This document shows, one piece after another, positions 1-64,000 of a stretch of DNA of 64,000 nt (positions are counted from its first letter, which is position 1; the number at the start of each line of letters is the position of its first letter). The stretch is from the IMG/VR virus record IMGVR_UViG_3300028186_000155. One strand, written 5' to 3'. Under the pieces are notes generated by a model. That model saw nothing but the letters and a program-made list of their open reading frames with translations. It did no database searches and had not been told where the DNA came from. The translations under genes and the position numbers were made by a program. The stretch is from a virus (Duplodnaviria > Caudoviricetes).

Positions 1-1
1 G

Positions 2-709
2 CCCGACCTGCAAAAATACGTGAAAAAGTGGTTGCCTGATTTGGCCAAGGGGCCGGGTTCGCTGCGTGGTGTGGCTGCTGCTGTGTGCGAAATCGTTTAC
101 CAGACTTCGGCACGTATCGGCTCGACCCGTGGCAATACCGCTGGTGAAACCACCTACGGCATTTCTACCCTGTTGCGTCGTCACATTCTGTTCAATGATC
201 AGCGTGCGATTTTCAAATATTTGGGCAAGAAAGCTGGCCAGCAAAAGCACGTGATCAAGTTCGAAGATCAGCGGACGCAAATGCTGCATAAAGCGATGGA
301 CGAATTCCTACATGATTTGAAGCCAAAAGATTATGTGTTTACGTTCCGTGGCAAACCGCTGTCAAACTCACAGGTGAACGGCTACCTGCGCGAACTCGGA
401 TTCCCTGAAGGGTTTAGTGTCCACAAATTCCGCAAGCTGCGCGGTACGGCCATGGCCAAAGTTATCATGGATAAATGCCCATTCGGTGCACGCGCCCGTG
501 AAGCAGACGTAAACGGTTGGCTGGAAAAAGAATGCCTGAAAATCGGTAAAGAACTCGGCCACCTCGCGGGTGAAAAGGTGACGGCCACCACGGCAATCGC
601 CAACTATATCGATCCATCGGTTTTCCTGCCGGTTTATGAGAAAACCAACACGAGGCCAAACAGCAAAATCCAGAAGGCTATCGACCTCGCGACAAAGAGC
701 GCTGAATAA
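2..709 (+). CDS. Type IB DNA topoisomerase, C-terminal catalytic core (5' end outside window)
   Basis: Poxvirus/bacterial TopIB motif order: RIG, YGISTL..H, F.YLGK, VNGYL, KFR, LGH, NYIDP (R-K-R-H-Y pentad); frame open from window edge. Confidence 0.85.
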   Translation, partial: PDLQKYVKKWLPDLAKGPGSLRGVAAAVCEIVYQTSARIGSTRGNTAGETTYGISTLLRRHILFNDQRAIFKYLGKKAGQQKHVIKFEDQRTQMLHKAMDEFLHDLKPKDYVFTFRGKPLSNSQVNGYLRELGFPEGFSVHKFRKLRGTAMAKVIMDKCPFGARAREADVNGWLEKECLKIGKELGHLAGEKVTATTAIANYIDPSVFLPVYEKTNTRPNSKIQKAIDLATKSAE

Positions 710-1071
710 TGGAAATGATCCTTTCGCTGGCCAGCACCGGGCTAGTGCTGAAGCACGGCAAAATGTCGGAAATGAAATTGGGCGATTCCACGATTACCTA
801 CCGTTACACCGATGAAGAATTTCGGCCTCAAGGTTCGTTCGTAGAAATCCAGAAGCTGCATACACCTGCCGACAAACGCGGATCAGGCAGTGCACGCAAA
901 CTGATGGAACATTTCCTGAACCTGACGGATCGTGCAGGCCTCGAAGTGATGCTCGAAGCAGAGCCTATGGATGCCCAAACCAAGGGCGCCAAACTGGTGA
1001 AGTTTTACAAATCGTTCGGGTTCAAATCCAAAGGGCGCGGCACCACCGCGATGATAAGAAAAGCCCAATAA
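709..1071 (+). CDS. GNAT-family acetyltransferase with MEMILSLA leader
   Basis: Acetyl-CoA motif A KRGSGSARKLM and motif B LVKFYKSFGF; TAATG coupling to upstream gene. Confidence 0.8.
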   Translation: MEMILSLASTGLVLKHGKMSEMKLGDSTITYRYTDEEFRPQGSFVEIQKLHTPADKRGSGSARKLMEHFLNLTDRAGLEVMLEAEPMDAQTKGAKLVKFYKSFGFKSKGRGTTAMIRKAQ

Positions 1072-1139
1072 AACACTACCCTCGTAGTAACATGGGAAGA
1101 GGAAGCCCCAAATGCACACCTAACGAAGAGAATTAAGAA

Positions 1140-1868
1140 ATGAAAGTAAATGGCGACCTTGTAATTGTTGAGGGCGGTGTGATCAAAAATCTCACGCTGC
1201 CATCCGACTCGGTTTTCCCTGCCAACGGGAACCGGGGTGAATTGTTCTCGGTGCACGGTCACACCGATGCAACGAATTACCCCGATGGCCTCTACCACCA
1301 CGACGGGACCGCATGGAGAAATATTGCACCTCTGGCAAAGGTGAAAGCGTTAATCGAGGCCGCTGGTTTGGGGGCTTCTGTAGTCACGCAGTGGCGCACT
1401 TTGTACAAAGTCGCAACAGGCATCAGCAGCCAAGCGGCGGGTACTTTTTGGTTCGTGCCTGATATCGGGCCAATTGCCGTAGCCAGTGCATTTTCGACCA
1501 CGGTAATGTCAAGCTTTTGGTATGACCCAGCGGATTATCCAGCTGGCACCAAATTCCGTTTGAATCTGATTTACAACCAGAACAGCGTGGCTTCTAACCC
1601 AATTGATTTTACGCTGGGGCTGCGCAAGGTTTTGCGGCCTGCTGGTAGCGGCGGCACCACTACGCAGCTGATTTATGCGGCAGATACTGCTGATGTTTCC
1701 AGCATCGTGGTAAATGGCCCAATCCCGATTAAAACGCAGGCACATTTGCTGTCTGCTGAATTCACGATGCCGACCGAAGCCGGTCAGTATTGCTTCGTGA
1801 TTACGTTGAGCGGCGCGAACGTTACGTCGGCAACTCACTACGACCTTAGCCTACAGGCTAAATACTAG
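1140..1868 (+). CDS. Putative virion fibre/decoration protein, paralogue 1
   Basis: Beta-rich; FPANG.RGELF and L..HDG.AW fibre-like motifs; full-length similarity to 1880..2596. Confidence 0.55.
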   Translation: MKVNGDLVIVEGGVIKNLTLPSDSVFPANGNRGELFSVHGHTDATNYPDGLYHHDGTAWRNIAPLAKVKALIEAAGLGASVVTQWRTLYKVATGISSQAAGTFWFVPDIGPIAVASAFSTTVMSSFWYDPADYPAGTKFRLNLIYNQNSVASNPIDFTLGLRKVLRPAGSGGTTTQLIYAADTADVSSIVVNGPIPIKTQAHLLSAEFTMPTEAGQYCFVITLSGANVTSATHYDLSLQAKY

Positions 1869-1879
1869 GAGGTGATCCG

Positions 1880-2596
1880 ATGGATGTTCACGGATTAGAT
1901 ATTGTTGAGGGTGGCGTTATTGAAAACCTCACGGTTGATTCCGGCGCCACACTTCCGGCTAATGGTGCACGCGGTGAATTGTTTGTTTCTGTAGGAAATG
2001 CCGATCAGGATTTGCACCCGGACGGCCTGCATTTTCACGACGGTGCGGCTTGGGATAACCTGCCTACTGTTGCGCAAGTCGAAAGCCTGATTAACGACGC
2101 GTTAGGGGCCGGTAGCGAAAAGTATTTCCAGACGGTATTCAACATTCGCACCCTTGTTGGTGCCAACGGCCTCGGTAATTACTGGGCAGTATCCGATAGC
2201 GCGGTGCTGGCAGTTAGTGGCGCGTTCAACGCAATCGTAATGTCAAGTTTTTGGTATGACCCGGCAGATTATCCGCTGGGTACAAAATTCCGACTTTCTG
2301 TTACGGCCAACCAAAGCAATACGGCGTCGTCCATGATTGTCGATGTTGGACTCTGTAAGGTTTTGCGTCCGTCAACTACGGGCGGGGCCACCACGCAAAT
2401 GATTTATACGCCGGATACGCCCGACGTGGCGGCTGTAGTGGTCCCTGCACTGCTGAGCAAGACACAAACGAACTATTACACCGAAGAATTTACGATGCCG
2501 TCCGAAGCCGGGCAGTATTGTTTCCACCTCAACCTGCGCAACACCAACGGCAACGCGGGCACGCATTACGAAATGCGCCTGCAAGCCAAATATTAA
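1880..2596 (+). CDS. Putative virion fibre/decoration protein, paralogue 2
   Basis: Shares VMSSFWYDPADYP.GTKFRL, EFTMP.EAGQYCF and LQAKY with the previous gene; SD GGAGGT. Confidence 0.55.
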   Translation: MDVHGLDIVEGGVIENLTVDSGATLPANGARGELFVSVGNADQDLHPDGLHFHDGAAWDNLPTVAQVESLINDALGAGSEKYFQTVFNIRTLVGANGLGNYWAVSDSAVLAVSGAFNAIVMSSFWYDPADYPLGTKFRLSVTANQSNTASSMIVDVGLCKVLRPSTTGGATTQMIYTPDTPDVAAVVVPALLSKTQTNYYTEEFTMPSEAGQYCFHLNLRNTNGNAGTHYEMRLQAKY

Positions 2597-2606
2597 GGAC
2601 TAATTC

Positions 2607-2768
2607 ATGGGCATGGCAGACGAATTTCCTTTGCACAATACACAGACCCCACATCGCCAATATGCAGGCCCTCCCGGTGAATCCGGTTTGAAACCGCAGT
2701 CTGCCCTGCCGTGGTACGTTCAACACAACATGCGCCAAGAGCGCCGCAAGCAAAAAGGAAAACACTGA
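2607..2768 (+). CDS. Small hypothetical protein (53 aa, not in ORF track)
   Basis: SD AAGGA; MGMADEFPLHNTQ...RRKQKGKH; stop overlaps next start (TGATG). Confidence 0.65.
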   Translation: MGMADEFPLHNTQTPHRQYAGPPGESGLKPQSALPWYVQHNMRQERRKQKGKH

Positions 2769-3154
2769 TGGAAATGCAACTTGCATTGGCCGCAGTAGCC
2801 ACCACGGATTTCGTTGATCGGCGCCGCAAGCAAAAGATTGGGGATCTGCGAGAACAGCTGAAGGCGCTCCGAGCCAAAATGGCGACCTTGAAAGAAAAGG
2901 GCGTACACGAAAGCAAAGAAAACGAACGCACGGCCCCGGTGCGCAAGATCCATACGCATGAGCGCCAGCACGCCTACCGCGCCACGCGCAATCCTGAATA
3001 TCAGGCGATGAAAGAACAGGAAATCCAGTTGAAAGCACAGTTGGATGCCCTGCGTGAAGATCACAAACAGCACCACGCCAAAAAGATGGCCGAAATTCAC
3101 GCTCGCCACAAAAAGCGTGTGCAAGATCGCAAAAACCGCAAGGACCAAGAATAA
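2768..3154 (+). CDS. Basic/His-rich coiled-coil protein with MEMQLALA leader
   Basis: Start moved to ATG 2768 (SD AGGA, TGATG coupling); K/R/H/E-rich helical sequence. Confidence 0.75.
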   Translation: MEMQLALAAVATTDFVDRRRKQKIGDLREQLKALRAKMATLKEKGVHESKENERTAPVRKIHTHERQHAYRATRNPEYQAMKEQEIQLKAQLDALREDHKQHHAKKMAEIHARHKKRVQDRKNRKDQE

Positions 3155-3331
3155 ATGATCCGTCCAATTCGCATGTCCGATTTGCACAAAATTTACGAAA
3201 ACGAAACGCCCGAAGAAAAAACCGCTCGCCTCAAGGCAAACAAAGAGCGCACCGAACGCATGCTGGCCAGCTGGAAAGAATTCAGCGAAAAGCATCCCGA
3301 AATCGCAAACAAAATGGTGTGTGCCGCCTAA
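3155..3331 (+). CDS. Small hypothetical protein (58 aa, not in ORF track)
   Basis: MIRPIRMSDLHKIYENE...MVCAA; fills the gap exactly, SD AAGGA, TAATG coupling downstream. Confidence 0.65.
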   Translation: MIRPIRMSDLHKIYENETPEEKTARLKANKERTERMLASWKEFSEKHPEIANKMVCAA

Positions 3332-3753
3332 TGAAAACTGAACTCGCTGTTGCATCCGTTCCAACCCAACCCGTTTACGGCGTAGGCACCGAAGTTTGGT
3401 TCCACCCGGCGATTCGCACCCTCAATTTCGGCGCGCTGCAAGACGTGGCGATCCGTGCAAAAGTCATGGGCGTAACCGTGCGCGAAACCCAAATCCAGTA
3501 CGAACTGGCGATGGATGTTTCCAGTTCGAAAATTGGTGATTATTACGAGGCCATTCCGCTGGCGCAAGTGGACTCTTTCTTCGTGCTGACCGAAGACCAT
3601 TTGAAGGAATTGAATGGGCTGGGCGAAGAGGATGTTTACAAGTCGTATGCGTCGGCTGTGCCGAGCACCAGCACCGTGCGCCGCTTCGTACAACGCTATC
3701 AGGAAATCCAAAACGATTTGCCAGCACTGCGCCGGGAACTCGGGCGTGTCTGA
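3331..3753 (+). CDS. Hypothetical protein with MKTELAVA leader, possible SH3-like barrel
   Basis: Start at ATG 3331 by TAATG coupling; YGVGTEVWF...AKVMGV...YEL pattern. Confidence 0.65.
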   Translation: MKTELAVASVPTQPVYGVGTEVWFHPAIRTLNFGALQDVAIRAKVMGVTVRETQIQYELAMDVSSSKIGDYYEAIPLAQVDSFFVLTEDHLKELNGLGEEDVYKSYASAVPSTSTVRRFVQRYQEIQNDLPALRRELGRV

Positions 3754-3997
3754 CGTTACGTGGATTGCCATAATCCTCAATCTGCCGATGCTTTGCCTAC
3801 TGGTCTACGGCCTGCGTGTTCTGCACAAAGAGCAAAGTTCGGCAATCCATTTCCATTCGGATTTCTGGCGTGACGTAACTGAGGCCGGGCGCCTCGTTAT
3901 GTTCCATCCGAATAAATTGGTTAAGGGGCCTGTCGGTCCCCAAGGCCCACAAGGCCCGCAGGGCGTCGTAGGCACACCGCTGCAAAGGAAAAAATAA
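3746..3997 (+). CDS. Small membrane protein with short collagen-like tail
   Basis: GTG 3746; N-terminal hydrophobic helix WIAIILNLPMLCLLVYGL; GPVGPQGPQGPQGVVGTP. Confidence 0.6.
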   Translation: MSDVTWIAIILNLPMLCLLVYGLRVLHKEQSSAIHFHSDFWRDVTEAGRLVMFHPNKLVKGPVGPQGPQGPQGVVGTPLQRKK

Positions 3998-4458
3998 TGG
4001 AAATGATGCTGGCTCTAGCGAGCGTGCAGGTGCCAAAGCTGCTGTATCATGGCACCAAAAAGAAGTTTACGAAATTCTCGGAATATCGCCCGGCCTTTTT
4101 CACCTCGGTCAAAGCGTATGCCGAAGGTTACGGCCACATCATCATGAAGGTGCATGTAGATATCAAACGTATTTTTGACACGCGCCACGACAAACGCGCC
4201 GTCGAGATTTACAATGATTATTTCCTGCCTTCGGGACTAGCTCGCCAAGGCGCCAAGCACATCAAACTGGGCGAACCAGTTTCAATGCACCACGCCGATG
4301 AATTGTGGTCCTATCTCGCTATACCTGAATATCCCGAACCGCATTACGACGGCATTTTGGTTTACGAGCAAATGGCAATTGCCGATCATGAACCCCTCAA
4401 AGGTGCGGAATTCGCGTTTGTTCCGCTGCACCCTGACCAAATTCATCTGGTGAAATAA
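3997..4458 (+). CDS. ADP-ribosyltransferase-like protein (YHGT type) with MEMMLALA leader
   Basis: LYHGT..KF..F, FFT....A..YG, YDGI, E..FVP..PDQI: pattern of the ART domain of phage/plasmid polyvalent proteins. Confidence 0.7.
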   Translation: MEMMLALASVQVPKLLYHGTKKKFTKFSEYRPAFFTSVKAYAEGYGHIIMKVHVDIKRIFDTRHDKRAVEIYNDYFLPSGLARQGAKHIKLGEPVSMHHADELWSYLAIPEYPEPHYDGILVYEQMAIADHEPLKGAEFAFVPLHPDQIHLVK

Positions 4459-5375
4459 TGGAAATGCAACTGGCCCTAGCGGGTTCCAGTGTGCTCTATC
4501 ACTTGATCCTGATGGAGCACGCAATCACCGCACTGAAAAACGATAAATTCAAACTGGCAGCCACCAATGAAGGCGTAGAGGCAGAATTCGGTGATGCTCA
4601 ATATTTCTTGAGCCTTGCCCGTTCTAAGCACTCGGATTACTTCAAGAAAGAAGCTGGCGAATCCCACATCATTTTCGTGCTCGACGGGCAGAAGATGAAC
4701 GCGAATTACCAGATTAAAGCCGTTGACTACTGGGCTGACCAAAAGCACATAACCAACGACGAAAAAGAAGATCGTTTGTTCGCCAACAAAATGTACATCC
4801 CGTGCATTCGCTACGTGAAAGAAATCCACTTCATGAAAGAGGGTGGGAAGTGGAAAGAAAACGATTCGTTGACGCTGGCGCTGCTGGCCAAGCGCAACAA
4901 GATTCAGCTGTTCCAGTATGACGACCTAACGGCCTTCATGAATCTGGATAAGCGCAAGACAATCAAGCTTGAAGTTTCCGACAAAAAGAAACGCAAGTTT
5001 GGCACCACCGAATGGAAGCCGCAGGCGGATCACGGACTTGAGGCGTGGTACGATGCATCGCAGATCGTCTTCCACGGTGACGAAAACCGCGCTGCCAAAT
5101 TCATGCAAAACGCCCGGCATAAAGAGCAAAGCAAGGCCTATCGTGATATTGCGCGCAGCATCGAAAAGCTTAACCGGTTTACCGATGTGGGGACGCAGGC
5201 GGTTAGCGATTTCAACCGGTTGGCACGTTATGCCAAGTTCCCTGTGGAAATGGATAACCTCGAAAAGATCAAACGGGTGAAACGTCGCCTGCGTGTTGAT
5301 ACCAAAGGCTTTTTGGATTATGTGCGTAAGCGCTGGATGACCAGCGAAGAGCGCGAACTGCACGGTTTGGAGTAA
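4458..5375 (+). CDS. Putative ADP-ribosyltransferase-fold protein with MEMQLALA leader
   Basis: LYH strand, FLSLARS, FVLDG, DEKEDR (ExE), YVKEIHF in ART order, then a helical C-terminal region. Confidence 0.55.
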   Translation: MEMQLALAGSSVLYHLILMEHAITALKNDKFKLAATNEGVEAEFGDAQYFLSLARSKHSDYFKKEAGESHIIFVLDGQKMNANYQIKAVDYWADQKHITNDEKEDRLFANKMYIPCIRYVKEIHFMKEGGKWKENDSLTLALLAKRNKIQLFQYDDLTAFMNLDKRKTIKLEVSDKKKRKFGTTEWKPQADHGLEAWYDASQIVFHGDENRAAKFMQNARHKEQSKAYRDIARSIEKLNRFTDVGTQAVSDFNRLARYAKFPVEMDNLEKIKRVKRRLRVDTKGFLDYVRKRWMTSEERELHGLE

Positions 5376-5380
5376 ACAAA

Positions 5381-7294
5381 ATGGAAATGATGCTGGCTCT
5401 GGCCGCCGTACCCATGAGCATTGCCCGGCCTCTGGTGAAAAACTGGAACCGTAACGGGCTGGGTGTGCAGGTAATCAAACGTTTCCTGCCAAAGAACAAA
5501 AAGCAGAAGAAAAACACCTATCGCCTCTATCTGCCGATCAAACCAACCAAACAAAAGATCAAAATTCCTGAGCCGATCCTGCATGCGCTGTCGTCCGTTG
5601 GTTACAGCGTTGACGATTACGTGACGGGCATTGCAGTTGATTCTACCGGCAAACGTCGGATGCGAATCGGCAAGCTGTTGAAAGATCAGCAGTTGCTCAA
5701 AGAATTCATGAATGATCCGCAACGCGCTGCACACAAAGACGAATTCACCTGCGTTATTTCCTGCCACCCGTATGACGTGCTGACCATGAGCACCGGGCGC
5801 CGCTGGGATATGACCAGTTGCATGCGCCTCGATCAACCGGGGAAATCGCGTGGCGGTGTAAACCAGCACATCGTGGCCAACGATGTAGCAGAAGGCACAT
5901 TGGTTGCCTATGCAATTTCACCAAACGATACCAATATCAACAAGCCCCATGCGCGCCTGCTGATCAAGCCTTTTGTTGGCCCGAACGGAAGCATTTTGTT
6001 CCGCGTTGAAACCGCTGTTTATGGCACGCCTATTCCCGGTTTCCAAGCAACGGTTAGCCGGTGGCTGCGCCAAGTAAACAAGGGTGCGGAAAGCGGTTTG
6101 TATCATTTGATCGAAGGCCTGTACGATGACGGTGTGGGCAAAGTGCACGCGCATGTCGAGTGGGAAACTGCGAAGGATAAAACGGCAACTCTCCGATCCT
6201 TTGTGAAAGGTGCCTATGCGCAAAACCAAGCGCTTTATGAATTGCTGCTGACCGATAAACGCTGGCTCGATTATTGGGTTGCGCACATCGAAGAAATTTA
6301 CGGATCAGCCGATGAAGCTGCGTTCGAAATGAGCATGTTCTATGGCAACGTTCGCGGCAAAGGTACGACCGGCAAAGCGCGCATTACCGCTAAGCAATTC
6401 GCGGCCCTGATCGACAAGCACCGTGACACTGTGCCAATCCTCGATCTGGTGGAAGTTCTGGCCCCGTTGGAATGGCGCCCCGAATTGCTGAAGGCTTCGA
6501 AATTCCTGCAAGAGGTTGTAGAAGAATCCTATTCGTTCGATCACTTCAACAACGAACCACAACCAGCGGCCTACGTGCTGAATCACGCGGCTTATTATGA
6601 CTCGCGCCTGCTGGGCCTGATCGAAGATAAACCTGAACCCGCCAAGGCCGTTAGCGTAATGCGTGGGCTGATGGCAGGCCTGTATAAACTCACGCCGGAA
6701 TGGTTGAATTCTACGCTGCCGGGTGCCGTGGAATTGCGTGAGCGCGTTGGTTTCCTGCTGGGCATGCTGTATCAGGCCCGTGACGTGAACATTCGCGGCG
6801 ACCGTGAATTGTTGATCAAACTGGCAAATAAACTGAAGGTCGATTATTACTGGACCGAGGACAAGCAGAAATTCCTCGACAAATTGCGCTGGAACAGAAT
6901 TTTCGACCGCAACACCACCATGAAAGCCGAAAGCATGCTGTGTGCACTCGACAATTCGTGGCCTGCACAAGATCCGTATTTGATCGTGAATGCCGACGAT
7001 TTCGTGCTCGAAAATCAGGAAGTCTTCAAACGTCTGACCGACCTCGGTAGCACCCTGATGCAAAGCGCCATGTGGACCGTATTGAATTCGGTTCTGCATC
7101 GTAAGAGCTTGAGTGCCGCAACGTGGCGCCAGCAATTCCCGTGGACTATCAAGTTCATCGAGGCTGTGGCCAAGGGCAATGCGGGTGAACGTGACGAAGG
7201 ACAGATGAAACGCGCGCAATATTTCGTGAACGATCTGAAAAAGAACGACGACGAAATGGACGAAATCATGCGGCAACTAGGCGAAGATTTTTAA
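5381..7294 (+). CDS. Large protein with conserved SCHPYD/SCMRL N-terminal domain, MEMMLALA leader
   Basis: N-terminal ~270 aa clearly homologous to 7307..10060. Confidence 0.8.
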   Translation: MEMMLALAAVPMSIARPLVKNWNRNGLGVQVIKRFLPKNKKQKKNTYRLYLPIKPTKQKIKIPEPILHALSSVGYSVDDYVTGIAVDSTGKRRMRIGKLLKDQQLLKEFMNDPQRAAHKDEFTCVISCHPYDVLTMSTGRRWDMTSCMRLDQPGKSRGGVNQHIVANDVAEGTLVAYAISPNDTNINKPHARLLIKPFVGPNGSILFRVETAVYGTPIPGFQATVSRWLRQVNKGAESGLYHLIEGLYDDGVGKVHAHVEWETAKDKTATLRSFVKGAYAQNQALYELLLTDKRWLDYWVAHIEEIYGSADEAAFEMSMFYGNVRGKGTTGKARITAKQFAALIDKHRDTVPILDLVEVLAPLEWRPELLKASKFLQEVVEESYSFDHFNNEPQPAAYVLNHAAYYDSRLLGLIEDKPEPAKAVSVMRGLMAGLYKLTPEWLNSTLPGAVELRERVGFLLGMLYQARDVNIRGDRELLIKLANKLKVDYYWTEDKQKFLDKLRWNRIFDRNTTMKAESMLCALDNSWPAQDPYLIVNADDFVLENQEVFKRLTDLGSTLMQSAMWTVLNSVLHRKSLSAATWRQQFPWTIKFIEAVAKGNAGERDEGQMKRAQYFVNDLKKNDDEMDEIMRQLGEDF

Positions 7295-7306
7295 GGAAAC
7301 CTTTCA

Positions 7307-10060
7307 ATGAAAACAGAAGTGGCATTGGCCGCAGTGTCCATGAAGACGGCGCTGAAATACCGCCGTAACTGGAACAAAGATGCACCCGCCGTACACCTGC
7401 TGCAATCCATGATGCCGAAAGGGCCGGGCCGCAAAGGCTACCGCCTGTATTTCGATATCGGTCAACAGCACCGCACCCACTTTACGATCCCGCCCGCTGT
7501 GCGTTCAGCACTGCAACGCGCCGGTTACGTGGCCACTGATTACCTCGCAAAGAAATGCGTAAAAATCAGTGACAAAGAGCAAAAGAACGTGACCAACATC
7601 GGCAAGGTGATTGCCAAAGATCCGCATGCGAAAGCAGCGTTCGATAATGACCCACAATTGCAGAATACCAAACAGGGTTCGTTGCAGGTGGTGATCAGCT
7701 GTCACCCATACGACATTATCGGCATGAGCACCGGTCGCGATTGGGATTTGACAAGCTGCATGCGACTGGCCGATGGTGAGCACCGTTTGAATCCCGGCAT
7801 TAACCAACACTACGTCAAAAACGATGTGGCTGAAGGTACGCTGGTGGCCTACGTGGTTTCCTCCGACGACCAGAATATTCAGCGGCCTAAAGCGCGCTGT
7901 TTGCTGAAGCCATTTATCAACGCGAAGGGTGACGTTTTGTATCGTCGCGAAACCCGCGTTTACGGCAACCCTGTGCCCGGTTTTGATTTGGTGATTGCAC
8001 GTTTCCTGCGCCAAGCCAATAAAGACCTGCCGTCCGACCGATTCCATATGGCAGAAACGCTGTATAACGACGGCATGGGCACCGAAATGTTCCATGAGCA
8101 AAGTGACGAAAATAACTATTCGGCACACGATGCACTGATGGACCCGGAACTGGCGCTGGATTATATTCAGCAGCGGGTGTTGGTTCTGAAAAACTCTGAT
8201 GATTCAGAAGCGAAAAAGCAGATTGCCCAACAGATTTATCAGTATCTCGATTCCAATGAAGCCGAGAAACTGCACGATACGCAGATTACAGAAATCGTTG
8301 ATGCCCTTAAAGGCGTCAAGGAATTTGTGGATGAACTCAACAACCAATCCACCATGGGCGCGGGCCTGCGTCCGCTGCCTGCACGTATCGGTCGTGCACT
8401 GGGCGCCTTCGATGGGTTTAAAGACCTCGACCAAAAAACCGTGAGCAAATTACCGCTGAGTTTGGTAAATTCGCTGAGCATCGGCGGCGGTGCCGTTATG
8501 GAGGAAATGCTGGGACGCTTGCAGGCAATGACCGAGCACAGCAACCTTGCAACAAACTCAAAAACCTTCCGCATGATTATGACCGGTGTGTATCCAGTAC
8601 CGCCAAAAGAAGTGCTGGAGAAATACCAGAAGGTTGGCCACGCGCTGTATTCGATGGCTTCGGCTGCACGTCACATGCTGTTGCTTGACGACGATTCGAT
8701 GCAAAAAGTTGCCTACGAAATTCTCGATATGGATCTGAGTTTCGAAGAGCCTTTGCGCACAGAAGAAATGGCCGATCTGGTTTATCAGGCCGGTGGCACG
8801 GGTCTGTCGATTTGCTACAACATCGATAACCTTGGCCGTCTCGATTCCAACACGTTGTGGGTTCCACCGGTCGGCGTTGTGGCCAACACCCTGACCCGTA
8901 AAGCTTTCCGCCTGCTGGATAAATACGATAAAGATGGCCGGGTGGAAATGTGGGTTGGTGAAATCAAGAAAAACATGGTTGAGCAGTTGCTGTACAGCCC
9001 TGAAAAACTGCGCGATTACAAAGATTTCCTGCCACGCCTGCGCGATTGGTTGAACGAGAACACCGAAGCGGTGCAGACTCTGGTTTCTCAATGGAACCCG
9101 AAACAGGTTAAAGCGTTGGCAGAATTCCACCTGCCATCCGTAATGCACCTGAACGATAACGGCATCATTTTCGGTTCGCAAACTGCCGACACTATCAACG
9201 GTATTTTGCCGTCGCTGGTTGCGTGGGATGGCGAGCCGCTGATTCCAGAATCGCAGGATATGGTCGAGATTTGCCAGCTGATGGTTGCAGCCGGTAATCT
9301 GCTGGAAAAACCGCTGCATTTGGAAAAGAAATTCGATCCAGAAACGTTCGAAGAGCAAGACGTGGTGGACGTTGCCGAGAACTTCCAAACCGGTATGGGC
9401 CGCCGTCGCCACCAGCGCACCACCACGTTTGGCGCCCTGCTGAACAAAATCGAAATCAACGGCGAAAAACCTGATATCACGTGGCGCATGGAACTGGTTG
9501 AGCACAACGGTGCCGATGGCATTGGTTGGGTTCCACCGGAAAAACTGCCGCAACTGATCCGCAAATTGCTGGCGATGGTTGCCAACATGGATTCGTTGGA
9601 TACCGCGATTCTGGCCCTGACCCGTTTGGTTCACAATACCAATATGATTCACCCTGTGGACGTACAGGAAGAATTGAATAATCGGATGGACATGGGCTTT
9701 ATCCAATATCCAGACGAAGACGAAATGGATGCAGCGGCCTACGAAGAGGCATTGGAAGCCTACGAAGAAAACCGCCAGCGCATCGAAGACGAACTGACGG
9801 CACAGCGCGAAAAAACTCTGGACCTCAACGAACAATTGCTGCTGGTTCTGGAAAAGGTTGCCGACTTTGTTGGCATGGATGATTTCGATGAAAGTCTGGA
9901 TGATGACGAAGCTGAAGCTATGCCATTCGACGTGAAAACTCCGAACATTCGCGAAAATCAATGGGCGGATCAAGCCGATGAAGTCCACGGTCTGCGCCGT
10001 GAGATTTACGACGCGCAACAAACGCGCCCGGATGAATTGCAGGAAATGCGGGACGAATAA
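7307..10060 (+). CDS. Large paralogue with SCHPYD/SCMRL domain and acidic C-terminus, MKTEVALA leader
   Basis: 917-aa ORF, SD AAGGA; shares VISCHPYD..MSTGR.WD.TSCMRL and NDVAEGTLVAY. Confidence 0.8.
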   Translation: MKTEVALAAVSMKTALKYRRNWNKDAPAVHLLQSMMPKGPGRKGYRLYFDIGQQHRTHFTIPPAVRSALQRAGYVATDYLAKKCVKISDKEQKNVTNIGKVIAKDPHAKAAFDNDPQLQNTKQGSLQVVISCHPYDIIGMSTGRDWDLTSCMRLADGEHRLNPGINQHYVKNDVAEGTLVAYVVSSDDQNIQRPKARCLLKPFINAKGDVLYRRETRVYGNPVPGFDLVIARFLRQANKDLPSDRFHMAETLYNDGMGTEMFHEQSDENNYSAHDALMDPELALDYIQQRVLVLKNSDDSEAKKQIAQQIYQYLDSNEAEKLHDTQITEIVDALKGVKEFVDELNNQSTMGAGLRPLPARIGRALGAFDGFKDLDQKTVSKLPLSLVNSLSIGGGAVMEEMLGRLQAMTEHSNLATNSKTFRMIMTGVYPVPPKEVLEKYQKVGHALYSMASAARHMLLLDDDSMQKVAYEILDMDLSFEEPLRTEEMADLVYQAGGTGLSICYNIDNLGRLDSNTLWVPPVGVVANTLTRKAFRLLDKYDKDGRVEMWVGEIKKNMVEQLLYSPEKLRDYKDFLPRLRDWLNENTEAVQTLVSQWNPKQVKALAEFHLPSVMHLNDNGIIFGSQTADTINGILPSLVAWDGEPLIPESQDMVEICQLMVAAGNLLEKPLHLEKKFDPETFEEQDVVDVAENFQTGMGRRRHQRTTTFGALLNKIEINGEKPDITWRMELVEHNGADGIGWVPPEKLPQLIRKLLAMVANMDSLDTAILALTRLVHNTNMIHPVDVQEELNNRMDMGFIQYPDEDEMDAAAYEEALEAYEENRQRIEDELTAQREKTLDLNEQLLLVLEKVADFVGMDDFDESLDDDEAEAMPFDVKTPNIRENQWADQADEVHGLRREIYDAQQTRPDELQEMRDE

Positions 10061-10065
10061 AACGG

Positions 10066-10073
10066 TAATTTGA
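10066..10073 (+). promoter_or_regulatory. Candidate late-promoter motif variant (TAATTTGA)
   Basis: Intergenic, one mismatch to TAATTTAA, followed by hairpin CCGGGAC/GTCCCGG. Confidence 0.4.
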
Positions 10074-10125
10074 TTGTATATGCCGGGACCGCGTGTCCCG
10101 GTTTCAATCATGCAGAGGATTCGAA

Positions 10126-10548
10126 ATGGAAGTTTGGATAGCACTCGCTGCCGAAGATATTAGCGCCCGGATTTCCGACGGTGTGCGGCAGATTATGAAA
10201 CGCAGCTACACTTCGCTTTTCGCCAACGTTTTCACGCAAGTTTACGATATCGAAGATCGCAAGAAATCCGAAATCAAACAGGTGCGTGAAATGGATAAAG
10301 ACCTGTCGCCGGTTCTGGTGACGGTTGAAGACCAGAAGCACCAGAAACTGACTTTCGTTTTTGCTGTGCCGAACATTGGCAACGTGCTGCATATTCCGAA
10401 CCCGGCCCAAGGTTACATTTTGCACGATAACAAAGTGCAGGAATTCGATTTGGAATCGCGGGTAATCAAGGTGCGCGGTATCGACTACGCGATTGCAGCA
10501 GCAGTCGCCCGGCGAGCGCCGAACTTCCTCGATTTTGGTGCACGTTAA
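10126..10548 (+). CDS. Hypothetical protein with MEVWIALA leader
   Basis: Start moved to ATG 10126 after SD GAGGA. Confidence 0.7.
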   Translation: MEVWIALAAEDISARISDGVRQIMKRSYTSLFANVFTQVYDIEDRKKSEIKQVREMDKDLSPVLVTVEDQKHQKLTFVFAVPNIGNVLHIPNPAQGYILHDNKVQEFDLESRVIKVRGIDYAIAAAVARRAPNFLDFGAR

Positions 10549-10766
10549 TGGAAGTGCTGATTTCATTGGCAAAGGCGGGTAGTGCCGAACGGTGGGACGA
10601 AATCCCTGAGACGCGTTTTGATAACGCAAAGGAAGGGCGACCACTGAAAGCCACCGGAAAGAAAAAGCGTAGAAAAATCCGTCTGAAAAGCGGATTGATC
10701 GACACGCCAATCGAAGGGGCCGAGACGCACTATCTCGACATTCAGGATACGGTTCGTTGTCCGTGA
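10548..10766 (+). CDS. Small basic protein with MEVLISLA leader
   Basis: TAATG coupling; KKKRRKIRLK patch. Confidence 0.7.
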   Translation: MEVLISLAKAGSAERWDEIPETRFDNAKEGRPLKATGKKKRRKIRLKSGLIDTPIEGAETHYLDIQDTVRCP

Positions 10767-10773
10767 GGAAACC

Positions 10774-11037
10774 ATGCCGAAATTAACAATTAAAGGGATT
10801 GCTAAGCAACCCGAAAATGTCGAAAACCCACAACACGAAGGCACGCGCCTGACGAAGTGGGAAGACGACGACAAAATGATCAAGAAAATGCCACGCTCGA
10901 AAAAGAAAACCTTGCTGAAGGATCGCACGCGTTCCGGGGCACAGGGAGCAATGGCATTCCCTCATGATTACATTGAAAAAATGCACGTGTCTAAATCGAA
11001 TTGGTTGGGCCGTCGTGAGCGGGGACGCGACCGATGA
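10774..11037 (+). CDS. Small basic protein
   Basis: SD GAGGA; K/R-rich; ATGA overlap with next gene. Confidence 0.7.
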   Translation: MPKLTIKGIAKQPENVENPQHEGTRLTKWEDDDKMIKKMPRSKKKTLLKDRTRSGAQGAMAFPHDYIEKMHVSKSNWLGRRERGRDR

Positions 11038-11585
11038 CCGAAATCATTATCGATGGATTTGCGTGCGACGAACCAAAAGAATCTACCGGACGTTTCAAAG
11101 AGATTTTCGGTGATCCGTTTGGCGAGCCACACCCGCACAACCCATTCACGCCTGAAGCCTTTGGCGAGACGTTTGAGCGGGTCAACGCTAAGCCGCGTGT
11201 GAAGGGAATAGCCGAGGATTGGTTCCGCAACGAACTGCGCAAGGGCCTTGAGCGCTCGCGTAAGATGCGCGAAAACAACAACTATGAATCGGTGGCTAGT
11301 GTTCCCCCGTCGAAGAGCCAGCACGCCAAGCAGAAGGCCGACCGGGCGCTGCACAAGGGCATCAAGACGGCACAAGACCACAAGCAAAAGAAGGTGCGTT
11401 CGTTGGGTCAGTTGCAAAAGCAATTGGCGCTAATCAATACGAAGCGGCCCAAAGATCCGGCCAAGATAAAAACTTGGACCGAGCGCCGCCGTGCACTGGC
11501 CAACAAAATTTCCGAGAAACGCGAATCTGTGCGCTACTCGGATAAACGCGTTGCTGGGCTGCGGGAGGAATACCGTGGAAATTGA
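11034..11585 (+). CDS. Protein with acidic N-terminus and basic helical C-terminus
   Basis: ATGA coupling, operon context. Confidence 0.7.
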   Translation: MTEIIIDGFACDEPKESTGRFKEIFGDPFGEPHPHNPFTPEAFGETFERVNAKPRVKGIAEDWFRNELRKGLERSRKMRENNNYESVASVPPSKSQHAKQKADRALHKGIKTAQDHKQKKVRSLGQLQKQLALINTKRPKDPAKIKTWTERRRALANKISEKRESVRYSDKRVAGLREEYRGN

Positions 11586-11961
11586 AATGAGTTTCAAAGA
11601 GCCTGACGCGGTAGAATTGAGCACCATGGCAAATCTGGCGTCCATGCTTCAGGAATTCATGCCGGATTGGACTGTGAATTATATGCGGGTCGAAGTTCCT
11701 TTCGAATTGCGTGCATTTTTCACCAACGGCGTAATGTTTCACCGGGCGACCTACCAGCTGTTCAAATACGAGCACGAATTTTTCATCCACGTGGATTTCA
11801 AAGCCAAGGTTGAAATTTACGTGATCCAAAAGCGTCACACTGAAATATTGCGGCGCAAACTCTACATTGTGGAAAGGCCGGACAGCCTGAAGCTATTCCG
11901 CATTATCACCAATGAACTGGAGGCCGTCGCGTATGGCTATAAAGAAAGCGAAATCAATTAA
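11575..11961 (+). CDS. Hypothetical protein (MEIEMSFK start)
   Basis: GTG 11575 follows SD GGAGG; ATG 11587 is an alternative start. Confidence 0.6.
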   Translation: MEIEMSFKEPDAVELSTMANLASMLQEFMPDWTVNYMRVEVPFELRAFFTNGVMFHRATYQLFKYEHEFFIHVDFKAKVEIYVIQKRHTEILRRKLYIVERPDSLKLFRIITNELEAVAYGYKESEIN

Positions 11962-12373
11962 GAAGCCATCCAAAACCAGCGGTAAGAAAACCAAGATTTC
12001 AGGCGTAGCAGCACGCGCCAGAAAGCTGGGTTTGCAATCGATGGGTTATGGTCGCTGGGGTAAAATGGGGCGCATCACGCACCGTACCAGCGAAGGCAAA
12101 CTGGTTGAGGTTAAAGATTCAAAGCACAACCGGGTAATGACCCGCGACGGCAAAAACAAAGCGAAAACCCTGCTGGCCAAACTGGGCGAGCAACACACGC
12201 AAAAAATGGTCAAGATCAAAATGGCGCTGAAAAAGGCCGAAGGTCGCGACGACAAGGAACAAGTTCGCCACCTGACAAGCCTGCTGGACAAATCCAAAAA
12301 GGAAATGGAAAAGACACGGGAACGCACGCTCAAGCTGCACGGGCGCCCGAAGAAAGCCGCTGGCAAGCCGTAA
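11933..12373 (+). CDS. Highly basic protein, possible internal DNA-binding virion protein
   Basis: ATG 11933 after GGAGG; very Lys-rich; ARKLGL...GYGRWG..G.ITH....GKLVEV module. Confidence 0.7.
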   Translation: MAIKKAKSIKKPSKTSGKKTKISGVAARARKLGLQSMGYGRWGKMGRITHRTSEGKLVEVKDSKHNRVMTRDGKNKAKTLLAKLGEQHTQKMVKIKMALKKAEGRDDKEQVRHLTSLLDKSKKEMEKTRERTLKLHGRPKKAAGKP

Positions 12374-12418
12374 CAAAAAAGCCCCCGAATCCACTACGGA
12401 AACGGGGGCTTTTTTGTT
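12372..12418. terminator. Bidirectional intrinsic terminator
   Basis: Perfect 16-bp arms AACAAAAAAGCCCCCG/CGGGGGCTTTTTTGTT between convergent genes. Confidence 0.9.
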
Positions 12419-12428
12419 TGTGCCGGGG

Positions 12429-12707
12429 TCAAGACTGGGGCATTAGCTGAAGGGTCTGTATGGCGCTGCGCGTGCGCGTGGTGGCTTCGCGAATAGTTAG
12501 GCGCTGGGTATCTACCAGCAAGCGCGCCAAATCGCGTACATGGCCCACGGCGGCCTCATACAGGGGTTTCTGTTGGGCTTCTGGCAGCGCTTCGAAGTAG
12601 CGCCCGCCCCATTCGATTTCGATGGTATCCAAAAACGGATCGTAGGTTGCGCACAGGCGTTTGCCCAGCAATTCAGCGCCAACGGAAACGCGGTTGATGG
12701 TGGTCAT
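12429..12707 (-). CDS. Small early protein B' (paralogue of 12750..13040)
   Basis: SD GGAG; pattern A.Y......I.I...G..FE..., AV....L...L. Confidence 0.7.
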   Translation of the reverse strand: MTTINRVSVGAELLGKRLCATYDPFLDTIEIEWGGRYFEALPEAQQKPLYEAAVGHVRDLARLLVDTQRLTIREATTRTRSAIQTLQLMPQS

Positions 12708-12720
12708 TGATCAGACTCCA

Positions 12721-12743
12721 AAGAAAAGGCCCCGAAGGGCCTT
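12721..12743 (-). terminator. cUUCGg hairpin with U-tract
   Basis: AAGGCCC-TTCG-GGGCCTT-TTCTTT on minus strand. Confidence 0.7.
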
Positions 12744-12749
12744 GATGAA

Positions 12750-13040
12750 TTAGTTTTGCGGGCGTCCGCGTTTGCTTACCAGTTTGTCACGCGCCGCGCC
12801 TATCAGGCGTTCGACTTCCTCTGAATCGGCGTTGTACATGTGAATCAGGGTGCTTTCGAGTTCCATCAGAATATCAACGGCGCGGGCCGCGTTGGCTTCG
12901 CGGGTAACGCTGCTGGCGCTCTCAAATGGCGAGCCATTGATGGTCACTTTAACGCTGTGCGAATCCGCGTGATACTCGGCCTTTACAACCACGGTCGATT
13001 CGACGGAAAGGCCGTTTTGCGGGAAGTTGGTACGGTTCAT
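12750..13040 (-). CDS. Small early protein B
   Basis: SD GGAG; similar to 12429..12707. Confidence 0.7.
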   Translation of the reverse strand: MNRTNFPQNGLSVESTVVVKAEYHADSHSVKVTINGSPFESASSVTREANAARAVDILMELESTLIHMYNADSEEVERLIGAARDKLVSKRGRPQN

Positions 13041-13051
13041 TGCATGTCTCC

Positions 13052-13072
13052 AAAGAGGCCCCGAAGGGCCTT
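13052..13072 (-). terminator. Second copy of cUUCGg hairpin (weak U-tract)
   Basis: AGGCCC-TTCG-GGGCCT-CTTT on minus strand. Confidence 0.55.
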
Positions 13073-13083
13073 AACGAAAAGGG

Positions 13084-13446
13084 TTAGCCGCGCCACTGGC
13101 GGGCAATACGGGCATCGCGGTACTGGTCCCGGCGTTCGTTGTACACGCGCACCAGACTAACGTCCAGCGACTTGGCCGGGCATTTCGCCAACCATTCATC
13201 AAACGCCGCCATGATGATAACCAGCGTTTCGTCATTCAGCGTTTTTGGATTGGGCCACGTGGTGAAACCGTTCCCGGCGATATCGTGATACACGTCGAGT
13301 ATCAACGCATCAGCAGCACCACCGAAAGCGCGACCCAGCGTAACCATGCAACCGCCCGTGGTTGGTTTCTGGCTGATGACGGTCACGCCGCCTTGCGTGG
13401 TGCCAGCGTTGAAAGAGCTTTCGATAACGAGGTTTTTAGTGTCCAT
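13084..13446 (-). CDS. Small early protein A'
   Basis: Start MDTKNL at 13446 by TGATG coupling, SD GGAG. Confidence 0.7.
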   Translation of the reverse strand: MDTKNLVIESSFNAGTTQGGVTVISQKPTTGGCMVTLGRAFGGAADALILDVYHDIAGNGFTTWPNPKTLNDETLVIIMAAFDEWLAKCPAKSLDVSLVRVYNERRDQYRDARIARQWRG

Positions 13447-13796
13447 CACTGGTGCTCCATCCAAATGTTGTTCATGTCTTTGCGCAGCTTCAGCAGGGCG
13501 CGCACAAGGTCGGCATTGATAAGGCGATTCGGGAACTCGGCAAACCAAAGGTCGATGGTTTCAACGCAGCATTCCAAAATCGACGGGTGCCAGTGTTCGA
13601 AAGGTTGGTTTTCCCACACCGGCCCCGGTTTGGTGACGGGTGCGTTTTTGGTGGTATCCCAATCGACGCTGGCGGCCCAAATCACTTTGTAGGTCACGGC
13701 TGCGCCATCGGTTTCAAGGCTAACGCTGAAGTCGCCCGAGCGGTGCATAACAGCGATGGTCGATGTGTTCGGGGTGAACTCTTTGGTGATGGTCAT
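13446..13796 (-). CDS. Small early protein A
   Basis: Start MTITKEF at 13796, downstream of the sigma70 promoter. Confidence 0.7.
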   Translation of the reverse strand: MTITKEFTPNTSTIAVMHRSGDFSVSLETDGAAVTYKVIWAASVDWDTTKNAPVTKPGPVWENQPFEHWHPSILECCVETIDLWFAEFPNRLINADLVRALLKLRKDMNNIWMEHQ

Positions 13797-13837
13797 TTGG
13801 TGGCCCTGTCGGCGGTTGGTAGAACGAAAGAGGCCCA

Positions 13838-13866
13838 AAGGTATCGAACGCCAAACCGTTTGTCAA
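13838..13866 (-). promoter_or_regulatory. Sigma70-type promoter
   Basis: TTGACA (13866-13861), 17-nt spacer, TACCTT (13843-13838). Confidence 0.75.
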
Positions 13867-13895
13867 CCACTCACGCGATTTGGGAAGTTACGGGC

Positions 13896-13933
13896 AAACA
13901 AAAGCCCCGCGCCACAAAGGGCTAACGGGGCTT
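13896..13933 (-). terminator. Intrinsic terminator ending the thyA-folA block
   Basis: AAGCCCCG/CGGGGCTT arms running into a T-rich tract on minus strand. Confidence 0.7.
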
Positions 13934-13938
13934 AGGTT

Positions 13939-14253
13939 CTAGCTAATGGTTACGGTGCCGCGTTGCTCAAGTACCACATACATTTCGTGGCCGCGCATCT
14001 GTTCGGCGGAATTTATGACCGTGTGCGCATGGATAAACATATGCAGCTTCAAATGGTCGTGCTTGGGGATTTCGTGTTCACCATACAAAAAGATATGGCG
14101 CGACCAATCCACTTCGGGACCGAGCAAACGCATTTTCTGTGCGACTTCTGGATGTGAGCGGAAAGTTACACAACGATTTTTCAGCACATCCAAAAAGATC
14201 GGTTCCAGCTTCCCGTCCTTGTCCAAAACCTGTTGCGTTGGAATCACGCGCAT
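13939..14253 (-). CDS. Hypothetical protein
   Basis: Tightly packed minus-strand operon. Confidence 0.65.
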   Translation of the reverse strand: MRVIPTQQVLDKDGKLEPIFLDVLKNRCVTFRSHPEVAQKMRLLGPEVDWSRHIFLYGEHEIPKHDHLKLHMFIHAHTVINSAEQMRGHEMYVVLEQRGTVTIS

Positions 14254-14254
14254 T

Positions 14255-14590
14255 TCAATCCCCTTCGAAAATCATTTGGCCCATACAGCTGATCACCATG
14301 GTTTCCATGAATCCAGTTCCATATGAAAGCACTACGTCGTTGGTCCTGAATGCGTAGGACGCGCCGGGATTTGTCAGATCGTGCAAATCATCACGGGTCA
14401 TACGAACAACTTTGTCGGGATTCAGGCCGGTGGTACTGAAGCCTGCGATGCTGTCGAGTTTTTCGTAGACGTACATTTTCATGCCGGGTCTACGTTTCAG
14501 CAGCGTGGCGAACATTTTGTCGATGCCGTCCACGCACAGGGCGTCAATGCTGAATGCGCATTTGTCTGGATCAAGCTTGAAATCAATCAC
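14255..14590 (-). CDS. Hypothetical protein
   Basis: GTGA overlap with folA stop. Confidence 0.65.
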   Translation of the reverse strand: MIDFKLDPDKCAFSIDALCVDGIDKMFATLLKRRPGMKMYVYEKLDSIAGFSTTGLNPDKVVRMTRDDLHDLTNPGASYAFRTNDVVLSYGTGFMETMVISCMGQMIFEGD

Positions 14591-15099
14591 ATCAAATACT
14601 CCGTGACTTTGAATTCTTCAGTTTCCATGATTTCGGTGAACTGCAAACGGTTGACCATCATGTGCATGAAGAAATTCGGGTGCACCTTAACGTCGCAATC
14701 GTAGGTGCCTCGAATGTGAGTTACGCGAATTTTCGATGCTGCCAATTGCGCATCCAGAATCAGACGTGCGCCGCCAATTACCCACGCCCAATCTGTTGGG
14801 GTTTCGAGCAATTCGATAAGGCTCGCCGCTTTTTCTTTTGCCTCTTCCAAAGATTTCACAAACCACACGTGGTGTTCATCGTCAATTTCCGGCGCAGGCC
14901 CTGAACTGATCACGATGTGTGGACGACCGGGTAGCGGACGCCCGCCGAAAGATTCCCACGTTTTGCGCCCCATGATAATTGGGCAACCCATTGTGGCATC
15001 TTTGAACTGCTGCAAATCAGCCGGGAAATGCCAAGGCATAGTGCCATCTTTGCCAATGCCGCCGTCTTCGTCACACGCGAAAATGATTCCAAGTTTCAT
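14587..15099 (-). CDS. folA: Dihydrofolate reductase
   Basis: IGKDGTMPWH.PADL..FK..T, IMGRKTWES, RPLPGR, VIGGA, CD motifs. Confidence 0.95.
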   Translation of the reverse strand: MKLGIIFACDEDGGIGKDGTMPWHFPADLQQFKDATMGCPIIMGRKTWESFGGRPLPGRPHIVISSGPAPEIDDEHHVWFVKSLEEAKEKAASLIELLETPTDWAWVIGGARLILDAQLAASKIRVTHIRGTYDCDVKVHPNFFMHMMVNRLQFTEIMETEEFKVTEYLM

Positions 15100-15371
15100 G
15101 GCAGAATATCCGTATTGAATTGGCCGACGAAAAGATCACCAGCGTGTTGGTTGATTGGGCGTTTAACCCGCACGTGCACCATGCCGCGTTGAACGTGCGC
15201 AGGCGTCACTTTTGGCACCGTGAAATTGTCGGAAATGTTTTCGCGGAATTTCTTGAGCGCCGCTTCATTTCCAAACACCTCAACCTCGCATTCTTTCGAT
15301 GCGCACATGGCAACCAAAAAGACGGTGGCTGCGTCAATGATCGGCTGCTTTTTGTTTTGGTATGGGTTCAT
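15096..15371 (-). CDS. Hypothetical protein
   Basis: ATGA overlaps at both ends. Confidence 0.65.
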   Translation of the reverse strand: MNPYQNKKQPIIDAATVFLVAMCASKECEVEVFGNEAALKKFRENISDNFTVPKVTPAHVQRGMVHVRVKRPINQHAGDLFVGQFNTDILP

Positions 15372-15685
15372 ACGGCACCAACCTTACGCCGTTTTACTTT
15401 TGGCACCTCGATGTATGCCGTTTCCCAATAACCATCCAACTTTTTGTAATCTTCTGGCACGTACTGGGCTTCGGCCACAAACACCGGATTGTCTGCGCAG
15501 AACTGGGCAACTTCGGCCATGTAACGATCTTTTGCCGCCACAACTACCGGGGCGCAACGGTTGATGAAAAACGTTGCCTCTTCCGGCGATCCTGCCAGTT
15601 CGGTGCAGCCGGTTGGACCCGTCCAATCACGGTGGCCGATGGACAGCGCACGTTTCGTGTTATTGCAAACCAAATAAATCTTCAC
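15368..15685 (-). CDS. Hypothetical protein
   Basis: 4-nt overlaps at both ends. Confidence 0.65.
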   Translation of the reverse strand: MKIYLVCNNTKRALSIGHRDWTGPTGCTELAGSPEEATFFINRCAPVVVAAKDRYMAEVAQFCADNPVFVAEAQYVPEDYKKLDGYWETAYIEVPKVKRRKVGAV

Positions 15686-16023
15686 TGGAATTTCCCCAAG
15701 ATGGCGAGGCCTTGACGATTGACGTTGGTGATCAGGCGCAAAGGGGCACCTTCTTTGTAGGACAGGTTCGGGATGAAAACCGGCACCGTTTTGTAATAGC
15801 CGACGTGGCCTTCCTCACGCGATTCTGCTTGGAAATAAACGTGGTTCACCAGTTCGTTGTACAGCGGCAGAATCCGCGAAATCATGATGCATTTCAGATC
15901 GGGATTATCCAGCTGTTCGTCGGTCGGCAGTTTCCAGCTGTTGGTCCATGCGTTGGTGTGCTCGTACAGGCGATCAGAAATGTGGCAAGGCATCACTTTG
16001 TTGAGGTTGGCGGTGCGGGTCAT
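15682..16023 (-). CDS. Hypothetical protein
   Basis: 4-nt overlaps at both ends. Confidence 0.65.
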   Translation of the reverse strand: MTRTANLNKVMPCHISDRLYEHTNAWTNSWKLPTDEQLDNPDLKCIMISRILPLYNELVNHVYFQAESREEGHVGYYKTVPVFIPNLSYKEGAPLRLITNVNRQGLAILGKFQ

Positions 16024-16301
16024 TTGAAACTCTCCAATTGGTTACGGGTGCCGTCTTGAGAAATCAGGGTGGTTGTTTCGTAGCCGGTTTTTACCAGCGT
16101 GCGCTTGATGGTGAATCTTTCACGCTTCAGCATCCCACGGCGCTGCTGTTCCATGCAGCCAGTTGGCCACACGTTGAGGCTCAACAAAACCTCATGATAA
16201 TCGGCGGAAAGTTCGATCACAGCAGGCCCAAAAATCATGTGGCGGATGAATGCAGCGCGCAGCCGGTCAAATTCTACAGATACGTTTTCTTTACCATCCA
16301 T
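16020..16301 (-). CDS. Hypothetical protein (start uncertain, MDGKEN)
   Basis: Fills operon gap; ATGA overlap downstream. Confidence 0.5.
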   Translation of the reverse strand: MDGKENVSVEFDRLRAAFIRHMIFGPAVIELSADYHEVLLSLNVWPTGCMEQQRRGMLKRERFTIKRTLVKTGYETTTLISQDGTRNQLESFK

Positions 16302-17011
16302 GTGATTGGGTCCGAGTTGTCTGATAGGGCTTTGTGCAGATATTCGTCGGTGTAGACCGGAATACCGCAATAGTCACCAATGTATCCGTTGAAGCTTTTT
16401 TCAACGTTGGCGGCGGTGGCTGTTGCACGCCGGGCAAATTTCGCCATCAAATCTTCATTGGCGTAAAAGTCTGGAACGAACCGGTACGGCAGCAGAATGC
16501 ACTCGACTTTATACGGCCCCTTCACGCCCCACAACGAAAATGGCTTGACGACATTGGCAATATCTTCTGTGCCACCGTCACGCTCAATATGCGCGTAATT
16601 TCTGGCATCTTTGCGTAGGCGATAATACGGCGTGCGTTCCGTTTCCAGTTCGACCGTGAACTGGCCGCCCCACTGCCCGAACAGGCACGGGGAACCAGCC
16701 GGATAGCGGCGATCCTGTGCGGCGAATGCATCGGTGAACAATTCAACCGAATTGCATGTAGCGAAGAAACCACCGCGCATATTTTCTTCGGTCATTGGCG
16801 CCAGCTGAATCGAAGAGTCTTCCAGTGACCAACGGACGATCATTTCGTGATAGCAGGCAGGGACCAAAACGTATGCGGCTTCGTCTGCACAGTGGACAAA
16901 CTCAGATATTCCCCAATCGTTATCCTTCAGGAACAGCGTGTGTCCGTCGCGTGGCAAATCCCAGTAGTTGAATTTGTCAGTTACTGATTTATTCACAGTT
17001 TTCTCACTCAC
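16274..17011 (-). CDS. Protein with two copies of a G..G.p.[YF]TD.[YF] module
   Basis: GFFATCNSVELFTDAF and GYIGDYCGIPVYTDEY. Confidence 0.7.
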   Translation of the reverse strand: MSEKTVNKSVTDKFNYWDLPRDGHTLFLKDNDWGISEFVHCADEAAYVLVPACYHEMIVRWSLEDSSIQLAPMTEENMRGGFFATCNSVELFTDAFAAQDRRYPAGSPCLFGQWGGQFTVELETERTPYYRLRKDARNYAHIERDGGTEDIANVVKPFSLWGVKGPYKVECILLPYRFVPDFYANEDLMAKFARRATATAANVEKSFNGYIGDYCGIPVYTDEYLHKALSDNSDPITWMVKKTYL

Positions 17012-17460
17012 AGAAAATAGTCGGACAGGTAAGCCTGCGACTGCTTCATTTCTACCTTGTACGGCGTGGGGTCTTGCTCGCAGCTATCGTGGAATTCATC
17101 CCACTTCCACCACAGAACATCGACCAGCCCTTTAGGGGAACCACGGTTCACATAACGTTTGTTGTAATCGAATTTCAGATCACGCGAAGGCCAGAACAAA
17201 ACGTAGGGCAGGCCTGCATTGCGCAACTGTTCGCGCAGCACATCCCACGACGGCAACAAAACGGTAGTGCCCGGAATGGCCAACGACTGGTCAATCAGGC
17301 GCATATATTCCGCCATGTTGAATTTCAGATCCGGGCGATCCAGATCGATAAACGACATGTTGTTTTCTGTGAGTTTGCTTTTGCCGACGCCGGGATATGC
17401 AACGATGATGCGCACGCCCAAAGGCATCCGAAACTCTTCAGGCGTAAGGGTATTCGTCAC
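17008..17460 (-). CDS. Small P-loop kinase/NTPase (NMP-kinase-like)
   Basis: IIVAYPGVGKS Walker A, FIDLD, R...RG lid. Confidence 0.75.
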   Translation of the reverse strand: MTNTLTPEEFRMPLGVRIIVAYPGVGKSKLTENNMSFIDLDRPDLKFNMAEYMRLIDQSLAIPGTTVLLPSWDVLREQLRNAGLPYVLFWPSRDLKFDYNKRYVNRGSPKGLVDVLWWKWDEFHDSCEQDPTPYKVEMKQSQAYLSDYFL

Positions 17461-17842
17461 GATATTCTTCCTTTTCTATCAACAAAATTCTGTAAGGGCC
17501 TTCAGGAACATCAGGCAGCATATGCGGTTGCAAAATGTATTTAGGATATTCGGGGCCGTGGTACGCAAGAAACCATGGTGTGCCGTTTGCGTTCATGACC
17601 AGCACACATTCTTCGGTAGGCCATTCGGCTTGCACCCGGCTGGTTACGCGCATTCCGTTTTCTCGCGCAATTTTCCAAGCCGTTTGGTGCACATCGGCCA
17701 CCGGCATGTAATCAAGTTTCCTGCGTATTTCATACGAAAAAGCATCAGCTTCTTTTTCTCGGCGCCAGTCACGTTGAAACTTACAATCGACCAACGCAAA
17801 CGCATACGCACAGCCCAAACTAAACGCCGCGACCGGCAGCAT
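17438..17842 (-). CDS. Hypothetical protein with hydrophobic N-terminus
   Basis: TAATG coupling. Confidence 0.6.
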   Translation of the reverse strand: MLPVAAFSLGCAYAFALVDCKFQRDWRREKEADAFSYEIRRKLDYMPVADVHQTAWKIARENGMRVTSRVQAEWPTEECVLVMNANGTPWFLAYHGPEYPKYILQPHMLPDVPEGPYRILLIEKEEYRDEYPYA

Positions 17843-18258
17843 TAGTGCAGCGTCTCGCCGTCTGATTCAGGCCGGGCAATTCCCATGGCGGTCAAAATCA
17901 GCAATTTCTGATCCGGGTTATTGGTTGGGGAAACCGAGGGGTCCGGCGACATGGATTGACCACTACACATTGCGCCCAGTACAGGCGTATCACCGGGCAG
18001 GCTGAAGAACAGCGCATCACGCCCGTCAAAATCCGCCATGAATTCGTTATACGTTGCATCACGCCCGAAAATCTGCCGGTAGTTTCCCACTGCAATTTCG
18101 TAGGCACGGGCGAAAATCGTATCGTGGTCGTACTGCGCCAGTTCCTCGGTTACGCCACGCAGATAGGCCTGATCGGCGTCGGCTTTGCCGCACAGCAGGG
18201 TCAACGCGAATGCCACGGTTCCGATTGGCAATTCCGTGGCGAATTTAACTCCGTTCAT
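17842..18258 (-). CDS. Hypothetical protein
   Basis: Coupled overlaps at both ends. Confidence 0.65.
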   Translation of the reverse strand: MNGVKFATELPIGTVAFALTLLCGKADADQAYLRGVTEELAQYDHDTIFARAYEIAVGNYRQIFGRDATYNEFMADFDGRDALFFSLPGDTPVLGAMCSGQSMSPDPSVSPTNNPDQKLLILTAMGIARPESDGETLH

Positions 18259-18629
18259 TTCACAATCCTTAACGGTTGGTGCACGATGGTAATTGGTGGG
18301 TTAAGGCGGTCGTCGTGTCCCGCATAACATTCATTAAAATTCGGGTAACGCTGATTGCCTTCCGAGAATGCGTCGGTGTAAATGTGCACACCGTGTTTGA
18401 TTCCCACAGGCCATTCACCGGACGCAAACATAACCATGTCGCTAACTGTGCTGATGATATTCCCTTGGAGGATCAAACCACGCCAGTGCACAACAGGAAT
18501 AAACACTGCCTGCTTATCCTTTACGGTTTCCCAAAAAGTATCCAGCTTGAGGCCAAGCGGCGGGCGCCACTCGGTCCTCATGCCTTTCAAATTGCGGAAC
18601 CGGAATGGATCTTCTACCGGTCTAGACAT
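18255..18629 (-). CDS. Protein with one G...G.h.YTDAF module
   Basis: VGIKHGVHIYTDAF, related to the modules in 16274..17011. Confidence 0.65.
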   Translation of the reverse strand: MSRPVEDPFRFRNLKGMRTEWRPPLGLKLDTFWETVKDKQAVFIPVVHWRGLILQGNIISTVSDMVMFASGEWPVGIKHGVHIYTDAFSEGNQRYPNFNECYAGHDDRLNPPITIVHQPLRIVK

Positions 18630-19889
18630 TTAGTTTCCTGCAATTGGTGCTTTGATCGATTCATAGGATTCGTAACCGACCAGATTCACGTCTTCGACTC
18701 GGATATTCAGAATCGAATTGACCGGGCCACAGGTGATTTCCAGTTGCGGCGCCTTGTGGATGATCGGACGCGAAAGCTGTTCGCGAACCTGATCCTGATG
18801 GTTTGCGTAAATGTGCGCGTCACCCTCGGTCACATGGAAATAACGGGCAGTCAAACCATGCGCATGCGCCAGCATGTGGGTGAGCATTGCATACTGCGCA
18901 ACGTTGAACGGCATTCCGAGGAAAATGTCATTCGAACGCAGGAACAGTTTGCAGTCGAGGTAGTATTTACCGTTTTCATCTTTTTGGCTGCTGACGTACC
19001 ACTGTGCCAGCGTGTGGCAAGGCGGCAACGACATTTCGTCCAGCTGTGCAACGTTCCAGCCTGTCAGAATGATGCGACGACCACCGCTGTGTTTTGCAAT
19101 CTCGCCGTTATGGAAACGGATTTCGTTAAAGATCGCATCCTCAACCATTTCAATCTGGTCAACTTCACGACGAATAACGATTTGGTTGGAGTCTTCAAAC
19201 CCGGTGTAACGGAAATTGCGGGCGCCCCATTTTTTGAAGAAATCGTCGTTGTACGCACCAGCAGCCGGGATGATCCGAATGTCTTCCCACGTGCGCCACT
19301 GCTTGCCGTAGATCGGACCCAAATCGCCGTCAACCAATTGCTTGTCTGGAATTCCCCAGTTATTCAGCTTGTTGCTCAACGCTTCTTCAATTTCAATGGA
19401 ATCTTTGGTGGGCTGTTGCGCCAGCACTTCAGCACGGAATGCATTGAACTGTTCACGCTGCTGGGGAGACAGCATTTTGATGCGGTCTTCGTTCCAGATT
19501 TTTCCGTAAACCTCGGTGCCCGGTTTGACGTTCTGGTCCCAAATCCGCACGCCCTGTTCTTTCAGCGTTTTCAGATCGAATTTGCCTTTGAGCATCCAAT
19601 CAATCGTTTCGATTTTCATGGTTTTGAATGCGAGTTTCTTGCCGGTGATTGCGCAGAAATTCCGGCGCAAATCAAATTTCATGTTCACGTCACCGAACAG
19701 GCTGATGGTGCCGGTTTTGGTGCGGTCGTCGCGGCGCTCGCCCTCTTCCAGAATGCGTTGGAGCCAGTAGTTGTATTGGTGATCGAATTGGTTATCCCAA
19801 AACGAAACTTCCTCGGGACCGCTGGCCGGTGCTTCGCCCTGCGTGCGGAAATAGTCGTGGCGCCCGTTGTAATCGATACCGTCACTCAT
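18630..19889 (-). CDS. thyA: Thymidylate synthase with insertions
   Basis: DRTKTGT, GDLGPIYGKQWR, RRII, LPPCH, RSND.FLG.PFN, GDAHIY.NH. Confidence 0.95.
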   Translation of the reverse strand: MSDGIDYNGRHDYFRTQGEAPASGPEEVSFWDNQFDHQYNYWLQRILEEGERRDDRTKTGTISLFGDVNMKFDLRRNFCAITGKKLAFKTMKIETIDWMLKGKFDLKTLKEQGVRIWDQNVKPGTEVYGKIWNEDRIKMLSPQQREQFNAFRAEVLAQQPTKDSIEIEEALSNKLNNWGIPDKQLVDGDLGPIYGKQWRTWEDIRIIPAAGAYNDDFFKKWGARNFRYTGFEDSNQIVIRREVDQIEMVEDAIFNEIRFHNGEIAKHSGGRRIILTGWNVAQLDEMSLPPCHTLAQWYVSSQKDENGKYYLDCKLFLRSNDIFLGMPFNVAQYAMLTHMLAHAHGLTARYFHVTEGDAHIYANHQDQVREQLSRPIIHKAPQLEITCGPVNSILNIRVEDVNLVGYESYESIKAPIAGN

Positions 19890-19920
19890 TTAAAACGTCT
19901 CCTTTGCTGCCTGTTGTGAG

Positions 19921-19928
19921 TAATTTAA
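19921..19928 (+). promoter_or_regulatory. Candidate late promoter TAATTTAA
   Basis: In the 84-nt divergent gap directly ahead of the baseplate operon. Confidence 0.55.
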
Positions 19929-19973
19929 CGTATATGCATTGTTTACAGTATTCCACGCACGGGGGAACCACGC

Positions 19974-20267
19974 ATGGGACAACCTAACGTTCGACTCAAC
20001 ACCGACAAATCCAGCGGGCACGGCTGCTGGCCTCCCACGCTGCCTGTAGCGGCCTCGATGAATGTTTTTTGCAACGGTTTGGCCGAGGTGCGGGTAGGTG
20101 ATGCCTACATGACGCATTGCTGCCCCTCGAAAGGCTGTCACCAAGGCAAAGCAGCAACCGGCGCCGTGCGCACGTTCACCAATGGGCGGTTAGTTCACAC
20201 GCTGGGCGGCGCCATTGATTGCGGCGACTTCGCACAGAACGGCAGCCCCAACGTTTTTTCGGGATAA
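19974..20267 (+). CDS. PAAR-family spike tip protein (T4 gp5.4-like)
   Basis: D..SGHGC.PP, S.NVF.NG, RVGD...H.C, H, CGD....GSPNVF. Confidence 0.9.
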   Translation: MGQPNVRLNTDKSSGHGCWPPTLPVAASMNVFCNGLAEVRVGDAYMTHCCPSKGCHQGKAATGAVRTFTNGRLVHTLGGAIDCGDFAQNGSPNVFSG

Positions 20268-20270
20268 ACC

Positions 20271-20657
20271 ATGGCACAGAAAACTTACAAATATTCGGAC
20301 GTAAACCTTTACGCCGACCGCACACAAAAGGCCGTGGTTTTCGATGAAGATTCGGTCAACCAAAATATCATGATGATCCTCACGACGCCGATCCGAAGTG
20401 CGTGGTTTAACCCGTCAATCGGTTGCCTGATTCAGGAACTGCTGTTCGATCAGGTGGACGATATCACCGCCGACAAAATCAAAGATGAAATCACCAGCGT
20501 TCTCCCACGCAACATGGAAACGCGGGTAATTGTTACGGGCTGCGTTGTGACGCCGATGCCTGACGACAATATGTATTACGTGGCTCTGCGCTACGACGCG
20601 CCAGACCTCAACAAAACGGCCATTGTTTTTAACTTCAACCTCGGTATGTCATTATGA
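20271..20657 (+). CDS. Baseplate wedge/sheath initiator, gp25-like
   Basis: SVNQNI..IL.TP...FNP.IGC.I..LLF, E.RV. Confidence 0.9.
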   Translation: MAQKTYKYSDVNLYADRTQKAVVFDEDSVNQNIMMILTTPIRSAWFNPSIGCLIQELLFDQVDDITADKIKDEITSVLPRNMETRVIVTGCVVTPMPDDNMYYVALRYDAPDLNKTAIVFNFNLGMSL

Positions 20658-22111
20658 GTGATCGTGATATTTTCCCCACGTCGATTGTCGATATCGATGA
20701 AGCTGCGCTTTTCTTTGCAGAAAAGTTGAAAGAATCGGGCGCTTGGGATGACATGCTGCCCACTAACGTTGGTGCCCACATTCAGCGTATTTGGTCCGGT
20801 TCTGCCGTGGGCCATCAGCACGCAATTCAGATGGCGGCACGTAACGCATTTTTCCAGACTGCAAATCGGGATACCTCGATCTACGCGCTGACCCGTGGCC
20901 ACGGTGTTTTCATGGCCCGGCGTGCAGGTGCCTCGGCAACTGTGAAAATGCGCAACGGCTACCAAAGCACCATGTTTGTTCCGCCCTTCAGCCAGCACGT
21001 TGTTGGTTCGGTGCCGTTCTACAATCCGACGCAGTATTACGTGATTTCCGGTCAAGAAACTGAAACCATTTTGAGCCAAGGCACGGTCAAAACCAAAACG
21101 TTTGACCTCGACACAATCGACAATCTCGACCTGTACGAATTCCTGCTGGGTGAGCCGGGTTTCAACGTGAGTGCAGAACTCTACGTTTACACCACCGACA
21201 AAAACACGGGCAACACCCGCAATTGGGAAGAAACCCAAAAGGGCATGTACGAATACACGGCGGATGATTTCGTGTATTTCCATAGCACCACAGCCAACGG
21301 TGATGTATCGCTGATTTTCGGCACTGGCGAATATGGTGCACGCCTGCCACGTAAAACCACGCTGACCATCCGTTACGTGACGAACGAAGGCACCAAACAC
21401 AACGAAATTTTGAGCGGTGTGCGTACTACCTTTGTGGCCCAGCCAATGATTCAGGGCGAAACCACGGAAACCACCGAGGGCGGCGCAGATCCCAAACCTG
21501 CATCGTTTTATCGCCAGTATGCGCCTGTGCTGTACCGGGCAAAAGACAAGCTGATCAGTCACGAAGATATCGCGGCTGCTGTGAAACTTTATCCGGGCGT
21601 TGCGGACTGTGCTGTTTTGGGCCAGCGGGATATCGCACCAGAAGACAAAACGTGGATGAACACAATCCGCATTTGTGTGCTGCCGCGTAACACGCCAACT
21701 TGGGGCGGTGCTAACCCGAACCCTAAATCGGCATCGTGGCAAAACTTTATCAAATGGTTGGGGCCAAAACTGCATGGCAACCTCGAAGTTCAAGCGTGGA
21801 ACCCTACGCAAGTTTTCGTGAAGGTTCAGGTGCAGATTGCGTTCTTTGCCTACGCAGCCGCCGATATCGATAAGCTGGTGCAGACCATCGAGGAACGCAT
21901 CTACAAACTGTTCGAAAAACGTCACGGAATTCTCAAACGTCGTGTGTCGAAATCCGACATTGAAAAAGCCTGCCGAATCGACGGTGTGGACTATATCGAA
22001 GTGCTCAGCCCTACCGAACGTTCGATCATTCTGGATGATCCGACTTCCTATTGTGTGCTGGCAGAAAAGCCGTTGATTATCCCTTCCATTTCGGAGCGGA
22101 ATGATGAATAA
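20654..22111 (+). CDS. Baseplate wedge protein, gp6/baseplate J-like
   Basis: F.QTA....SI, FG.GEYG..P, GGADP......R..AP..Y..., D....V..YPGV. Confidence 0.85.
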   Translation: MSDRDIFPTSIVDIDEAALFFAEKLKESGAWDDMLPTNVGAHIQRIWSGSAVGHQHAIQMAARNAFFQTANRDTSIYALTRGHGVFMARRAGASATVKMRNGYQSTMFVPPFSQHVVGSVPFYNPTQYYVISGQETETILSQGTVKTKTFDLDTIDNLDLYEFLLGEPGFNVSAELYVYTTDKNTGNTRNWEETQKGMYEYTADDFVYFHSTTANGDVSLIFGTGEYGARLPRKTTLTIRYVTNEGTKHNEILSGVRTTFVAQPMIQGETTETTEGGADPKPASFYRQYAPVLYRAKDKLISHEDIAAAVKLYPGVADCAVLGQRDIAPEDKTWMNTIRICVLPRNTPTWGGANPNPKSASWQNFIKWLGPKLHGNLEVQAWNPTQVFVKVQVQIAFFAYAAADIDKLVQTIEERIYKLFEKRHGILKRRVSKSDIEKACRIDGVDYIEVLSPTERSIILDDPTSYCVLAEKPLIIPSISERNDE

Positions 22112-25100
22112 GATTGATTTTTCCGAACTCGATATTGAGTTCATCCGGTCACAGCCGATTTGGGCCGCACTGCTGGAAGCGATCCAAGAATTTGTGACGG
22201 TGCAAGTGCGTGACCCGCTGCAACAAGTTTTGGATATTCGCGACCTGTCGGCCCAAACGCCACAAGTTTTCATGAAACAGGCAATTGCCGACCTCGGTAT
22301 CACGTTGCCGCCTGACCTCGTTGTCGATCCAGAACGTTTGTACAATTCCGCGTACATGCTGCCATTGATCCACCAAGTAACAGGCCTCGATTCCGCCACG
22401 CGGATGATTGCCTATCTGCTGGGTCGCCGGGTTGTTTCTTACGAACTTTACACCGAAGATTATGTGACGTTTTACGAAGAGCCGCTGGGTGCCCTGCGTA
22501 TCGACGGCGGCACGTGGTACAAGGTGACGCATATCAATCTGGAAATGCAGAAAATTCCTGCTGACCAGAATATCGTGCTGCCTACCGGAACCACGCTCAA
22601 AGACAAATTTTTGTCTGCATTCTGGTCGCTGGCGCCAATCAATCTGGTGATCGACCAATTCTTCTTCAGCATTGAAGTGGAAAACCAAGAAGATTTCGGC
22701 CTTCAGGGCGTGGTGTATCGCCAGCCCGTTCGCCGGTTGGTGGCCGATGCGGATTATTCGTTGGAAAATGCTGTTTTCACCATCGAAGGTCCAGACTCGG
22801 TGAACAGCGGGGAATCCGCAACCTATCGGGTTATGGCAAAGCATCAGGAATTCGAAACCAACGAATGGACCTCGACCGCTCCGGGCCTTGTTTCGGTCAA
22901 TCAGGGGCATGCCAGTTTCTCGGGTTTTGAAACCGATTCGCTAGTTACCTTGAGCGCCACCATTCGCGGGCAAACCATCACCAAAAACGTGAATGTTTGG
23001 ATCGGCATGCAGGATATTCGCATGCTTGAAATCATTGGCCCCGATGAATTGCTCTCGACGCAAACCGGTGACTATGCGGTGGTCGTGCACCACTCGACGG
23101 GTTCTGATGTAATTCCGGTGGACCTGAAGGTTTTGTCGCCGTTCGCTTACTTCGTGGGTAACACGCTGCACGGGCGTAACCTGACAGCGGATCAGGAAGT
23201 GATTATTCACTGCAAAACTACGATCAACCAAATCGAATACCCGGCATCCAAACACGTCAAACTGAAATACGTTGATCCGTCCGTTTATTTGACTGCGCTT
23301 TCTATCAGCGGTGAGAACCGTTTGAAAGAAGGTTCGGCCACGCAAATGTACGCAACCGCGCATTTCTCGGACGGTTCCAGCGTTGATGTTATTTCCGATT
23401 GGAAGTGCACCAGCCCCGTCGCAGAAATCGACAACGGTCTGGTTTCTACCCGGCTTGTTTCGGGTGAAACGACTGCACAAATCACGGCGCAATATGGTTT
23501 CCGCCAAGTGGTTATGGAAGCCCAGCACGATATCACGGTTTATCCTGAATTCTTGCAGCTGGCGGAACTGGTCATTATCGGTCCTAGCACCGTGAATGAA
23601 ATGGAAAAGGCCAGTTATACCTGCATGGCCGTAATGTCTGATGGTTCCTCGACCACCGTGGTTCCCGAATGGTTTACCACCGAGTTTTCCATTACGCCAC
23701 AAGGCACGCTGTACGCGGGTATGGTGCGCGATCAACTCAATGCGGAAATTCGTGCACAATATCAGGGAATTACTCAGGTATTCCCAGTGACCATTCAGCG
23801 CCCAGCCGTTACGCTGCAACAGTTGCTGATCATGGGGCCGGATTCGGTACGTGTTGGAAATATCAACACCTATCTGGCATACGCGCAGTACACCGACGGG
23901 CGCATTATCCCCATTCAGCCGATTTGGGCACTCAATCCAGAAATGGACTGGGCAACCTTGATCGATGGGGAATTGCTGATTGACGAACCGGAAGAATCGT
24001 TGATCAACCTGCAAATTTCCTATGTGGAAAACGGGCGTTCTTACCAGCAGACGAAAACCATTGTTTGCCAGTCTACGCGCAACAGCATTACCGGCCTTCT
24101 GATCACTGGCCCTGACGCAGTTGATTCGCTGGATCGAATCGTTTTGACCGCGACCGCAATGTATGAAGATGGTTCTTTTGCCACGGTGCATCCGCAGTGG
24201 GAAATCTACACGCTCGATACCAATGCCGATTTTGTGGCTGCTGATATTGGCGGTTATGGCGTGGTTACTGGGCGCCCGGTTGATTACGATATGCAGGTTA
24301 TGGTGCGTGCGACGTATTTCCGCGAAGTGGCGGAATATCCGGTGACTGTGCGTTATGTGGCGCCCAAAGGCCCTGACGTTCCGGTATCAAGTCGTATCAT
24401 TGGCAATTCCGTGATTTACTCGACACAAATTGCCTCGTTTAGCCAAGCGATTCTGTTCAAAAACTGCACCAATGAATTGTTGGTTAGTAGCGATTGGACG
24501 GTCGATAACGAAAACGTAATTGTCGATGAAAACGGCTTCGTTACCTGCAAACTGAATCAGGATCTACAGTTCACCATTACTGCCGTTTGGTCGTGTGGTG
24601 GCTATACCGTTACTGACAGCATGGCGGTTACGGTGGTGCCGGTCGATGCGGCTTATATCGGCCTTGGAATCACTGGCCCCGACACAATTCAAATCGGGGT
24701 AAAAGAGCGATTCAGTGCCGAAGCCTACACACCAGATACCGGCATTGTGGCGGGCCAAGGAATCAACGTTACGCCGCAATGGCAAATCATTACCGACGCA
24801 TTGAATTTGCACATGTTTGCCGATGGTAACGTGCTGGTGCAGGGCGCGGTAGTAAATCAAACGTTTACCATTGCTGCTGAATTCACCTACGAAAACACCG
24901 TGGTGCAAGGAACTAAAACCGTGCTGGTCTTGGGTAGTGGTCCGGTTTATTGCACAGGGCAGGCAGAAGTGGTGGATGATTACGGCACGCTGTTTGAACA
25001 AGCAATCGGTGTTTCCGACGATTCGTTCCGTGATGATTTCGTGGGCTACGGTTATTTCATGGTGCCAACTGTTTTCGGTCCTGTGAAGTTTATCGACGTG

Positions 25101-25256
25101 GCGACTAATACCGAAATGGGCTGGGCGGGGCCGGATGGTTCCAGTATTCCAGCAGTGCACAAACAAACGCAAAACGGAGTCGAGGTTAGCTGGTACGTTT
25201 ACCGCACCGTTGGCCACGATTTGGGGCAGAAATCCTACAGGGTTACATACGGATGA
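22101..25256 (+). CDS. Baseplate wedge protein (gp7/P2-I-like N-terminus) with 8 tandem Ig-like domains
   Basis: Position after J-like gene; eight L.I.Gp..v repeats with W-containing strands. Confidence 0.7.
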   Translation: MMNKIDFSELDIEFIRSQPIWAALLEAIQEFVTVQVRDPLQQVLDIRDLSAQTPQVFMKQAIADLGITLPPDLVVDPERLYNSAYMLPLIHQVTGLDSATRMIAYLLGRRVVSYELYTEDYVTFYEEPLGALRIDGGTWYKVTHINLEMQKIPADQNIVLPTGTTLKDKFLSAFWSLAPINLVIDQFFFSIEVENQEDFGLQGVVYRQPVRRLVADADYSLENAVFTIEGPDSVNSGESATYRVMAKHQEFETNEWTSTAPGLVSVNQGHASFSGFETDSLVTLSATIRGQTITKNVNVWIGMQDIRMLEIIGPDELLSTQTGDYAVVVHHSTGSDVIPVDLKVLSPFAYFVGNTLHGRNLTADQEVIIHCKTTINQIEYPASKHVKLKYVDPSVYLTALSISGENRLKEGSATQMYATAHFSDGSSVDVISDWKCTSPVAEIDNGLVSTRLVSGETTAQITAQYGFRQVVMEAQHDITVYPEFLQLAELVIIGPSTVNEMEKASYTCMAVMSDGSSTTVVPEWFTTEFSITPQGTLYAGMVRDQLNAEIRAQYQGITQVFPVTIQRPAVTLQQLLIMGPDSVRVGNINTYLAYAQYTDGRIIPIQPIWALNPEMDWATLIDGELLIDEPEESLINLQISYVENGRSYQQTKTIVCQSTRNSITGLLITGPDAVDSLDRIVLTATAMYEDGSFATVHPQWEIYTLDTNADFVAADIGGYGVVTGRPVDYDMQVMVRATYFREVAEYPVTVRYVAPKGPDVPVSSRIIGNSVIYSTQIASFSQAILFKNCTNELLVSSDWTVDNENVIVDENGFVTCKLNQDLQFTITAVWSCGGYTVTDSMAVTVVPVDAAYIGLGITGPDTIQIGVKERFSAEAYTPDTGIVAGQGINVTPQWQIITDALNLHMFADGNVLVQGAVVNQTFTIAAEFTYENTVVQGTKTVLVLGSGPVYCTGQAEVVDDYGTLFEQAIGVSDDSFRDDFVGYGYFMVPTVFGPVKFIDVATNTEMGWAGPDGSSIPAVHKQTQNGVEVSWYVYRTVGHDLGQKSYRVTYG

Positions 25257-26761
25257 TTGCAATTACTCCAAACTTGCGGAACATTAAACCGCTTTCGAAA
25301 TATATGGCGCTGCGTATCCGTATGTACGGGCGCCAGCGCTTCGCCCGCACCTTCAGCCAATCAGGTTCGAATATGAGCCTGATTACACTGCCTTTCGTGC
25401 CCAATAGTGCAGAACTTTTGGAAGTTTACCATGATGGAATCCGCATGGTTGACGGCTACACGGTATCGGGCCAAAAGGTAACGTTTACCAAACCAATCTT
25501 GGGCAAACTGGAATTCATTGACGACGATCAATTCGTTGATATGTCAGAGAAATGGTTGACCATACCGGCCACCAATCTTTTGCATTACGACAATACTGAT
25601 CAATCTGCATACGGCACGGATCGCCGCGATGGGCAAAAGGTTGCAGTGCACGCCAAACCCATTTGCATTACGCAGGGCGCTATTGGTTTTTGTCGGCCTT
25701 CACACGATGGGGAAAGCCTGCTGTATTGCTCGTATTACGGGATGTATGGTCGCGATTCCGTGACCTATGCAATTCGAACCGATTTGGGCCAATTATCCGA
25801 CTATCGCTGTATTGATATTCGGGTGCGTGATCCAAACTATATCCCGACCATGCGCCTAGCCTGCATCAGTGCCCAAAGTTCGCCAATCAAGGCCAATGGT
25901 GAAGTAAAGGATATTACGGGCACTGGTGGATACCAGTTGTACGGGGCAATCAGCAAAGACCAAACGATTCAATTGCCAAACCGTACAGCTGAATCCGAGC
26001 TAAAAGAATACCATTTTGTTATTCAAGGTTCGGATGAAAACGGCGATTGGTTTGAACCGGAGGAATACTTTGAACCCGACACGTACCGCGTGCGGCTCAC
26101 CGGGTCCGAAGGATTCACCATTACCTATCAGGGGAGTGGCAAAGATTACGGGTACGAAAACGCATTCATGTTTAGCGTTATGTGTGCCCGCGATCCCGGC
26201 GATAGTTTGAGTGTCGTGTTTGAATATGACGGCCAGCAGTTGTTCTTTGGTCGAATCGAAATGGCAGCGGCCAAACCGGTCAATAGCCTAGATAAAACCA
26301 TTGTTCAAAGCTCGATTGTGCTGGATAACGGCGGGGCCACCGAGGCCAAATGGACTTACGGCGAAGAGTGGTTGAACTTCCGTGGTATTTGGCTCGATAC
26401 CGTTTGGGAAAACCCGGTGGAAGAAACGCGTAACGTTCAGGTCACAATGGACTTCGAATATTCCATTGATGCTTACGATCCAATTGCACAGAAGCAAGGC
26501 ATTGCGTTGCCGCAAACCAAGACCGTAACCGGTTCGTTTAAAACATCGTTCGTTGAATCGGAAAACATCGTTACCCAACCGGAAAACACCAACGATATTC
26601 TGTTGGAAAACGTGTTCTATTGGGAAACATCCGATCCGTTTAGCGCGGTGCTGACCGGTAACGTGGAATACATCAGCAACTACGTGTGGACCATCACACC
26701 AACGCCGCCACCTGAAGAAATTCCAGAAGAAAACCCGGAAACCGGTATTGAAGGTCCATAA
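25253..26761 (+). CDS. Putative baseplate/fibre structural protein
   Basis: Beta-rich; LEVYHDG....YTVSG..VTF..P module; operon context. Confidence 0.55.
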   Translation: MIAITPNLRNIKPLSKYMALRIRMYGRQRFARTFSQSGSNMSLITLPFVPNSAELLEVYHDGIRMVDGYTVSGQKVTFTKPILGKLEFIDDDQFVDMSEKWLTIPATNLLHYDNTDQSAYGTDRRDGQKVAVHAKPICITQGAIGFCRPSHDGESLLYCSYYGMYGRDSVTYAIRTDLGQLSDYRCIDIRVRDPNYIPTMRLACISAQSSPIKANGEVKDITGTGGYQLYGAISKDQTIQLPNRTAESELKEYHFVIQGSDENGDWFEPEEYFEPDTYRVRLTGSEGFTITYQGSGKDYGYENAFMFSVMCARDPGDSLSVVFEYDGQQLFFGRIEMAAAKPVNSLDKTIVQSSIVLDNGGATEAKWTYGEEWLNFRGIWLDTVWENPVEETRNVQVTMDFEYSIDAYDPIAQKQGIALPQTKTVTGSFKTSFVESENIVTQPENTNDILLENVFYWETSDPFSAVLTGNVEYISNYVWTITPTPPPEEIPEENPETGIEGP

Positions 26762-26770
26762 TTTAATAGA
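26759..26770 (+). promoter_or_regulatory. Candidate late promoter TAATTTAATAGA
   Basis: Identical 12-mer at 44209; followed by hairpin GGGCATC/GGTGCCC. Confidence 0.5.
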
Positions 26771-26820
26771 TATCAGGGCATCTTTACGGGTGCCCATTTC
26801 ACTTCATTAACGGGGGCCAC

Positions 26821-27060
26821 ATGACCAAAATCATTAATCCGCTGGATATTCTGCGCCAGCAAAAAGAAGCCAAAGCCCAGCAATTGGCTGTTGCCTCGGC
26901 TACCAATGAAAACGCGGAAGTGGCCACGGCCTCTGCACTGTCCAACGTTGACCCGTCCATGTGCCCAAAATGCGGTCGTAAAATGGGATTCGGTTTGCTG
27001 TTTGATCGGACACAGGTTTACTACTGCATTGAAGACCGCGTAACTCAGCCGATGGAATAA
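26821..27060 (+). CDS. Small protein with Zn-ribbon-like C-terminus
   Basis: CPKC...YYC..D; Ala-rich linker with LAVAS and EVATAS. Confidence 0.7.
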   Translation: MTKIINPLDILRQQKEAKAQQLAVASATNENAEVATASALSNVDPSMCPKCGRKMGFGLLFDRTQVYYCIEDRVTQPME

Positions 27061-27064
27061 ATAA

Positions 27065-29374
27065 ATGACTGACAAGCTGGTTTTACTCGACGCTGGGGAA
27101 CAGGCGCTCAACAACGCTAGCGCCGGTGGTATTCTGATCAAACCGGTTTCGTTCAAAATGGGCGATTCCGCGCTGTATCCCACCAGTACCCAACACACCG
27201 ATATCGTCGGCAATTACATTTGTGGTGGACAAATTCACCACGTGGAAACCTTGAGCGCGAAGGTTGCTCGGTTTGTGCTGACTATCGACACTCGCGGACT
27301 TACCGCCCCGACTGAAGTCAAAGAAGTTGTGGTGATGTTTGAGGGAAATATTGCGTTTGGTCGTGCTGTTTTCGGCCAGCCGTATATTCTCAATCCAAAC
27401 GAACCCACACGGCTCTCGGTTGTGCTCGCAACCTCGCGGGCTGACCTCACAACCATTAACGTTTCTGTTGGCGAATGGGAATCCGTACCGAGCACGGCTT
27501 TTGTGTACCAATTGCCTAGCCCGTCGCAAACGGATTTCAACCAAATTTCGCTGTTGAATGGCAAACGAAATCCCGATGGCACTTCCAGCCCTGTAATCGC
27601 CATGCGTTACGGGGCAGGTTCGTTTCAATGGGGCTTCACCGACCATTTGCGCGTGTTTAACGGAATTCCAAGCAGTGCCACCAGCACCACATTCAAAATC
27701 ACCAGTTCGCTCACTTGGGCCGCTGATGAACAAGTTTTGGTGCACGTTGTGGCAGGCAGTGGCGAAGGGCAAACGCGGCGTTATCGCTGGAATGCTGGCG
27801 CACAGGAATTCCGCGATCCAGATTCCAAAGCGTTGGCAAACCTTGCGCAATCAACTATCGCAATCTGGAAACTGGTAAACGCTGGTGGCTCCAATTCTGG
27901 CGGGGGTTCGGGCAATCTGGTAATTCCAGACACAAACGAAATCCCGCAAGACTGGGTATTGACCCCCGGCACCGATGGCACGTTGGTTTGGCAACCGCCG
28001 AAAGCTGCATCGCGCATCATTTCCACGCTTTTCACCGGGCCTTCGAAACTCGATGTAAACGCCCTCAACTTCATGGGCGGCGGTGACGTTTCGCGCTACT
28101 CGACCGGCGATCTAGTGGCAGAAAACGCCAACTATATTTATCCGGCAATCGGTTTGACCACGCAGCACCGTTCGGCATTCCAGCTGGCGGCTTCCGAGGT
28201 TGAATTTGCGGAAAATATCCCGACAAACGTGCCAATTGATTTGCGTGTTTTCACCAAATCGCCAAGCACTGGTACGCGGGCAATCTTCACCACGTTGGAA
28301 TTCGTGGGTGATGGTGCACAGGTCGAATATGATTTGGGACAAGCTGTAGAAAGCGCGGCGCATATCTTCTGCTTCGTGGCCTCGACGCTGCAACCGATCA
28401 CCACCTACAGCATCGACCAAACCACGAATAAACTGCGCATGATTTCCCCGGTTGAGGCCGGTTTGGATATCGAATTCCGCCTGCTTAGCTACGTGCAGGA
28501 AACCGGATACTCGACGCGCATTGTGACCAAAACCTTCCAAACGCAGGGCGATACTTTCTTCCTGCAATTGCCTGCCAAACCGCAATCGATTGAGCAAGTA
28601 TTTGTCAGTCAATCCGGTGCACACATCCACGAATTCAACTACACGTTGATTGACGGAAATCTGGTGTTCAGCGCCAGCCTCGAACCTGATGTAGAAGTCG
28701 AGGTAATGATTTTCGAAAATATCCAGTCGCAGGGTTCCGAACAGACTGGCCTCAACGGCATCATGATTGACGGCTATGTTTCTCACAATAACCTTGTGCT
28801 GCTGCGCCACAATGCGCCGAATGTTGAATTGCCGATCCCTGCACCAAAAATCGCGGTTGGTGATGGCCTGATCATCGACAACAGTTCCGGCACCGCGATG
28901 ATTTCGCTGGATGAATCGGCGTTCCCACAGCTGCGCAATTTCCGCAAATGGAGCACCGACAAATCGTTCACCAGTTCTGATGGTGTGATTGCTCAAACCA
29001 TTTCGCTCACGCAGAAACAAGCATCGATCTACATGATTGTTGCGGACTTCAGCGCCAAGCTGGGGCCGGGTTATCAAAGTGCGGAAGGTACGGAAAATAT
29101 CGAGTTTGTTATCGGTATTCGCAGCGCACAATCGGCAGAACCAAACTTCGGTCGTGAGATTCGCGGTACTGGCCAAGCGGGCGTGATTTCCAACACGAAG
29201 GGCGGCATGGCCTACGCAAACGCCAGTATGACGCAGATGATCCCAATTGACCCGGCGAACCATCCGAGCGAATCGGTGGATATCGTGGCGAAAATGAGGA
29301 TCAACAATGCGAACACCGCGCTGTTTGACCTGCAACTGACAATCAACCTGAATATCCTTGAGATTCCAATATGA
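27065..29374 (+). CDS. Tail fibre/baseplate attachment protein
   Basis: N-terminal L.DAG..AL..A fibre-anchor pattern; three F.GDG-type beta repeats. Confidence 0.65.
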   Translation: MTDKLVLLDAGEQALNNASAGGILIKPVSFKMGDSALYPTSTQHTDIVGNYICGGQIHHVETLSAKVARFVLTIDTRGLTAPTEVKEVVVMFEGNIAFGRAVFGQPYILNPNEPTRLSVVLATSRADLTTINVSVGEWESVPSTAFVYQLPSPSQTDFNQISLLNGKRNPDGTSSPVIAMRYGAGSFQWGFTDHLRVFNGIPSSATSTTFKITSSLTWAADEQVLVHVVAGSGEGQTRRYRWNAGAQEFRDPDSKALANLAQSTIAIWKLVNAGGSNSGGGSGNLVIPDTNEIPQDWVLTPGTDGTLVWQPPKAASRIISTLFTGPSKLDVNALNFMGGGDVSRYSTGDLVAENANYIYPAIGLTTQHRSAFQLAASEVEFAENIPTNVPIDLRVFTKSPSTGTRAIFTTLEFVGDGAQVEYDLGQAVESAAHIFCFVASTLQPITTYSIDQTTNKLRMISPVEAGLDIEFRLLSYVQETGYSTRIVTKTFQTQGDTFFLQLPAKPQSIEQVFVSQSGAHIHEFNYTLIDGNLVFSASLEPDVEVEVMIFENIQSQGSEQTGLNGIMIDGYVSHNNLVLLRHNAPNVELPIPAPKIAVGDGLIIDNSSGTAMISLDESAFPQLRNFRKWSTDKSFTSSDGVIAQTISLTQKQASIYMIVADFSAKLGPGYQSAEGTENIEFVIGIRSAQSAEPNFGREIRGTGQAGVISNTKGGMAYANASMTQMIPIDPANHPSESVDIVAKMRINNANTALFDLQLTINLNILEIPI

Positions 29375-29796
29375 AATACTGGGTATCCACGAATGGTAGC
29401 CTTGGAAAAGGCGCAGATATTGAGCAAGGTGCAGTAGAGATTGGTGCAGATGTTTTTCAATATCTGGTAGACAATCAAACCATGTTCATTATCCAAGTCG
29501 TGGACGGCGCAGTAAGTTGGCGGATCAACATGGCGGCCTATCGACGGGCTGCCCTCGCCAGACTGGAAAACGTGAACTTTATTACGTTTCAAAACGTGAA
29601 GGTTTACGATGACGAACTGCCGTATTTGGGTCCGTCTTATTTCCTGCGTGAGGGCGGCCCGTGCCGCATTTCTCAAGATCAGATGATCCGGTTGGTTACT
29701 GAAAGAAATCGAATTTATACCCTACGGCGTTCGGGTATTCAAACTGCCAAAACGCCGGAAGAGGTGGATGGGTATCTGACATGTCCAACGATTTAA
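29371..29796 (+). CDS. Putative fibre assembly protein
   Basis: Small gene after fibre; ends I.TAKT.EEVD, as in fibre chaperone-like proteins. Confidence 0.45.
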   Translation: MKYWVSTNGSLGKGADIEQGAVEIGADVFQYLVDNQTMFIIQVVDGAVSWRINMAAYRRAALARLENVNFITFQNVKVYDDELPYLGPSYFLREGGPCRISQDQMIRLVTERNRIYTLRRSGIQTAKTPEEVDGYLTCPTI

Positions 29797-30578
29797 CTAT
29801 TGCCGTACTCGACAATAAATCGGTGACTGTGCCCATTGGTGCTACGGTCATTACCAACAAAAAAGACCAGAATTCGCTGATTGTTCAATCGGCTATGACT
29901 GGTCAAGAAGTGGTGGCGCCCTCCTACGAACACATTGAAGCCCCCGGCTATGATGGTGAACAGGCGTACCGCGATAATGCCGATGAAATGTATTTCGGCA
30001 CCCCGGTTGATTCGAACGCGTTGCGAATTGCAGAAATCGTATTCGATGACGATACCGGAATCCTGACGTTTTATCGCAACAACGGAACCCACTTCGAAGT
30101 CACTGGTTTTTTGCGTCAAATCGATTTCGGTATTGGCCCCGCTGGCACCCGTGGAAATCCCGGTAAAAACGGCACGGATGGTGACGATGGGCGCGAAGGA
30201 AAAGATGGGCAAACCGGTTGCGCAGGTCAAACGGGAATTGAGGGCCGCCCCGGTCCTACCGGTGATCCCGGTATTGAGGGCGAAGTAGGCGCCGCTGGCC
30301 CTGTAGGTCCATTAGGCCCAACGGGTCCGCGTGGTGATGTGGGGGCAACGGGTGCACCCGGATTTGAAGGTAAGCGCGGTTTGTGCGGTCCAAGTTGCCC
30401 AACGACCAGCCGTGGCCCGTGTGGTCCACAAGGGCAGGCAATGAGCGCCAACGTAGGGACCGGGCTTTACCCAAAACAAAACGAATTGATTTGGGCCGGT
30501 GCAGAAGATTGCATGTTGCCGATTTGCCCAGCGGTTTACACACCGTATCCAGTGGGTGATAAAACGGTGATTTACTAA
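29781..30578 (+). CDS. Collagen-like fibre protein 1
   Basis: About 29 contiguous Gly-X-Y triplets; Cys-rich C-terminus. Confidence 0.85.
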   Translation: MSNDLTIAVLDNKSVTVPIGATVITNKKDQNSLIVQSAMTGQEVVAPSYEHIEAPGYDGEQAYRDNADEMYFGTPVDSNALRIAEIVFDDDTGILTFYRNNGTHFEVTGFLRQIDFGIGPAGTRGNPGKNGTDGDDGREGKDGQTGCAGQTGIEGRPGPTGDPGIEGEVGAAGPVGPLGPTGPRGDVGATGAPGFEGKRGLCGPSCPTTSRGPCGPQGQAMSANVGTGLYPKQNELIWAGAEDCMLPICPAVYTPYPVGDKTVIY

Positions 30579-30588
30579 GGGACGAATC

Positions 30589-33090
30589 ATGAAAGAATGC
30601 AGTACGTTGCCCATGATCGCCCCGCAGGAATTGCCGGTGGCGAAATTTAGCGCAGTGTGCGGAAACTGGCTCACTGTGTGCGGTAAAGGCAAACACAAGA
30701 TTTCCTATTTCGTGGGTTTTCAGCAGGGGCCAATCACCATTTGGTATCAGCGCGAAAACCTCGATGATGAAATCTATATTTATCAGGATGGTGAAGTGAT
30801 TGCAGCTGCACCACTTGCCACGCCTGACGGTTCATTCAGTTTCGATTACGCACCCGTGCACCCTAATGCTGGTGGCGATGAATTGATTTTGACGCACGAA
30901 GGTATGGCCGTTGGTTCTCGCGCCCATATCCATTTGCTGTGCCCGGTCGATCCTTGTTTGCCTTCGGTTGTGCCGAAACCTACGCCGGTCGATACCACGC
31001 TGATTTGCGGTCGCCAATGGCACCAAGCCGGATACGTGAAAAAGAACACGATTTTGCTGGGTGAAAATCCCGGTAAGGTCGATCTTATTTGGTCGGTTGT
31101 GGGGAATAGTTTGGTCAACGTTTTTCAGGGCAAAACCCTGTTGCTGACCATGACGCCGGATCGTGAGGATGTGTTTACATTCGAATATGATCCAGAAGCG
31201 GGCGACGTTTACGTTACCACGCAAGGCACTGGCTCCGTTGACTACATTTTCAGTTGCCCGAACAACGACGAAGTAATCCCTGATCCCGTTTACGAATTCA
31301 CCTGTGACGCGACCGAGGATTACACGTTCAATGCACCGCAATTGACCACCTTGATTCTGCCTGATCAGAAATCCGGTGTGATCGATTTCCGTGTGAGTCT
31401 GGTAGAAACCACGCAGCTGATTTTCTCGCAAAACAACGTGCCTTTTTATGTTGTGAGCGGGCACACAGGCACCGTGAATTTCTCTTTCGATTACACGCCC
31501 GACAAAGGCAAAATCACGGTCGATGCGCAGGGCTACGGCGAAGTGAAACTCTTCGCAAAATGTCCATACACCCCGGACGTTCCTATTCCGGTCGATGTGT
31601 TCATGGATTGTGGCGCCACGCTGAATACTTATCCCGGCTATTCGAATATCACGGTCGATATGGGCGGTATCTCGGGCGAAACGATCATTGACCTAGTGAT
31701 CACCGAAACCGAACTGGAAATCACCAACGGCGGGGCCTCGCGGTTTATTTCGCAATCCGGTTCCTATTCGTATCAATACGATAAAGACCAACCGCTTTTG
31801 GTGCAGGCACGCGGCAACGATTTCCAAATGCGCTTGAGTTGTCCTGTGCGCCAGCCGGTTACGCCAACCATTGATTGCGGTGTTAGCCGCACGGTCGATA
31901 GTTTTGCAAATGTCACCATGCGTTACGGATCAACGGCGGGCAATACCACGATCACCACCAACCTCGATGTTTCGGTTTACCGGGATAACGTGCTGGTTGG
32001 CGTTGGTAAATCTGTGACGTTTTTCTATTCGGGAACCGGCACCGTTCTAGTCAAATCCGAAACGCTTGATCAGCAATTGACGATCAGCAGCACTTGCCCA
32101 CAAAACAAGGTATTGCCGTGCGGTGATCAGCTGGTTTCGTTCACGGGTGGCGATGTAATCGACGTGGCGTTCGCTACGCCTAAAATCCGTGGTCACGTTT
32201 CGGTAAAAATCGAGATTACGGGCACGGTTTCTGCGCTATTCCGATTGGGCACCACCACGGTGCACACCTCGACTCAAACCGAAACGTTTGATGTGATTTG
32301 GAATACTGCTGATGGCCTCAGAATCACTTCGACCGGCACCGGAACATTTAAGCTTTACGTGACGTGTGCACAACCAATCTACATCGTTGGCGAAGAAACC
32401 AAAACCGAGCGGCAGAATTGCCCGGCTGGCCAAACCGCAAACGGTGTTCCGAATGGTGACACGTTTATTACCGCCACATGGAAGGTTCAAACGTGGTCGG
32501 ATGGTTCGACAACCACCACCGCAAAAACTTACGACGGAGTGTGTAAAGTGCCAGAAGCCGCGCCGATAGGAAAACCTCGTTGGGGCACCGCGATGTTTGC
32601 CAACCGTTTGTTTACTGGTGGCCCAATTGCCAGTGAAATCACGGAAGAAGAGGCAATGTATGGCGTTGTGGCTAACCCGTCGCCGTCTGGTCGCAATTAC
32701 CAACACTGGACCGGCATTCAGCAATTTGCTGATCAGGTTATGACCAACCAATTCGACATGTCGGCCACGGTGCCGGGCATTATTACCCCAACCATTACCG
32801 TGGACGATTTCGTTTATGTGATGTGGGATAAACGTGCTGGTTCCAAGGTGAAAATCATCAACCTCGGCAACAATTTCGAGGTGGAATTCGAAGGCGCATT
32901 GTGGCGAAACGACCTGCTCGGGAACTACGAAGGGCTGCCGGAATACAACCCGAATCTGCCGATTTATCTGACAGTGCAATACGATGACGGAAACGGTGTG
33001 CGCGACTGGATTATCATTCGCCAAGAAACCACAACGCTCCCTGAATTCTCGCCGCGTACTGACAGCTATTCCATTCAATACGTCGTGTAG
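30589..33090 (+). CDS. Structural protein with six Cys-bracketed beta domains
   Basis: Repeats start xxC[GD] and end xxC[PA]. Confidence 0.7.
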
Positions 33091-33098
33091 AGGAATCT

Positions 33099-33728
33099 AT
33101 GACAGGATTAACCAGAATCCCCACGCAGATGATTCGCGCAAAAGGCCAGCGCGATTCGAGTATTCTTGAGGTAAAAAACGAACGATTGTCTGCCACTGCA
33201 CCAACCGATGCCGACGTTTCCGAAATCGAAAAAGTCATTTATGACGAAACGCAGGGCGTGCTTACTTTTACGTTTTACAACGGACAAGAAATGCGCGTTC
33301 CCGGTTTGCCAGTTGCTTCGAAAATTCCTGCCGGGCCTACGGGTCCGCAGGGGTTGCCGGGCATTGACGGAAAAAACGGAAAAGACGGTCGAGACGGTGC
33401 AGTCGGTCCAGCTGGTTGTGAAGGGCCACAAGGTGTAATTGGGCAAACGGGGCCAAAAGGCGAAACGGGGCGAACTGGTCAACCGGGGCCAGCGGGTGCA
33501 ACAGGCCCGCAAGGTCCACAAGGTTTGCAAGGTCCGGTAGGCCCCACAGGTCCACAAGGCCCGGATGGTCCACAGGGGCCACGTGGTGAACAAGGTCCAC
33601 AAGGCCGCCCCGGTCCAAAAGGCCCGGAAGGTTTTATGAACATTATTGTTTCCACAACCGAACCACCTGAAAAAGATCGCGTCGATGGTCTTTTGTGGGT
33701 GAACCCAAGTGCCGATCATTTCTGCTAA
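33099..33728 (+). CDS. Collagen-like fibre protein 2
   Basis: LTRIPTQMI start; about 33 Gly-X-Y triplets; VSTTEP...GLLWVNP end. Confidence 0.85.
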
Positions 33729-33738
33729 AAGGTGAATT

Positions 33739-34257
33739 ATGGCCGGAGAATTAACACGGTTGCCCGTGTCGATGCTGCGTGCTCGCGGCAAAACCGGGGG
33801 CACACTCAAAAACACAGGCGCATCTGTTCAGGTTTCTTCTACTGACGATGCAGTCCAACCAACGTTGGAAAGTGGCACGCTTTCGATTAACGGCGTGCTG
33901 CAATTGAAAATGACCGATGGATCATATGTAGAAATCGATGGTTTTTATACCGCGAATTCTTTGATTCAAGGTCCAGCTGGCCCGCGTGGTTTTGCCGGTG
34001 AAAACGGGCGTGATGGAACCAACGGGCGTGACGGTGAACAAGGCGCAACAGGTTGCCAAGGCCCGGCAGGTCCACGCGGTGATACTGGCCCCGAAGGTCC
34101 ACGCGGACCCCAAGGGATTCAAGGCCCAGCTGGTCCAAAAGGTGATCCGGGGCCACGCGGTTCTGATGGCTTCGTTCAAGTATTTATCCAAAGCACTGAT
34201 CCGAGTGCGGCAGAAGGATCTGTCGTCAAGGCCGGTGCACTCTGGATCAAACCCTAA
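33739..34257 (+). CDS. Collagen-like fibre protein 3
   Basis: LTRLPVSML start; about 22 triplets; IQSTDP...GALWIKP end. Confidence 0.85.
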
Positions 34258-34270
34258 AGCAATGCAAATT

Positions 34271-34302
34271 AAGGGACTTTTTTAGTCCCTTTCTTTGTTT
34301 TT
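34271..34302 (+). terminator. Intrinsic terminator
   Basis: AAGGGACT/AGTCCCTT hairpin plus T-tract. Confidence 0.75.
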
Positions 34303-34305
34303 GGG

Positions 34306-34313
34306 TAATTTAA
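34306..34313 (+). promoter_or_regulatory. Candidate late promoter TAATTTAA
   Basis: Immediately after a terminator and about 30 nt before the next start. Confidence 0.55.
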
Positions 34314-34343
34314 ATACAGAATCTTTAATAGCGGGAACTTCAT

Positions 34344-37300
34344 ATGAGTGACTTAGCCGCTCGCTCGCCTAATGGCGCATGGGTGAACATTTGCAGTAGC
34401 GAATGGAAAGTTATGCAGGATGATGGTACGTGGCAGCAGCTTGACCCGCTGAATGACCTGCGCGTGCGTCACGGTTCAAACGATTATTGGCTGCAAATTG
34501 ATTGTGATGATGGTGGCGATTATTGCCCGCCCGAAGAGCTAGCCAAATGCTGGCCGGGGCGTACTGGTAACTTCGAAACTTCCACGTTCAAAATTGCCGG
34601 CCCCACTGGTTTTCAGGTGTGTGATTGCGATGGCAACAATTGCAAAACTTACACCGGCCATACCCCCGATTACAATCAGGTTGGCGGGCGTTTCCGTGCG
34701 ACGGCGCCAATTGTAGAAAATACCGTTGCATATTCGCTGCCCGTTACCTTTGCAGGTAGTGAAGCGGAAATCAACGAGATTTTGGTTTATGCGGGAACCC
34801 GTTCTGGTCATATCGAAGTTTCCTGTTTGGAACTCGACGCCAATGTGCGGGTACGCATTTACAATGATTGTGTGCTGCTCGGTGATTCCGACGTAAGCGG
34901 CAATTATTTCAACGTGTTTTTCAACACCGAACCTGCCGAACTGAAAGAAACCGATTGCGGCGAACCTGTACCCGCAAACAACTTCCTGACGGTTCGTGTG
35001 GATGGTCCGACTGGTGCACGCTGGCAAGTAAAACTGGGTGAGGTAAACATTACTCAAAAAACCAGTTTCCAACGCCCAGCCGCTTGCTTCGGTACGCATG
35101 GCCCGGTGGTGCCTTGCTTCGTCAATGACGACGGCAACTATTTGCAGCAGGATCACACCACTTACGAAAACGTGCACTACATCCCAAACGCTGGCCCGGT
35201 CTACATTGACCTCACGGTTTCCGGCGTAAGTCCTGTGACGTTTGAAGTGTTTTACAATGGCGGGAAAATTGCCGAGCGTACCACCACAAACTCGGCGCAG
35301 GTGCAGACCGTTAGCTCGACTTTGGTGTTCAATCACAACATTGTCGGCGGCGATAACTACGTGGTTATTCGCTACACGGCACCGCGTGGTTACGACACGT
35401 GGTATTACTCGATTTATTGCCCCGGCCTGAAGGGTTCGCGTCTGAATCTGGCGCCTGTTATGAAGGTTCCGCGTGATTTGCCGCTGGATATTCTTTGCCA
35501 GCCATTGAGTCCATCGCTGAATCCGAATTTCGCAATCGTTGGCCAAGGCACGCCACGTGCAGACATTTACTTCGATTATTCTGGTGAATTGGCGGGTGAC
35601 ATTGCATTCGAATATTTTGCGTCGGATGCTGTGCAATTCCTCATTTTCCAAGGCAATTATCCGAACGAAGTTTTGGTGGCCGGTACGCCAGCAACCGTAA
35701 CGGGCCACGGGCGTTTCCACTTCCGGTTTAATCCGGGTGGAGGCAACGTAATGCGCGTGCTGGTCATGGGTCCGTGCTGCCCTGATTGGTCGTTCCAGAT
35801 TTCTGGTGCAATTCCACCACCAATCATTGATATTTTCGACGCGGAAATTCAACGGCCAGCCGGTGGTCAAACTGCGCTGCTTTGCTTCGATGTGAAACTG
35901 CGCAATAAAACCCCGCAGCGTGTTACGTTCGATTGGGATATCACACCGTTGACCGCCATCCCTTCGCCCGAAGGAAATTGCTTGATTACCGAAGTGGTTG
36001 AGCAAAGTCCTTATTGCAACATCGTGGCGACCGGTACGGGGCGCGGTGGTCCCTATGACAACAACACGAACATTGGCTACCCACAAGCGCTGCAAGTTTC
36101 GAGTTCTTTGCACGATCCAAACTGTGCGGTTGGTGGTCAGTATTACGTGATCGAAACCGAGATTGAAATTCCGGCAGACGGCACGTATACGCTGGTCGGT
36201 ACGGCGGACGATAACCTCGACGTTTATCTCGATTGTGAAAAGGTGTTTGCTGGCCCACGATACGAGGATGCATGGCGCGGTACGCATCGCGGATCATTCA
36301 CGGCTAAAGCAGGCTGGCAAACGCTTTCTGCCGTTTATCAAAACGTTCCAAACTGCACCGTTGGTTGGGCGAAATTCGTAATCATTGACGCGGCGGGAAC
36401 CGTGGTATTTGCCACCAACCCCACGACGCAGGTATGGCGCAGCAAGGCCGGTGCTATTTCGGTAGAACCGCCAACGCAAGTGCCGATGAATTACCCAGCA
36501 GATTACAACCCGGTATCGGGCAGTGGTGCGATTGAAAGTTGCACCGATGGCACCCGCGTTTGTGTACCGATTTGCGGTTCTGATCTGGTTGGCCCTGATG
36601 TGCAGCTTCAGCTGAATATCAAAAACATCATTAACGCAGACCTCGGGGATTTGACGGCAATCGGCACCATCAAAAACGGCAACTTCGCGTCGTGTGAACA
36701 AAACACGAACGTCGCTGTTTTGGACGCCGGGCCAGATGAATTCGTGAACCGTGGCGCTCGCAAAATGTACGTGAACAAATTGTCGGGTAATGCTGGCGCC
36801 GTTTACGTCATGGATACCACGATCAACGTGGCAGCCGGTGGTATCTATACCGCGTATTTCTACGGAATCGATACCGCTGAATTGTTCATCGATTGTGCGA
36901 AAATTGCGACCACCACAGCGGCCACTGGTGCGGCGAAAGTTCGATTTGTAATGAATGCTGGCGCCCGTAAGGTCTACATCAATTATTACACCAGTGCATC
37001 GAACGGCAAACGCACGGGCTACGCTGCAATGGCCCTTGTGGATTCGCTGAACCGAATTGTTTATGCGTCGAATGCTGCTGACTGGCGCGGACGCATCATC
37101 GTGCCGGGCACAGAACCAAACTGTTCGCAATTTCCGCCGACCTGTGAAATCTTCGGAAATTCCGTTGAGCAACAATCGCACTCGGGGGCCTCTGGAAACT
37201 ACACCGTTGGTTACGGCGCGATTAAAGTTCGTTCCAGTCTGCACAGCAATTCGCCGCCCGGTTCGGGTACGTGGTCCGTGCAGTACAAACCGCAATTGCC

Positions 37301-37988
37301 CGCAGGAAATTACACGCTGGTTTGGTCGTGCGACGATTCCGGGGCGGCCTACATCAACTGTTCGTTGCTGGCGTCGAAAGGTAGTAACTGGCGGGATATC
37401 CAGCGCAATGCGTTTACTGTGACCGATGGATCAAAACCGACATTGGTAACAATTGCGTATTCCAACGGCGGCGACGTAGCGTGGGCAAACTGGGCAATTC
37501 TGGATGCGGGCGGAAATGCAGTTTCTGTCAGTGGTCCAAACCTGCCGGGCAACTCTTCGGCAGCGGGAAATTATCTGGCAAATATTGCAGGTTCTCCGCT
37601 CGGTGAAACTTACGATCCGGGCCGTAGCCGCGTAGGTTGGATGGTTCACTGGGGTGGTTCGATTTGGGGCACCGGTACAAACTATGCGTGGTGGTCGTGT
37701 GAAAACGAAATTGATATTCCAGCAGATGGCACGTATTACGCGGTAGCAGATGCCGACGATGCGATGGGCCTATACATTGACTGCACTGGGCGGCCCACAA
37801 ACGGTACGCCATTTGTTTTGAGTGCAGGCCGCGTAAAAGTTCACGTGCGTTGCTACAACTACAAAGCAAAAGATGCCAACTGGTTCGGTTTCATTTTGTA
37901 TAAAGCCGATGGTACGCCGGTTTACACCAGCAGGGCCGCAGGTTGGAAAGCAAAACGCGCTGATCTGGATTTCTCGGGCATGAGTTGA
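34344..37988 (+). CDS. Large Cys-rich adhesin-like virion protein with four PA14-like domains and a split Calx-beta domain
   Basis: Four I.IPA.G.Y....ADD....YIDC-type repeats; Calx-beta halves FDVKL.....VTFDW..TA / DY.PVSG. Confidence 0.75.
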   Translation: MSDLAARSPNGAWVNICSSEWKVMQDDGTWQQLDPLNDLRVRHGSNDYWLQIDCDDGGDYCPPEELAKCWPGRTGNFETSTFKIAGPTGFQVCDCDGNNCKTYTGHTPDYNQVGGRFRATAPIVENTVAYSLPVTFAGSEAEINEILVYAGTRSGHIEVSCLELDANVRVRIYNDCVLLGDSDVSGNYFNVFFNTEPAELKETDCGEPVPANNFLTVRVDGPTGARWQVKLGEVNITQKTSFQRPAACFGTHGPVVPCFVNDDGNYLQQDHTTYENVHYIPNAGPVYIDLTVSGVSPVTFEVFYNGGKIAERTTTNSAQVQTVSSTLVFNHNIVGGDNYVVIRYTAPRGYDTWYYSIYCPGLKGSRLNLAPVMKVPRDLPLDILCQPLSPSLNPNFAIVGQGTPRADIYFDYSGELAGDIAFEYFASDAVQFLIFQGNYPNEVLVAGTPATVTGHGRFHFRFNPGGGNVMRVLVMGPCCPDWSFQISGAIPPPIIDIFDAEIQRPAGGQTALLCFDVKLRNKTPQRVTFDWDITPLTAIPSPEGNCLITEVVEQSPYCNIVATGTGRGGPYDNNTNIGYPQALQVSSSLHDPNCAVGGQYYVIETEIEIPADGTYTLVGTADDNLDVYLDCEKVFAGPRYEDAWRGTHRGSFTAKAGWQTLSAVYQNVPNCTVGWAKFVIIDAAGTVVFATNPTTQVWRSKAGAISVEPPTQVPMNYPADYNPVSGSGAIESCTDGTRVCVPICGSDLVGPDVQLQLNIKNIINADLGDLTAIGTIKNGNFASCEQNTNVAVLDAGPDEFVNRGARKMYVNKLSGNAGAVYVMDTTINVAAGGIYTAYFYGIDTAELFIDCAKIATTTAATGAAKVRFVMNAGARKVYINYYTSASNGKRTGYAAMALVDSLNRIVYASNAADWRGRIIVPGTEPNCSQFPPTCEIFGNSVEQQSHSGASGNYTVGYGAIKVRSSLHSNSPPGSGTWSVQYKPQLPAGNYTLVWSCDDSGAAYINCSLLASKGSNWRDIQRNAFTVTDGSKPTLVTIAYSNGGDVAWANWAILDAGGNAVSVSGPNLPGNSSAAGNYLANIAGSPLGETYDPGRSRVGWMVHWGGSIWGTGTNYAWWSCENEIDIPADGTYYAVADADDAMGLYIDCTGRPTNGTPFVLSAGRVKVHVRCYNYKAKDANWFGFILYKADGTPVYTSRAAGWKAKRADLDFSGMS

Positions 37989-38035
37989 TTTTGAGTGGGT
38001 GTCCTATGGGCACCCCTTGATAAAGGGTGATTTTA

Positions 38036-40072
38036 ATGGCGAGTAAGTTAACACGAATCCCCACGCAGATGATTTCCACCAAAGGGTCTACCCTCGGGGA
38101 TATCCTGCGTGACACTGGCGAAACTTTCGAACCCAGTCAAGAACGAAAAAACGCAACGGGCGTTCTGAAATCTGGTGAATACGATAGCCAGACCGGTACG
38201 CTGAAACTGACCAACTCTGATGATTCGGTAATTCTCCTTAACGGATTCCCGACCGCTGCAAATATCGGGGTTGGCGCCACGGGTCCAACTGGCCCACAAG
38301 GCGAAAAAGGAACAAATGGTCGTGATGGAAAAGATGGGCGCGATGGTGCACAAGGTTGCATTGGTCCAAAGGGCGATAGTGGTCCCGCTGGCCCTGCTGG
38401 TGGTTATGGTGGTATCGGCCCCCGTGGCCCTGTAGGCCCAACTGGTCCTCAAGGTCCGCAAGGTTTGCCCGGTGAAAAAGGCGATGTTGGTGCAACTGGC
38501 CCAGCAGGCCCTCAAGGCGTTTCTGGTGGTGCTGGTTCGATTGGCCCGACCGGTCCCCAAGGCGTAATCGGTTTGACCGGTGCAACTGGCCCCGAAGGCG
38601 CAAAAGGCGAAACCGGCGCCACGGGTCCAACTGGCCCGCAAGGTTTGCTTGGCCCTACAGGTCCAAACGGTTTGCAAGGTCCAGCGGGTCCAACTGGCCC
38701 GATGGGTGTTGGCGAACGCGGCCCTGCTGGTTCTGCGTCGATTTTCACCAACAGTTCGTGGCTCAGCAACGATGCACGAATTGGCCGTTATTTCTCGCTG
38801 GAATCTGGTGATAAAACGGTCGAAGTTTTCGGTTCGTTCAAATCCAGCACACCGGTACAAGTTTTCGACATTCCATTCGAATACAACGGTGCGGCGGCAC
38901 GTGCTGTTAAGGTCTATATTTCTTTCAACACGTGGAACCCAGCGGCTGCTGGTTCGACCTATACGATCACGCAAAGCGCGACAATTGACGGACAAACTTC
39001 GCATAAATTCACGTTTACTGCGAGCGCCGCAATTGCCAACCTCGATTTCAATTGGCGCGTTGCGATGTTTGATACCAGCCCAACGCCAGACGTGCGCATG
39101 TACGATACGGAACTGGACGTTGCACGTCCGGGCAACCCTGCAATCACCGCCACGCTGAAGTTCCCGGCCCTGCTGTCGGTTGATAGTGAGGAAACGGTTT
39201 TGGTTGACTGGGAAACTGTGTCGGATAATGCGATTGGTTCCGGCATTCCGGTGCCAACCACTCAGCAGCTGTTTGATTCGTGGTACAAATCGGCAGGCCC
39301 TGATTTCTTCGCACCGTCGCAAACCATTCCGTCTAGCTCTGAAGGCGCAACACTGGTCTTCGATAACGGGCGCATTGAAGTTACGCGCAACACTGCAAAC
39401 TATATCGGAATGTTTAGCCCGATTTCTTTCGAGAAATTCGAGTTGCAGGCAACCGTAAGTTCGGCAGACGCAGACGACGACGCAATTGGTTTGGTGGTGG
39501 CGCATGTACGTCAAAACGGGCAAAACCACATGCTGCTGGCCCTGCGAAATCAGGGCGGTTTCGGTGGATTGTCCACCGCTTCACGCAAAAACTTCATGCT
39601 GGTTTATGTGCGTGATAACACCACGGTCAAAGAACTGGGCGCCGTTGACATTGGCGTAACCGAAAACAAATGGAGTGGCAAAACCAGCGTCATGAAAGTG
39701 GTGCGTGACGGTGATTCTGTGCAGTGCTTCGCCTCGCCGTTCAACAGCGCCACTCTGGACGCTACGCCTTTGTCGGTGAATTTGGCATCTGATCCAGATT
39801 TGGCAATGTTCCGCGATAGCTGCCGTTTCGGTTGGTTCGCTGCCTCGCAAGCTGGTTCCGTGTGGCAAAACATTTCGTTCAATTTCGGCACCGCCGATTA
39901 CGTGAGTGCATCTGGTACGCTGGAATTCGCACCGGGCGAAAAAGAAAAAGAAATTCCAATCACAATCTACGGAACGTCCACGCCTAATCCGCCTCAGAAA
40001 ACTGTTTCGGTGCGGCTGTCGAACGCCCGTAACGCCAACATCACGGTTGCAACAGGTGTCGGCACATTCTGA
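38036..40072 (+). CDS. Collagen-like fibre protein 4 with Calx-beta and lectin-like domains
   Basis: LTRIPTQMI start; about 48 triplets; [22 protein letters not shown] Calx-beta; DDDAIGLV. Confidence 0.85.
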
Positions 40073-40078
40073 TGACCG

Positions 40079-40107
40079 AAAGGGGCCGATAACAAGGCCC
40101 CTTTTTT
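40079..40107 (+). terminator. Intrinsic terminator
   Basis: AAAGGGGCC/GGCCCCTTT hairpin with T6. Confidence 0.75.
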
Positions 40108-40116
40108 GGAGCATTT

Positions 40117-43100
40117 ATGGCAAAAATTCAGGGCGCAACAGCTTACGCCACAACGTCTTACGGTAGTACGCCTTCGCAGGCCATTGACGGGTCCACCCTA
40201 ACGCGCTGGGAATCCAACAACACTTACGCTGCGACCGTAAACGACGTTTTTGTTTTGGGTTTTCCCCGGCGTGTAACCCCTAAGCAAATCCGTTTGCTGT
40301 TCCGTACATGGGGACAAGATTTACACGTTGGTTATTCGCACACTGGCGGCACAGTAAAATCCAGCTACACCGAAATAAAAGTCGTCAACATTGCCACCGA
40401 ACCAAACGACTCTTTGGGCAATAAGTGGAATGTCGTTACCGACAACAACGGTGGTATGGATGTTAGTTCGTCCAACGTATTGCTTCTGCCTGAAAACGAA
40501 ATTGCGGCTCAGTATTGGGCAATCTGGATCAACAACGCAACAGGCGTTGACCGGCTGCGCATTTGGGAAATTTCGCTGCATGATACGGTTGGTGATGAAG
40601 GCATAAACCCAACGCTGCCCAATAGCATTCCAGTGCCTCCTTTCACTGCGTCTCCTAGCCCATACTGGAAGCGCACAGAATATTCCACGCCCGGCCCGTT
40701 TTCACATACGCCAGACGCCGACACTAAACTTATGTTTTTGGTGGCACAAGGCGCGGGTGCTGGTGGTCGAGTTGTTCATAAACTGGATGGATCAATTACG
40801 CCTGTATCCGGTCCCGGCGAAGCCACTACTATTGCGTCCGCAGCCGGAACTATTCTTACTGCAAATGGTGGTGCTAATGACGGCACTGGCGGTTTGCTTT
40901 ATGACGATCGTGGTAAATCTACAGAAAATTGGATTCGATACGATTATCGCGCAGGCATAAATGGCGGTGTAGTTGTGGCTGGTGGTGCATTAGCCTCGCC
41001 AGCTGGCGCTAATACCGGCGTCCTCGGTGCCACAACTGGTGCAAGTTTTATCCTTGTTCCAGCTGGCCAGCCTGTAACCAACACGTTTACAGGCACGTCC
41101 GAAATTAAAGGCACCGTAACCTATGAAAAGTTTGCGCGTGATGCAGCATACGGGCTGAAAAGCCAAGTTACTACTGCAAACGAGAGTGGGTATGTTGAAT
41201 ATTCTTTCCTTGGGTATGCAGGCCGAAACGTCACGATTAACGTCCGTCGCAATATTGGTTATCCGACCATAAATGCGGCTGGTCGCATTCGATTTAACGG
41301 CGTCCTCCGATCTACATTTAGCGGTGTTTCAGAGCAAACCGAAGCCTTTACCTACGCAATGGTTGACGGTGTTAACACCGTCCGGTTGGAATTCGGAAAC
41401 CTGTCACCTGTTCAAGCCGGAACTTTTGCGTCTATCACATCGGTCGTACTTAGTGGTACAGGTGCGCCGGGTGTAAACGCTGGTGGATCGGGCGCATTAA
41501 GCCGTTTGTATATGGCACCTAAGCCATTAACCGGTGTTATTGGTAAAGGCGGTGTTGGTCAAGCTGGTGAGCAACCCAACGTAACAGCTGCACAAAATAG
41601 TACACGGGGTTCTGGTGGTGCACCGGGCGGTAATGGCGGTGACGGTGTAATTGTTGTTTACGAATACAAAGGTTTTATGGCTTATGGCGATTCGCCTTTG
41701 CCTACGTTCGCAAACTACAACGTGGCGCCCGGTACTGAAGTTGCAGGGGCCTCGCGCACCGATTATATCGGGCTAACGAATGGTGGCCAGCGATCTTTTA
41801 CTCACAAACTGCGCGAAAAAACCAAAAACGTTTTCATCATCATGGTGGGTGCTGGCGGTAGCCGCGAACTTGCCTCTATTTCGCAGCCAGATTCAACTGT
41901 AGTTGTGGCCGGTGCCGGTCGTTGGGAAGCCAAAAGTGGCTGGAACTCAACCGGCACCTCTGGCGTGTCTGGCGGCGTTTTTGTATCCGATAATGATTCT
42001 ATCAATTCGGGTGATGGCGTTGCAGGCATTTACGGATACGATACCCTAGCCACATCACCCATTGCAGGTAATTACGGGCGGGGTTCTGGTTCGTATCCGT
42101 ATAAGGGTGCGGGTGGTGCTGGTGCATACGGATTCTTTGCACTTTCCCAAGCTCAAATGGCTAGCCGTTCCATTGATATTTTGGTGGGCAACAACACGGC
42201 TACAACCTATCAGGAATTGCCGGGTGCTGTATTTGTTTTCGAAACAGAATCCGACAACGTTTTGCAGGTTACGCAGGTTGTAGAAGAGCTATTGGTAAAG
42301 GCCTCCGTTTCCAATACGCAAATCACGCAAAGTTCTGAACTGTTGTTTGCGAAATCTCCAATCGCCAATACGCAAACGTCGCAAACCCCGGAATTAATGC
42401 TGGTCAAGGAAGGCGAGCAAAACAACTGGCTGCAAGTTTCGTATGCCAATATCGGTTTTGTTGTAGACGCTGAAGATCCAGCAACTGCCGTGACCCAAAC
42501 CGCTGAACAGCTGCTGGTTAAACAGCCTGTAACGCAAACAATGCTGACCCAAAGTGCGGAAATGATTCTGGCCCGCGTGCCACGTATCCCATACCGCATG
42601 ACGCAGGTGGCAGAACTGGTTTTCGTCTCTGAAATTCCATCGGTTTTCTGGTTGAATTTCGGTGAAGTAAACGATCCGGTAAAAGATCAGATTTATACGT
42701 CGTTGACCGGTCGCGCTACCAGTGTGCAGCCCGGCGCCTATATCCAATTGGAAGGCCCTCACGCCGAAGGCACAACGATGTTTGTGAACGGGGTTGACGT
42801 TGGTTTGTCGTCGCCAATTGCCAATAATGATCGGGTGCAAATTGTTGGTGGCATCCCTAACTGGTGGCAGGCTTCGATTAACGTTTACACCTATTACCTT
42901 GTGAACGGCGAAGTGACCCGCGAACAGGTGGGAATGTGGCTGTTTAAACACGTGGTGCGCACCCCAACCAAACCCCGCGCCTACGCCGCACAATACACCA
43001 ATAACAAATGGCAATTCCTCAAAAATGGATTGTCTACTGCACAGCTGCCAAAATCCATTATTGGCCGTGCCTACGCCGCGCTTTCTAACACGCTTTCCGT

Positions 43101-44211
43101 TCTGGTTAGCCGTGGGTATTCTGCGCTGGGTGCCACGTTGGGCCAGCTGGTTTCCTCGGCACAACAGGCAACCAATAGCCTCGGGCAAATGGTGGTGCAG
43201 GCCAAGCATCAATTGGCTGAAGGTGCGCAGTCCCTCATTACCAAAACTTACGCAGCAGAATTCGAACAAAACGACTTCATTTTGCTGCAAACACAAGACG
43301 ACCAGAACACCGTTACATTCGATTCCGGCGTTGGCGTTGGTGCCGACCGTTTTGATATGACGGTCATTAATCCGAAAGTTAAATACGGCATTGTCCACGA
43401 TGTGGCCCAAGGTGAAATCAACGGCCCCGGCATGGTTCAATTCGAAAATGTTGAATTCATTGAATCGGGTGTTAATTCCGATGCGATGGAGATTGAATTC
43501 GAAACCCCGATTTACGTGGGCGTTGAACTGACAGACTTCCATTTCGAATACAACGCGGTTGGGAAATCCTACAGCGATGTGCAGGAATATGAAGCGGTGT
43601 TGAGTACCGGCTTTGCAGCCCCGTTCCTTATGGGCTTCACCGATACAATTGCCTATTCCGTTCTGCAAGAGTTCGCGTTTGTCGGTGTTCGTTCCGGTGG
43701 TACAGGGCTGGCTGATATCCCGCAAGGAACCGCTGACTTGTCGCAGGTTAAATTCGGGATCGGTGAATTGTTCGGCAATGAGAAATCGCACGGCCACACC
43801 GAGTTTGTGCAGCGGACGCCTGAAGTGCATGGCGCACATGATTTCCACAACTTCCAATCCTTCCCAGTTTATTCCGGTGCAATTGGTATTTCCACGTACA
43901 AAACGGGGATCATCAAACGCACCGAGCACGTGGAACGGGTGCAAATCAGCTGGATCAGGATTAAGGCACAAATGGGCGTGGCACAAAACACTCCATATCG
44001 CCCACAACAAGCCACCAACGGACGCGGTAAAGCCTCGCTGTATCAGGGCTTTGACACGTTGAGCGACGTGCTCGATTTCACTGCGAACTATGACGGTGTG
44101 ACTACCCTGCAAAAGTTCAATGGTTATGTTTATAACCTTGATGTAGACAAAACATTCGTTTGTGAAGTCTATTACAACGGTCCAATCAGTGGCCTCATGC
44201 AAGGTGGTTAA
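40117..44211 (+). CDS. Large tail fibre/receptor-binding protein
   Basis: N-terminal discoidin-like (AIDGS..TRW.S...I.EI.L), Gly-rich GAGAGG/GGDG.IVV.EY domains, 18-aa TQ..E repeats. Confidence 0.75.
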   Translation: MAKIQGATAYATTSYGSTPSQAIDGSTLTRWESNNTYAATVNDVFVLGFPRRVTPKQIRLLFRTWGQDLHVGYSHTGGTVKSSYTEIKVVNIATEPNDSLGNKWNVVTDNNGGMDVSSSNVLLLPENEIAAQYWAIWINNATGVDRLRIWEISLHDTVGDEGINPTLPNSIPVPPFTASPSPYWKRTEYSTPGPFSHTPDADTKLMFLVAQGAGAGGRVVHKLDGSITPVSGPGEATTIASAAGTILTANGGANDGTGGLLYDDRGKSTENWIRYDYRAGINGGVVVAGGALASPAGANTGVLGATTGASFILVPAGQPVTNTFTGTSEIKGTVTYEKFARDAAYGLKSQVTTANESGYVEYSFLGYAGRNVTINVRRNIGYPTINAAGRIRFNGVLRSTFSGVSEQTEAFTYAMVDGVNTVRLEFGNLSPVQAGTFASITSVVLSGTGAPGVNAGGSGALSRLYMAPKPLTGVIGKGGVGQAGEQPNVTAAQNSTRGSGGAPGGNGGDGVIVVYEYKGFMAYGDSPLPTFANYNVAPGTEVAGASRTDYIGLTNGGQRSFTHKLREKTKNVFIIMVGAGGSRELASISQPDSTVVVAGAGRWEAKSGWNSTGTSGVSGGVFVSDNDSINSGDGVAGIYGYDTLATSPIAGNYGRGSGSYPYKGAGGAGAYGFFALSQAQMASRSIDILVGNNTATTYQELPGAVFVFETESDNVLQVTQVVEELLVKASVSNTQITQSSELLFAKSPIANTQTSQTPELMLVKEGEQNNWLQVSYANIGFVVDAEDPATAVTQTAEQLLVKQPVTQTMLTQSAEMILARVPRIPYRMTQVAELVFVSEIPSVFWLNFGEVNDPVKDQIYTSLTGRATSVQPGAYIQLEGPHAEGTTMFVNGVDVGLSSPIANNDRVQIVGGIPNWWQASINVYTYYLVNGEVTREQVGMWLFKHVVRTPTKPRAYAAQYTNNKWQFLKNGLSTAQLPKSIIGRAYAALSNTLSVLVSRGYSALGATLGQLVSSAQQATNSLGQMVVQAKHQLAEGAQSLITKTYAAEFEQNDFILLQTQDDQNTVTFDSGVGVGADRFDMTVINPKVKYGIVHDVAQGEINGPGMVQFENVEFIESGVNSDAMEIEFETPIYVGVELTDFHFEYNAVGKSYSDVQEYEAVLSTGFAAPFLMGFTDTIAYSVLQEFAFVGVRSGGTGLADIPQGTADLSQVKFGIGELFGNEKSHGHTEFVQRTPEVHGAHDFHNFQSFPVYSGAIGISTYKTGIIKRTEHVERVQISWIRIKAQMGVAQNTPYRPQQATNGRGKASLYQGFDTLSDVLDFTANYDGVTTLQKFNGYVYNLDVDKTFVCEVYYNGPISGLMQGG
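42262..42633 (+). repeat. About seven 18-aa TQxxE[LM]h repeats
   Basis: VTQVVEELLVK, ITQSSELLFAK, TSQTPELMLVK, VTQTAEQLLVK, LTQSAEMILAR, MTQVAELVFVS. Confidence 0.75.
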
Positions 44212-44220
44212 TTTAATAGA
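44209..44220 (+). promoter_or_regulatory. Candidate late promoter TAATTTAATAGA
   Basis: Identical to 26759-26770. Confidence 0.5.
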
Positions 44221-44237
44221 AACGTTGGAGATTTCAC

Positions 44238-44660
44238 ATGGCATTAACACCTGTCAAAAAGCTAAGTGAAGTCGGCAACCGGTTGCGCAAGAATTTTCAG
44301 TTGAAAACCTTGCTGCTTAACCCCAACGCCACGGAAACATTTGTGATTGATTGCGGCAAGTCCGCAATCGTCCAAAGGCTTGAGGTTGACCAACCCTGTG
44401 TGGTCGAGGTATTCGGGACTGAAAGTCACAGTCCCATTCTCGACCAAACACCTTACCGGTTTGTCGCGGTCGCTGGTCATTTAGTCGATGATGGTTCTAC
44501 CACGCTGCGTGATGGAACCGTTATTAAATCGCGGCAATATTCGATTTTCGTGAACCTTGAGACGCCGGGTAGGCCTCAAGTGTATGGACAGATCACGAAT
44601 TCGCAACCGGTTGCCGCTTCGATTACTATCAAACTCATGTACCTTACGGTCGAGGATTAA
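44238..44660 (+). CDS. Putative structural protein
   Basis: SD GGAG; beta-rich; late operon. Confidence 0.6.
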   Translation: MALTPVKKLSEVGNRLRKNFQLKTLLLNPNATETFVIDCGKSAIVQRLEVDQPCVVEVFGTESHSPILDQTPYRFVAVAGHLVDDGSTTLRDGTVIKSRQYSIFVNLETPGRPQVYGQITNSQPVAASITIKLMYLTVED

Positions 44661-44662
44661 AA

Positions 44663-45820
44663 ATGGGTATCGCAATTCTTAAAGAGGGTTTCCCGACTGC
44701 GGGGAAGGTCACGCTGGATATCATCGATTCCATGCTGGCCAACGGATTTACCGCCATCTATCCAGTGGATGGCACCAACGTCTACGTCAAACCGACTGGC
44801 GCCACTGCTGAAAAATTCATTGTGGTTTTGGAAGCCGGGCCGGATGTTGACCCGCTGAATAAAACCGACGTAACCAAAAAACAACCATGGCGCGTTTCGT
44901 TCAACGTTTCTGATACCGCAACCCTCGGTGTTTTCGTTGGTTCTGACGCTGCGCTGCCTGCCAGTGGTGCGCTGCCATACGTTACCGCTTCCATTACCGA
45001 ATCCAGCGCAATCAACACGCGTATTGTTGGTGCAAAAGGTATTGTTGGTGAGGATTATACGCCACCACGTACCACCTCTAGCCAAAGCGCTCCGTATTTC
45101 GCTTCCGCTGGTCTGCCAGCTTCTTTCCAGCCGCATTGGAAAAACGTCACCGAAGGTTTCATTAACCGCAAAGCTCGCGTTTGGGTAGATATTGCCACAC
45201 AAACCAGCGGCGGCACCGAGCAAGTTCCGGTGGCTCCAACCGATCCGACCAAAGATATCAGCGCCACTTACCCACTGACCTATTACCTCGCAATTACCCC
45301 GCGTGGTTTCTTCCTGTCGATTTGGGAAGGTTCGGCGGCGGATATGAGCGGCACCAACTTCAGCTGGATGCTTGTGCAGCGCCCAGTAAAACGCGATACC
45401 GGCGAAGTTGTCACCGATGGCAAGGCCCCTGTTTTCTGCGTGAACTCGGTTGGCAACCAACTCAACCGTTTTGTGGTGCGCGAATCTGATGTGGTGGATG
45501 CTTCGGCAATTGCCCGTGCTGACGTGGATTCGAAAGACTGCACAGCCATCATCAACTCCAAAAAACAGGTTGGTGTTTCGGAAAATAACCAGTACATCGT
45601 AAACTACCCGTCGCGCCTGAATACCCCGCGCTACGCGTACACCTACGAACTGGATATGATCGGCTACGCGTCTGCTACCGTGATTTCTTCGACCACTGAA
45701 GTTCCACAAAAACTTTACAGCGAAGCAGAAGACCGGACCTATATCGGCCTGCAATCCAACATTGCACAAAACAACGGCATGCGCATTCTGGCCCTGAAGA
45801 AAGGCGCGGGCATCGCGTAA
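44663..45820 (+). CDS. Virion structural protein, paralogue 1
   Basis: Highly biased codons; shares LEAGP.VDPLNKT, VQRPV.RDTG, PSRLNT.RYAYTYELDM with next gene. Confidence 0.7.
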   Translation: MGIAILKEGFPTAGKVTLDIIDSMLANGFTAIYPVDGTNVYVKPTGATAEKFIVVLEAGPDVDPLNKTDVTKKQPWRVSFNVSDTATLGVFVGSDAALPASGALPYVTASITESSAINTRIVGAKGIVGEDYTPPRTTSSQSAPYFASAGLPASFQPHWKNVTEGFINRKARVWVDIATQTSGGTEQVPVAPTDPTKDISATYPLTYYLAITPRGFFLSIWEGSAADMSGTNFSWMLVQRPVKRDTGEVVTDGKAPVFCVNSVGNQLNRFVVRESDVVDASAIARADVDSKDCTAIINSKKQVGVSENNQYIVNYPSRLNTPRYAYTYELDMIGYASATVISSTTEVPQKLYSEAEDRTYIGLQSNIAQNNGMRILALKKGAGIA

Positions 45821-45832
45821 GGAGCAATTTAA

Positions 45833-46888
45833 ATGGCAGTTTCTGGATTCTACGTTCGTCGCAGCGGTTACACGCATGTTGGCGAACTGATGCTGGCGGT
45901 AATTACCGACCTGACAAACAACGGTTTCACCGCACGTTTCCCTACCCCATGGGTTCCGCCCGTTGACGCGACCGGTCGTGCGAAATTCAAAGTCACCCTT
46001 GAGGCCGGGCCACTGGTTGACCCGCTCAACAAAACCGAACTCGAAAACAAACAACCATGGCGCGTGCAAATCGAAGTTTTCGATAAACACACTTGCGGCA
46101 TTACTGTTGGTTCGCAGCAAGCCCTGCGCGTTGACGGTTCAGCCTCCTACGGCACCGCTGGTTCTGGCTCTTCGAAAACTCTGACCGGCCCCGTGGGTGC
46201 GATTGGTGGTTATTACACCAAAAACAATACCACTCTCGCCACGTTCGCACCGGACGTGACGAAGCCCGATGAAGCGTTTTTGAACCGCACTTCTCGCGTG
46301 GTGATGAATACCACCGATTTGTCGGATTCTTTCCCGATGACCTACAGCCTGTCGATTACCAATCGCGGGATTTCTCTGTGTGTTTGGGAAGACTTCGTTT
46401 CGGATTCGGGCGCCGTCGCAATTTCGTGGTTTGTTGTTCAGCGTCCGGTTAACCGTGACACTGGCGCCACCATCGAAGCCGGTAAGGCCCCGGTGTTCTG
46501 CCTGTATGGTGTGAACAACAAAATCATGCGTTTCGTTGTGCGTGAATCTGACGTGCTGCGTCCGTCTGATCCGGTTAGCGCCACCGCCGATTCGGATTAC
46601 AACAACGCAATTATCAACGGGATGGAACAAGTTTCCATTTCCGAGGGTAACAAATACGTTGTTAACTTCCCGTCGCGCCTCAACACCACGCGTTACGCCT
46701 ACACCTACGAACTCGACATGCTGGGTTATACCAGTGCCGACGTAGTTTCGGAAAACACCGACGTTCCGCTGCGCGTATACGGCGAAGCTGCTGATCGCAA
46801 ATACGTTTCGCTGATGGCAAACGGTGCGAATAACACCGGTATGCGGATCGTAACCATCAAGGAAGGTGGCGGCATTTCGCTGTCGTAA
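45833..46888 (+). CDS. Virion structural protein, paralogue 2
   Basis: Full-length similarity to 44663..45820. Confidence 0.7.
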   Translation: MAVSGFYVRRSGYTHVGELMLAVITDLTNNGFTARFPTPWVPPVDATGRAKFKVTLEAGPLVDPLNKTELENKQPWRVQIEVFDKHTCGITVGSQQALRVDGSASYGTAGSGSSKTLTGPVGAIGGYYTKNNTTLATFAPDVTKPDEAFLNRTSRVVMNTTDLSDSFPMTYSLSITNRGISLCVWEDFVSDSGAVAISWFVVQRPVNRDTGATIEAGKAPVFCLYGVNNKIMRFVVRESDVLRPSDPVSATADSDYNNAIINGMEQVSISEGNKYVVNFPSRLNTTRYAYTYELDMLGYTSADVVSENTDVPLRVYGEAADRKYVSLMANGANNTGMRIVTIKEGGGISLS

Positions 46889-46910
46889 CATGGGGAAATA
46901 AAGCCCCTCG

Positions 46911-46942
46911 AAGGGGACTCTTTGCAGTCCCCTTTTTTATTT
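46911..46942 (+). terminator. Intrinsic terminator
   Basis: AAGGGGACT/AGTCCCCTT plus T-tract. Confidence 0.75.
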
Positions 46943-46957
46943 CGTTTGGAGAACACT

Positions 46958-48025
46958 ATGTCTCTTCTGCAACAAGACGGTTTCGACCACTACGGCACCA
47001 CGGCACTACAGACCCCAACCACCGTGGCGGCAATTGCTCTGACTTCCGGGGGTTTCGTGCAGCCCACGGGCACCTGTTCTTGCGCCACCGGTTATGGCAA
47101 AAACACGGGTTCGCTAGGTGTTGGTTTGACTGCCAGCACCACCGATTTGATTTGGCTGAAAAAACCAATCAAACCTGAATCGTTTTTCGCAACCGGCGCC
47201 GCGTACACTCCGACTATCCGCGTGGTGCATGCATTCGCCGCACGTTTCGTTCTGGCTCCGACCGGCAACCTGCAATTCGCCCGTATTGCTGGGGTAAACG
47301 TTTCGATTGGCTCCGACTGGTACATTTACGTCGATGGCGTGAACACCAACTATCAGTGCGAACTGAATATCTGGAACTTCGTTGAACTGGTGGTGGATAT
47401 CGCCAACAACAAATTCGAACTCTGGATGACCGATGTAAAGGTTTACGAAAAAACCATCACCGGATACACCCTCGATTTTTGGGAAATCCGAGCGCAATAT
47501 ACCTCGGGCGGTACTGCCCATTTGGTTCTGCACGTAGACGACCACCACATGCTCGACGGCGCAGGCCAGTACAACAACGAACGAATCGGAAAATGCGCAA
47601 CAATTACCCGATATCCAACCGCTGATGCAACGGTGCAAATGACCCCGGATACCGGCACCGCAAACTTCAGCCGGGTGAATCAGGCAACCCCTGATGGCGA
47701 TACGTCGTATGTGTCTTCGAACAAATCCGGCGTCACCGACCTTTACACCAACACCACTTCGTTTGAAACGGTGGATGACGCGGCTGTGCGTGCCATCACC
47801 ATTGCACCATCTGCCCGTATGGTTGAACCGGATTCGCTGTCCGTAACTGCCGTGGTTGACGTTGACGGTGTGCAGGCCACTGGCTACCGGATGAAACTGA
47901 AAGCTGCGCAATATACTTCGATGAAACACATTTTCGAAGTCAACCCAAAAACCAATCTGCCTTGGACCCCAACCGAGGCGCAAAACGTGAAATTCGGCCA
48001 ACGCATTCTGCCTAAGCCGACCTGA
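46958..48025 (+). CDS. Virion protein with ConA/LamG-like sandwich
   Basis: ATG 46958 after GGAG; LL..DGFD start, WNFVEL, VDD.h.D, P.T..PWT. Confidence 0.6.
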   Translation: MSLLQQDGFDHYGTTALQTPTTVAAIALTSGGFVQPTGTCSCATGYGKNTGSLGVGLTASTTDLIWLKKPIKPESFFATGAAYTPTIRVVHAFAARFVLAPTGNLQFARIAGVNVSIGSDWYIYVDGVNTNYQCELNIWNFVELVVDIANNKFELWMTDVKVYEKTITGYTLDFWEIRAQYTSGGTAHLVLHVDDHHMLDGAGQYNNERIGKCATITRYPTADATVQMTPDTGTANFSRVNQATPDGDTSYVSSNKSGVTDLYTNTTSFETVDDAAVRAITIAPSARMVEPDSLSVTAVVDVDGVQATGYRMKLKAAQYTSMKHIFEVNPKTNLPWTPTEAQNVKFGQRILPKPT

Positions 48026-48039
48026 TAAGGGGATGGTTT

Positions 48040-49422
48040 ATGGCCGTTATTTTTGCTGACGATTTTCAACAGTGGGGAAATTCCGGCAACATCGGTAGTG
48101 CTAGTGCCGAGCCGTTTTTGGTGCCGGAATTCTCCTCCTATAACGTAATCCAGCCACGATTCCAAGCACTTGGATTTTACCCGGCTGTCGGTATGCGCGG
48201 GACCAACGGTGGTACATGGGCTGTTCCATCAGTGTTTTACTCAACTACCTATGGCGGCCTAGCCATTCACCACAACAAAGGCACTATTGCCCCAATCTAC
48301 AACTTCCCCGGCGCCGTTGGTTTGCGTAAAACCATTCGACCGTCGGGGGATATTTTGTATTTTAGTGCGTGCATTGAATTGGTGGGTGGTACTGTTTATC
48401 AGAATGGCACAATTTTCCAGTTTGGATCAGAAGCTTCACCACTTTCTGCCTTCACCAACACTCAAGCCATGCCCGGATCTTTCCTGTATACCGTGGGCAT
48501 AAATGGTGACGGATTCTACACGTTTAACGGCGTAGCAACCACAGTGCAGGCCTTCTACCGGCCCGCATCGGTGAAAGCTTTTATTGACGTTGTTTTTGGT
48601 CCGGGCTACATGGAATTGTGGATCAATAATGAAATGATTATCCGACAAAATCGGGTAACGTTGCCAGTCACCGAAATCTCCATTGCACCAACCGATGATC
48701 GGGCGGTTTTGCTGATTCTGCGCAGTCTGATGATTTGCGACAATTCCGGTGGATTCGGCCAGCGCATGGGGCGGAAAATTGTACAGACCTTCCCGGTCAC
48801 AACTACAGGTGCGCTCGAATCGACTTTGAACGTAACCGGCACCCCCACTGCTGTACAGACATTGGGTAGGTTTGCCACTGACATAAACACCGAGAAAGAT
48901 ACCACGATGTTCGGCAGTTTGGTTAGTTCTGCGCCCTATGTGAAAAACGAATTTGGGGCCACGCGCCCCTCTTCCACGCTTAAACCATATACGGCGTTCG
49001 TAAATTTGCAGGCCAAGCGGTTGACGCCTGCTGCCGATGGTTTAGGTTTATTGCCATTCGTGACAATTGCCGGAACAAAAGTCTACGGACAAATAACGAT
49101 CCCAACCTCGACGTGGAAACAACTCACGACCGAAGTTCCGATTGCCGCTGCGCAGACTTTCACCGCCGTAACTTTTGGCTACGAACATGACTACAAAGAT
49201 CAGAATAAAATCTGGATCGATGATCGTGCGAAGGTCGATGTTTATGGGGATGCGGCGTCCGGTTCGTTTGTGCCGCCCGGTTTCCTCGGCAATCCGATTA
49301 TTGCAGCCCCACTGCCAATGGAAACTGCAACACTCGGCGCCTACGTTTTCGACTACGCAGTTTCGACCCTGACACAAACAAAAACTGATGTGACTAACTT
49401 GTCGTATCAGCAGGATCAATAG
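48040..49422 (+). CDS. Virion protein, distant relative of previous gene
   Basis: IFADDF start, ELWIN, L.ICD.SG....R.G parallel to 46958..48025. Confidence 0.55.
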   Translation: MAVIFADDFQQWGNSGNIGSASAEPFLVPEFSSYNVIQPRFQALGFYPAVGMRGTNGGTWAVPSVFYSTTYGGLAIHHNKGTIAPIYNFPGAVGLRKTIRPSGDILYFSACIELVGGTVYQNGTIFQFGSEASPLSAFTNTQAMPGSFLYTVGINGDGFYTFNGVATTVQAFYRPASVKAFIDVVFGPGYMELWINNEMIIRQNRVTLPVTEISIAPTDDRAVLLILRSLMICDNSGGFGQRMGRKIVQTFPVTTTGALESTLNVTGTPTAVQTLGRFATDINTEKDTTMFGSLVSSAPYVKNEFGATRPSSTLKPYTAFVNLQAKRLTPAADGLGLLPFVTIAGTKVYGQITIPTSTWKQLTTEVPIAAAQTFTAVTFGYEHDYKDQNKIWIDDRAKVDVYGDAASGSFVPPGFLGNPIIAAPLPMETATLGAYVFDYAVSTLTQTKTDVTNLSYQQDQ

Positions 49423-49430
49423 GAATTTCT

Positions 49431-50819
49431 ATGGCCTTCGTGACAATTGATAACCCCGGTGGGATTATGCACCACGGCGGGCAGATGGCATGGACCACGA
49501 TTAGCGATACCCGTATCGCCATGGTCACAATTACCGCCGATTTCAAAGCACTGATTCAGGAAATCAATCAGGTAAATGGGGCGCCTGTTGTGGGCGTTCC
49601 CTCGTTTATTGCGCAGCTTGGAACGTCTGGTTTGAATGCAGGCTATCCGTTCCGGCCAAAAATTCGATCCATGGGAAATGATCGGGTGTTCGTTATGGTT
49701 CCCGCGTCGTGGGATTTAATACCCACGACGGAACGCGCACGCGGATGGGGATGCAGCCTATCAGCCGCAGCTAGTGAGCGCGCCGTTATTCGTATGCCGA
49801 ACCTGTACAGCTGTTACGTGATGGAGCGAAACGGTAGCGGACAATATACGGTCAAATCAAGTGCACAAATCAATACAACACCTAGCGGATTTACCGAAAC
49901 TATTTCGGTACATTATGCCCTAACAATTGCCGAAGCTTCTGGCACACAAGTTGTTGTAAAAAGAGCGTGCAGCAGACCTAACCAGACCTACTACGGCCTA
50001 GCTGGGTACACCATCACAATTCCCGTTACTGACGGGGTATTGGGTACACCAGTCGGTACAATGGACGGCCCCAGCCTAATTAACTACAACGCCAGTTACG
50101 CGAACAACATGCAGATTTTTGAATATAAAAATGTTCGAGATTTGCAAGGACGGCCCGTAGAAATTCGGGCAGTGATTCCCACATCCTCTTCGTCATTCGA
50201 AATGACCAACACCAAAATGGTTTGGCGTCCGCCAATCACAACTGGCGTTGGTGAGGCTTGCCATCTGATTGCTGGTGGTGTTTATGCAGGTTCTTATTCG
50301 TACCGTTCAGCCCCAGCGTTGGCCTATGTTCAGCCAAATTCCTTAGTTCCTCTTTCGGCTGATGCTCAGGGCGATTATTACGCTTGCGGAGGGTCAACCA
50401 CAACAGCATCTTGTGTGTACAATGCAAATCAAATTTCAACGGGTGATATATTGATCAATCCGCTGGATACAGGGTTTGTGCACAGTTCGGGTGTCGTGTG
50501 TGTTGTAGGTGGTAAAAATACCATCAGCGTACCTTACACCGTATTTGAAAACGACGTGGCCATGCACGTTTGGCAGGCGTATGCGGAAACGGTTACGGAC
50601 ACTGTACTGCCTTTGCAATTGTCATTCCGCCTGCCTGTAGGTCAGGGTCAATATAGTGGCCCGTTCGATCCAATCAAAACACCGTACTATTATAAAGAAC
50701 GGATGAATAACAATCGAATTCTGCATAAAGTTGACGATTCGCATTTCTGGCTGATTGGCTGCTTCATGGCCGACGCTAACTCGGCGCCTAAACTCGGTGT
50801 TATTTCTGTGAGCGTGTAA
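49431..50819 (+). CDS. Putative tail-associated beta-rich protein
   Basis: 462-aa ORF, SD AGGA. Confidence 0.55.
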   Translation: MAFVTIDNPGGIMHHGGQMAWTTISDTRIAMVTITADFKALIQEINQVNGAPVVGVPSFIAQLGTSGLNAGYPFRPKIRSMGNDRVFVMVPASWDLIPTTERARGWGCSLSAAASERAVIRMPNLYSCYVMERNGSGQYTVKSSAQINTTPSGFTETISVHYALTIAEASGTQVVVKRACSRPNQTYYGLAGYTITIPVTDGVLGTPVGTMDGPSLINYNASYANNMQIFEYKNVRDLQGRPVEIRAVIPTSSSSFEMTNTKMVWRPPITTGVGEACHLIAGGVYAGSYSYRSAPALAYVQPNSLVPLSADAQGDYYACGGSTTTASCVYNANQISTGDILINPLDTGFVHSSGVVCVVGGKNTISVPYTVFENDVAMHVWQAYAETVTDTVLPLQLSFRLPVGQGQYSGPFDPIKTPYYYKERMNNNRILHKVDDSHFWLIGCFMADANSAPKLGVISVSV

Positions 50820-50820
50820 A

Positions 50821-52719
50821 ATGGCCCTACTGAAAAGTAATGCGCTGCCAAACTCAATTGTGGCGCACGGATTAAATCACCTGCTGGCCTATCAGTCGGG
50901 TGAGGTGAAACGCTATCGGAAAGAAGCTGACAATTCGTTGCTGCTGCGCCAGACATACCTGCTGGCCGATGTGAAACGTCTGGCAATTTCCGAAGATGGC
51001 TTGTGCATGGCGGCGCAAACCGCAACACAAACGCACCGTCTGCACATGCCTACCGACGATCCGTTGGCGACGACGGGTGCCATGGCTATTTCCGATTCGA
51101 ATTTCCTGATTGTTTTGCAGCCAACGGCTGTGCAGGTAATTCGCGAAACTACTGTGCTTTTGACGGCGACCACCACCGTTGCCGATAAAGTTTGTTGCGG
51201 CCTGAATTCATTCGTTGTCTACAACAGCGCACGCACCTTGACCGGCACCTATACCGGTTTTGTTTTGACCAACACCGCGCAAGCAAAAACCCTGATGCAT
51301 GTGGCCCATACGGGTTCGGATAAATTCGCGTTTTTCTACAGCGACGGCTCCGTTACGCTTTCTGGCACCACGCGCACCGCGAAAGTTTTGCGCAATCACC
51401 GGCACATTGGTCAACACGTGGTGGCGAATGACGGCACCGACGAATGGACGTATATGCGGAAATTTCCGCTAACTGCGCCAGTTAAATTGCGTCCCTATGT
51501 GGAACCACCAGCCCCAGCTGATTTTTTCACCACAGATACAGGTGGCGCACCGCTCACTTACACAATTCAGAAAACTGCTGGTGCAAGTGTTGACGAACCT
51601 GCGCAAATAGGTACGGCCTCTTACACTTTGCAACATGGAAATCAGGATTCCATAACAATTCTTTTGGACCAACCAATAAACTTGGCTGCGACCGATTGGA
51701 CGTTGGAATGGACAACACTTAATCAGTCAGCAGCGGATGGTTCGTATTACGCAGAAATTGCGATGCTTCCCGCTGCTGGAAATTTGGGTGTTGTTGCGCG
51801 TTACGGCGATGGGGGCTACGGCAACCGCCTACAGTTTGGCGGCTTAATGAGCGCACAAACCAACGTATGGAACGCAAACTACACGAAAGCTACGTTGAAC
51901 GGCGTTCTGCGAAAATGCGTAATGGTAAAACAGGGCACAACTGTTTCGGTGTACATTAACGACGTTCGTCAAAACCTAGCAATCGGCACCACGTCCACTT
52001 ACGACCAAACCACATTCACCATTGACACCGATATAACGGCCATCAAACGGATCGTTCTCGGTGCAACGCCTTCTGGCGGAGGCACAATTGGTGCGATTCG
52101 CGGCCCGGTTAAATTGAGCCTTTCTGCAAAACGACCAACACCAGAACCATTCTCGCTATTTAAATCTGATGGTTCTCTGGCAACCGGCGTAACCAACAGT
52201 GGAGCAACTGTTGCGCCAAATCTGATTACATTCTCAGGTACTTCGTATTTGTCTATGCCCGGTTCGGATGCACTCGTTCCGCGTACAGATGATTTCGAAA
52301 TTGACTACGAAGTTTTGTACACTTCGATGCCTGCTGCGGTTTCTGGTACGTCACTACAGCCTGTGATGTACTGGGGTAACTGGGCAACACCCGGCCAGCC
52401 TGTGAATATGGATATGTACTACATCAACACAGCGCCTGCCCGACACGGTTTCCTAACGTCTCACGATACCTCACAATTCCTGACACACAACGTGCAAATG
52501 AGTGTTGGCCAATGGTACGCATTTAAATGGGCACGTAAAAGCGGAGTGCTGAAATTCTACATCGACGGGACCGAAGTAGCCTCGCAAGATTTCCCGTATG
52601 ACATTACCTATAAATCAACACAGCCTTTGGTGTTTGGCCGCCGCCGTGGCGGAACCTCTGGTACGGTTTATTGGTATGCTCAGATGCAGCTGCGGAAATT
52701 TACAATCAAAATCGGGTGA
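50821..52719 (+). CDS. Tail fibre-like protein with two LamG/ConA-like domains
   Basis: DWTLEW...VKQGTTVSVYIND and DFEIDY...GQWY.F...RKSG.LKFYIDG. Confidence 0.7.
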   Translation: MALLKSNALPNSIVAHGLNHLLAYQSGEVKRYRKEADNSLLLRQTYLLADVKRLAISEDGLCMAAQTATQTHRLHMPTDDPLATTGAMAISDSNFLIVLQPTAVQVIRETTVLLTATTTVADKVCCGLNSFVVYNSARTLTGTYTGFVLTNTAQAKTLMHVAHTGSDKFAFFYSDGSVTLSGTTRTAKVLRNHRHIGQHVVANDGTDEWTYMRKFPLTAPVKLRPYVEPPAPADFFTTDTGGAPLTYTIQKTAGASVDEPAQIGTASYTLQHGNQDSITILLDQPINLAATDWTLEWTTLNQSAADGSYYAEIAMLPAAGNLGVVARYGDGGYGNRLQFGGLMSAQTNVWNANYTKATLNGVLRKCVMVKQGTTVSVYINDVRQNLAIGTTSTYDQTTFTIDTDITAIKRIVLGATPSGGGTIGAIRGPVKLSLSAKRPTPEPFSLFKSDGSLATGVTNSGATVAPNLITFSGTSYLSMPGSDALVPRTDDFEIDYEVLYTSMPAAVSGTSLQPVMYWGNWATPGQPVNMDMYYINTAPARHGFLTSHDTSQFLTHNVQMSVGQWYAFKWARKSGVLKFYIDGTEVASQDFPYDITYKSTQPLVFGRRRGGTSGTVYWYAQMQLRKFTIKIG

Positions 52720-52735
52720 ATAAAAGGAAGTATTT

Positions 52736-53503
52736 ATGTTGGGGCGGCTTGTTCTAGCGACATTAATTTATTGGTATAGCGCAGTTATCGGGGCCACTGA
52801 ACTGTACGTGCAATCGAAAGCGATTTCGGATCTGTACGGCACGGTTTTTCTGGAAAAACTCGATGCAAAAAACGTGGTGTTTCTTGAGCGGCAAGCAAAA
52901 CCTAAAGAGGTTGAGCATGCCGTGCACGAATATGCAGCGGCGCACAAGTTCGATCACATCACAGTAATTGGCCAGCGCCAGAATCTCGAAGGCACCTACC
53001 TACCGGTGTTGACGCAATTCGAAGTGCCGCCGATTTTAAATGGAATGCCAGTCTATCTTCTCCAAGGAAAAAGTCGCCTTGAGCAAGACCGCAAAAAGCT
53101 TTTCGAGCACCTGAAGCCCGAAGAGTTTTTGGTCACAAATGACTACGATCTGCGCAAGGCCCTTGTGGCCCTGCGTTCTAAAAATCCGGGCTTCGTGGTG
53201 ATCAATGTTTTCTCGATCCTCGATGCGTGGAATGATAAAAGATCGTACAAAATGATTGAAGAAACTGTCATTGCACATCACAACCGCCACGTAGAAGTCG
53301 GGGTTTGTTATCCCGGTTTCAAAACGGCGTTAGCGGTCGGCCCAACCACCGATCCGCTGGATGTGCAGACAGTCATCGCTCAAGGGAAATCTGCGAGCGT
53401 TTGTGCAAATCTCGACCGTCTGCGTTTGCTAGATAGACTGGATCTTTATACGCAGTCGGCAGGGAAATTCTACCGTGTTAAATCTCGGACGGAACACGAT
53501 TAG
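52736..53503 (+). CDS. Putative exported protein
   Basis: Signal-peptide-like MLGRLVLATLIYWYSAVIGA; SD AAGGA. Confidence 0.55.
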   Translation: MLGRLVLATLIYWYSAVIGATELYVQSKAISDLYGTVFLEKLDAKNVVFLERQAKPKEVEHAVHEYAAAHKFDHITVIGQRQNLEGTYLPVLTQFEVPPILNGMPVYLLQGKSRLEQDRKKLFEHLKPEEFLVTNDYDLRKALVALRSKNPGFVVINVFSILDAWNDKRSYKMIEETVIAHHNRHVEVGVCYPGFKTALAVGPTTDPLDVQTVIAQGKSASVCANLDRLRLLDRLDLYTQSAGKFYRVKSRTEHD

Positions 53504-53759
53504 CAAGGCGCTGATTCTGGCCATTGGTGGGGTTCTGGTTTGGGCGGCATTGTCGTTCGGCTGGGACCGCATCGAACAACCTACGGTTAGAGAATCGTAT
53601 GAATGCGTCGCGAAAATCTGTAACGATTTGCCGGGTGCCGGTGAAGCGTGCACAGTTCAAAAACCAAAAATAACTAAAATAACAATCAGCGACTACGAAG
53701 GAGCTGTGACAGTACGATTTACCCCAACCACAGATAGGTGCGCCGATGGGAGCGATTGA
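53475..53759 (+). CDS. Single-TM protein with four periplasmic Cys (start uncertain)
   Basis: ALILAIGGVLVWAALSFGW; C...IC.......C...C. Confidence 0.55.
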   Translation: MLNLGRNTISKALILAIGGVLVWAALSFGWDRIEQPTVRESYECVAKICNDLPGAGEACTVQKPKITKITISDYEGAVTVRFTPTTDRCADGSD

Positions 53760-54228
53760 CGTTCTTTACTCCAGTCCGATCCCGGTTAGCTTGGCGATTG
53801 GATTCAACCTGATATTACTGTGTGTCGGATGGTTCTACGTGCTGCCCTTGCAAGAGGAAGTGAAATCGCTACGAAAGCGAGCGGAGAATTTCGACAACAG
53901 CTACCTTCAAAGTGTTGACGCAATTAAGAAAATGCAAGACGTTCTGGACGAAATTCATGATGCTGTTCGGCATCCTGATACGCAGGCCTTAACGTCTCTG
54001 GCGGTTGTATGCGATTCGATCATGACGCAGATGAACGATATTCGTAACAATTTAGGTAAGGAAGACCCGAGGGATCGTGCCGAGCTACTGAACTTGCTTG
54101 AGTCTGTTGAACGTAATTCGGAACGTATTCTGCGCACAGTTTCTGACGTAAGCGATAAACAAAGTCAAGTTACAGGCTTAATGCTTGGATTAGGCATGCA
54201 GCGTGGCAACCCACCACGCGGCGTTTGA
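53746..54228 (+). CDS. Single-TM coiled-coil protein
   Basis: LAIGFNLILLCVGWFYVL followed by heptad pattern. Confidence 0.65.
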   Translation: MGAIDVLYSSPIPVSLAIGFNLILLCVGWFYVLPLQEEVKSLRKRAENFDNSYLQSVDAIKKMQDVLDEIHDAVRHPDTQALTSLAVVCDSIMTQMNDIRNNLGKEDPRDRAELLNLLESVERNSERILRTVSDVSDKQSQVTGLMLGLGMQRGNPPRGV

Positions 54229-54235
54229 GGCTCAT

Positions 54236-55018
54236 ATGGCACCCTTCATACCCAACAACATTCGTTTTCGTTCCGTGGCCGCATATTCCCTTGAGCATTT
54301 TTACGCTGCAAAGTCGTACATGCTCAACGTGGTCATTAACGAGCAAAACCAGTTCAGCGAAGTGGCAAAGGAAACTCTGCTTCTGCTGTTCAATTCCTAC
54401 AGCAAATGGGCCACCGATGTAGAGGCCATTTTGCTGAATCGTCCGACGCTGACCCGTAAGGAAATCGACCTCACGTTAGACGCCGAGCAAGCAATTCAAT
54501 TACGCCACCGGGTAATTTTCGAACAGCATACGGACCTGTTTAATCCGAAGTTTGTCGAAGTCTGGTGGCAGGTGAATGCTCACACAAGAAAAGCGTTTCA
54601 TACGCTGATCAGAAGTGTTGAGGGGCAATCGCACCTTGAGGCCTACCCGATCATCATGTCGGCGCTAGGCTCCACCCTGCAAAACTGCATGTACGAACTT
54701 TACGAAATCGATTGTTTATTCGGTTCTGATTTCGTGGAAGATCGGTGCAGCACCAACCGCTCCAACACCAACCGCATGGTTTTGTACGTGGACAATTACG
54801 CCCTTGATTACTTTTACAAAACGGGCGTGTTCATGTGTGAAGAAAGGATTCGATACTACAACACCATTGCATGCCGCCGTCTGCCTACCCTAGTGAAAAA
54901 CCATTCCACCTGTAACCTCAGTTACTCCGGTGTAATCGAAGGGGATGAACCGCTGGCCACCCTTTTGAAAAAATGCGCGGAATACGTCGATATCATCGAT
55001 GTGGAAACGCAGCACTAA
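54236..55018 (+). CDS. Hypothetical helical protein
   Basis: ATG 54236 after GAGG. Confidence 0.65.
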   Translation: MAPFIPNNIRFRSVAAYSLEHFYAAKSYMLNVVINEQNQFSEVAKETLLLLFNSYSKWATDVEAILLNRPTLTRKEIDLTLDAEQAIQLRHRVIFEQHTDLFNPKFVEVWWQVNAHTRKAFHTLIRSVEGQSHLEAYPIIMSALGSTLQNCMYELYEIDCLFGSDFVEDRCSTNRSNTNRMVLYVDNYALDYFYKTGVFMCEERIRYYNTIACRRLPTLVKNHSTCNLSYSGVIEGDEPLATLLKKCAEYVDIIDVETQH

Positions 55019-55045
55019 CCAGCAAACACACAGAGGCACTAAAAC

Positions 55046-56068
55046 ATGGCACAAATCAATGGTAACTTGAGCGTCGTTGGCGAAGTCCTCGGCCTCAAAC
55101 TGGAAAAACTGGCGGCTGACCCTACCGGCGGCGGTCTGGTTGAATCTCGCGTTTGGTACAACACTGTCACCAAAGCCCTGAAACTCTACAACGGCACCGA
55201 AGCCGTTTCGATTGGCGGCGGCCTGACTCAGGAAGAATTGGAAACTGCGCTGGTTCCTTACGCGCAAACTTCCGATGTGAACACCGCCATTTCCAACGCT
55301 GTGCAGGATCTGGTTTCCGGCACCGAAATGCAGGGCGCAATCGACAACGCGCTGGCTGGCCTCGATTTCCAAGAAGACGTATTGGGTCTGGAAAGCGATT
55401 TCACCAACGTTGCCGGTCGCTACATCTACGTTGACGGCACCACTTTCGCAACCGGCGTTGCTGCCGCTGCTGGTGATATCGTGGTCGTGGACGCAGCCGG
55501 TGTGATTACCGCAAATGCCTACGACGTTTCCGACGCTGGTCCGGGCGCTCTGGTATGGAACCGCGAAACTGTCAACTTCTTCCGCTGGAACGGCACCAAC
55601 TGGGCTGAATTCGGCGGTCTGGTAGGCTTCACCGCTGGTGACGGTCTGGAAAAAGTTGGCGATGTTGTTTCGGTAAAAGCATCGAACGCTTCCATCGTTG
55701 TTGCTGCCGGTGGTATTTCGGTTGGCGACCTGTCGGCCACCTACGTGACCCCGGCTGCGCTGGCCACCGCCACCGAGAATTTCATCACTGAAACCGATAT
55801 CGAGCCGGTTGCTGCCGTCGTAAACAATCTGCAAATTCAGGTTGGTGGTTCGTACTACACCAGCACCACCGTAGCAGCTGCTGTCGAGCACACTTTCACC
55901 CACGCTATCGGCGTCCGCTGGCCGCTGGTGCAAGTGGTGGACAAGGCAACCAACAAAGTAATCATCCCTGACGAAATCGAATTCACTTCGACTACTCAGT
56001 TCGTGGTTCGCCTCGGCACCGCCATCGACGTGATCGTGACTGCATACGCGCTGCAACCCGCTGCCTAA
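55046..56068 (+). CDS. Abundant virion fibre/decoration protein
   Basis: LAADP....RVWYNT...LK.YNG, FRWNGT.W, TAGDGL, TH.IG...P.VQV.D motifs; biased codons; own terminator. Confidence 0.65.
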   Translation: MAQINGNLSVVGEVLGLKLEKLAADPTGGGLVESRVWYNTVTKALKLYNGTEAVSIGGGLTQEELETALVPYAQTSDVNTAISNAVQDLVSGTEMQGAIDNALAGLDFQEDVLGLESDFTNVAGRYIYVDGTTFATGVAAAAGDIVVVDAAGVITANAYDVSDAGPGALVWNRETVNFFRWNGTNWAEFGGLVGFTAGDGLEKVGDVVSVKASNASIVVAAGGISVGDLSATYVTPAALATATENFITETDIEPVAAVVNNLQIQVGGSYYTSTTVAAAVEHTFTHAIGVRWPLVQVVDKATNKVIIPDEIEFTSTTQFVVRLGTAIDVIVTAYALQPAA

Positions 56069-56084
56069 TCCGTAGCGTCTAGGG

Positions 56085-56111
56085 AAGGGGCTTCGGCCCC
56101 TTTTCTTTTTT
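56085..56111 (+). terminator. cUUCGg intrinsic terminator
   Basis: AAGGGGC-TTCG-GCCCCTT-TTCTTTTTT. Confidence 0.9.
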
Positions 56112-56130
56112 CAAAATCGGGGGAGATTTT

Positions 56131-56301
56131 ATGATTGTTTGGATTGACGCAAAACCTACGAAAAACGGCACCACCAAACGCCGTATGAAACGCCTTACCA
56201 AAGGAAAAATTCTGAATCGCCAAGATACTATTGACGACGAAGGTCTGACCGCTGGCCAAGGTCGTGGGCCGGAAACTCCATTCCATAAGCAGGGCCTGTG
56301 A
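56131..56301 (+). CDS. Small basic protein (56 aa, not in ORF track)
   Basis: SD GGGAG; MIVWIDAKPTKNGTTKRRMKRL... Confidence 0.6.
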   Translation: MIVWIDAKPTKNGTTKRRMKRLTKGKILNRQDTIDDEGLTAGQGRGPETPFHKQGL

Positions 56302-56303
56302 CA

Positions 56304-56567
56304 ATGGAAACAATTAAAAAATGGGGCAAATGGATTATTGGTGGACTGATGTTCGTGGTTGCTTTGGCATCCGTGATATTCGCCCGCCGTCCAAAACCAG
56401 AACCCATCACCGACACTTACAAGGGCGACCGACTTGAAGAGCAAGTAACACTGGCTCCGATAGAGGAACAGCATAAACAAATTGCGGAAACTTTGAAGCC
56501 GCAACCACCTACGGTTTCGAAGGATATGCAAAGCGCGATTAACGCGTGGAAAACAGCGGGAGATTAG
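56304..56567 (+). CDS. Type II membrane protein, i-spanin candidate
   Basis: KKWGKW followed by one TM helix and a short Pro-containing helical domain; lysis context. Confidence 0.5.
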   Translation: METIKKWGKWIIGGLMFVVALASVIFARRPKPEPITDTYKGDRLEEQVTLAPIEEQHKQIAETLKPQPPTVSKDMQSAINAWKTAGD

Positions 56568-56569
56568 CC

Positions 56570-57070
56570 GTGGAATTCCTGATCAAAAGCATCGAAAAGG
56601 TAATCGAAGTTCCCCTCGAAGACGCACTGGGGTATTTCTTCTGCACGCTGTGTGGCGTGCTTATCAGCTGGATTTACAAGTGCCGCCGTGAAGGCATCAA
56701 AGTGGGCAGCTACTGGCTGGAAAACGTCGGTGCTTCCATCGGCGTGATCAGCGGTGCAATTGCTGCATTTTTGCTGACCATCATCACCGAGCCGGGTGTG
56801 GGGAAAATCACCTATCTGGCAATCGGTATGGCCGCAGATTCCATGCTGAACAAACCGCCGCTGCCTCTCGCAGTGCGCACAGCAATGGAAAAGATTGAGG
56901 CCGCACAAAATGAAATGGGTTCTGGTGGTCCTAGCATTATTGTTCCTCCCGGCGTGCGGAAGCGTGACGACACAACCGCAGCCGTCGAACATGCAACTGA
57001 AAAAGTTGGAAAAAATTACGTTGCAGGCGTCCCTACCGGAAAGGCCGATTCCGACGCCGTTGGTGGTTGA
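56570..57070 (+). CDS. Holin-like multi-TM protein
   Basis: GTG 56570; two to three hydrophobic segments, charged tail. Confidence 0.55.
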   Translation: MEFLIKSIEKVIEVPLEDALGYFFCTLCGVLISWIYKCRREGIKVGSYWLENVGASIGVISGAIAAFLLTIITEPGVGKITYLAIGMAADSMLNKPPLPLAVRTAMEKIEAAQNEMGSGGPSIIVPPGVRKRDDTTAAVEHATEKVGKNYVAGVPTGKADSDAVGG

Positions 57071-57359
57071 CGGAAAAGATTGGGCTGGGTTTTCTGTGAC
57101 CCAGCTTGATCAGCTTAGCGATTATGCAAAACAGGCCTCGGCAAACACCAAAGGCCTGAACCTGCTGACCCAAGCGCATAACCAGACAATTGAACAATAT
57201 AATTTGATGGTAGATATTGCGAAACAGCAGGAAGCCCGCGCCAACGAGTATCAAGCCCGTTACGTGCAGGAATTTGAGGATCACCAAAGCGATAGGCGTT
57301 GGTGGCAGATTGAAAAAATCTTTTGGCAGACGTTGGCCATTGTTGGCCTAGCGCTGTAG
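56910..57359 (+). CDS. Lipoprotein spanin candidate
   Basis: SD GAGG; MKWVLVVLALLFLPA-C lipobox; coiled coil; hydrophobic C-terminus. Confidence 0.7.
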   Translation: MKWVLVVLALLFLPACGSVTTQPQPSNMQLKKLEKITLQASLPERPIPTPLVVDGKDWAGFSVTQLDQLSDYAKQASANTKGLNLLTQAHNQTIEQYNLMVDIAKQQEARANEYQARYVQEFEDHQSDRRWWQIEKIFWQTLAIVGLAL

Positions 57360-57371
57360 AGGGGAAGGGCA

Positions 57372-57815
57372 ATGCGGATTAGCGAACATTTTACCGATCT
57401 TGACGTAGGCTTCGACCTGCTGGCGCAGAAATCGAAGATCGACAACACACCGCCACGTGCCGCACTTCTGGCAGCGGAAAAGGTTGCAGAAAATATTCTG
57501 GAACCCTTGCGTGAACAGTTCGATTTTCGTATTGTTAGCTGGTATCGAAGCGCGGCCCTAGAACGGGAATATTGCAAGGGCAGTTATTACGACTGGCTGC
57601 GCGAAGCCGGGTTGCCGTTCAACGAAACCAATTGGGCACGTTATCTGGCGGACAAGCAGCACATTTTGGGCTGCGCTGTGTCGCTGATTTCCAACCAAAG
57701 CACAGCCGTTTTCGAATGGCTGCAAACCCAAACTTTCGACGTATTGCAGATGCGCGGCAATTACATCCACGTGTCGTGGGTCGAAGGTGCTAACCGTAAG
57801 ATCGTACTTAGCTAA
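57372..57815 (+). CDS. Peptidase M15A-like endolysin homologue, possibly degenerate
   Basis: ISEHFT, IDNTP, ILEPLRE.F, SWYRS..L, QH..G.A, YIHVS. Confidence 0.75.
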   Translation: MRISEHFTDLDVGFDLLAQKSKIDNTPPRAALLAAEKVAENILEPLREQFDFRIVSWYRSAALEREYCKGSYYDWLREAGLPFNETNWARYLADKQHILGCAVSLISNQSTAVFEWLQTQTFDVLQMRGNYIHVSWVEGANRKIVLS

Positions 57816-57825
57816 GGAAAAAATC

Positions 57826-58035
57826 ATGGCCGACAAAAATCACTGGTTCCACAGCAAATCCCCAGCTGCCCAAAAAGCCTACATCGCCGCGCACCCGAAC
57901 AGCGTCTACGCCAAGCAGGCCAAGCACGCACGCGGTGACGCCCAGCGTGAGCGTAGCGCCAAGGCCCGCCGTGCTGCACACAATGCACGCATGTCCGGGC
58001 GTAAAATCGCTAAGGCCCTGAACAATCCTGAATAA
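57826..58035 (+). CDS. Small basic Ala/Arg/Lys-rich protein
   Basis: ATG 57826 after AAGGA; WF..KS...QKAYI..HPNS.YA. Confidence 0.7.
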   Translation: MADKNHWFHSKSPAAQKAYIAAHPNSVYAKQAKHARGDAQRERSAKARRAAHNARMSGRKIAKALNNPE

Positions 58036-58040
58036 CAGGC

Positions 58041-58086
58041 ACAAAAAAGCCCCCGGTCCATTGCGGATACGGGGGCTTTTTCGTTT
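58041..58086. terminator. Bidirectional intrinsic terminator
   Basis: AAAAAGCCCCCG/CGGGGGCTTTTT between convergent genes. Confidence 0.9.
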
Positions 58087-58091
58087 ACTGG

Positions 58092-58664
58092 TTAATCAAC
58101 CCATTTGTTTCGCAACATCACAGCCAGCGATTCAGCCGTGTGATTATGTGCCGTCATGTAGGCCAACAATTTGTCGATGTTGAAACCTTTTTGCTCGCAC
58201 AAGCAATGCACCAGTGCATGGCTGCCTTGTTCCAGATATTGCAGGAACACATCATCGACCTTTTCGTCCGTACCTTCACCCGGAGCCATGAATTGTTGGC
58301 GGCGAGTCAGTTCCGAAGCTGGCAAGTATGGACGGTGAATGGCCTTGAGCAACGACATGTAGAAACGGTCGAGTTTTCCCCACATCATCAGTTCTTTATC
58401 GAGGTACACATAGGTCGGGAAAAACGACGTGATTTCCATCGCGTCAATTTTCTTGATCATGGGGCCGGTGTAAACCATGATTTGACGGCTGTTGAAAAAC
58501 TGCGCGTCATTGCCTTCACCCACATGGATACGGGCGAACGGCTCGCCAACGCACGCATGTGCAAAGCGCTGTGATCCGCTCTCGGTATAAGCTGGCCACA
58601 GTTGCAGCATGCCGTCGTTATTCAGGATGCGGTTCAACTGTTCACGACTTACAATCAATGCCAT
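58092..58664 (-). CDS. Hypothetical protein
   Basis: SD GAGGA. Confidence 0.7.
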   Translation of the reverse strand: MALIVSREQLNRILNNDGMLQLWPAYTESGSQRFAHACVGEPFARIHVGEGNDAQFFNSRQIMVYTGPMIKKIDAMEITSFFPTYVYLDKELMMWGKLDRFYMSLLKAIHRPYLPASELTRRQQFMAPGEGTDEKVDDVFLQYLEQGSHALVHCLCEQKGFNIDKLLAYMTAHNHTAESLAVMLRNKWVD

Positions 58665-58673
58665 TTCTGTTCC

Positions 58674-58997
58674 TCAAAATCCCAAAAGGTTTGGTGTTTC
58701 AGATTCGACTGGTTTAGGTTTGATCAGCCGCTGTTTTTTCATGTAGCGCAGCACGTCTTCTGGATCGGGCGCCACTATTTCCACCAGCCTGCAATCTTTC
58801 ATATCGGCGGGCAACATTATCATGGTCATGCTGCCTTCACGACAAACGTATTTGACCGGGTTGCGTTGGTTGTTGAAACCAGAATCGTAGCACTGCACCC
58901 AGCGGGGTTTATCCAACGCTTCGGGGTCGGCCTTATACACCCAATAGCGTTTGCCCGGTTCACCCTTCAGCGGGTGTATAAGATCGACCTTTGCCAT
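58674..58997 (-). CDS. Hypothetical protein
   Basis: Operon packing. Confidence 0.65.
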   Translation of the reverse strand: MAKVDLIHPLKGEPGKRYWVYKADPEALDKPRWVQCYDSGFNNQRNPVKYVCREGSMTMIMLPADMKDCRLVEIVAPDPEDVLRYMKKQRLIKPKPVESETPNLLGF

Positions 58998-59000
58998 AGC

Positions 59001-59276
59001 TTAAACGAGCCTCAGACGGGGTTTAGGGGTGCAGGTGACGACCACCATGGGCACAGGGCTATCTAGCTCTGTATACGGCTCTACGGTGGCCACAAGGCCT
59101 AGCCGCGCAGCCATGGGGCCGACTACCGGCGCGCACGTCGCCTGTACGATCCACGGGCCTAGACCATCGACCAGCATATCCGCGTACATCAGGCCAAGTT
59201 CAAAGCCCGAGCGCTGTTCATTGCTGGTGATCAGGTTTAGAAAATCCAACGGATCATTATCGATTTCATTGTCCAT
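59001..59276 (-). CDS. Hypothetical protein
   Basis: Start MDNEID by TGATG coupling. Confidence 0.6.
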   Translation of the reverse strand: MDNEIDNDPLDFLNLITSNEQRSGFELGLMYADMLVDGLGPWIVQATCAPVVGPMAARLGLVATVEPYTELDSPVPMVVVTCTPKPRLRLV

Positions 59277-59959
59277 CAATCGTCGTCGCTCAGGGTCTTC
59301 ATGAGGGCCTTCCATTCGCGGAATTTCTTCATGAGTTTTTCGTCCGCTTTTTTCTCTTCCTCAAGCGCCAGCGCCAAGTCTTCAACTTTGGACGCGATGG
59401 TTTTCAGGCGAGTGGCCAAATCGGTGCCGAGGTCCATCAGTTCAGTTGCTACGCCGGACAGCAGTTCGAGGGTGTTGTCGGATTTTGCGGACATTTCAGT
59501 TTCCTTAACAGCGGACACAGGTTCGGTTTTTACAGCAGTAGTCACAACGGGTGCCACGACTTTCGGAGGGCCAGAACGATCCAGATTAATTTCTGGAATT
59601 TCCGGCTCTGGATCAGGATTGTCGAGTTTTTCTTTCAGCACCTTCCAAGCGGTAAGGTCGCCAAGCCGTGGGTTTTTCAATTCCTCTTCCTCCGCCGGTT
59701 CGCGCAGTTCGCGCACTTTCAACGGCACGCGCAAAAACGAATGGCGCGAAACCTCTTTGATCAAACCACGATCTTTCAGGCCGCCCAGTGCACCACGCAC
59801 CCTTTTGTAATCCGATTGGCTTTTGCCACCAACCAGCAGATGCCGGTGAATTTGTTCGGCGGTCCATGGATCTTGGATTGGCACCTGATCAAACACTTTT
59901 TGTTCCAGCGAATTACACCCGTTTAACAGGATGCGCTGCTTTTCCCGTGTAATGGACAT
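59276..59959 (-). CDS. Winged-helix DNA-binding protein with C-terminal coiled coil
   Basis: EQKVF......WTA.QI...V.GAL..LKD.GLIKE wHTH pattern; linker; heptads. Confidence 0.6.
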   Translation of the reverse strand: MSITREKQRILLNGCNSLEQKVFDQVPIQDPWTAEQIHRHLLVGGKSQSDYKRVRGALGGLKDRGLIKEVSRHSFLRVPLKVRELREPAEEEELKNPRLGDLTAWKVLKEKLDNPDPEPEIPEINLDRSGPPKVVAPVVTTAVKTEPVSAVKETEMSAKSDNTLELLSGVATELMDLGTDLATRLKTIASKVEDLALALEEEKKADEKLMKKFREWKALMKTLSDDD

Positions 59960-59975
59960 GGTACAGCCTTGCTCC

Positions 59976-60650
59976 TTATTCCCTGTTGTATGTAGGGAGG
60001 TATTTACAGTCTTCCTCGGATACGTCCATGATCAGTGCAAAGAACGCTCGCGATACAGGCACGCCCATGCGCACGTAATCGATCAGACCGCTAGGCCATT
60101 TCCAGCCTTTGTATTCGTATTCGCCATTACCGCGATTTACTTTAGTCAACCGGCACAGGCTGCAACCACGATAGCGCTTTTCCTGCGCCAGTGTGTCTTC
60201 AACGTCGGCCAGACGATTGATAAATTCCTGCACGTCAAATTCAGGAATGTTCCAAACGACGGGCCACGGGTAATTCTCGCCTTCGCGGGCGGCGCGGTTT
60301 AGCATGTTGATACCGGCACCCACGAAGGTTGGAACGTCTTCGTGCTGGCGCCAATAACCTTCAACCTTTTCAGGGAATTTCGAATCGCCGTTTGCGTGTT
60401 GGAACGCACGGCACTGGGCGAACACGTCGATTTTCTTCTGTTTGGAAATATCCGGCGCTTCGATCAGCACGAAATCGCAACCGGCGTGATCTTCCTCGCA
60501 CACTTCGAAAATTCCGTCATATCCGGTGTACGTGAGTTGGCAAGGATAAATTCCATCGCACACGCGCACCACATCCTTTTCACCTTTTTGGTTGAACAGC
60601 CAGTAGTAGCCGGGATTCCCTTTCAGTTCATACCACTTGAGAATTTTCAC
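59976..60650 (-). CDS. Hypothetical two-domain protein
   Basis: C-terminal YRG.S.CR.....G..EY....W.WP.GL..Y module. Confidence 0.65.
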   Translation of the reverse strand: MKILKWYELKGNPGYYWLFNQKGEKDVVRVCDGIYPCQLTYTGYDGIFEVCEEDHAGCDFVLIEAPDISKQKKIDVFAQCRAFQHANGDSKFPEKVEGYWRQHEDVPTFVGAGINMLNRAAREGENYPWPVVWNIPEFDVQEFINRLADVEDTLAQEKRYRGCSLCRLTKVNRGNGEYEYKGWKWPSGLIDYVRMGVPVSRAFFALIMDVSEEDCKYLPTYNRE

Positions 60651-60997
60651 TGGATCAATTCCCGCTCGGTGGTCTTAATCGAATCTTTGCAGATTGCGAA
60701 ATGCGCCATATTCAACACAGCCTGCACCTTCGAAGCTTGTTCCCCCAGCACGCCGGGTGCAGCGGGGCTGGATACCTTGAACTTGCCGTCGTCCAGATAC
60801 ATGCGCACGCTGGCCAGAATTTCGTGGTCTTCTTTGCGCACAATGATGATACCGACGAATTTCTGATCCTTGCCGTCTTTATCCTGAATCGATCCACGGT
60901 TGAACTGGCCAGCACACTCGACCGGGAAAGACTGGTCAGCCAGCTTGATGATCTTTTCCAGAATTTCCTGATAACGCTCTTCGTTAGGATGTATCAT
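60647..60997 (-). CDS. Hypothetical protein
   Basis: Start MIHPNE by ATGA overlap, SD GAGG. Confidence 0.65.
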   Translation of the reverse strand: MIHPNEERYQEILEKIIKLADQSFPVECAGQFNRGSIQDKDGKDQKFVGIIIVRKEDHEILASVRMYLDDGKFKVSSPAAPGVLGEQASKVQAVLNMAHFAICKDSIKTTERELIQ

Positions 60998-61323
60998 TGT
61001 ACCCTCATTATCAGTCGTTTGATTGTCTGCGCGTGGCACCGTTTGGGCCAGCAATGACAGCGCAGCAACAGATTGATTCCTTGCCTATGCATTTTGCGAT
61101 ATTTCTGCACCCGGCTCCAATACTTGCCTTTCTTACGCATTTGCTCTTCGGCCCATGCGTCGTACAGGTCACAGCTTTTTGTGCGTGATCCGGTTTCGCT
61201 GATCGGAAATTTGTTGCCGAAAATAGTTTGCCGATCAACCCTAACATCAAACCAGCCGTCGCGGGGGCCGTCACTAACCTTGCCGATCATGACAAGGCCA
61301 GTGCTTGGAAATAACCCGGCCAT
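60994..61323 (-). CDS. DUF4326-like protein
   Basis: VDR.T.FGN.F, Y..W, L.CHC.P..CHA..I signature. Confidence 0.75.
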   Translation of the reverse strand: MAGLFPSTGLVMIGKVSDGPRDGWFDVRVDRQTIFGNKFPISETGSRTKSCDLYDAWAEEQMRKKGKYWSRVQKYRKMHRQGINLLLRCHCWPKRCHAQTIKRLIMRVQ

Positions 61324-62081
61324 TAGTGGTACACGTCGAATTCCGCGAACGTGTATTCCGTGCGCCCCAACAGCTGGTCGTAAACCTCACAATCAGGCAG
61401 GTAATCCAGATGATCATCCGATTTTTCATGCACACGATTTACCGCAAATTGACGTATGCGCGTTTCCACATTCGGCTCTTTGAAAATCGAAGCCAATTCC
61501 CTGCGGTTGTGGCAAGTGTTGGACAGGTGCAGCACGCCGTCTTTTTCACCACAGCGAACGGCGTAGGTTCCCGGCTTCATGCGGCTGCTAACCGGGCCAA
61601 AGAATGCCCGCACGCTGGTGCCACAATCGGGCAGCTGACCAATTCGCACACAGTCATTGCCGCGATAATCGGTAGTCACGGTAGCCAGCACCAGATCGAC
61701 GCCCGGCGCGCTTACGCGGTAGCCCGGCAAATGGTTGGTGATGCATGACGTGTAAACCAGCTGCATTTTCGCGTGAGTTTTGAATTCTTCCAGTGCACGA
61801 TTGGCGTAATTTTCATACGACGACCAATCGGCAACAATGCGGTCCAGCGTGTGACTGATACGCTCAAGCGCATCAGCCAACTCTTCGGTTTCCGGTTGCA
61901 CAACATCGGAATAGCTGTGCACCACGAACACGCTGAAACCGCCCAAGAATTTTTCTTTGAGGAAAACCGTCATCATTGGATGCTTGAGCGTGTGGCTCAA
62001 CACATCTTCCTGCACGAATTTATGATCCGAATTAGGACCAAAAAGACGTTCGACTCTCGCCATAAATTCTTGAGCGTTCAT
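61323..62081 (-). CDS. Hypothetical protein (MNAQEF family)
   Basis: Start at 62081 just after the upstream stop. Confidence 0.65.
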   Translation of the reverse strand: MNAQEFMARVERLFGPNSDHKFVQEDVLSHTLKHPMMTVFLKEKFLGGFSVFVVHSYSDVVQPETEELADALERISHTLDRIVADWSSYENYANRALEEFKTHAKMQLVYTSCITNHLPGYRVSAPGVDLVLATVTTDYRGNDCVRIGQLPDCGTSVRAFFGPVSSRMKPGTYAVRCGEKDGVLHLSNTCHNRRELASIFKEPNVETRIRQFAVNRVHEKSDDHLDYLPDCEVYDQLLGRTEYTFAEFDVYH

Positions 62082-62085
62082 GTGA

Positions 62086-62802
62086 TTACCCGCGCTTGGA
62101 CGGAACGAATTTGATACCGTTTTCGGTACGTTCGAACTGGCCGCTGGTGAACAGGATGCCGGTGCCGAGGCGCCACATGGATTGCACTTCGCCTTCAACT
62201 ACTTCGGTGATTGGGCGAGTGTCGATATCCGACCATTTTTCAACCTGCTGGAATTTCTTGCCCTGCCACAGCGAGAAACCATCGTGAGCCACGCGCAGCA
62301 TGCACACGTCGGGGAATTCGCGCAGAACGAAATCGCAGAACGGATACGCTTTTTCATAGGACGGACGGCGGATCACTTCGTGGCGGAAAGCGTTGGTCGG
62401 CACGGTGGCCAGCAGTTCCTCGGCCATTACCACGGCGCCACGATGCCAGACGTTGGCGGTCGCTGCACGCTTGGCCATGATGGTCAGGAAGTTTTCGTCT
62501 TGACCTACGCGGAAATAGTTCACGCAATCCGAATATTTCTCGGCGCCCGAACGGTAGCTCACATGCAGGTGCTGTTGCGCAGGGTTAACGGTGATGGTCA
62601 CGGCGCCCAGTCGGCCAGTGTTACGGAACGACCAGCAGAACGGGTGTTTCAGCTGCGATTCTTTTTCAAACTTTTCGGTGACGGTGTATGCGTCACGGGT
62701 CTGGATCAGTTCGGCAACTTTCATCAGGAAATCAGCGAGGCTGAAATCCGGGGCGCCGATGCACTTGAAAACGTCCATTGCTTGTTGTGCTGCTTGGGTC
62801 AT
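62086..62802 (-). CDS. Hypothetical protein
   Basis: SD AAGGA. Confidence 0.7.
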   Translation of the reverse strand: MTQAAQQAMDVFKCIGAPDFSLADFLMKVAELIQTRDAYTVTEKFEKESQLKHPFCWSFRNTGRLGAVTITVNPAQQHLHVSYRSGAEKYSDCVNYFRVGQDENFLTIMAKRAATANVWHRGAVVMAEELLATVPTNAFRHEVIRRPSYEKAYPFCDFVLREFPDVCMLRVAHDGFSLWQGKKFQQVEKWSDIDTRPITEVVEGEVQSMWRLGTGILFTSGQFERTENGIKFVPSKRG

Positions 62803-62846
62803 GGTAGTTCCTTAGTCTTGCGATTGGATGGGTAGAACAGGTGTTG

Positions 62847-63185
62847 CTAGTGGATGTTTACAGTTTTCTCGCGGCCCGTGGTCGGCTCTGGAATGGCACC
62901 AGCATCATACAGGCCGTTGATAAAGCCCACGATGTACGACTTGCACATTTGTGACATGTTGTCAGGCGCTGCTGTGATCACATATTCGCCGTTATCCTGC
63001 ATGTGCAGCCGCAATTCCAGATCGGTACAGTTGTGCGAATACAGAACCAAATCTGCGCTTTTCCATCCGGGTTTCCCTTTGTGCTGTTCGCAGCTGGTGC
63101 GCGGGCTGAACATAACGTCGGGGCAGTCGTCGCGCAGCCCTTTCATGATCGCGGTGATTACGTCAATTGGGGACATTACACTCAT
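62847..63185 (-). CDS. Hypothetical protein
   Basis: ATGA overlap. Confidence 0.6.
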   Translation of the reverse strand: MSVMSPIDVITAIMKGLRDDCPDVMFSPRTSCEQHKGKPGWKSADLVLYSHNCTDLELRLHMQDNGEYVITAAPDNMSQMCKSYIVGFINGLYDAGAIPEPTTGREKTVNIH

Positions 63186-63871
63186 ACGGTTGTTTCCATG
63201 ATTTCGATGTATGGATTTTCACCACCTGCTGGTTCAACGTAGCGCGCATTGGTCACGAACAAATCTGCACGACGCGGAACGTATTTGCTGCGCATAGTAT
63301 TTTTGTCGGTGATCGGCACCATCATCATTTCATCGACGCTTCCAGCTTTGTTCAGTCCACGGCGATACTCTGGCGGATTAAAGCCGTTGGCTTCGAGCGC
63401 TTTGTTAGAAGGTTCGTAGTTGATGTAATCTCCATAGATTTCAAACAATGCAATCTCGGAATTTGCCAACACCACTTTTACCGCTGGGCGTGCACCGTTG
63501 TGGCGTTTGTACTCAACCGCGCATTTGCGAATCTTTTCGAGTTCTGCAATGTGCTGCTCGATCTTTTCCAGATCGGTGCTGTGACGGCGAGCCTGAATCT
63601 GTGTCGCGAATTCCATCTGCTCGAAAACATCGGTGAAATCTTGGGATGGCCCGGCAGACCGTGCCGCCAAGTGGCGGGGTCTTAACTCCAGCACATGCCC
63701 GCGTACCGCGTATTCTACGCGGTCATAATGCCCTGTCGGGCCGAAAACTGTAGGGACCAAATGTACGAGGCCCAAATGGCTACGCACCTGCATATATTCA
63801 GAATCATCTTCGAAGTGGAAGGCTTGACCAAACAGTGCTTCACACTTCTTTTTGAAATCTTGGAAATTCAT
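63182..63871 (-). CDS. Hypothetical protein (MNFQDF family)
   Basis: ATG 63871 after AAGGA. Confidence 0.65.
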   Translation of the reverse strand: MNFQDFKKKCEALFGQAFHFEDDSEYMQVRSHLGLVHLVPTVFGPTGHYDRVEYAVRGHVLELRPRHLAARSAGPSQDFTDVFEQMEFATQIQARRHSTDLEKIEQHIAELEKIRKCAVEYKRHNGARPAVKVVLANSEIALFEIYGDYINYEPSNKALEANGFNPPEYRRGLNKAGSVDEMMMVPITDKNTMRSKYVPRRADLFVTNARYVEPAGGENPYIEIMETTV

Positions 63872-63891
63872 GGTGCAAAAATCCTTTTCGA

Positions 63892-63999
63892 TTAGCCGTG
63901 GTGAATGAGGTAGCCGCTGGTTGGACCCAAAATGGTTTTCAGGAAAATTTCCATGGTGGTCCACAGTTCTTGGCTGCCTGCATTTTCGAGGTGTTCGAC
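63892..63999 (-). CDS. 3' end of a gene entering from beyond the window
   Basis: Open frame VEHLENAGSQELW...LIHHG-stop. Confidence 0.45.
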   Translation of the reverse strand, partial: VEHLENAGSQELWTTMEIFLKTILGPTSGYLIHHG

Positions 64000-64000
64000 C

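Follow-up and report, generated by a model that had tools for sequence, protein, structure and literature searches.

A cluster of tagged genes in a jumbo phage fragment

The window analyzed here is a 64,000-nucleotide stretch of DNA from a Lu11/HRDY3-like, Pseudomonas-type jumbo myophage, the relatives of which bear the same N-terminal tag. It is contained in a 195-kb record (G000), a 63%-complete fragment in which gene starts were assigned by a home-made caller and are in some cases uncertain. The head module is absent from this record, so the evidence on scaffold, capsid and protease is drawn from relatives; the closest relative is 82% identical in the cargo domain. The relatives and comparison genomes were Lu11, HRDY3, PaBG, Yoloswag, G001, G002 and G003, together with the T4-like phages RsoM2USA and Atu_ph07. 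The phage comes from soil and has a giant (jumbo) genome.

Table 1 Tagged genes and neighboring features (positions in the window)
Feature	Position	Strand	Tag	Basis
3' part of topoisomerase IB gene (561 aa)	1–709	+		Pfam PF01028, E 1.5e-13; full gene in G000
GNAT-like protein, 120 aa	709–1071	+	709–732	Pfam GNAT below cut-off, best E 1.5e-4
Two untagged paralogues, 242 and 238 aa, inserted in cluster	1140–2596	+		51% identical
Basic coiled protein, 128 aa, pI 10.1	2768–3154	+	2768–2791
140-aa protein	3331–3753	+	3331–3354
ADP-ribosyltransferase (ART)-like protein, 153 aa	3997–4458	+	3997–4020	Sub-threshold Pfam ART-PolyVal
305-aa protein, possibly ART fold	4458–5375	+	4458–4481	Motif and weak atlas lead
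637-aa protein, conserved 260-aa N-domain	5381–7294	+	5381–5404
917-aa paralogue of 637-aa protein	7307–10060	+	7307–7330
TAATTT[AG] box, probable late promoter element	10066–10072	+		54 nt upstream of tagged gene 10126
140-aa protein	10126–10548	+	10126–10149
Basic protein, 72 aa	10548–10766	+	10548–10571
Tagged NUDIX gene	about 1 kb beyond window end	–

The nine tagged N-termini claimed in the sequence-only reading are all real, with coordinates, residues and codons as given there, but the count was too low, as at least 12 genes are tagged. The three outside the window are topoisomerase IB, the gene preceding it and a NUDIX gene. Topoisomerase IB starts with a shorter form of the tag and is tagged in seven of the seven genomes that have the gene. 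Among the NUDIX paralogues just one is tagged, and it is the one with the late box. In this genome as well as in G001 and Lu11, the same box lies upstream of tail genes, among them those for sheath and baseplate, which suggests that the tagged proteins would be made late, from late promoters.

The 120-aa GNAT-like protein has tagged orthologues in HRDY3 and Lu11, and the 140-aa protein at 3331 has a Lu11 orthologue that is without the tag; an atlas search with the 3331 protein gave no usable lead. The 128-aa protein has no homologue among the relatives compared, and the untagged 242- and 238-aa paralogues have no Pfam match. The sequence-only reading counted two ART-like enzymes. For the 153-aa protein this is backed by a sub-threshold match to ART-PolyVal (E 2.2e-6, 28.9 bits, below the cut-off of 31.2), a family whose cut-off is exceeded by a different tagged family in G001. 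The 305-aa protein has no Pfam match and no detectable homology to Atu_ph07 gp407; its ART assignment comes from a conserved His...Ser...E-x-E-D-R pattern and an atlas match to a DarT/PARP cluster at 0.89, to be taken as a lead. The 637- and 917-aa paralogues are 44% identical over 258 aa.

The tag is conserved as a peptide

Among 10,696 candidate starts in the 195-kb record, a strict form of the tag pattern matches 10, and the matches are confined to a single 12-kb block on one strand, nine in the window and one 1.4 kb upstream of it. At positions 5–8, the core matches nine called genes compared to 0.17 expected (P about 3e-13, for a pattern fitted to these same genes). An N-terminus scan of genome and relatives had been proposed in the sequence-only reading; out of sample, in three complete relatives, the core was recovered in 10, 10 and 8 genes compared to 0.3–0.4 expected, and the T4-like control RsoM2USA gave 0 matches. 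Three starts that had been described as hidden inside longer open reading frames (2768, 3331 and 10126) are correct: the first two overlap the upstream stop, the third is preceded by a GAGGA site, and the orthologues of the 3331 and 10126 proteins begin at the same residue.

The shared start could be a DNA or RNA feature, such as a translation ramp or a recombination landing pad, or the trace of gene duplication. Such origins would fit with genes that are clustered and often stop-start coupled, in cassettes whose order varies among relatives. However, the codons of different tags agree no more than by chance (identity 0.35–0.42 compared to 0.33–0.37 expected; 0.35 compared to 0.37 expected from codon usage for the between-tag comparison), which implies that the peptide and not the DNA is conserved, as the sequence-only reading had concluded from synonymous codons. 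Some tagged genes also sit far from the main cluster, and the bodies of the 92 tagged proteins, found across nine genomes or loci, belong to 22 unrelated families. The codon analysis thus largely refutes an explanation at the DNA level, and we give it hardly any weight.

Complete relatives have 16–19 tagged genes each, which in Lu11 include gp203–206, gp208, gp210–216, gp68, gp74 and gp78, and the tag has been gained and lost between orthologues. All tags in the window end in Ala. The position of this residue, said to be always the eighth, is not fixed: among 120 homologues the leader spans about 5–17 residues, with constancy limited to its C-terminal end. A literature search, with most subscription papers outside its reach, found no earlier description of the tag.

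The tag core recurs in head proteins

The core reads hydrophobic-[AS]-[LVTI]-A, followed by a small residue. A pattern built solely from the nine tags in the window ranks an acidic scaffold-like protein first in three complete relatives. This protein, encoded upstream of the capsid genes, has 6, 7 and 7 copies of the core compared to about 0.3 in shuffled sequences, and we infer a scaffold role for its family, phrog_20988. The major capsid protein has one core motif at residues about 66–73, just before the point where the shorter capsid chain of phage G begins to align. [quoted passage not shown] Similar sites in capsid, scaffold and portal, which the sequence-only reading had suggested looking for, are therefore present in all three, mostly in relatives, and by sequence comparison the end of the leader equals the sites in scaffold, capsid propeptide and protease. 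The PaBG capsid protein loses about 20% at maturation (PMC7412058); the predicted cut at its motif, residue 78, would remove 20.6% of the mass.

Tags and scaffold sites switch between Ala and Ser together across genomes. In G001, HRDY3, Lu11 and PaBG, the last residue is Ala in 88–100% of tags and 71–100% of scaffold sites, compared to 0–8% and 27–40% in Yoloswag, G002 and G003. The rank correlation is 0.67 (p 0.10) over seven related genomes, and as few as one or two evolutionary changes may account for the co-variation. Of the three Ser-type genomes, two are rich in Ser throughout.

These placements bear on where the tag would lead its cargo. Contractile systems such as PVC load tube cargo via N-terminal signals (PMC11495950), and the tag might likewise address another part of the particle or an assembly site, such as the tail lumen, the portal channel or the head surface. 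The motif, however, is enriched in the scaffold-like, capsid and portal proteins and not in sheath or tube, and proteins of 637–917 aa are large for a tube. A destination other than the head interior is thus very improbable.

The leader end follows the type of prohead protease

The N-domain of the 637-aa protein provides a common frame in which leaders can be compared. Out of its 116 homologues, 114 could be placed in register. Immediately before the domain, 52 of these have E, 41 have S and 17 have A, together 110 of 114. T4-type leaders and Ala/Ser leaders stand in exact register on the same cargo domain. Glu-ending leaders occur only in homologues from T4-like phages, and they are found in phages with a gp21-type protease (Peptidase_S77, PF03420), which scores over the cut-off in RsoM2USA and Atu_ph07. 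A PF03420 search of complete Lu11, Yoloswag and PaBG gave no match, and these phages encode phrog_18299 in place of the gp21-type protease. Judged from sequence, the leader end therefore appears to track the protease, with E in the presence of T4-type gp21 and A or S in the presence of a different family. The search of G000, a fragment in which no positive control matched, also gave no gp21-type protease.

The protease of the relatives (gp72 in Lu11) matches phrog_18299 with an E-value of 5.8e-94 and has the features of a clan SH prohead protease, with H148, S202 and G204 (His and Ser-x-Gly) invariant in 10 sequences. A PDB sequence search gave no real match. Its predicted model is poor (pLDDT 51) and matches the VZV protease with Z 4.7 (rmsd 3.9, 112 aligned) and T4 gp21 with Z 4.2 (rmsd 5.1, 120 aligned); the herpes protease and gp21 matches to this model span Z 3.6–4.7, below those to MCE domains.

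A signal read by the host was also considered, either as a leader of the signal-peptidase or membrane-docking kind or as a mark for degradation at the N-terminus. Signal peptidase I follows an A-x-A rule and the ssrA tag ends in hydrophobic residues, and the Ala-type core resembles both. Yet the tag has eight residues, often an acidic one at position 2, and no basic region, membrane-length hydrophobic stretch (h-region) or lipobox Cys. In addition, the same cargo has E- or S-ending leaders that match the protease of the phage and not the host, and internal copies of the motif cluster in head proteins. This anatomy and the match to the phage protease type led us to reject signal peptide, lipoprotein signal and degron, leaving a host-read signal highly unlikely.

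Homologues of the 637-aa protein occur in virions of other lineages. The E-type homologue RsoM2USA ORF132 is among the 10 main virion bands (PMC8504454), and 18 virion peptides were assigned to Atu_ph07 gp394, also E-type (PMC6102473, Table S5). The virion evidence covers these homologues and one or two PaBG proteins, among them gp83, which has a tag-like start and is also a virion band. The virion helicase of PaBG, gp202, also begins in a tag-like way but was not counted, as its orthologues in Lu11, HRDY3 and G001 are without the tag. In the predicted model of the 637-aa protein, residues 1–7 are of low confidence and the remainder is confident. Fold searches with the N-domain found no clear solved relative: the best structure match has Z 5.6 (HAT1, rmsd 4.1, 109 aligned), most of the top 50 matches are GNATs, none outstanding, the GNAT-like topology of the domain is weak, Foldseek gave no match at E 0.001, and PcfJ-like viral matches appeared only at E about 0.1.

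A probable capsid-targeting propeptide with an Ala/Ser code

We read the tag as probably a capsid-targeting propeptide of the T4 kind whose cleavage code, Ala/Ser, is new. The sequence-only reading had proposed capsid targeting and cleavage of a co-injected effector set. The targeting and cleavage part is backed by comparative evidence from the head-protein motif, the leader register, homologues in virions and the late-promoter context, and the cut predicted after residue 8 agrees with the sequence comparisons; "effector set" is an overstatement, since the set also includes DNA-handling and small basic proteins. Tagged proteins would enter the prohead core via the tag, by analogy with T4, and the protease would cut after hydrophobic-[AS]-[LVTI]-A, removing the tag. 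From the placement of the motif, the same site would serve for fragmenting the scaffold-like protein and for trimming capsid protein and portal. Mature cargo would begin at residue 9, remain in the head and probably be delivered with the DNA; it would be a variable mix in which topoisomerase IB and NUDIX, GNAT and ART-like enzymes are joined by small basic proteins and a large family without a name. The parts of this proposal differ in strength. It is very likely that the tag core is a prohead protease site, and quite likely that the tagged cargo lies inside the head. We somewhat favor a tag that is sufficient for loading and, to the same degree, a cargo that is injected; that the cargo serves mainly anti-defence or takeover is rather doubtful.

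The tag might act only as a protease site, in an inhibitory or solubility propeptide, with loading through the folded cargo or through DNA binding. Neither the length nor the sequence of the leader is constant ahead of its last four residues, basic proteins are numerous among the cargo, and the long propeptides of SPN3US are without a demonstrated targeting role. On the other hand, residues 2–5 are still similar among the 22 unrelated families within a lineage, which is more than a four-residue cut site requires, and in the T4 capsid-targeting sequence (CTS) the front part is for targeting and the back part for processing (PMC9026906). A mere cleavage site is thus improbable. A point against the propeptide reading is that heads can load cargo without such tags, as about 80% of the head proteins of SPN3US are uncleaved (PMC10052503).

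In T4, the CTS is found on IPI-III and in the Alt propeptide and is removed by the prohead protease gp21 (PMC9026906). As in T4, the tag is a short N-terminal propeptide (8 aa here, 10–19 aa in T4) on unrelated, variable cargo that includes ART-like and basic proteins, and its end motif recurs as the site in the scaffold, in the capsid protein and within the protease. The tag falls outside the T4 CTS family: it ends in [AS]-x-A (S-x-S in the Yoloswag group) compared to L/I-x-E, the capsid and scaffold-like proteins are of the Lu11/PaBG/RSL1 type, and the tagged genes outnumber the roughly four of T4. Unlike the CTS, the tag is known from sequence alone. In phiKZ and SPN3US, head and ejection propeptides have S/A-x-E and A-x-E sites (PMC10052503, PMC9026906). 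There too a prohead protease trims jumbo head proteins at a short motif, with a small P3 residue and often Ser after the cut, but it cuts after Glu, most propeptides are 111–254 residues long, and a short targeting tag common to several proteins is not described. The N-terminal packaging signal of phage P1 DarB requires over 9 and as many as 30 residues, and the Dar proteins have no consensus (PMC9024508). Like the loading that we propose here, it brings a protein into a non-T4 head by an N-terminal peptide, but it is not known to act as a cleavable tag common to several proteins. Herpesvirus assemblin cuts Ala-Ser after a hydrophobic residue. Its A|S specificity resembles the junctions of the tag (A|S and A|A), annotation places the proteases in the same clan, and the match between their folds is weak; assemblin, however, cuts its own scaffold fusion and has no N-terminal cargo tags. 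An assemblin substrate is given in PMC12632753.

T4 and P1 are the only phages with proven short capsid-targeting signals, and every phage prohead protease in the reviewed literature (T4, phiKZ, 201phi2-1 and SPN3US) cuts after Glu. An Ala/Ser code would widen the system to the Lu11, PaBG, Erwinia Y3 and Dickeya JA jumbo phages and define the specificity of the uncharacterised head protease of that group. The tag would also give a sequence rule by which packaged proteins could be spotted in a background of hundreds of hypothetical genes. It makes the identity of injected proteins testable, suggests that a topoisomerase IB and a NUDIX enzyme are packaged, and could serve as a small label with which to load proteins into the head of a Pseudomonas phage.

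As a bolder and tentative extension, which we rate somewhat below an even chance, leaders may work as a general set of interchangeable addresses in unrelated jumbo phage lineages, in which the leader of a moved cargo is rewritten to the local protease code (Glu T4-like, Ala Lu11-like, Ser Yoloswag-like). In the Lu11/PaBG/Y3 group the 8-residue tag alone would then load 12–20 proteins, including topoisomerase IB and the NUDIX hydrolase, that are injected ahead of gene expression, and sequence by itself, through the tag, would reveal the injected proteome. A quick tree of the cargo domains, from which rows without clear register were excluded, has 10 label changes compared to a minimum of 2, with many open forks; its well-supported branches force few label changes, so the tree puts only loose bounds on how often leaders were swapped.

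Metatranscriptome contigs also span the stretch, a presence that is no measure of expression, and the assemblies that independently cover it (one possibly the window's own source) have no sequence differences.

Occurrence and spread of the tag

The virus record that holds the window is 195 kb long, is judged 63% complete and represents a virus detected in soil metagenomes. Gene order and protein matches group the virus with Lu11 and HRDY3, both phages of Pseudomonas; the wider group includes PaBG, the Erwinia Y3/Yoloswag phages and the Dickeya JA phages (PMC7412058). Upstream of the tagged block lie genes for terminase, portal, thymidylate kinase and topoisomerase IB. Capsid, scaffold and protease genes are absent from the record, so head genes were compared in the complete relatives G001, HRDY3, Lu11, PaBG, Yoloswag, G002 and G003; the cargo domain (the N-domain of the tagged 637-aa protein) is 82% identical between G001 and the window phage.

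All nine tagged starts claimed in the sequence-only reading were found as described. A scan of N-termini with its strict pattern matched 10 of 10,696 possible starts, every one in a single block. The tag core at positions 5-8 occurs in 9 called genes of the record against 0.17 expected, in G001, Lu11 and HRDY3 in 10, 10 and 8 genes against 0.3-0.4, and in no gene of the T4-like RsoM2USA. Identical tag residues share codons at a rate of 0.35 compared to 0.37 from codon usage, which bears out the claim that selection acts on the peptide. The tag is also carried by topoisomerase IB, the gene preceding it and a minus-strand NUDIX hydrolase, all three outside the window, and the tagged 637-aa protein is found on a 314-kb contig as well. 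After tag removal, 92 tagged proteins from nine genomes or loci fall into 22 unrelated families. Tags are both gained and lost among orthologues: the gene at 3331 is tagged and its Lu11 orthologue is not, while Lu11 gp219 is tagged and its window orthologue at 11034 is not.

Ala had been placed always at position 8. This holds for the nine window tags, but not for homologues of the large paralogues (n=120), whose leaders are ~5-17 residues long and always carry hydrophobic-[ASG]-[LVTI]-[AS] directly before the domain. Since leader length varies while the end is constant, the leader is anchored by its C-terminal end, as expected of a cleavage site.

The motif in head proteins

Using a pattern derived from the nine window tags only, we scanned whole proteomes for internal motifs, excluding the first 20 residues. 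Such sites, which were to be looked for in capsid, scaffold and portal, occur in the capsid, scaffold-like and portal proteins, mostly in relatives and for the portal also in this genome. The top-ranked protein in the G001, HRDY3 and Lu11 proteomes is phrog_20988, with 6, 7 (two ORFs) and 7 copies, respectively, compared to ~0.3 in shuffles. It lacks a Walker A motif despite its annotation as ‘ATPase’, 19-29% of its residues are Asp or Glu, and its gene sits two genes upstream of the major capsid gene; position and composition suggest a scaffold. In HRDY3 the gene is split into two ORFs; at the corresponding point G001 has an in-frame Met and, after it, a stretch resembling the motif. The split may stem from a sequencing error or mark an internal start.

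The major capsid protein carries the motif at residues ~66-73, and the alignment of the phage G capsid chain with the Lu11 capsid protein starts at residue 73. The PaBG capsid protein loses ~20% on maturation (PMC7412058); the cut predicted at its motif, residue 78, would take off 20.6%. Single copies lie at residues 43-48 of the portal, this genome included, and at residue 21 of the head maturation protease of G001 and HRDY3. T4 gp21 likewise fragments the scaffold and trims internal and shell proteins, and one of its sites lies close to the N-terminus of gp21 itself (PMC9026906), so that motif placement in these four proteins repeats the gp21-site pattern.

The phrog_17573 protein ranks second in the scan and is a candidate core protein; the 79-aa zinc-ribbon-like protein is probably a further protease substrate. 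In phage RSL1, V-x-A|A/S stretches abound in the scaffold-like, capsid and adjoining proteins and may represent yet another form of the code.

Cleavage code and protease type

The 637-aa domain family has 2,858 representatives, of which we sampled 116 and placed 114 in register. Glu directly precedes the domain in 52 of these, Ser in 41 and Ala in 17, and the next residue is usually Ala. RsoM2USA ORF132 and Atu_ph07 gp394 have T4-type leaders (L-x-E or I-E) that end at the same point, and a gp21-type protease is present in each of the two phages. No such protease was found in Lu11, Yoloswag or PaBG, which carry in its place phrog_18299, with an invariant His and Ser-x-Gly. In sampled contigs the leader type of the query is that of adjoining genes, and T4-like genes for neck and sheath lie on one Glu-type contig. 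Within the Lu11-to-Yoloswag group, Ala switches to Ser jointly in tags and scaffold sites. Composition alone is insufficient to account for this, since Yoloswag is not Ser-rich overall, and the Ala/Ser contrast may represent only one or two events. A quick tree of cargo domains, in which branch support is weak, requires 10 leader-type changes.

Herpesvirus proteases, of the same clan as phrog_18299, cut Ala-Ser or Ala-Ala bonds. One substrate with such a bond is described in PMC12632753. Their fold match to phrog_18299 is weak because the structure model is poor.

We regard a T4-like capsid-targeting propeptide with an Ala/Ser cleavage code as the likely main mechanism. The proposed T4-analogous, differently coded tag would work like the T4 capsid targeting sequence with neither Glu site nor gp21 protease. 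Lacking these two defining features, the tag, judged by sequence, does not belong to the T4 family and is either an analogue of it or a divergent variant. The phiKZ/SPN3US propeptides are unlike it in that they have Glu sites and are mostly long, and the P1 DarB signal in that it has no consensus. A literature search found no description of such a tag, and the available text of the Iyer et al. jumbo phage survey and of the PaBG paper makes no mention of one.

Tagged cargo and its expression

Tagged cargo is probably in the virus particle. ORF132 is among the ten main bands of the RsoM2USA virion (PMC8504454), as is ORF89, which starts with a T4-type leader, and gp394 is represented by 18 unique peptides in the Atu_ph07 virion proteome (PMC6102473 Table S5). 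Among the 14 virion bands of PaBG is gp83, a basic protein whose start is tag-like. The 637-aa model has a mean pLDDT of 86, with residues 1-7 at low confidence.

Topoisomerase IB and NUDIX are the clear cargo identities. Of the enzymes named earlier, the GNAT has Pfam matches below cut-off, and of two ART-like proteins the 153-aa one is likewise below cut-off and the 305-aa one has an ART-like motif only; the large cargo domain has a weak GNAT-like topology. An anti-defence or takeover role, modelled on T4 IPI and Alt, is plausible, and for topoisomerase and basic proteins a part in handling the DNA as it enters is equally likely. Each of the seven genomes that encode topoisomerase IB has it tagged, which suggests a virion-packaged enzyme; poxviruses package a topoisomerase in the virion. 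The NUDIX gene is isolated and borders an early-gene block. Seven relatives carry a tagged orthologue of it, PaBG being the exception, and a second NUDIX paralogue mostly lacks the tag.

The probable late box TAATTT[AG] lies upstream of sheath, baseplate and other tail genes. It also stands before the tagged NUDIX gene, before the gene at 10126 and before the operon that enters the cluster. It is unlike the CTGTAAATA boxes, Lu11's annotated middle/late promoters.

Locations of cargo genes, late boxes and related features
Feature	Location	Strand	Remarks
Topoisomerase IB gene	Start 976 nt upstream of window; runs into window 1-709		Tagged
Two untagged paralogues	Window 1140-1868, 1880-2596		Within cluster; 51% identical
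Very basic proteins (87, 183, 153 aa)	Window 10774-12373	+	Untagged; after cluster
Late boxes before tail genes	Window 19921, 26759, 34306, 44209, 52764, 57200	+	TAATTT[AG]
79-aa zinc-ribbon-like protein	Window 26821-27060	+	phrog_13972, annotated ‘DNA ligase’; two internal motif copies; late box
NUDIX gene	195-kb record ~63833-64354, 1 kb beyond window end	Window minus	Tagged; own late box
phrog_17573 protein (283 aa)	G001 L116:11344-12195; Lu11 76589-77449		Three internal motif copies; late box
Split scaffold-like gene	HRDY3 226749-228724 (L033)		Two ORFs
V-x-A|A/S-rich proteins	RSL1 L150:5458-9579

The starts of the untagged paralogues resemble that of a tail-region gene at 55046, and one of the two paralogues contains the motif internally, at residue 112. 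The 183-aa basic protein has a tagged orthologue in Lu11.
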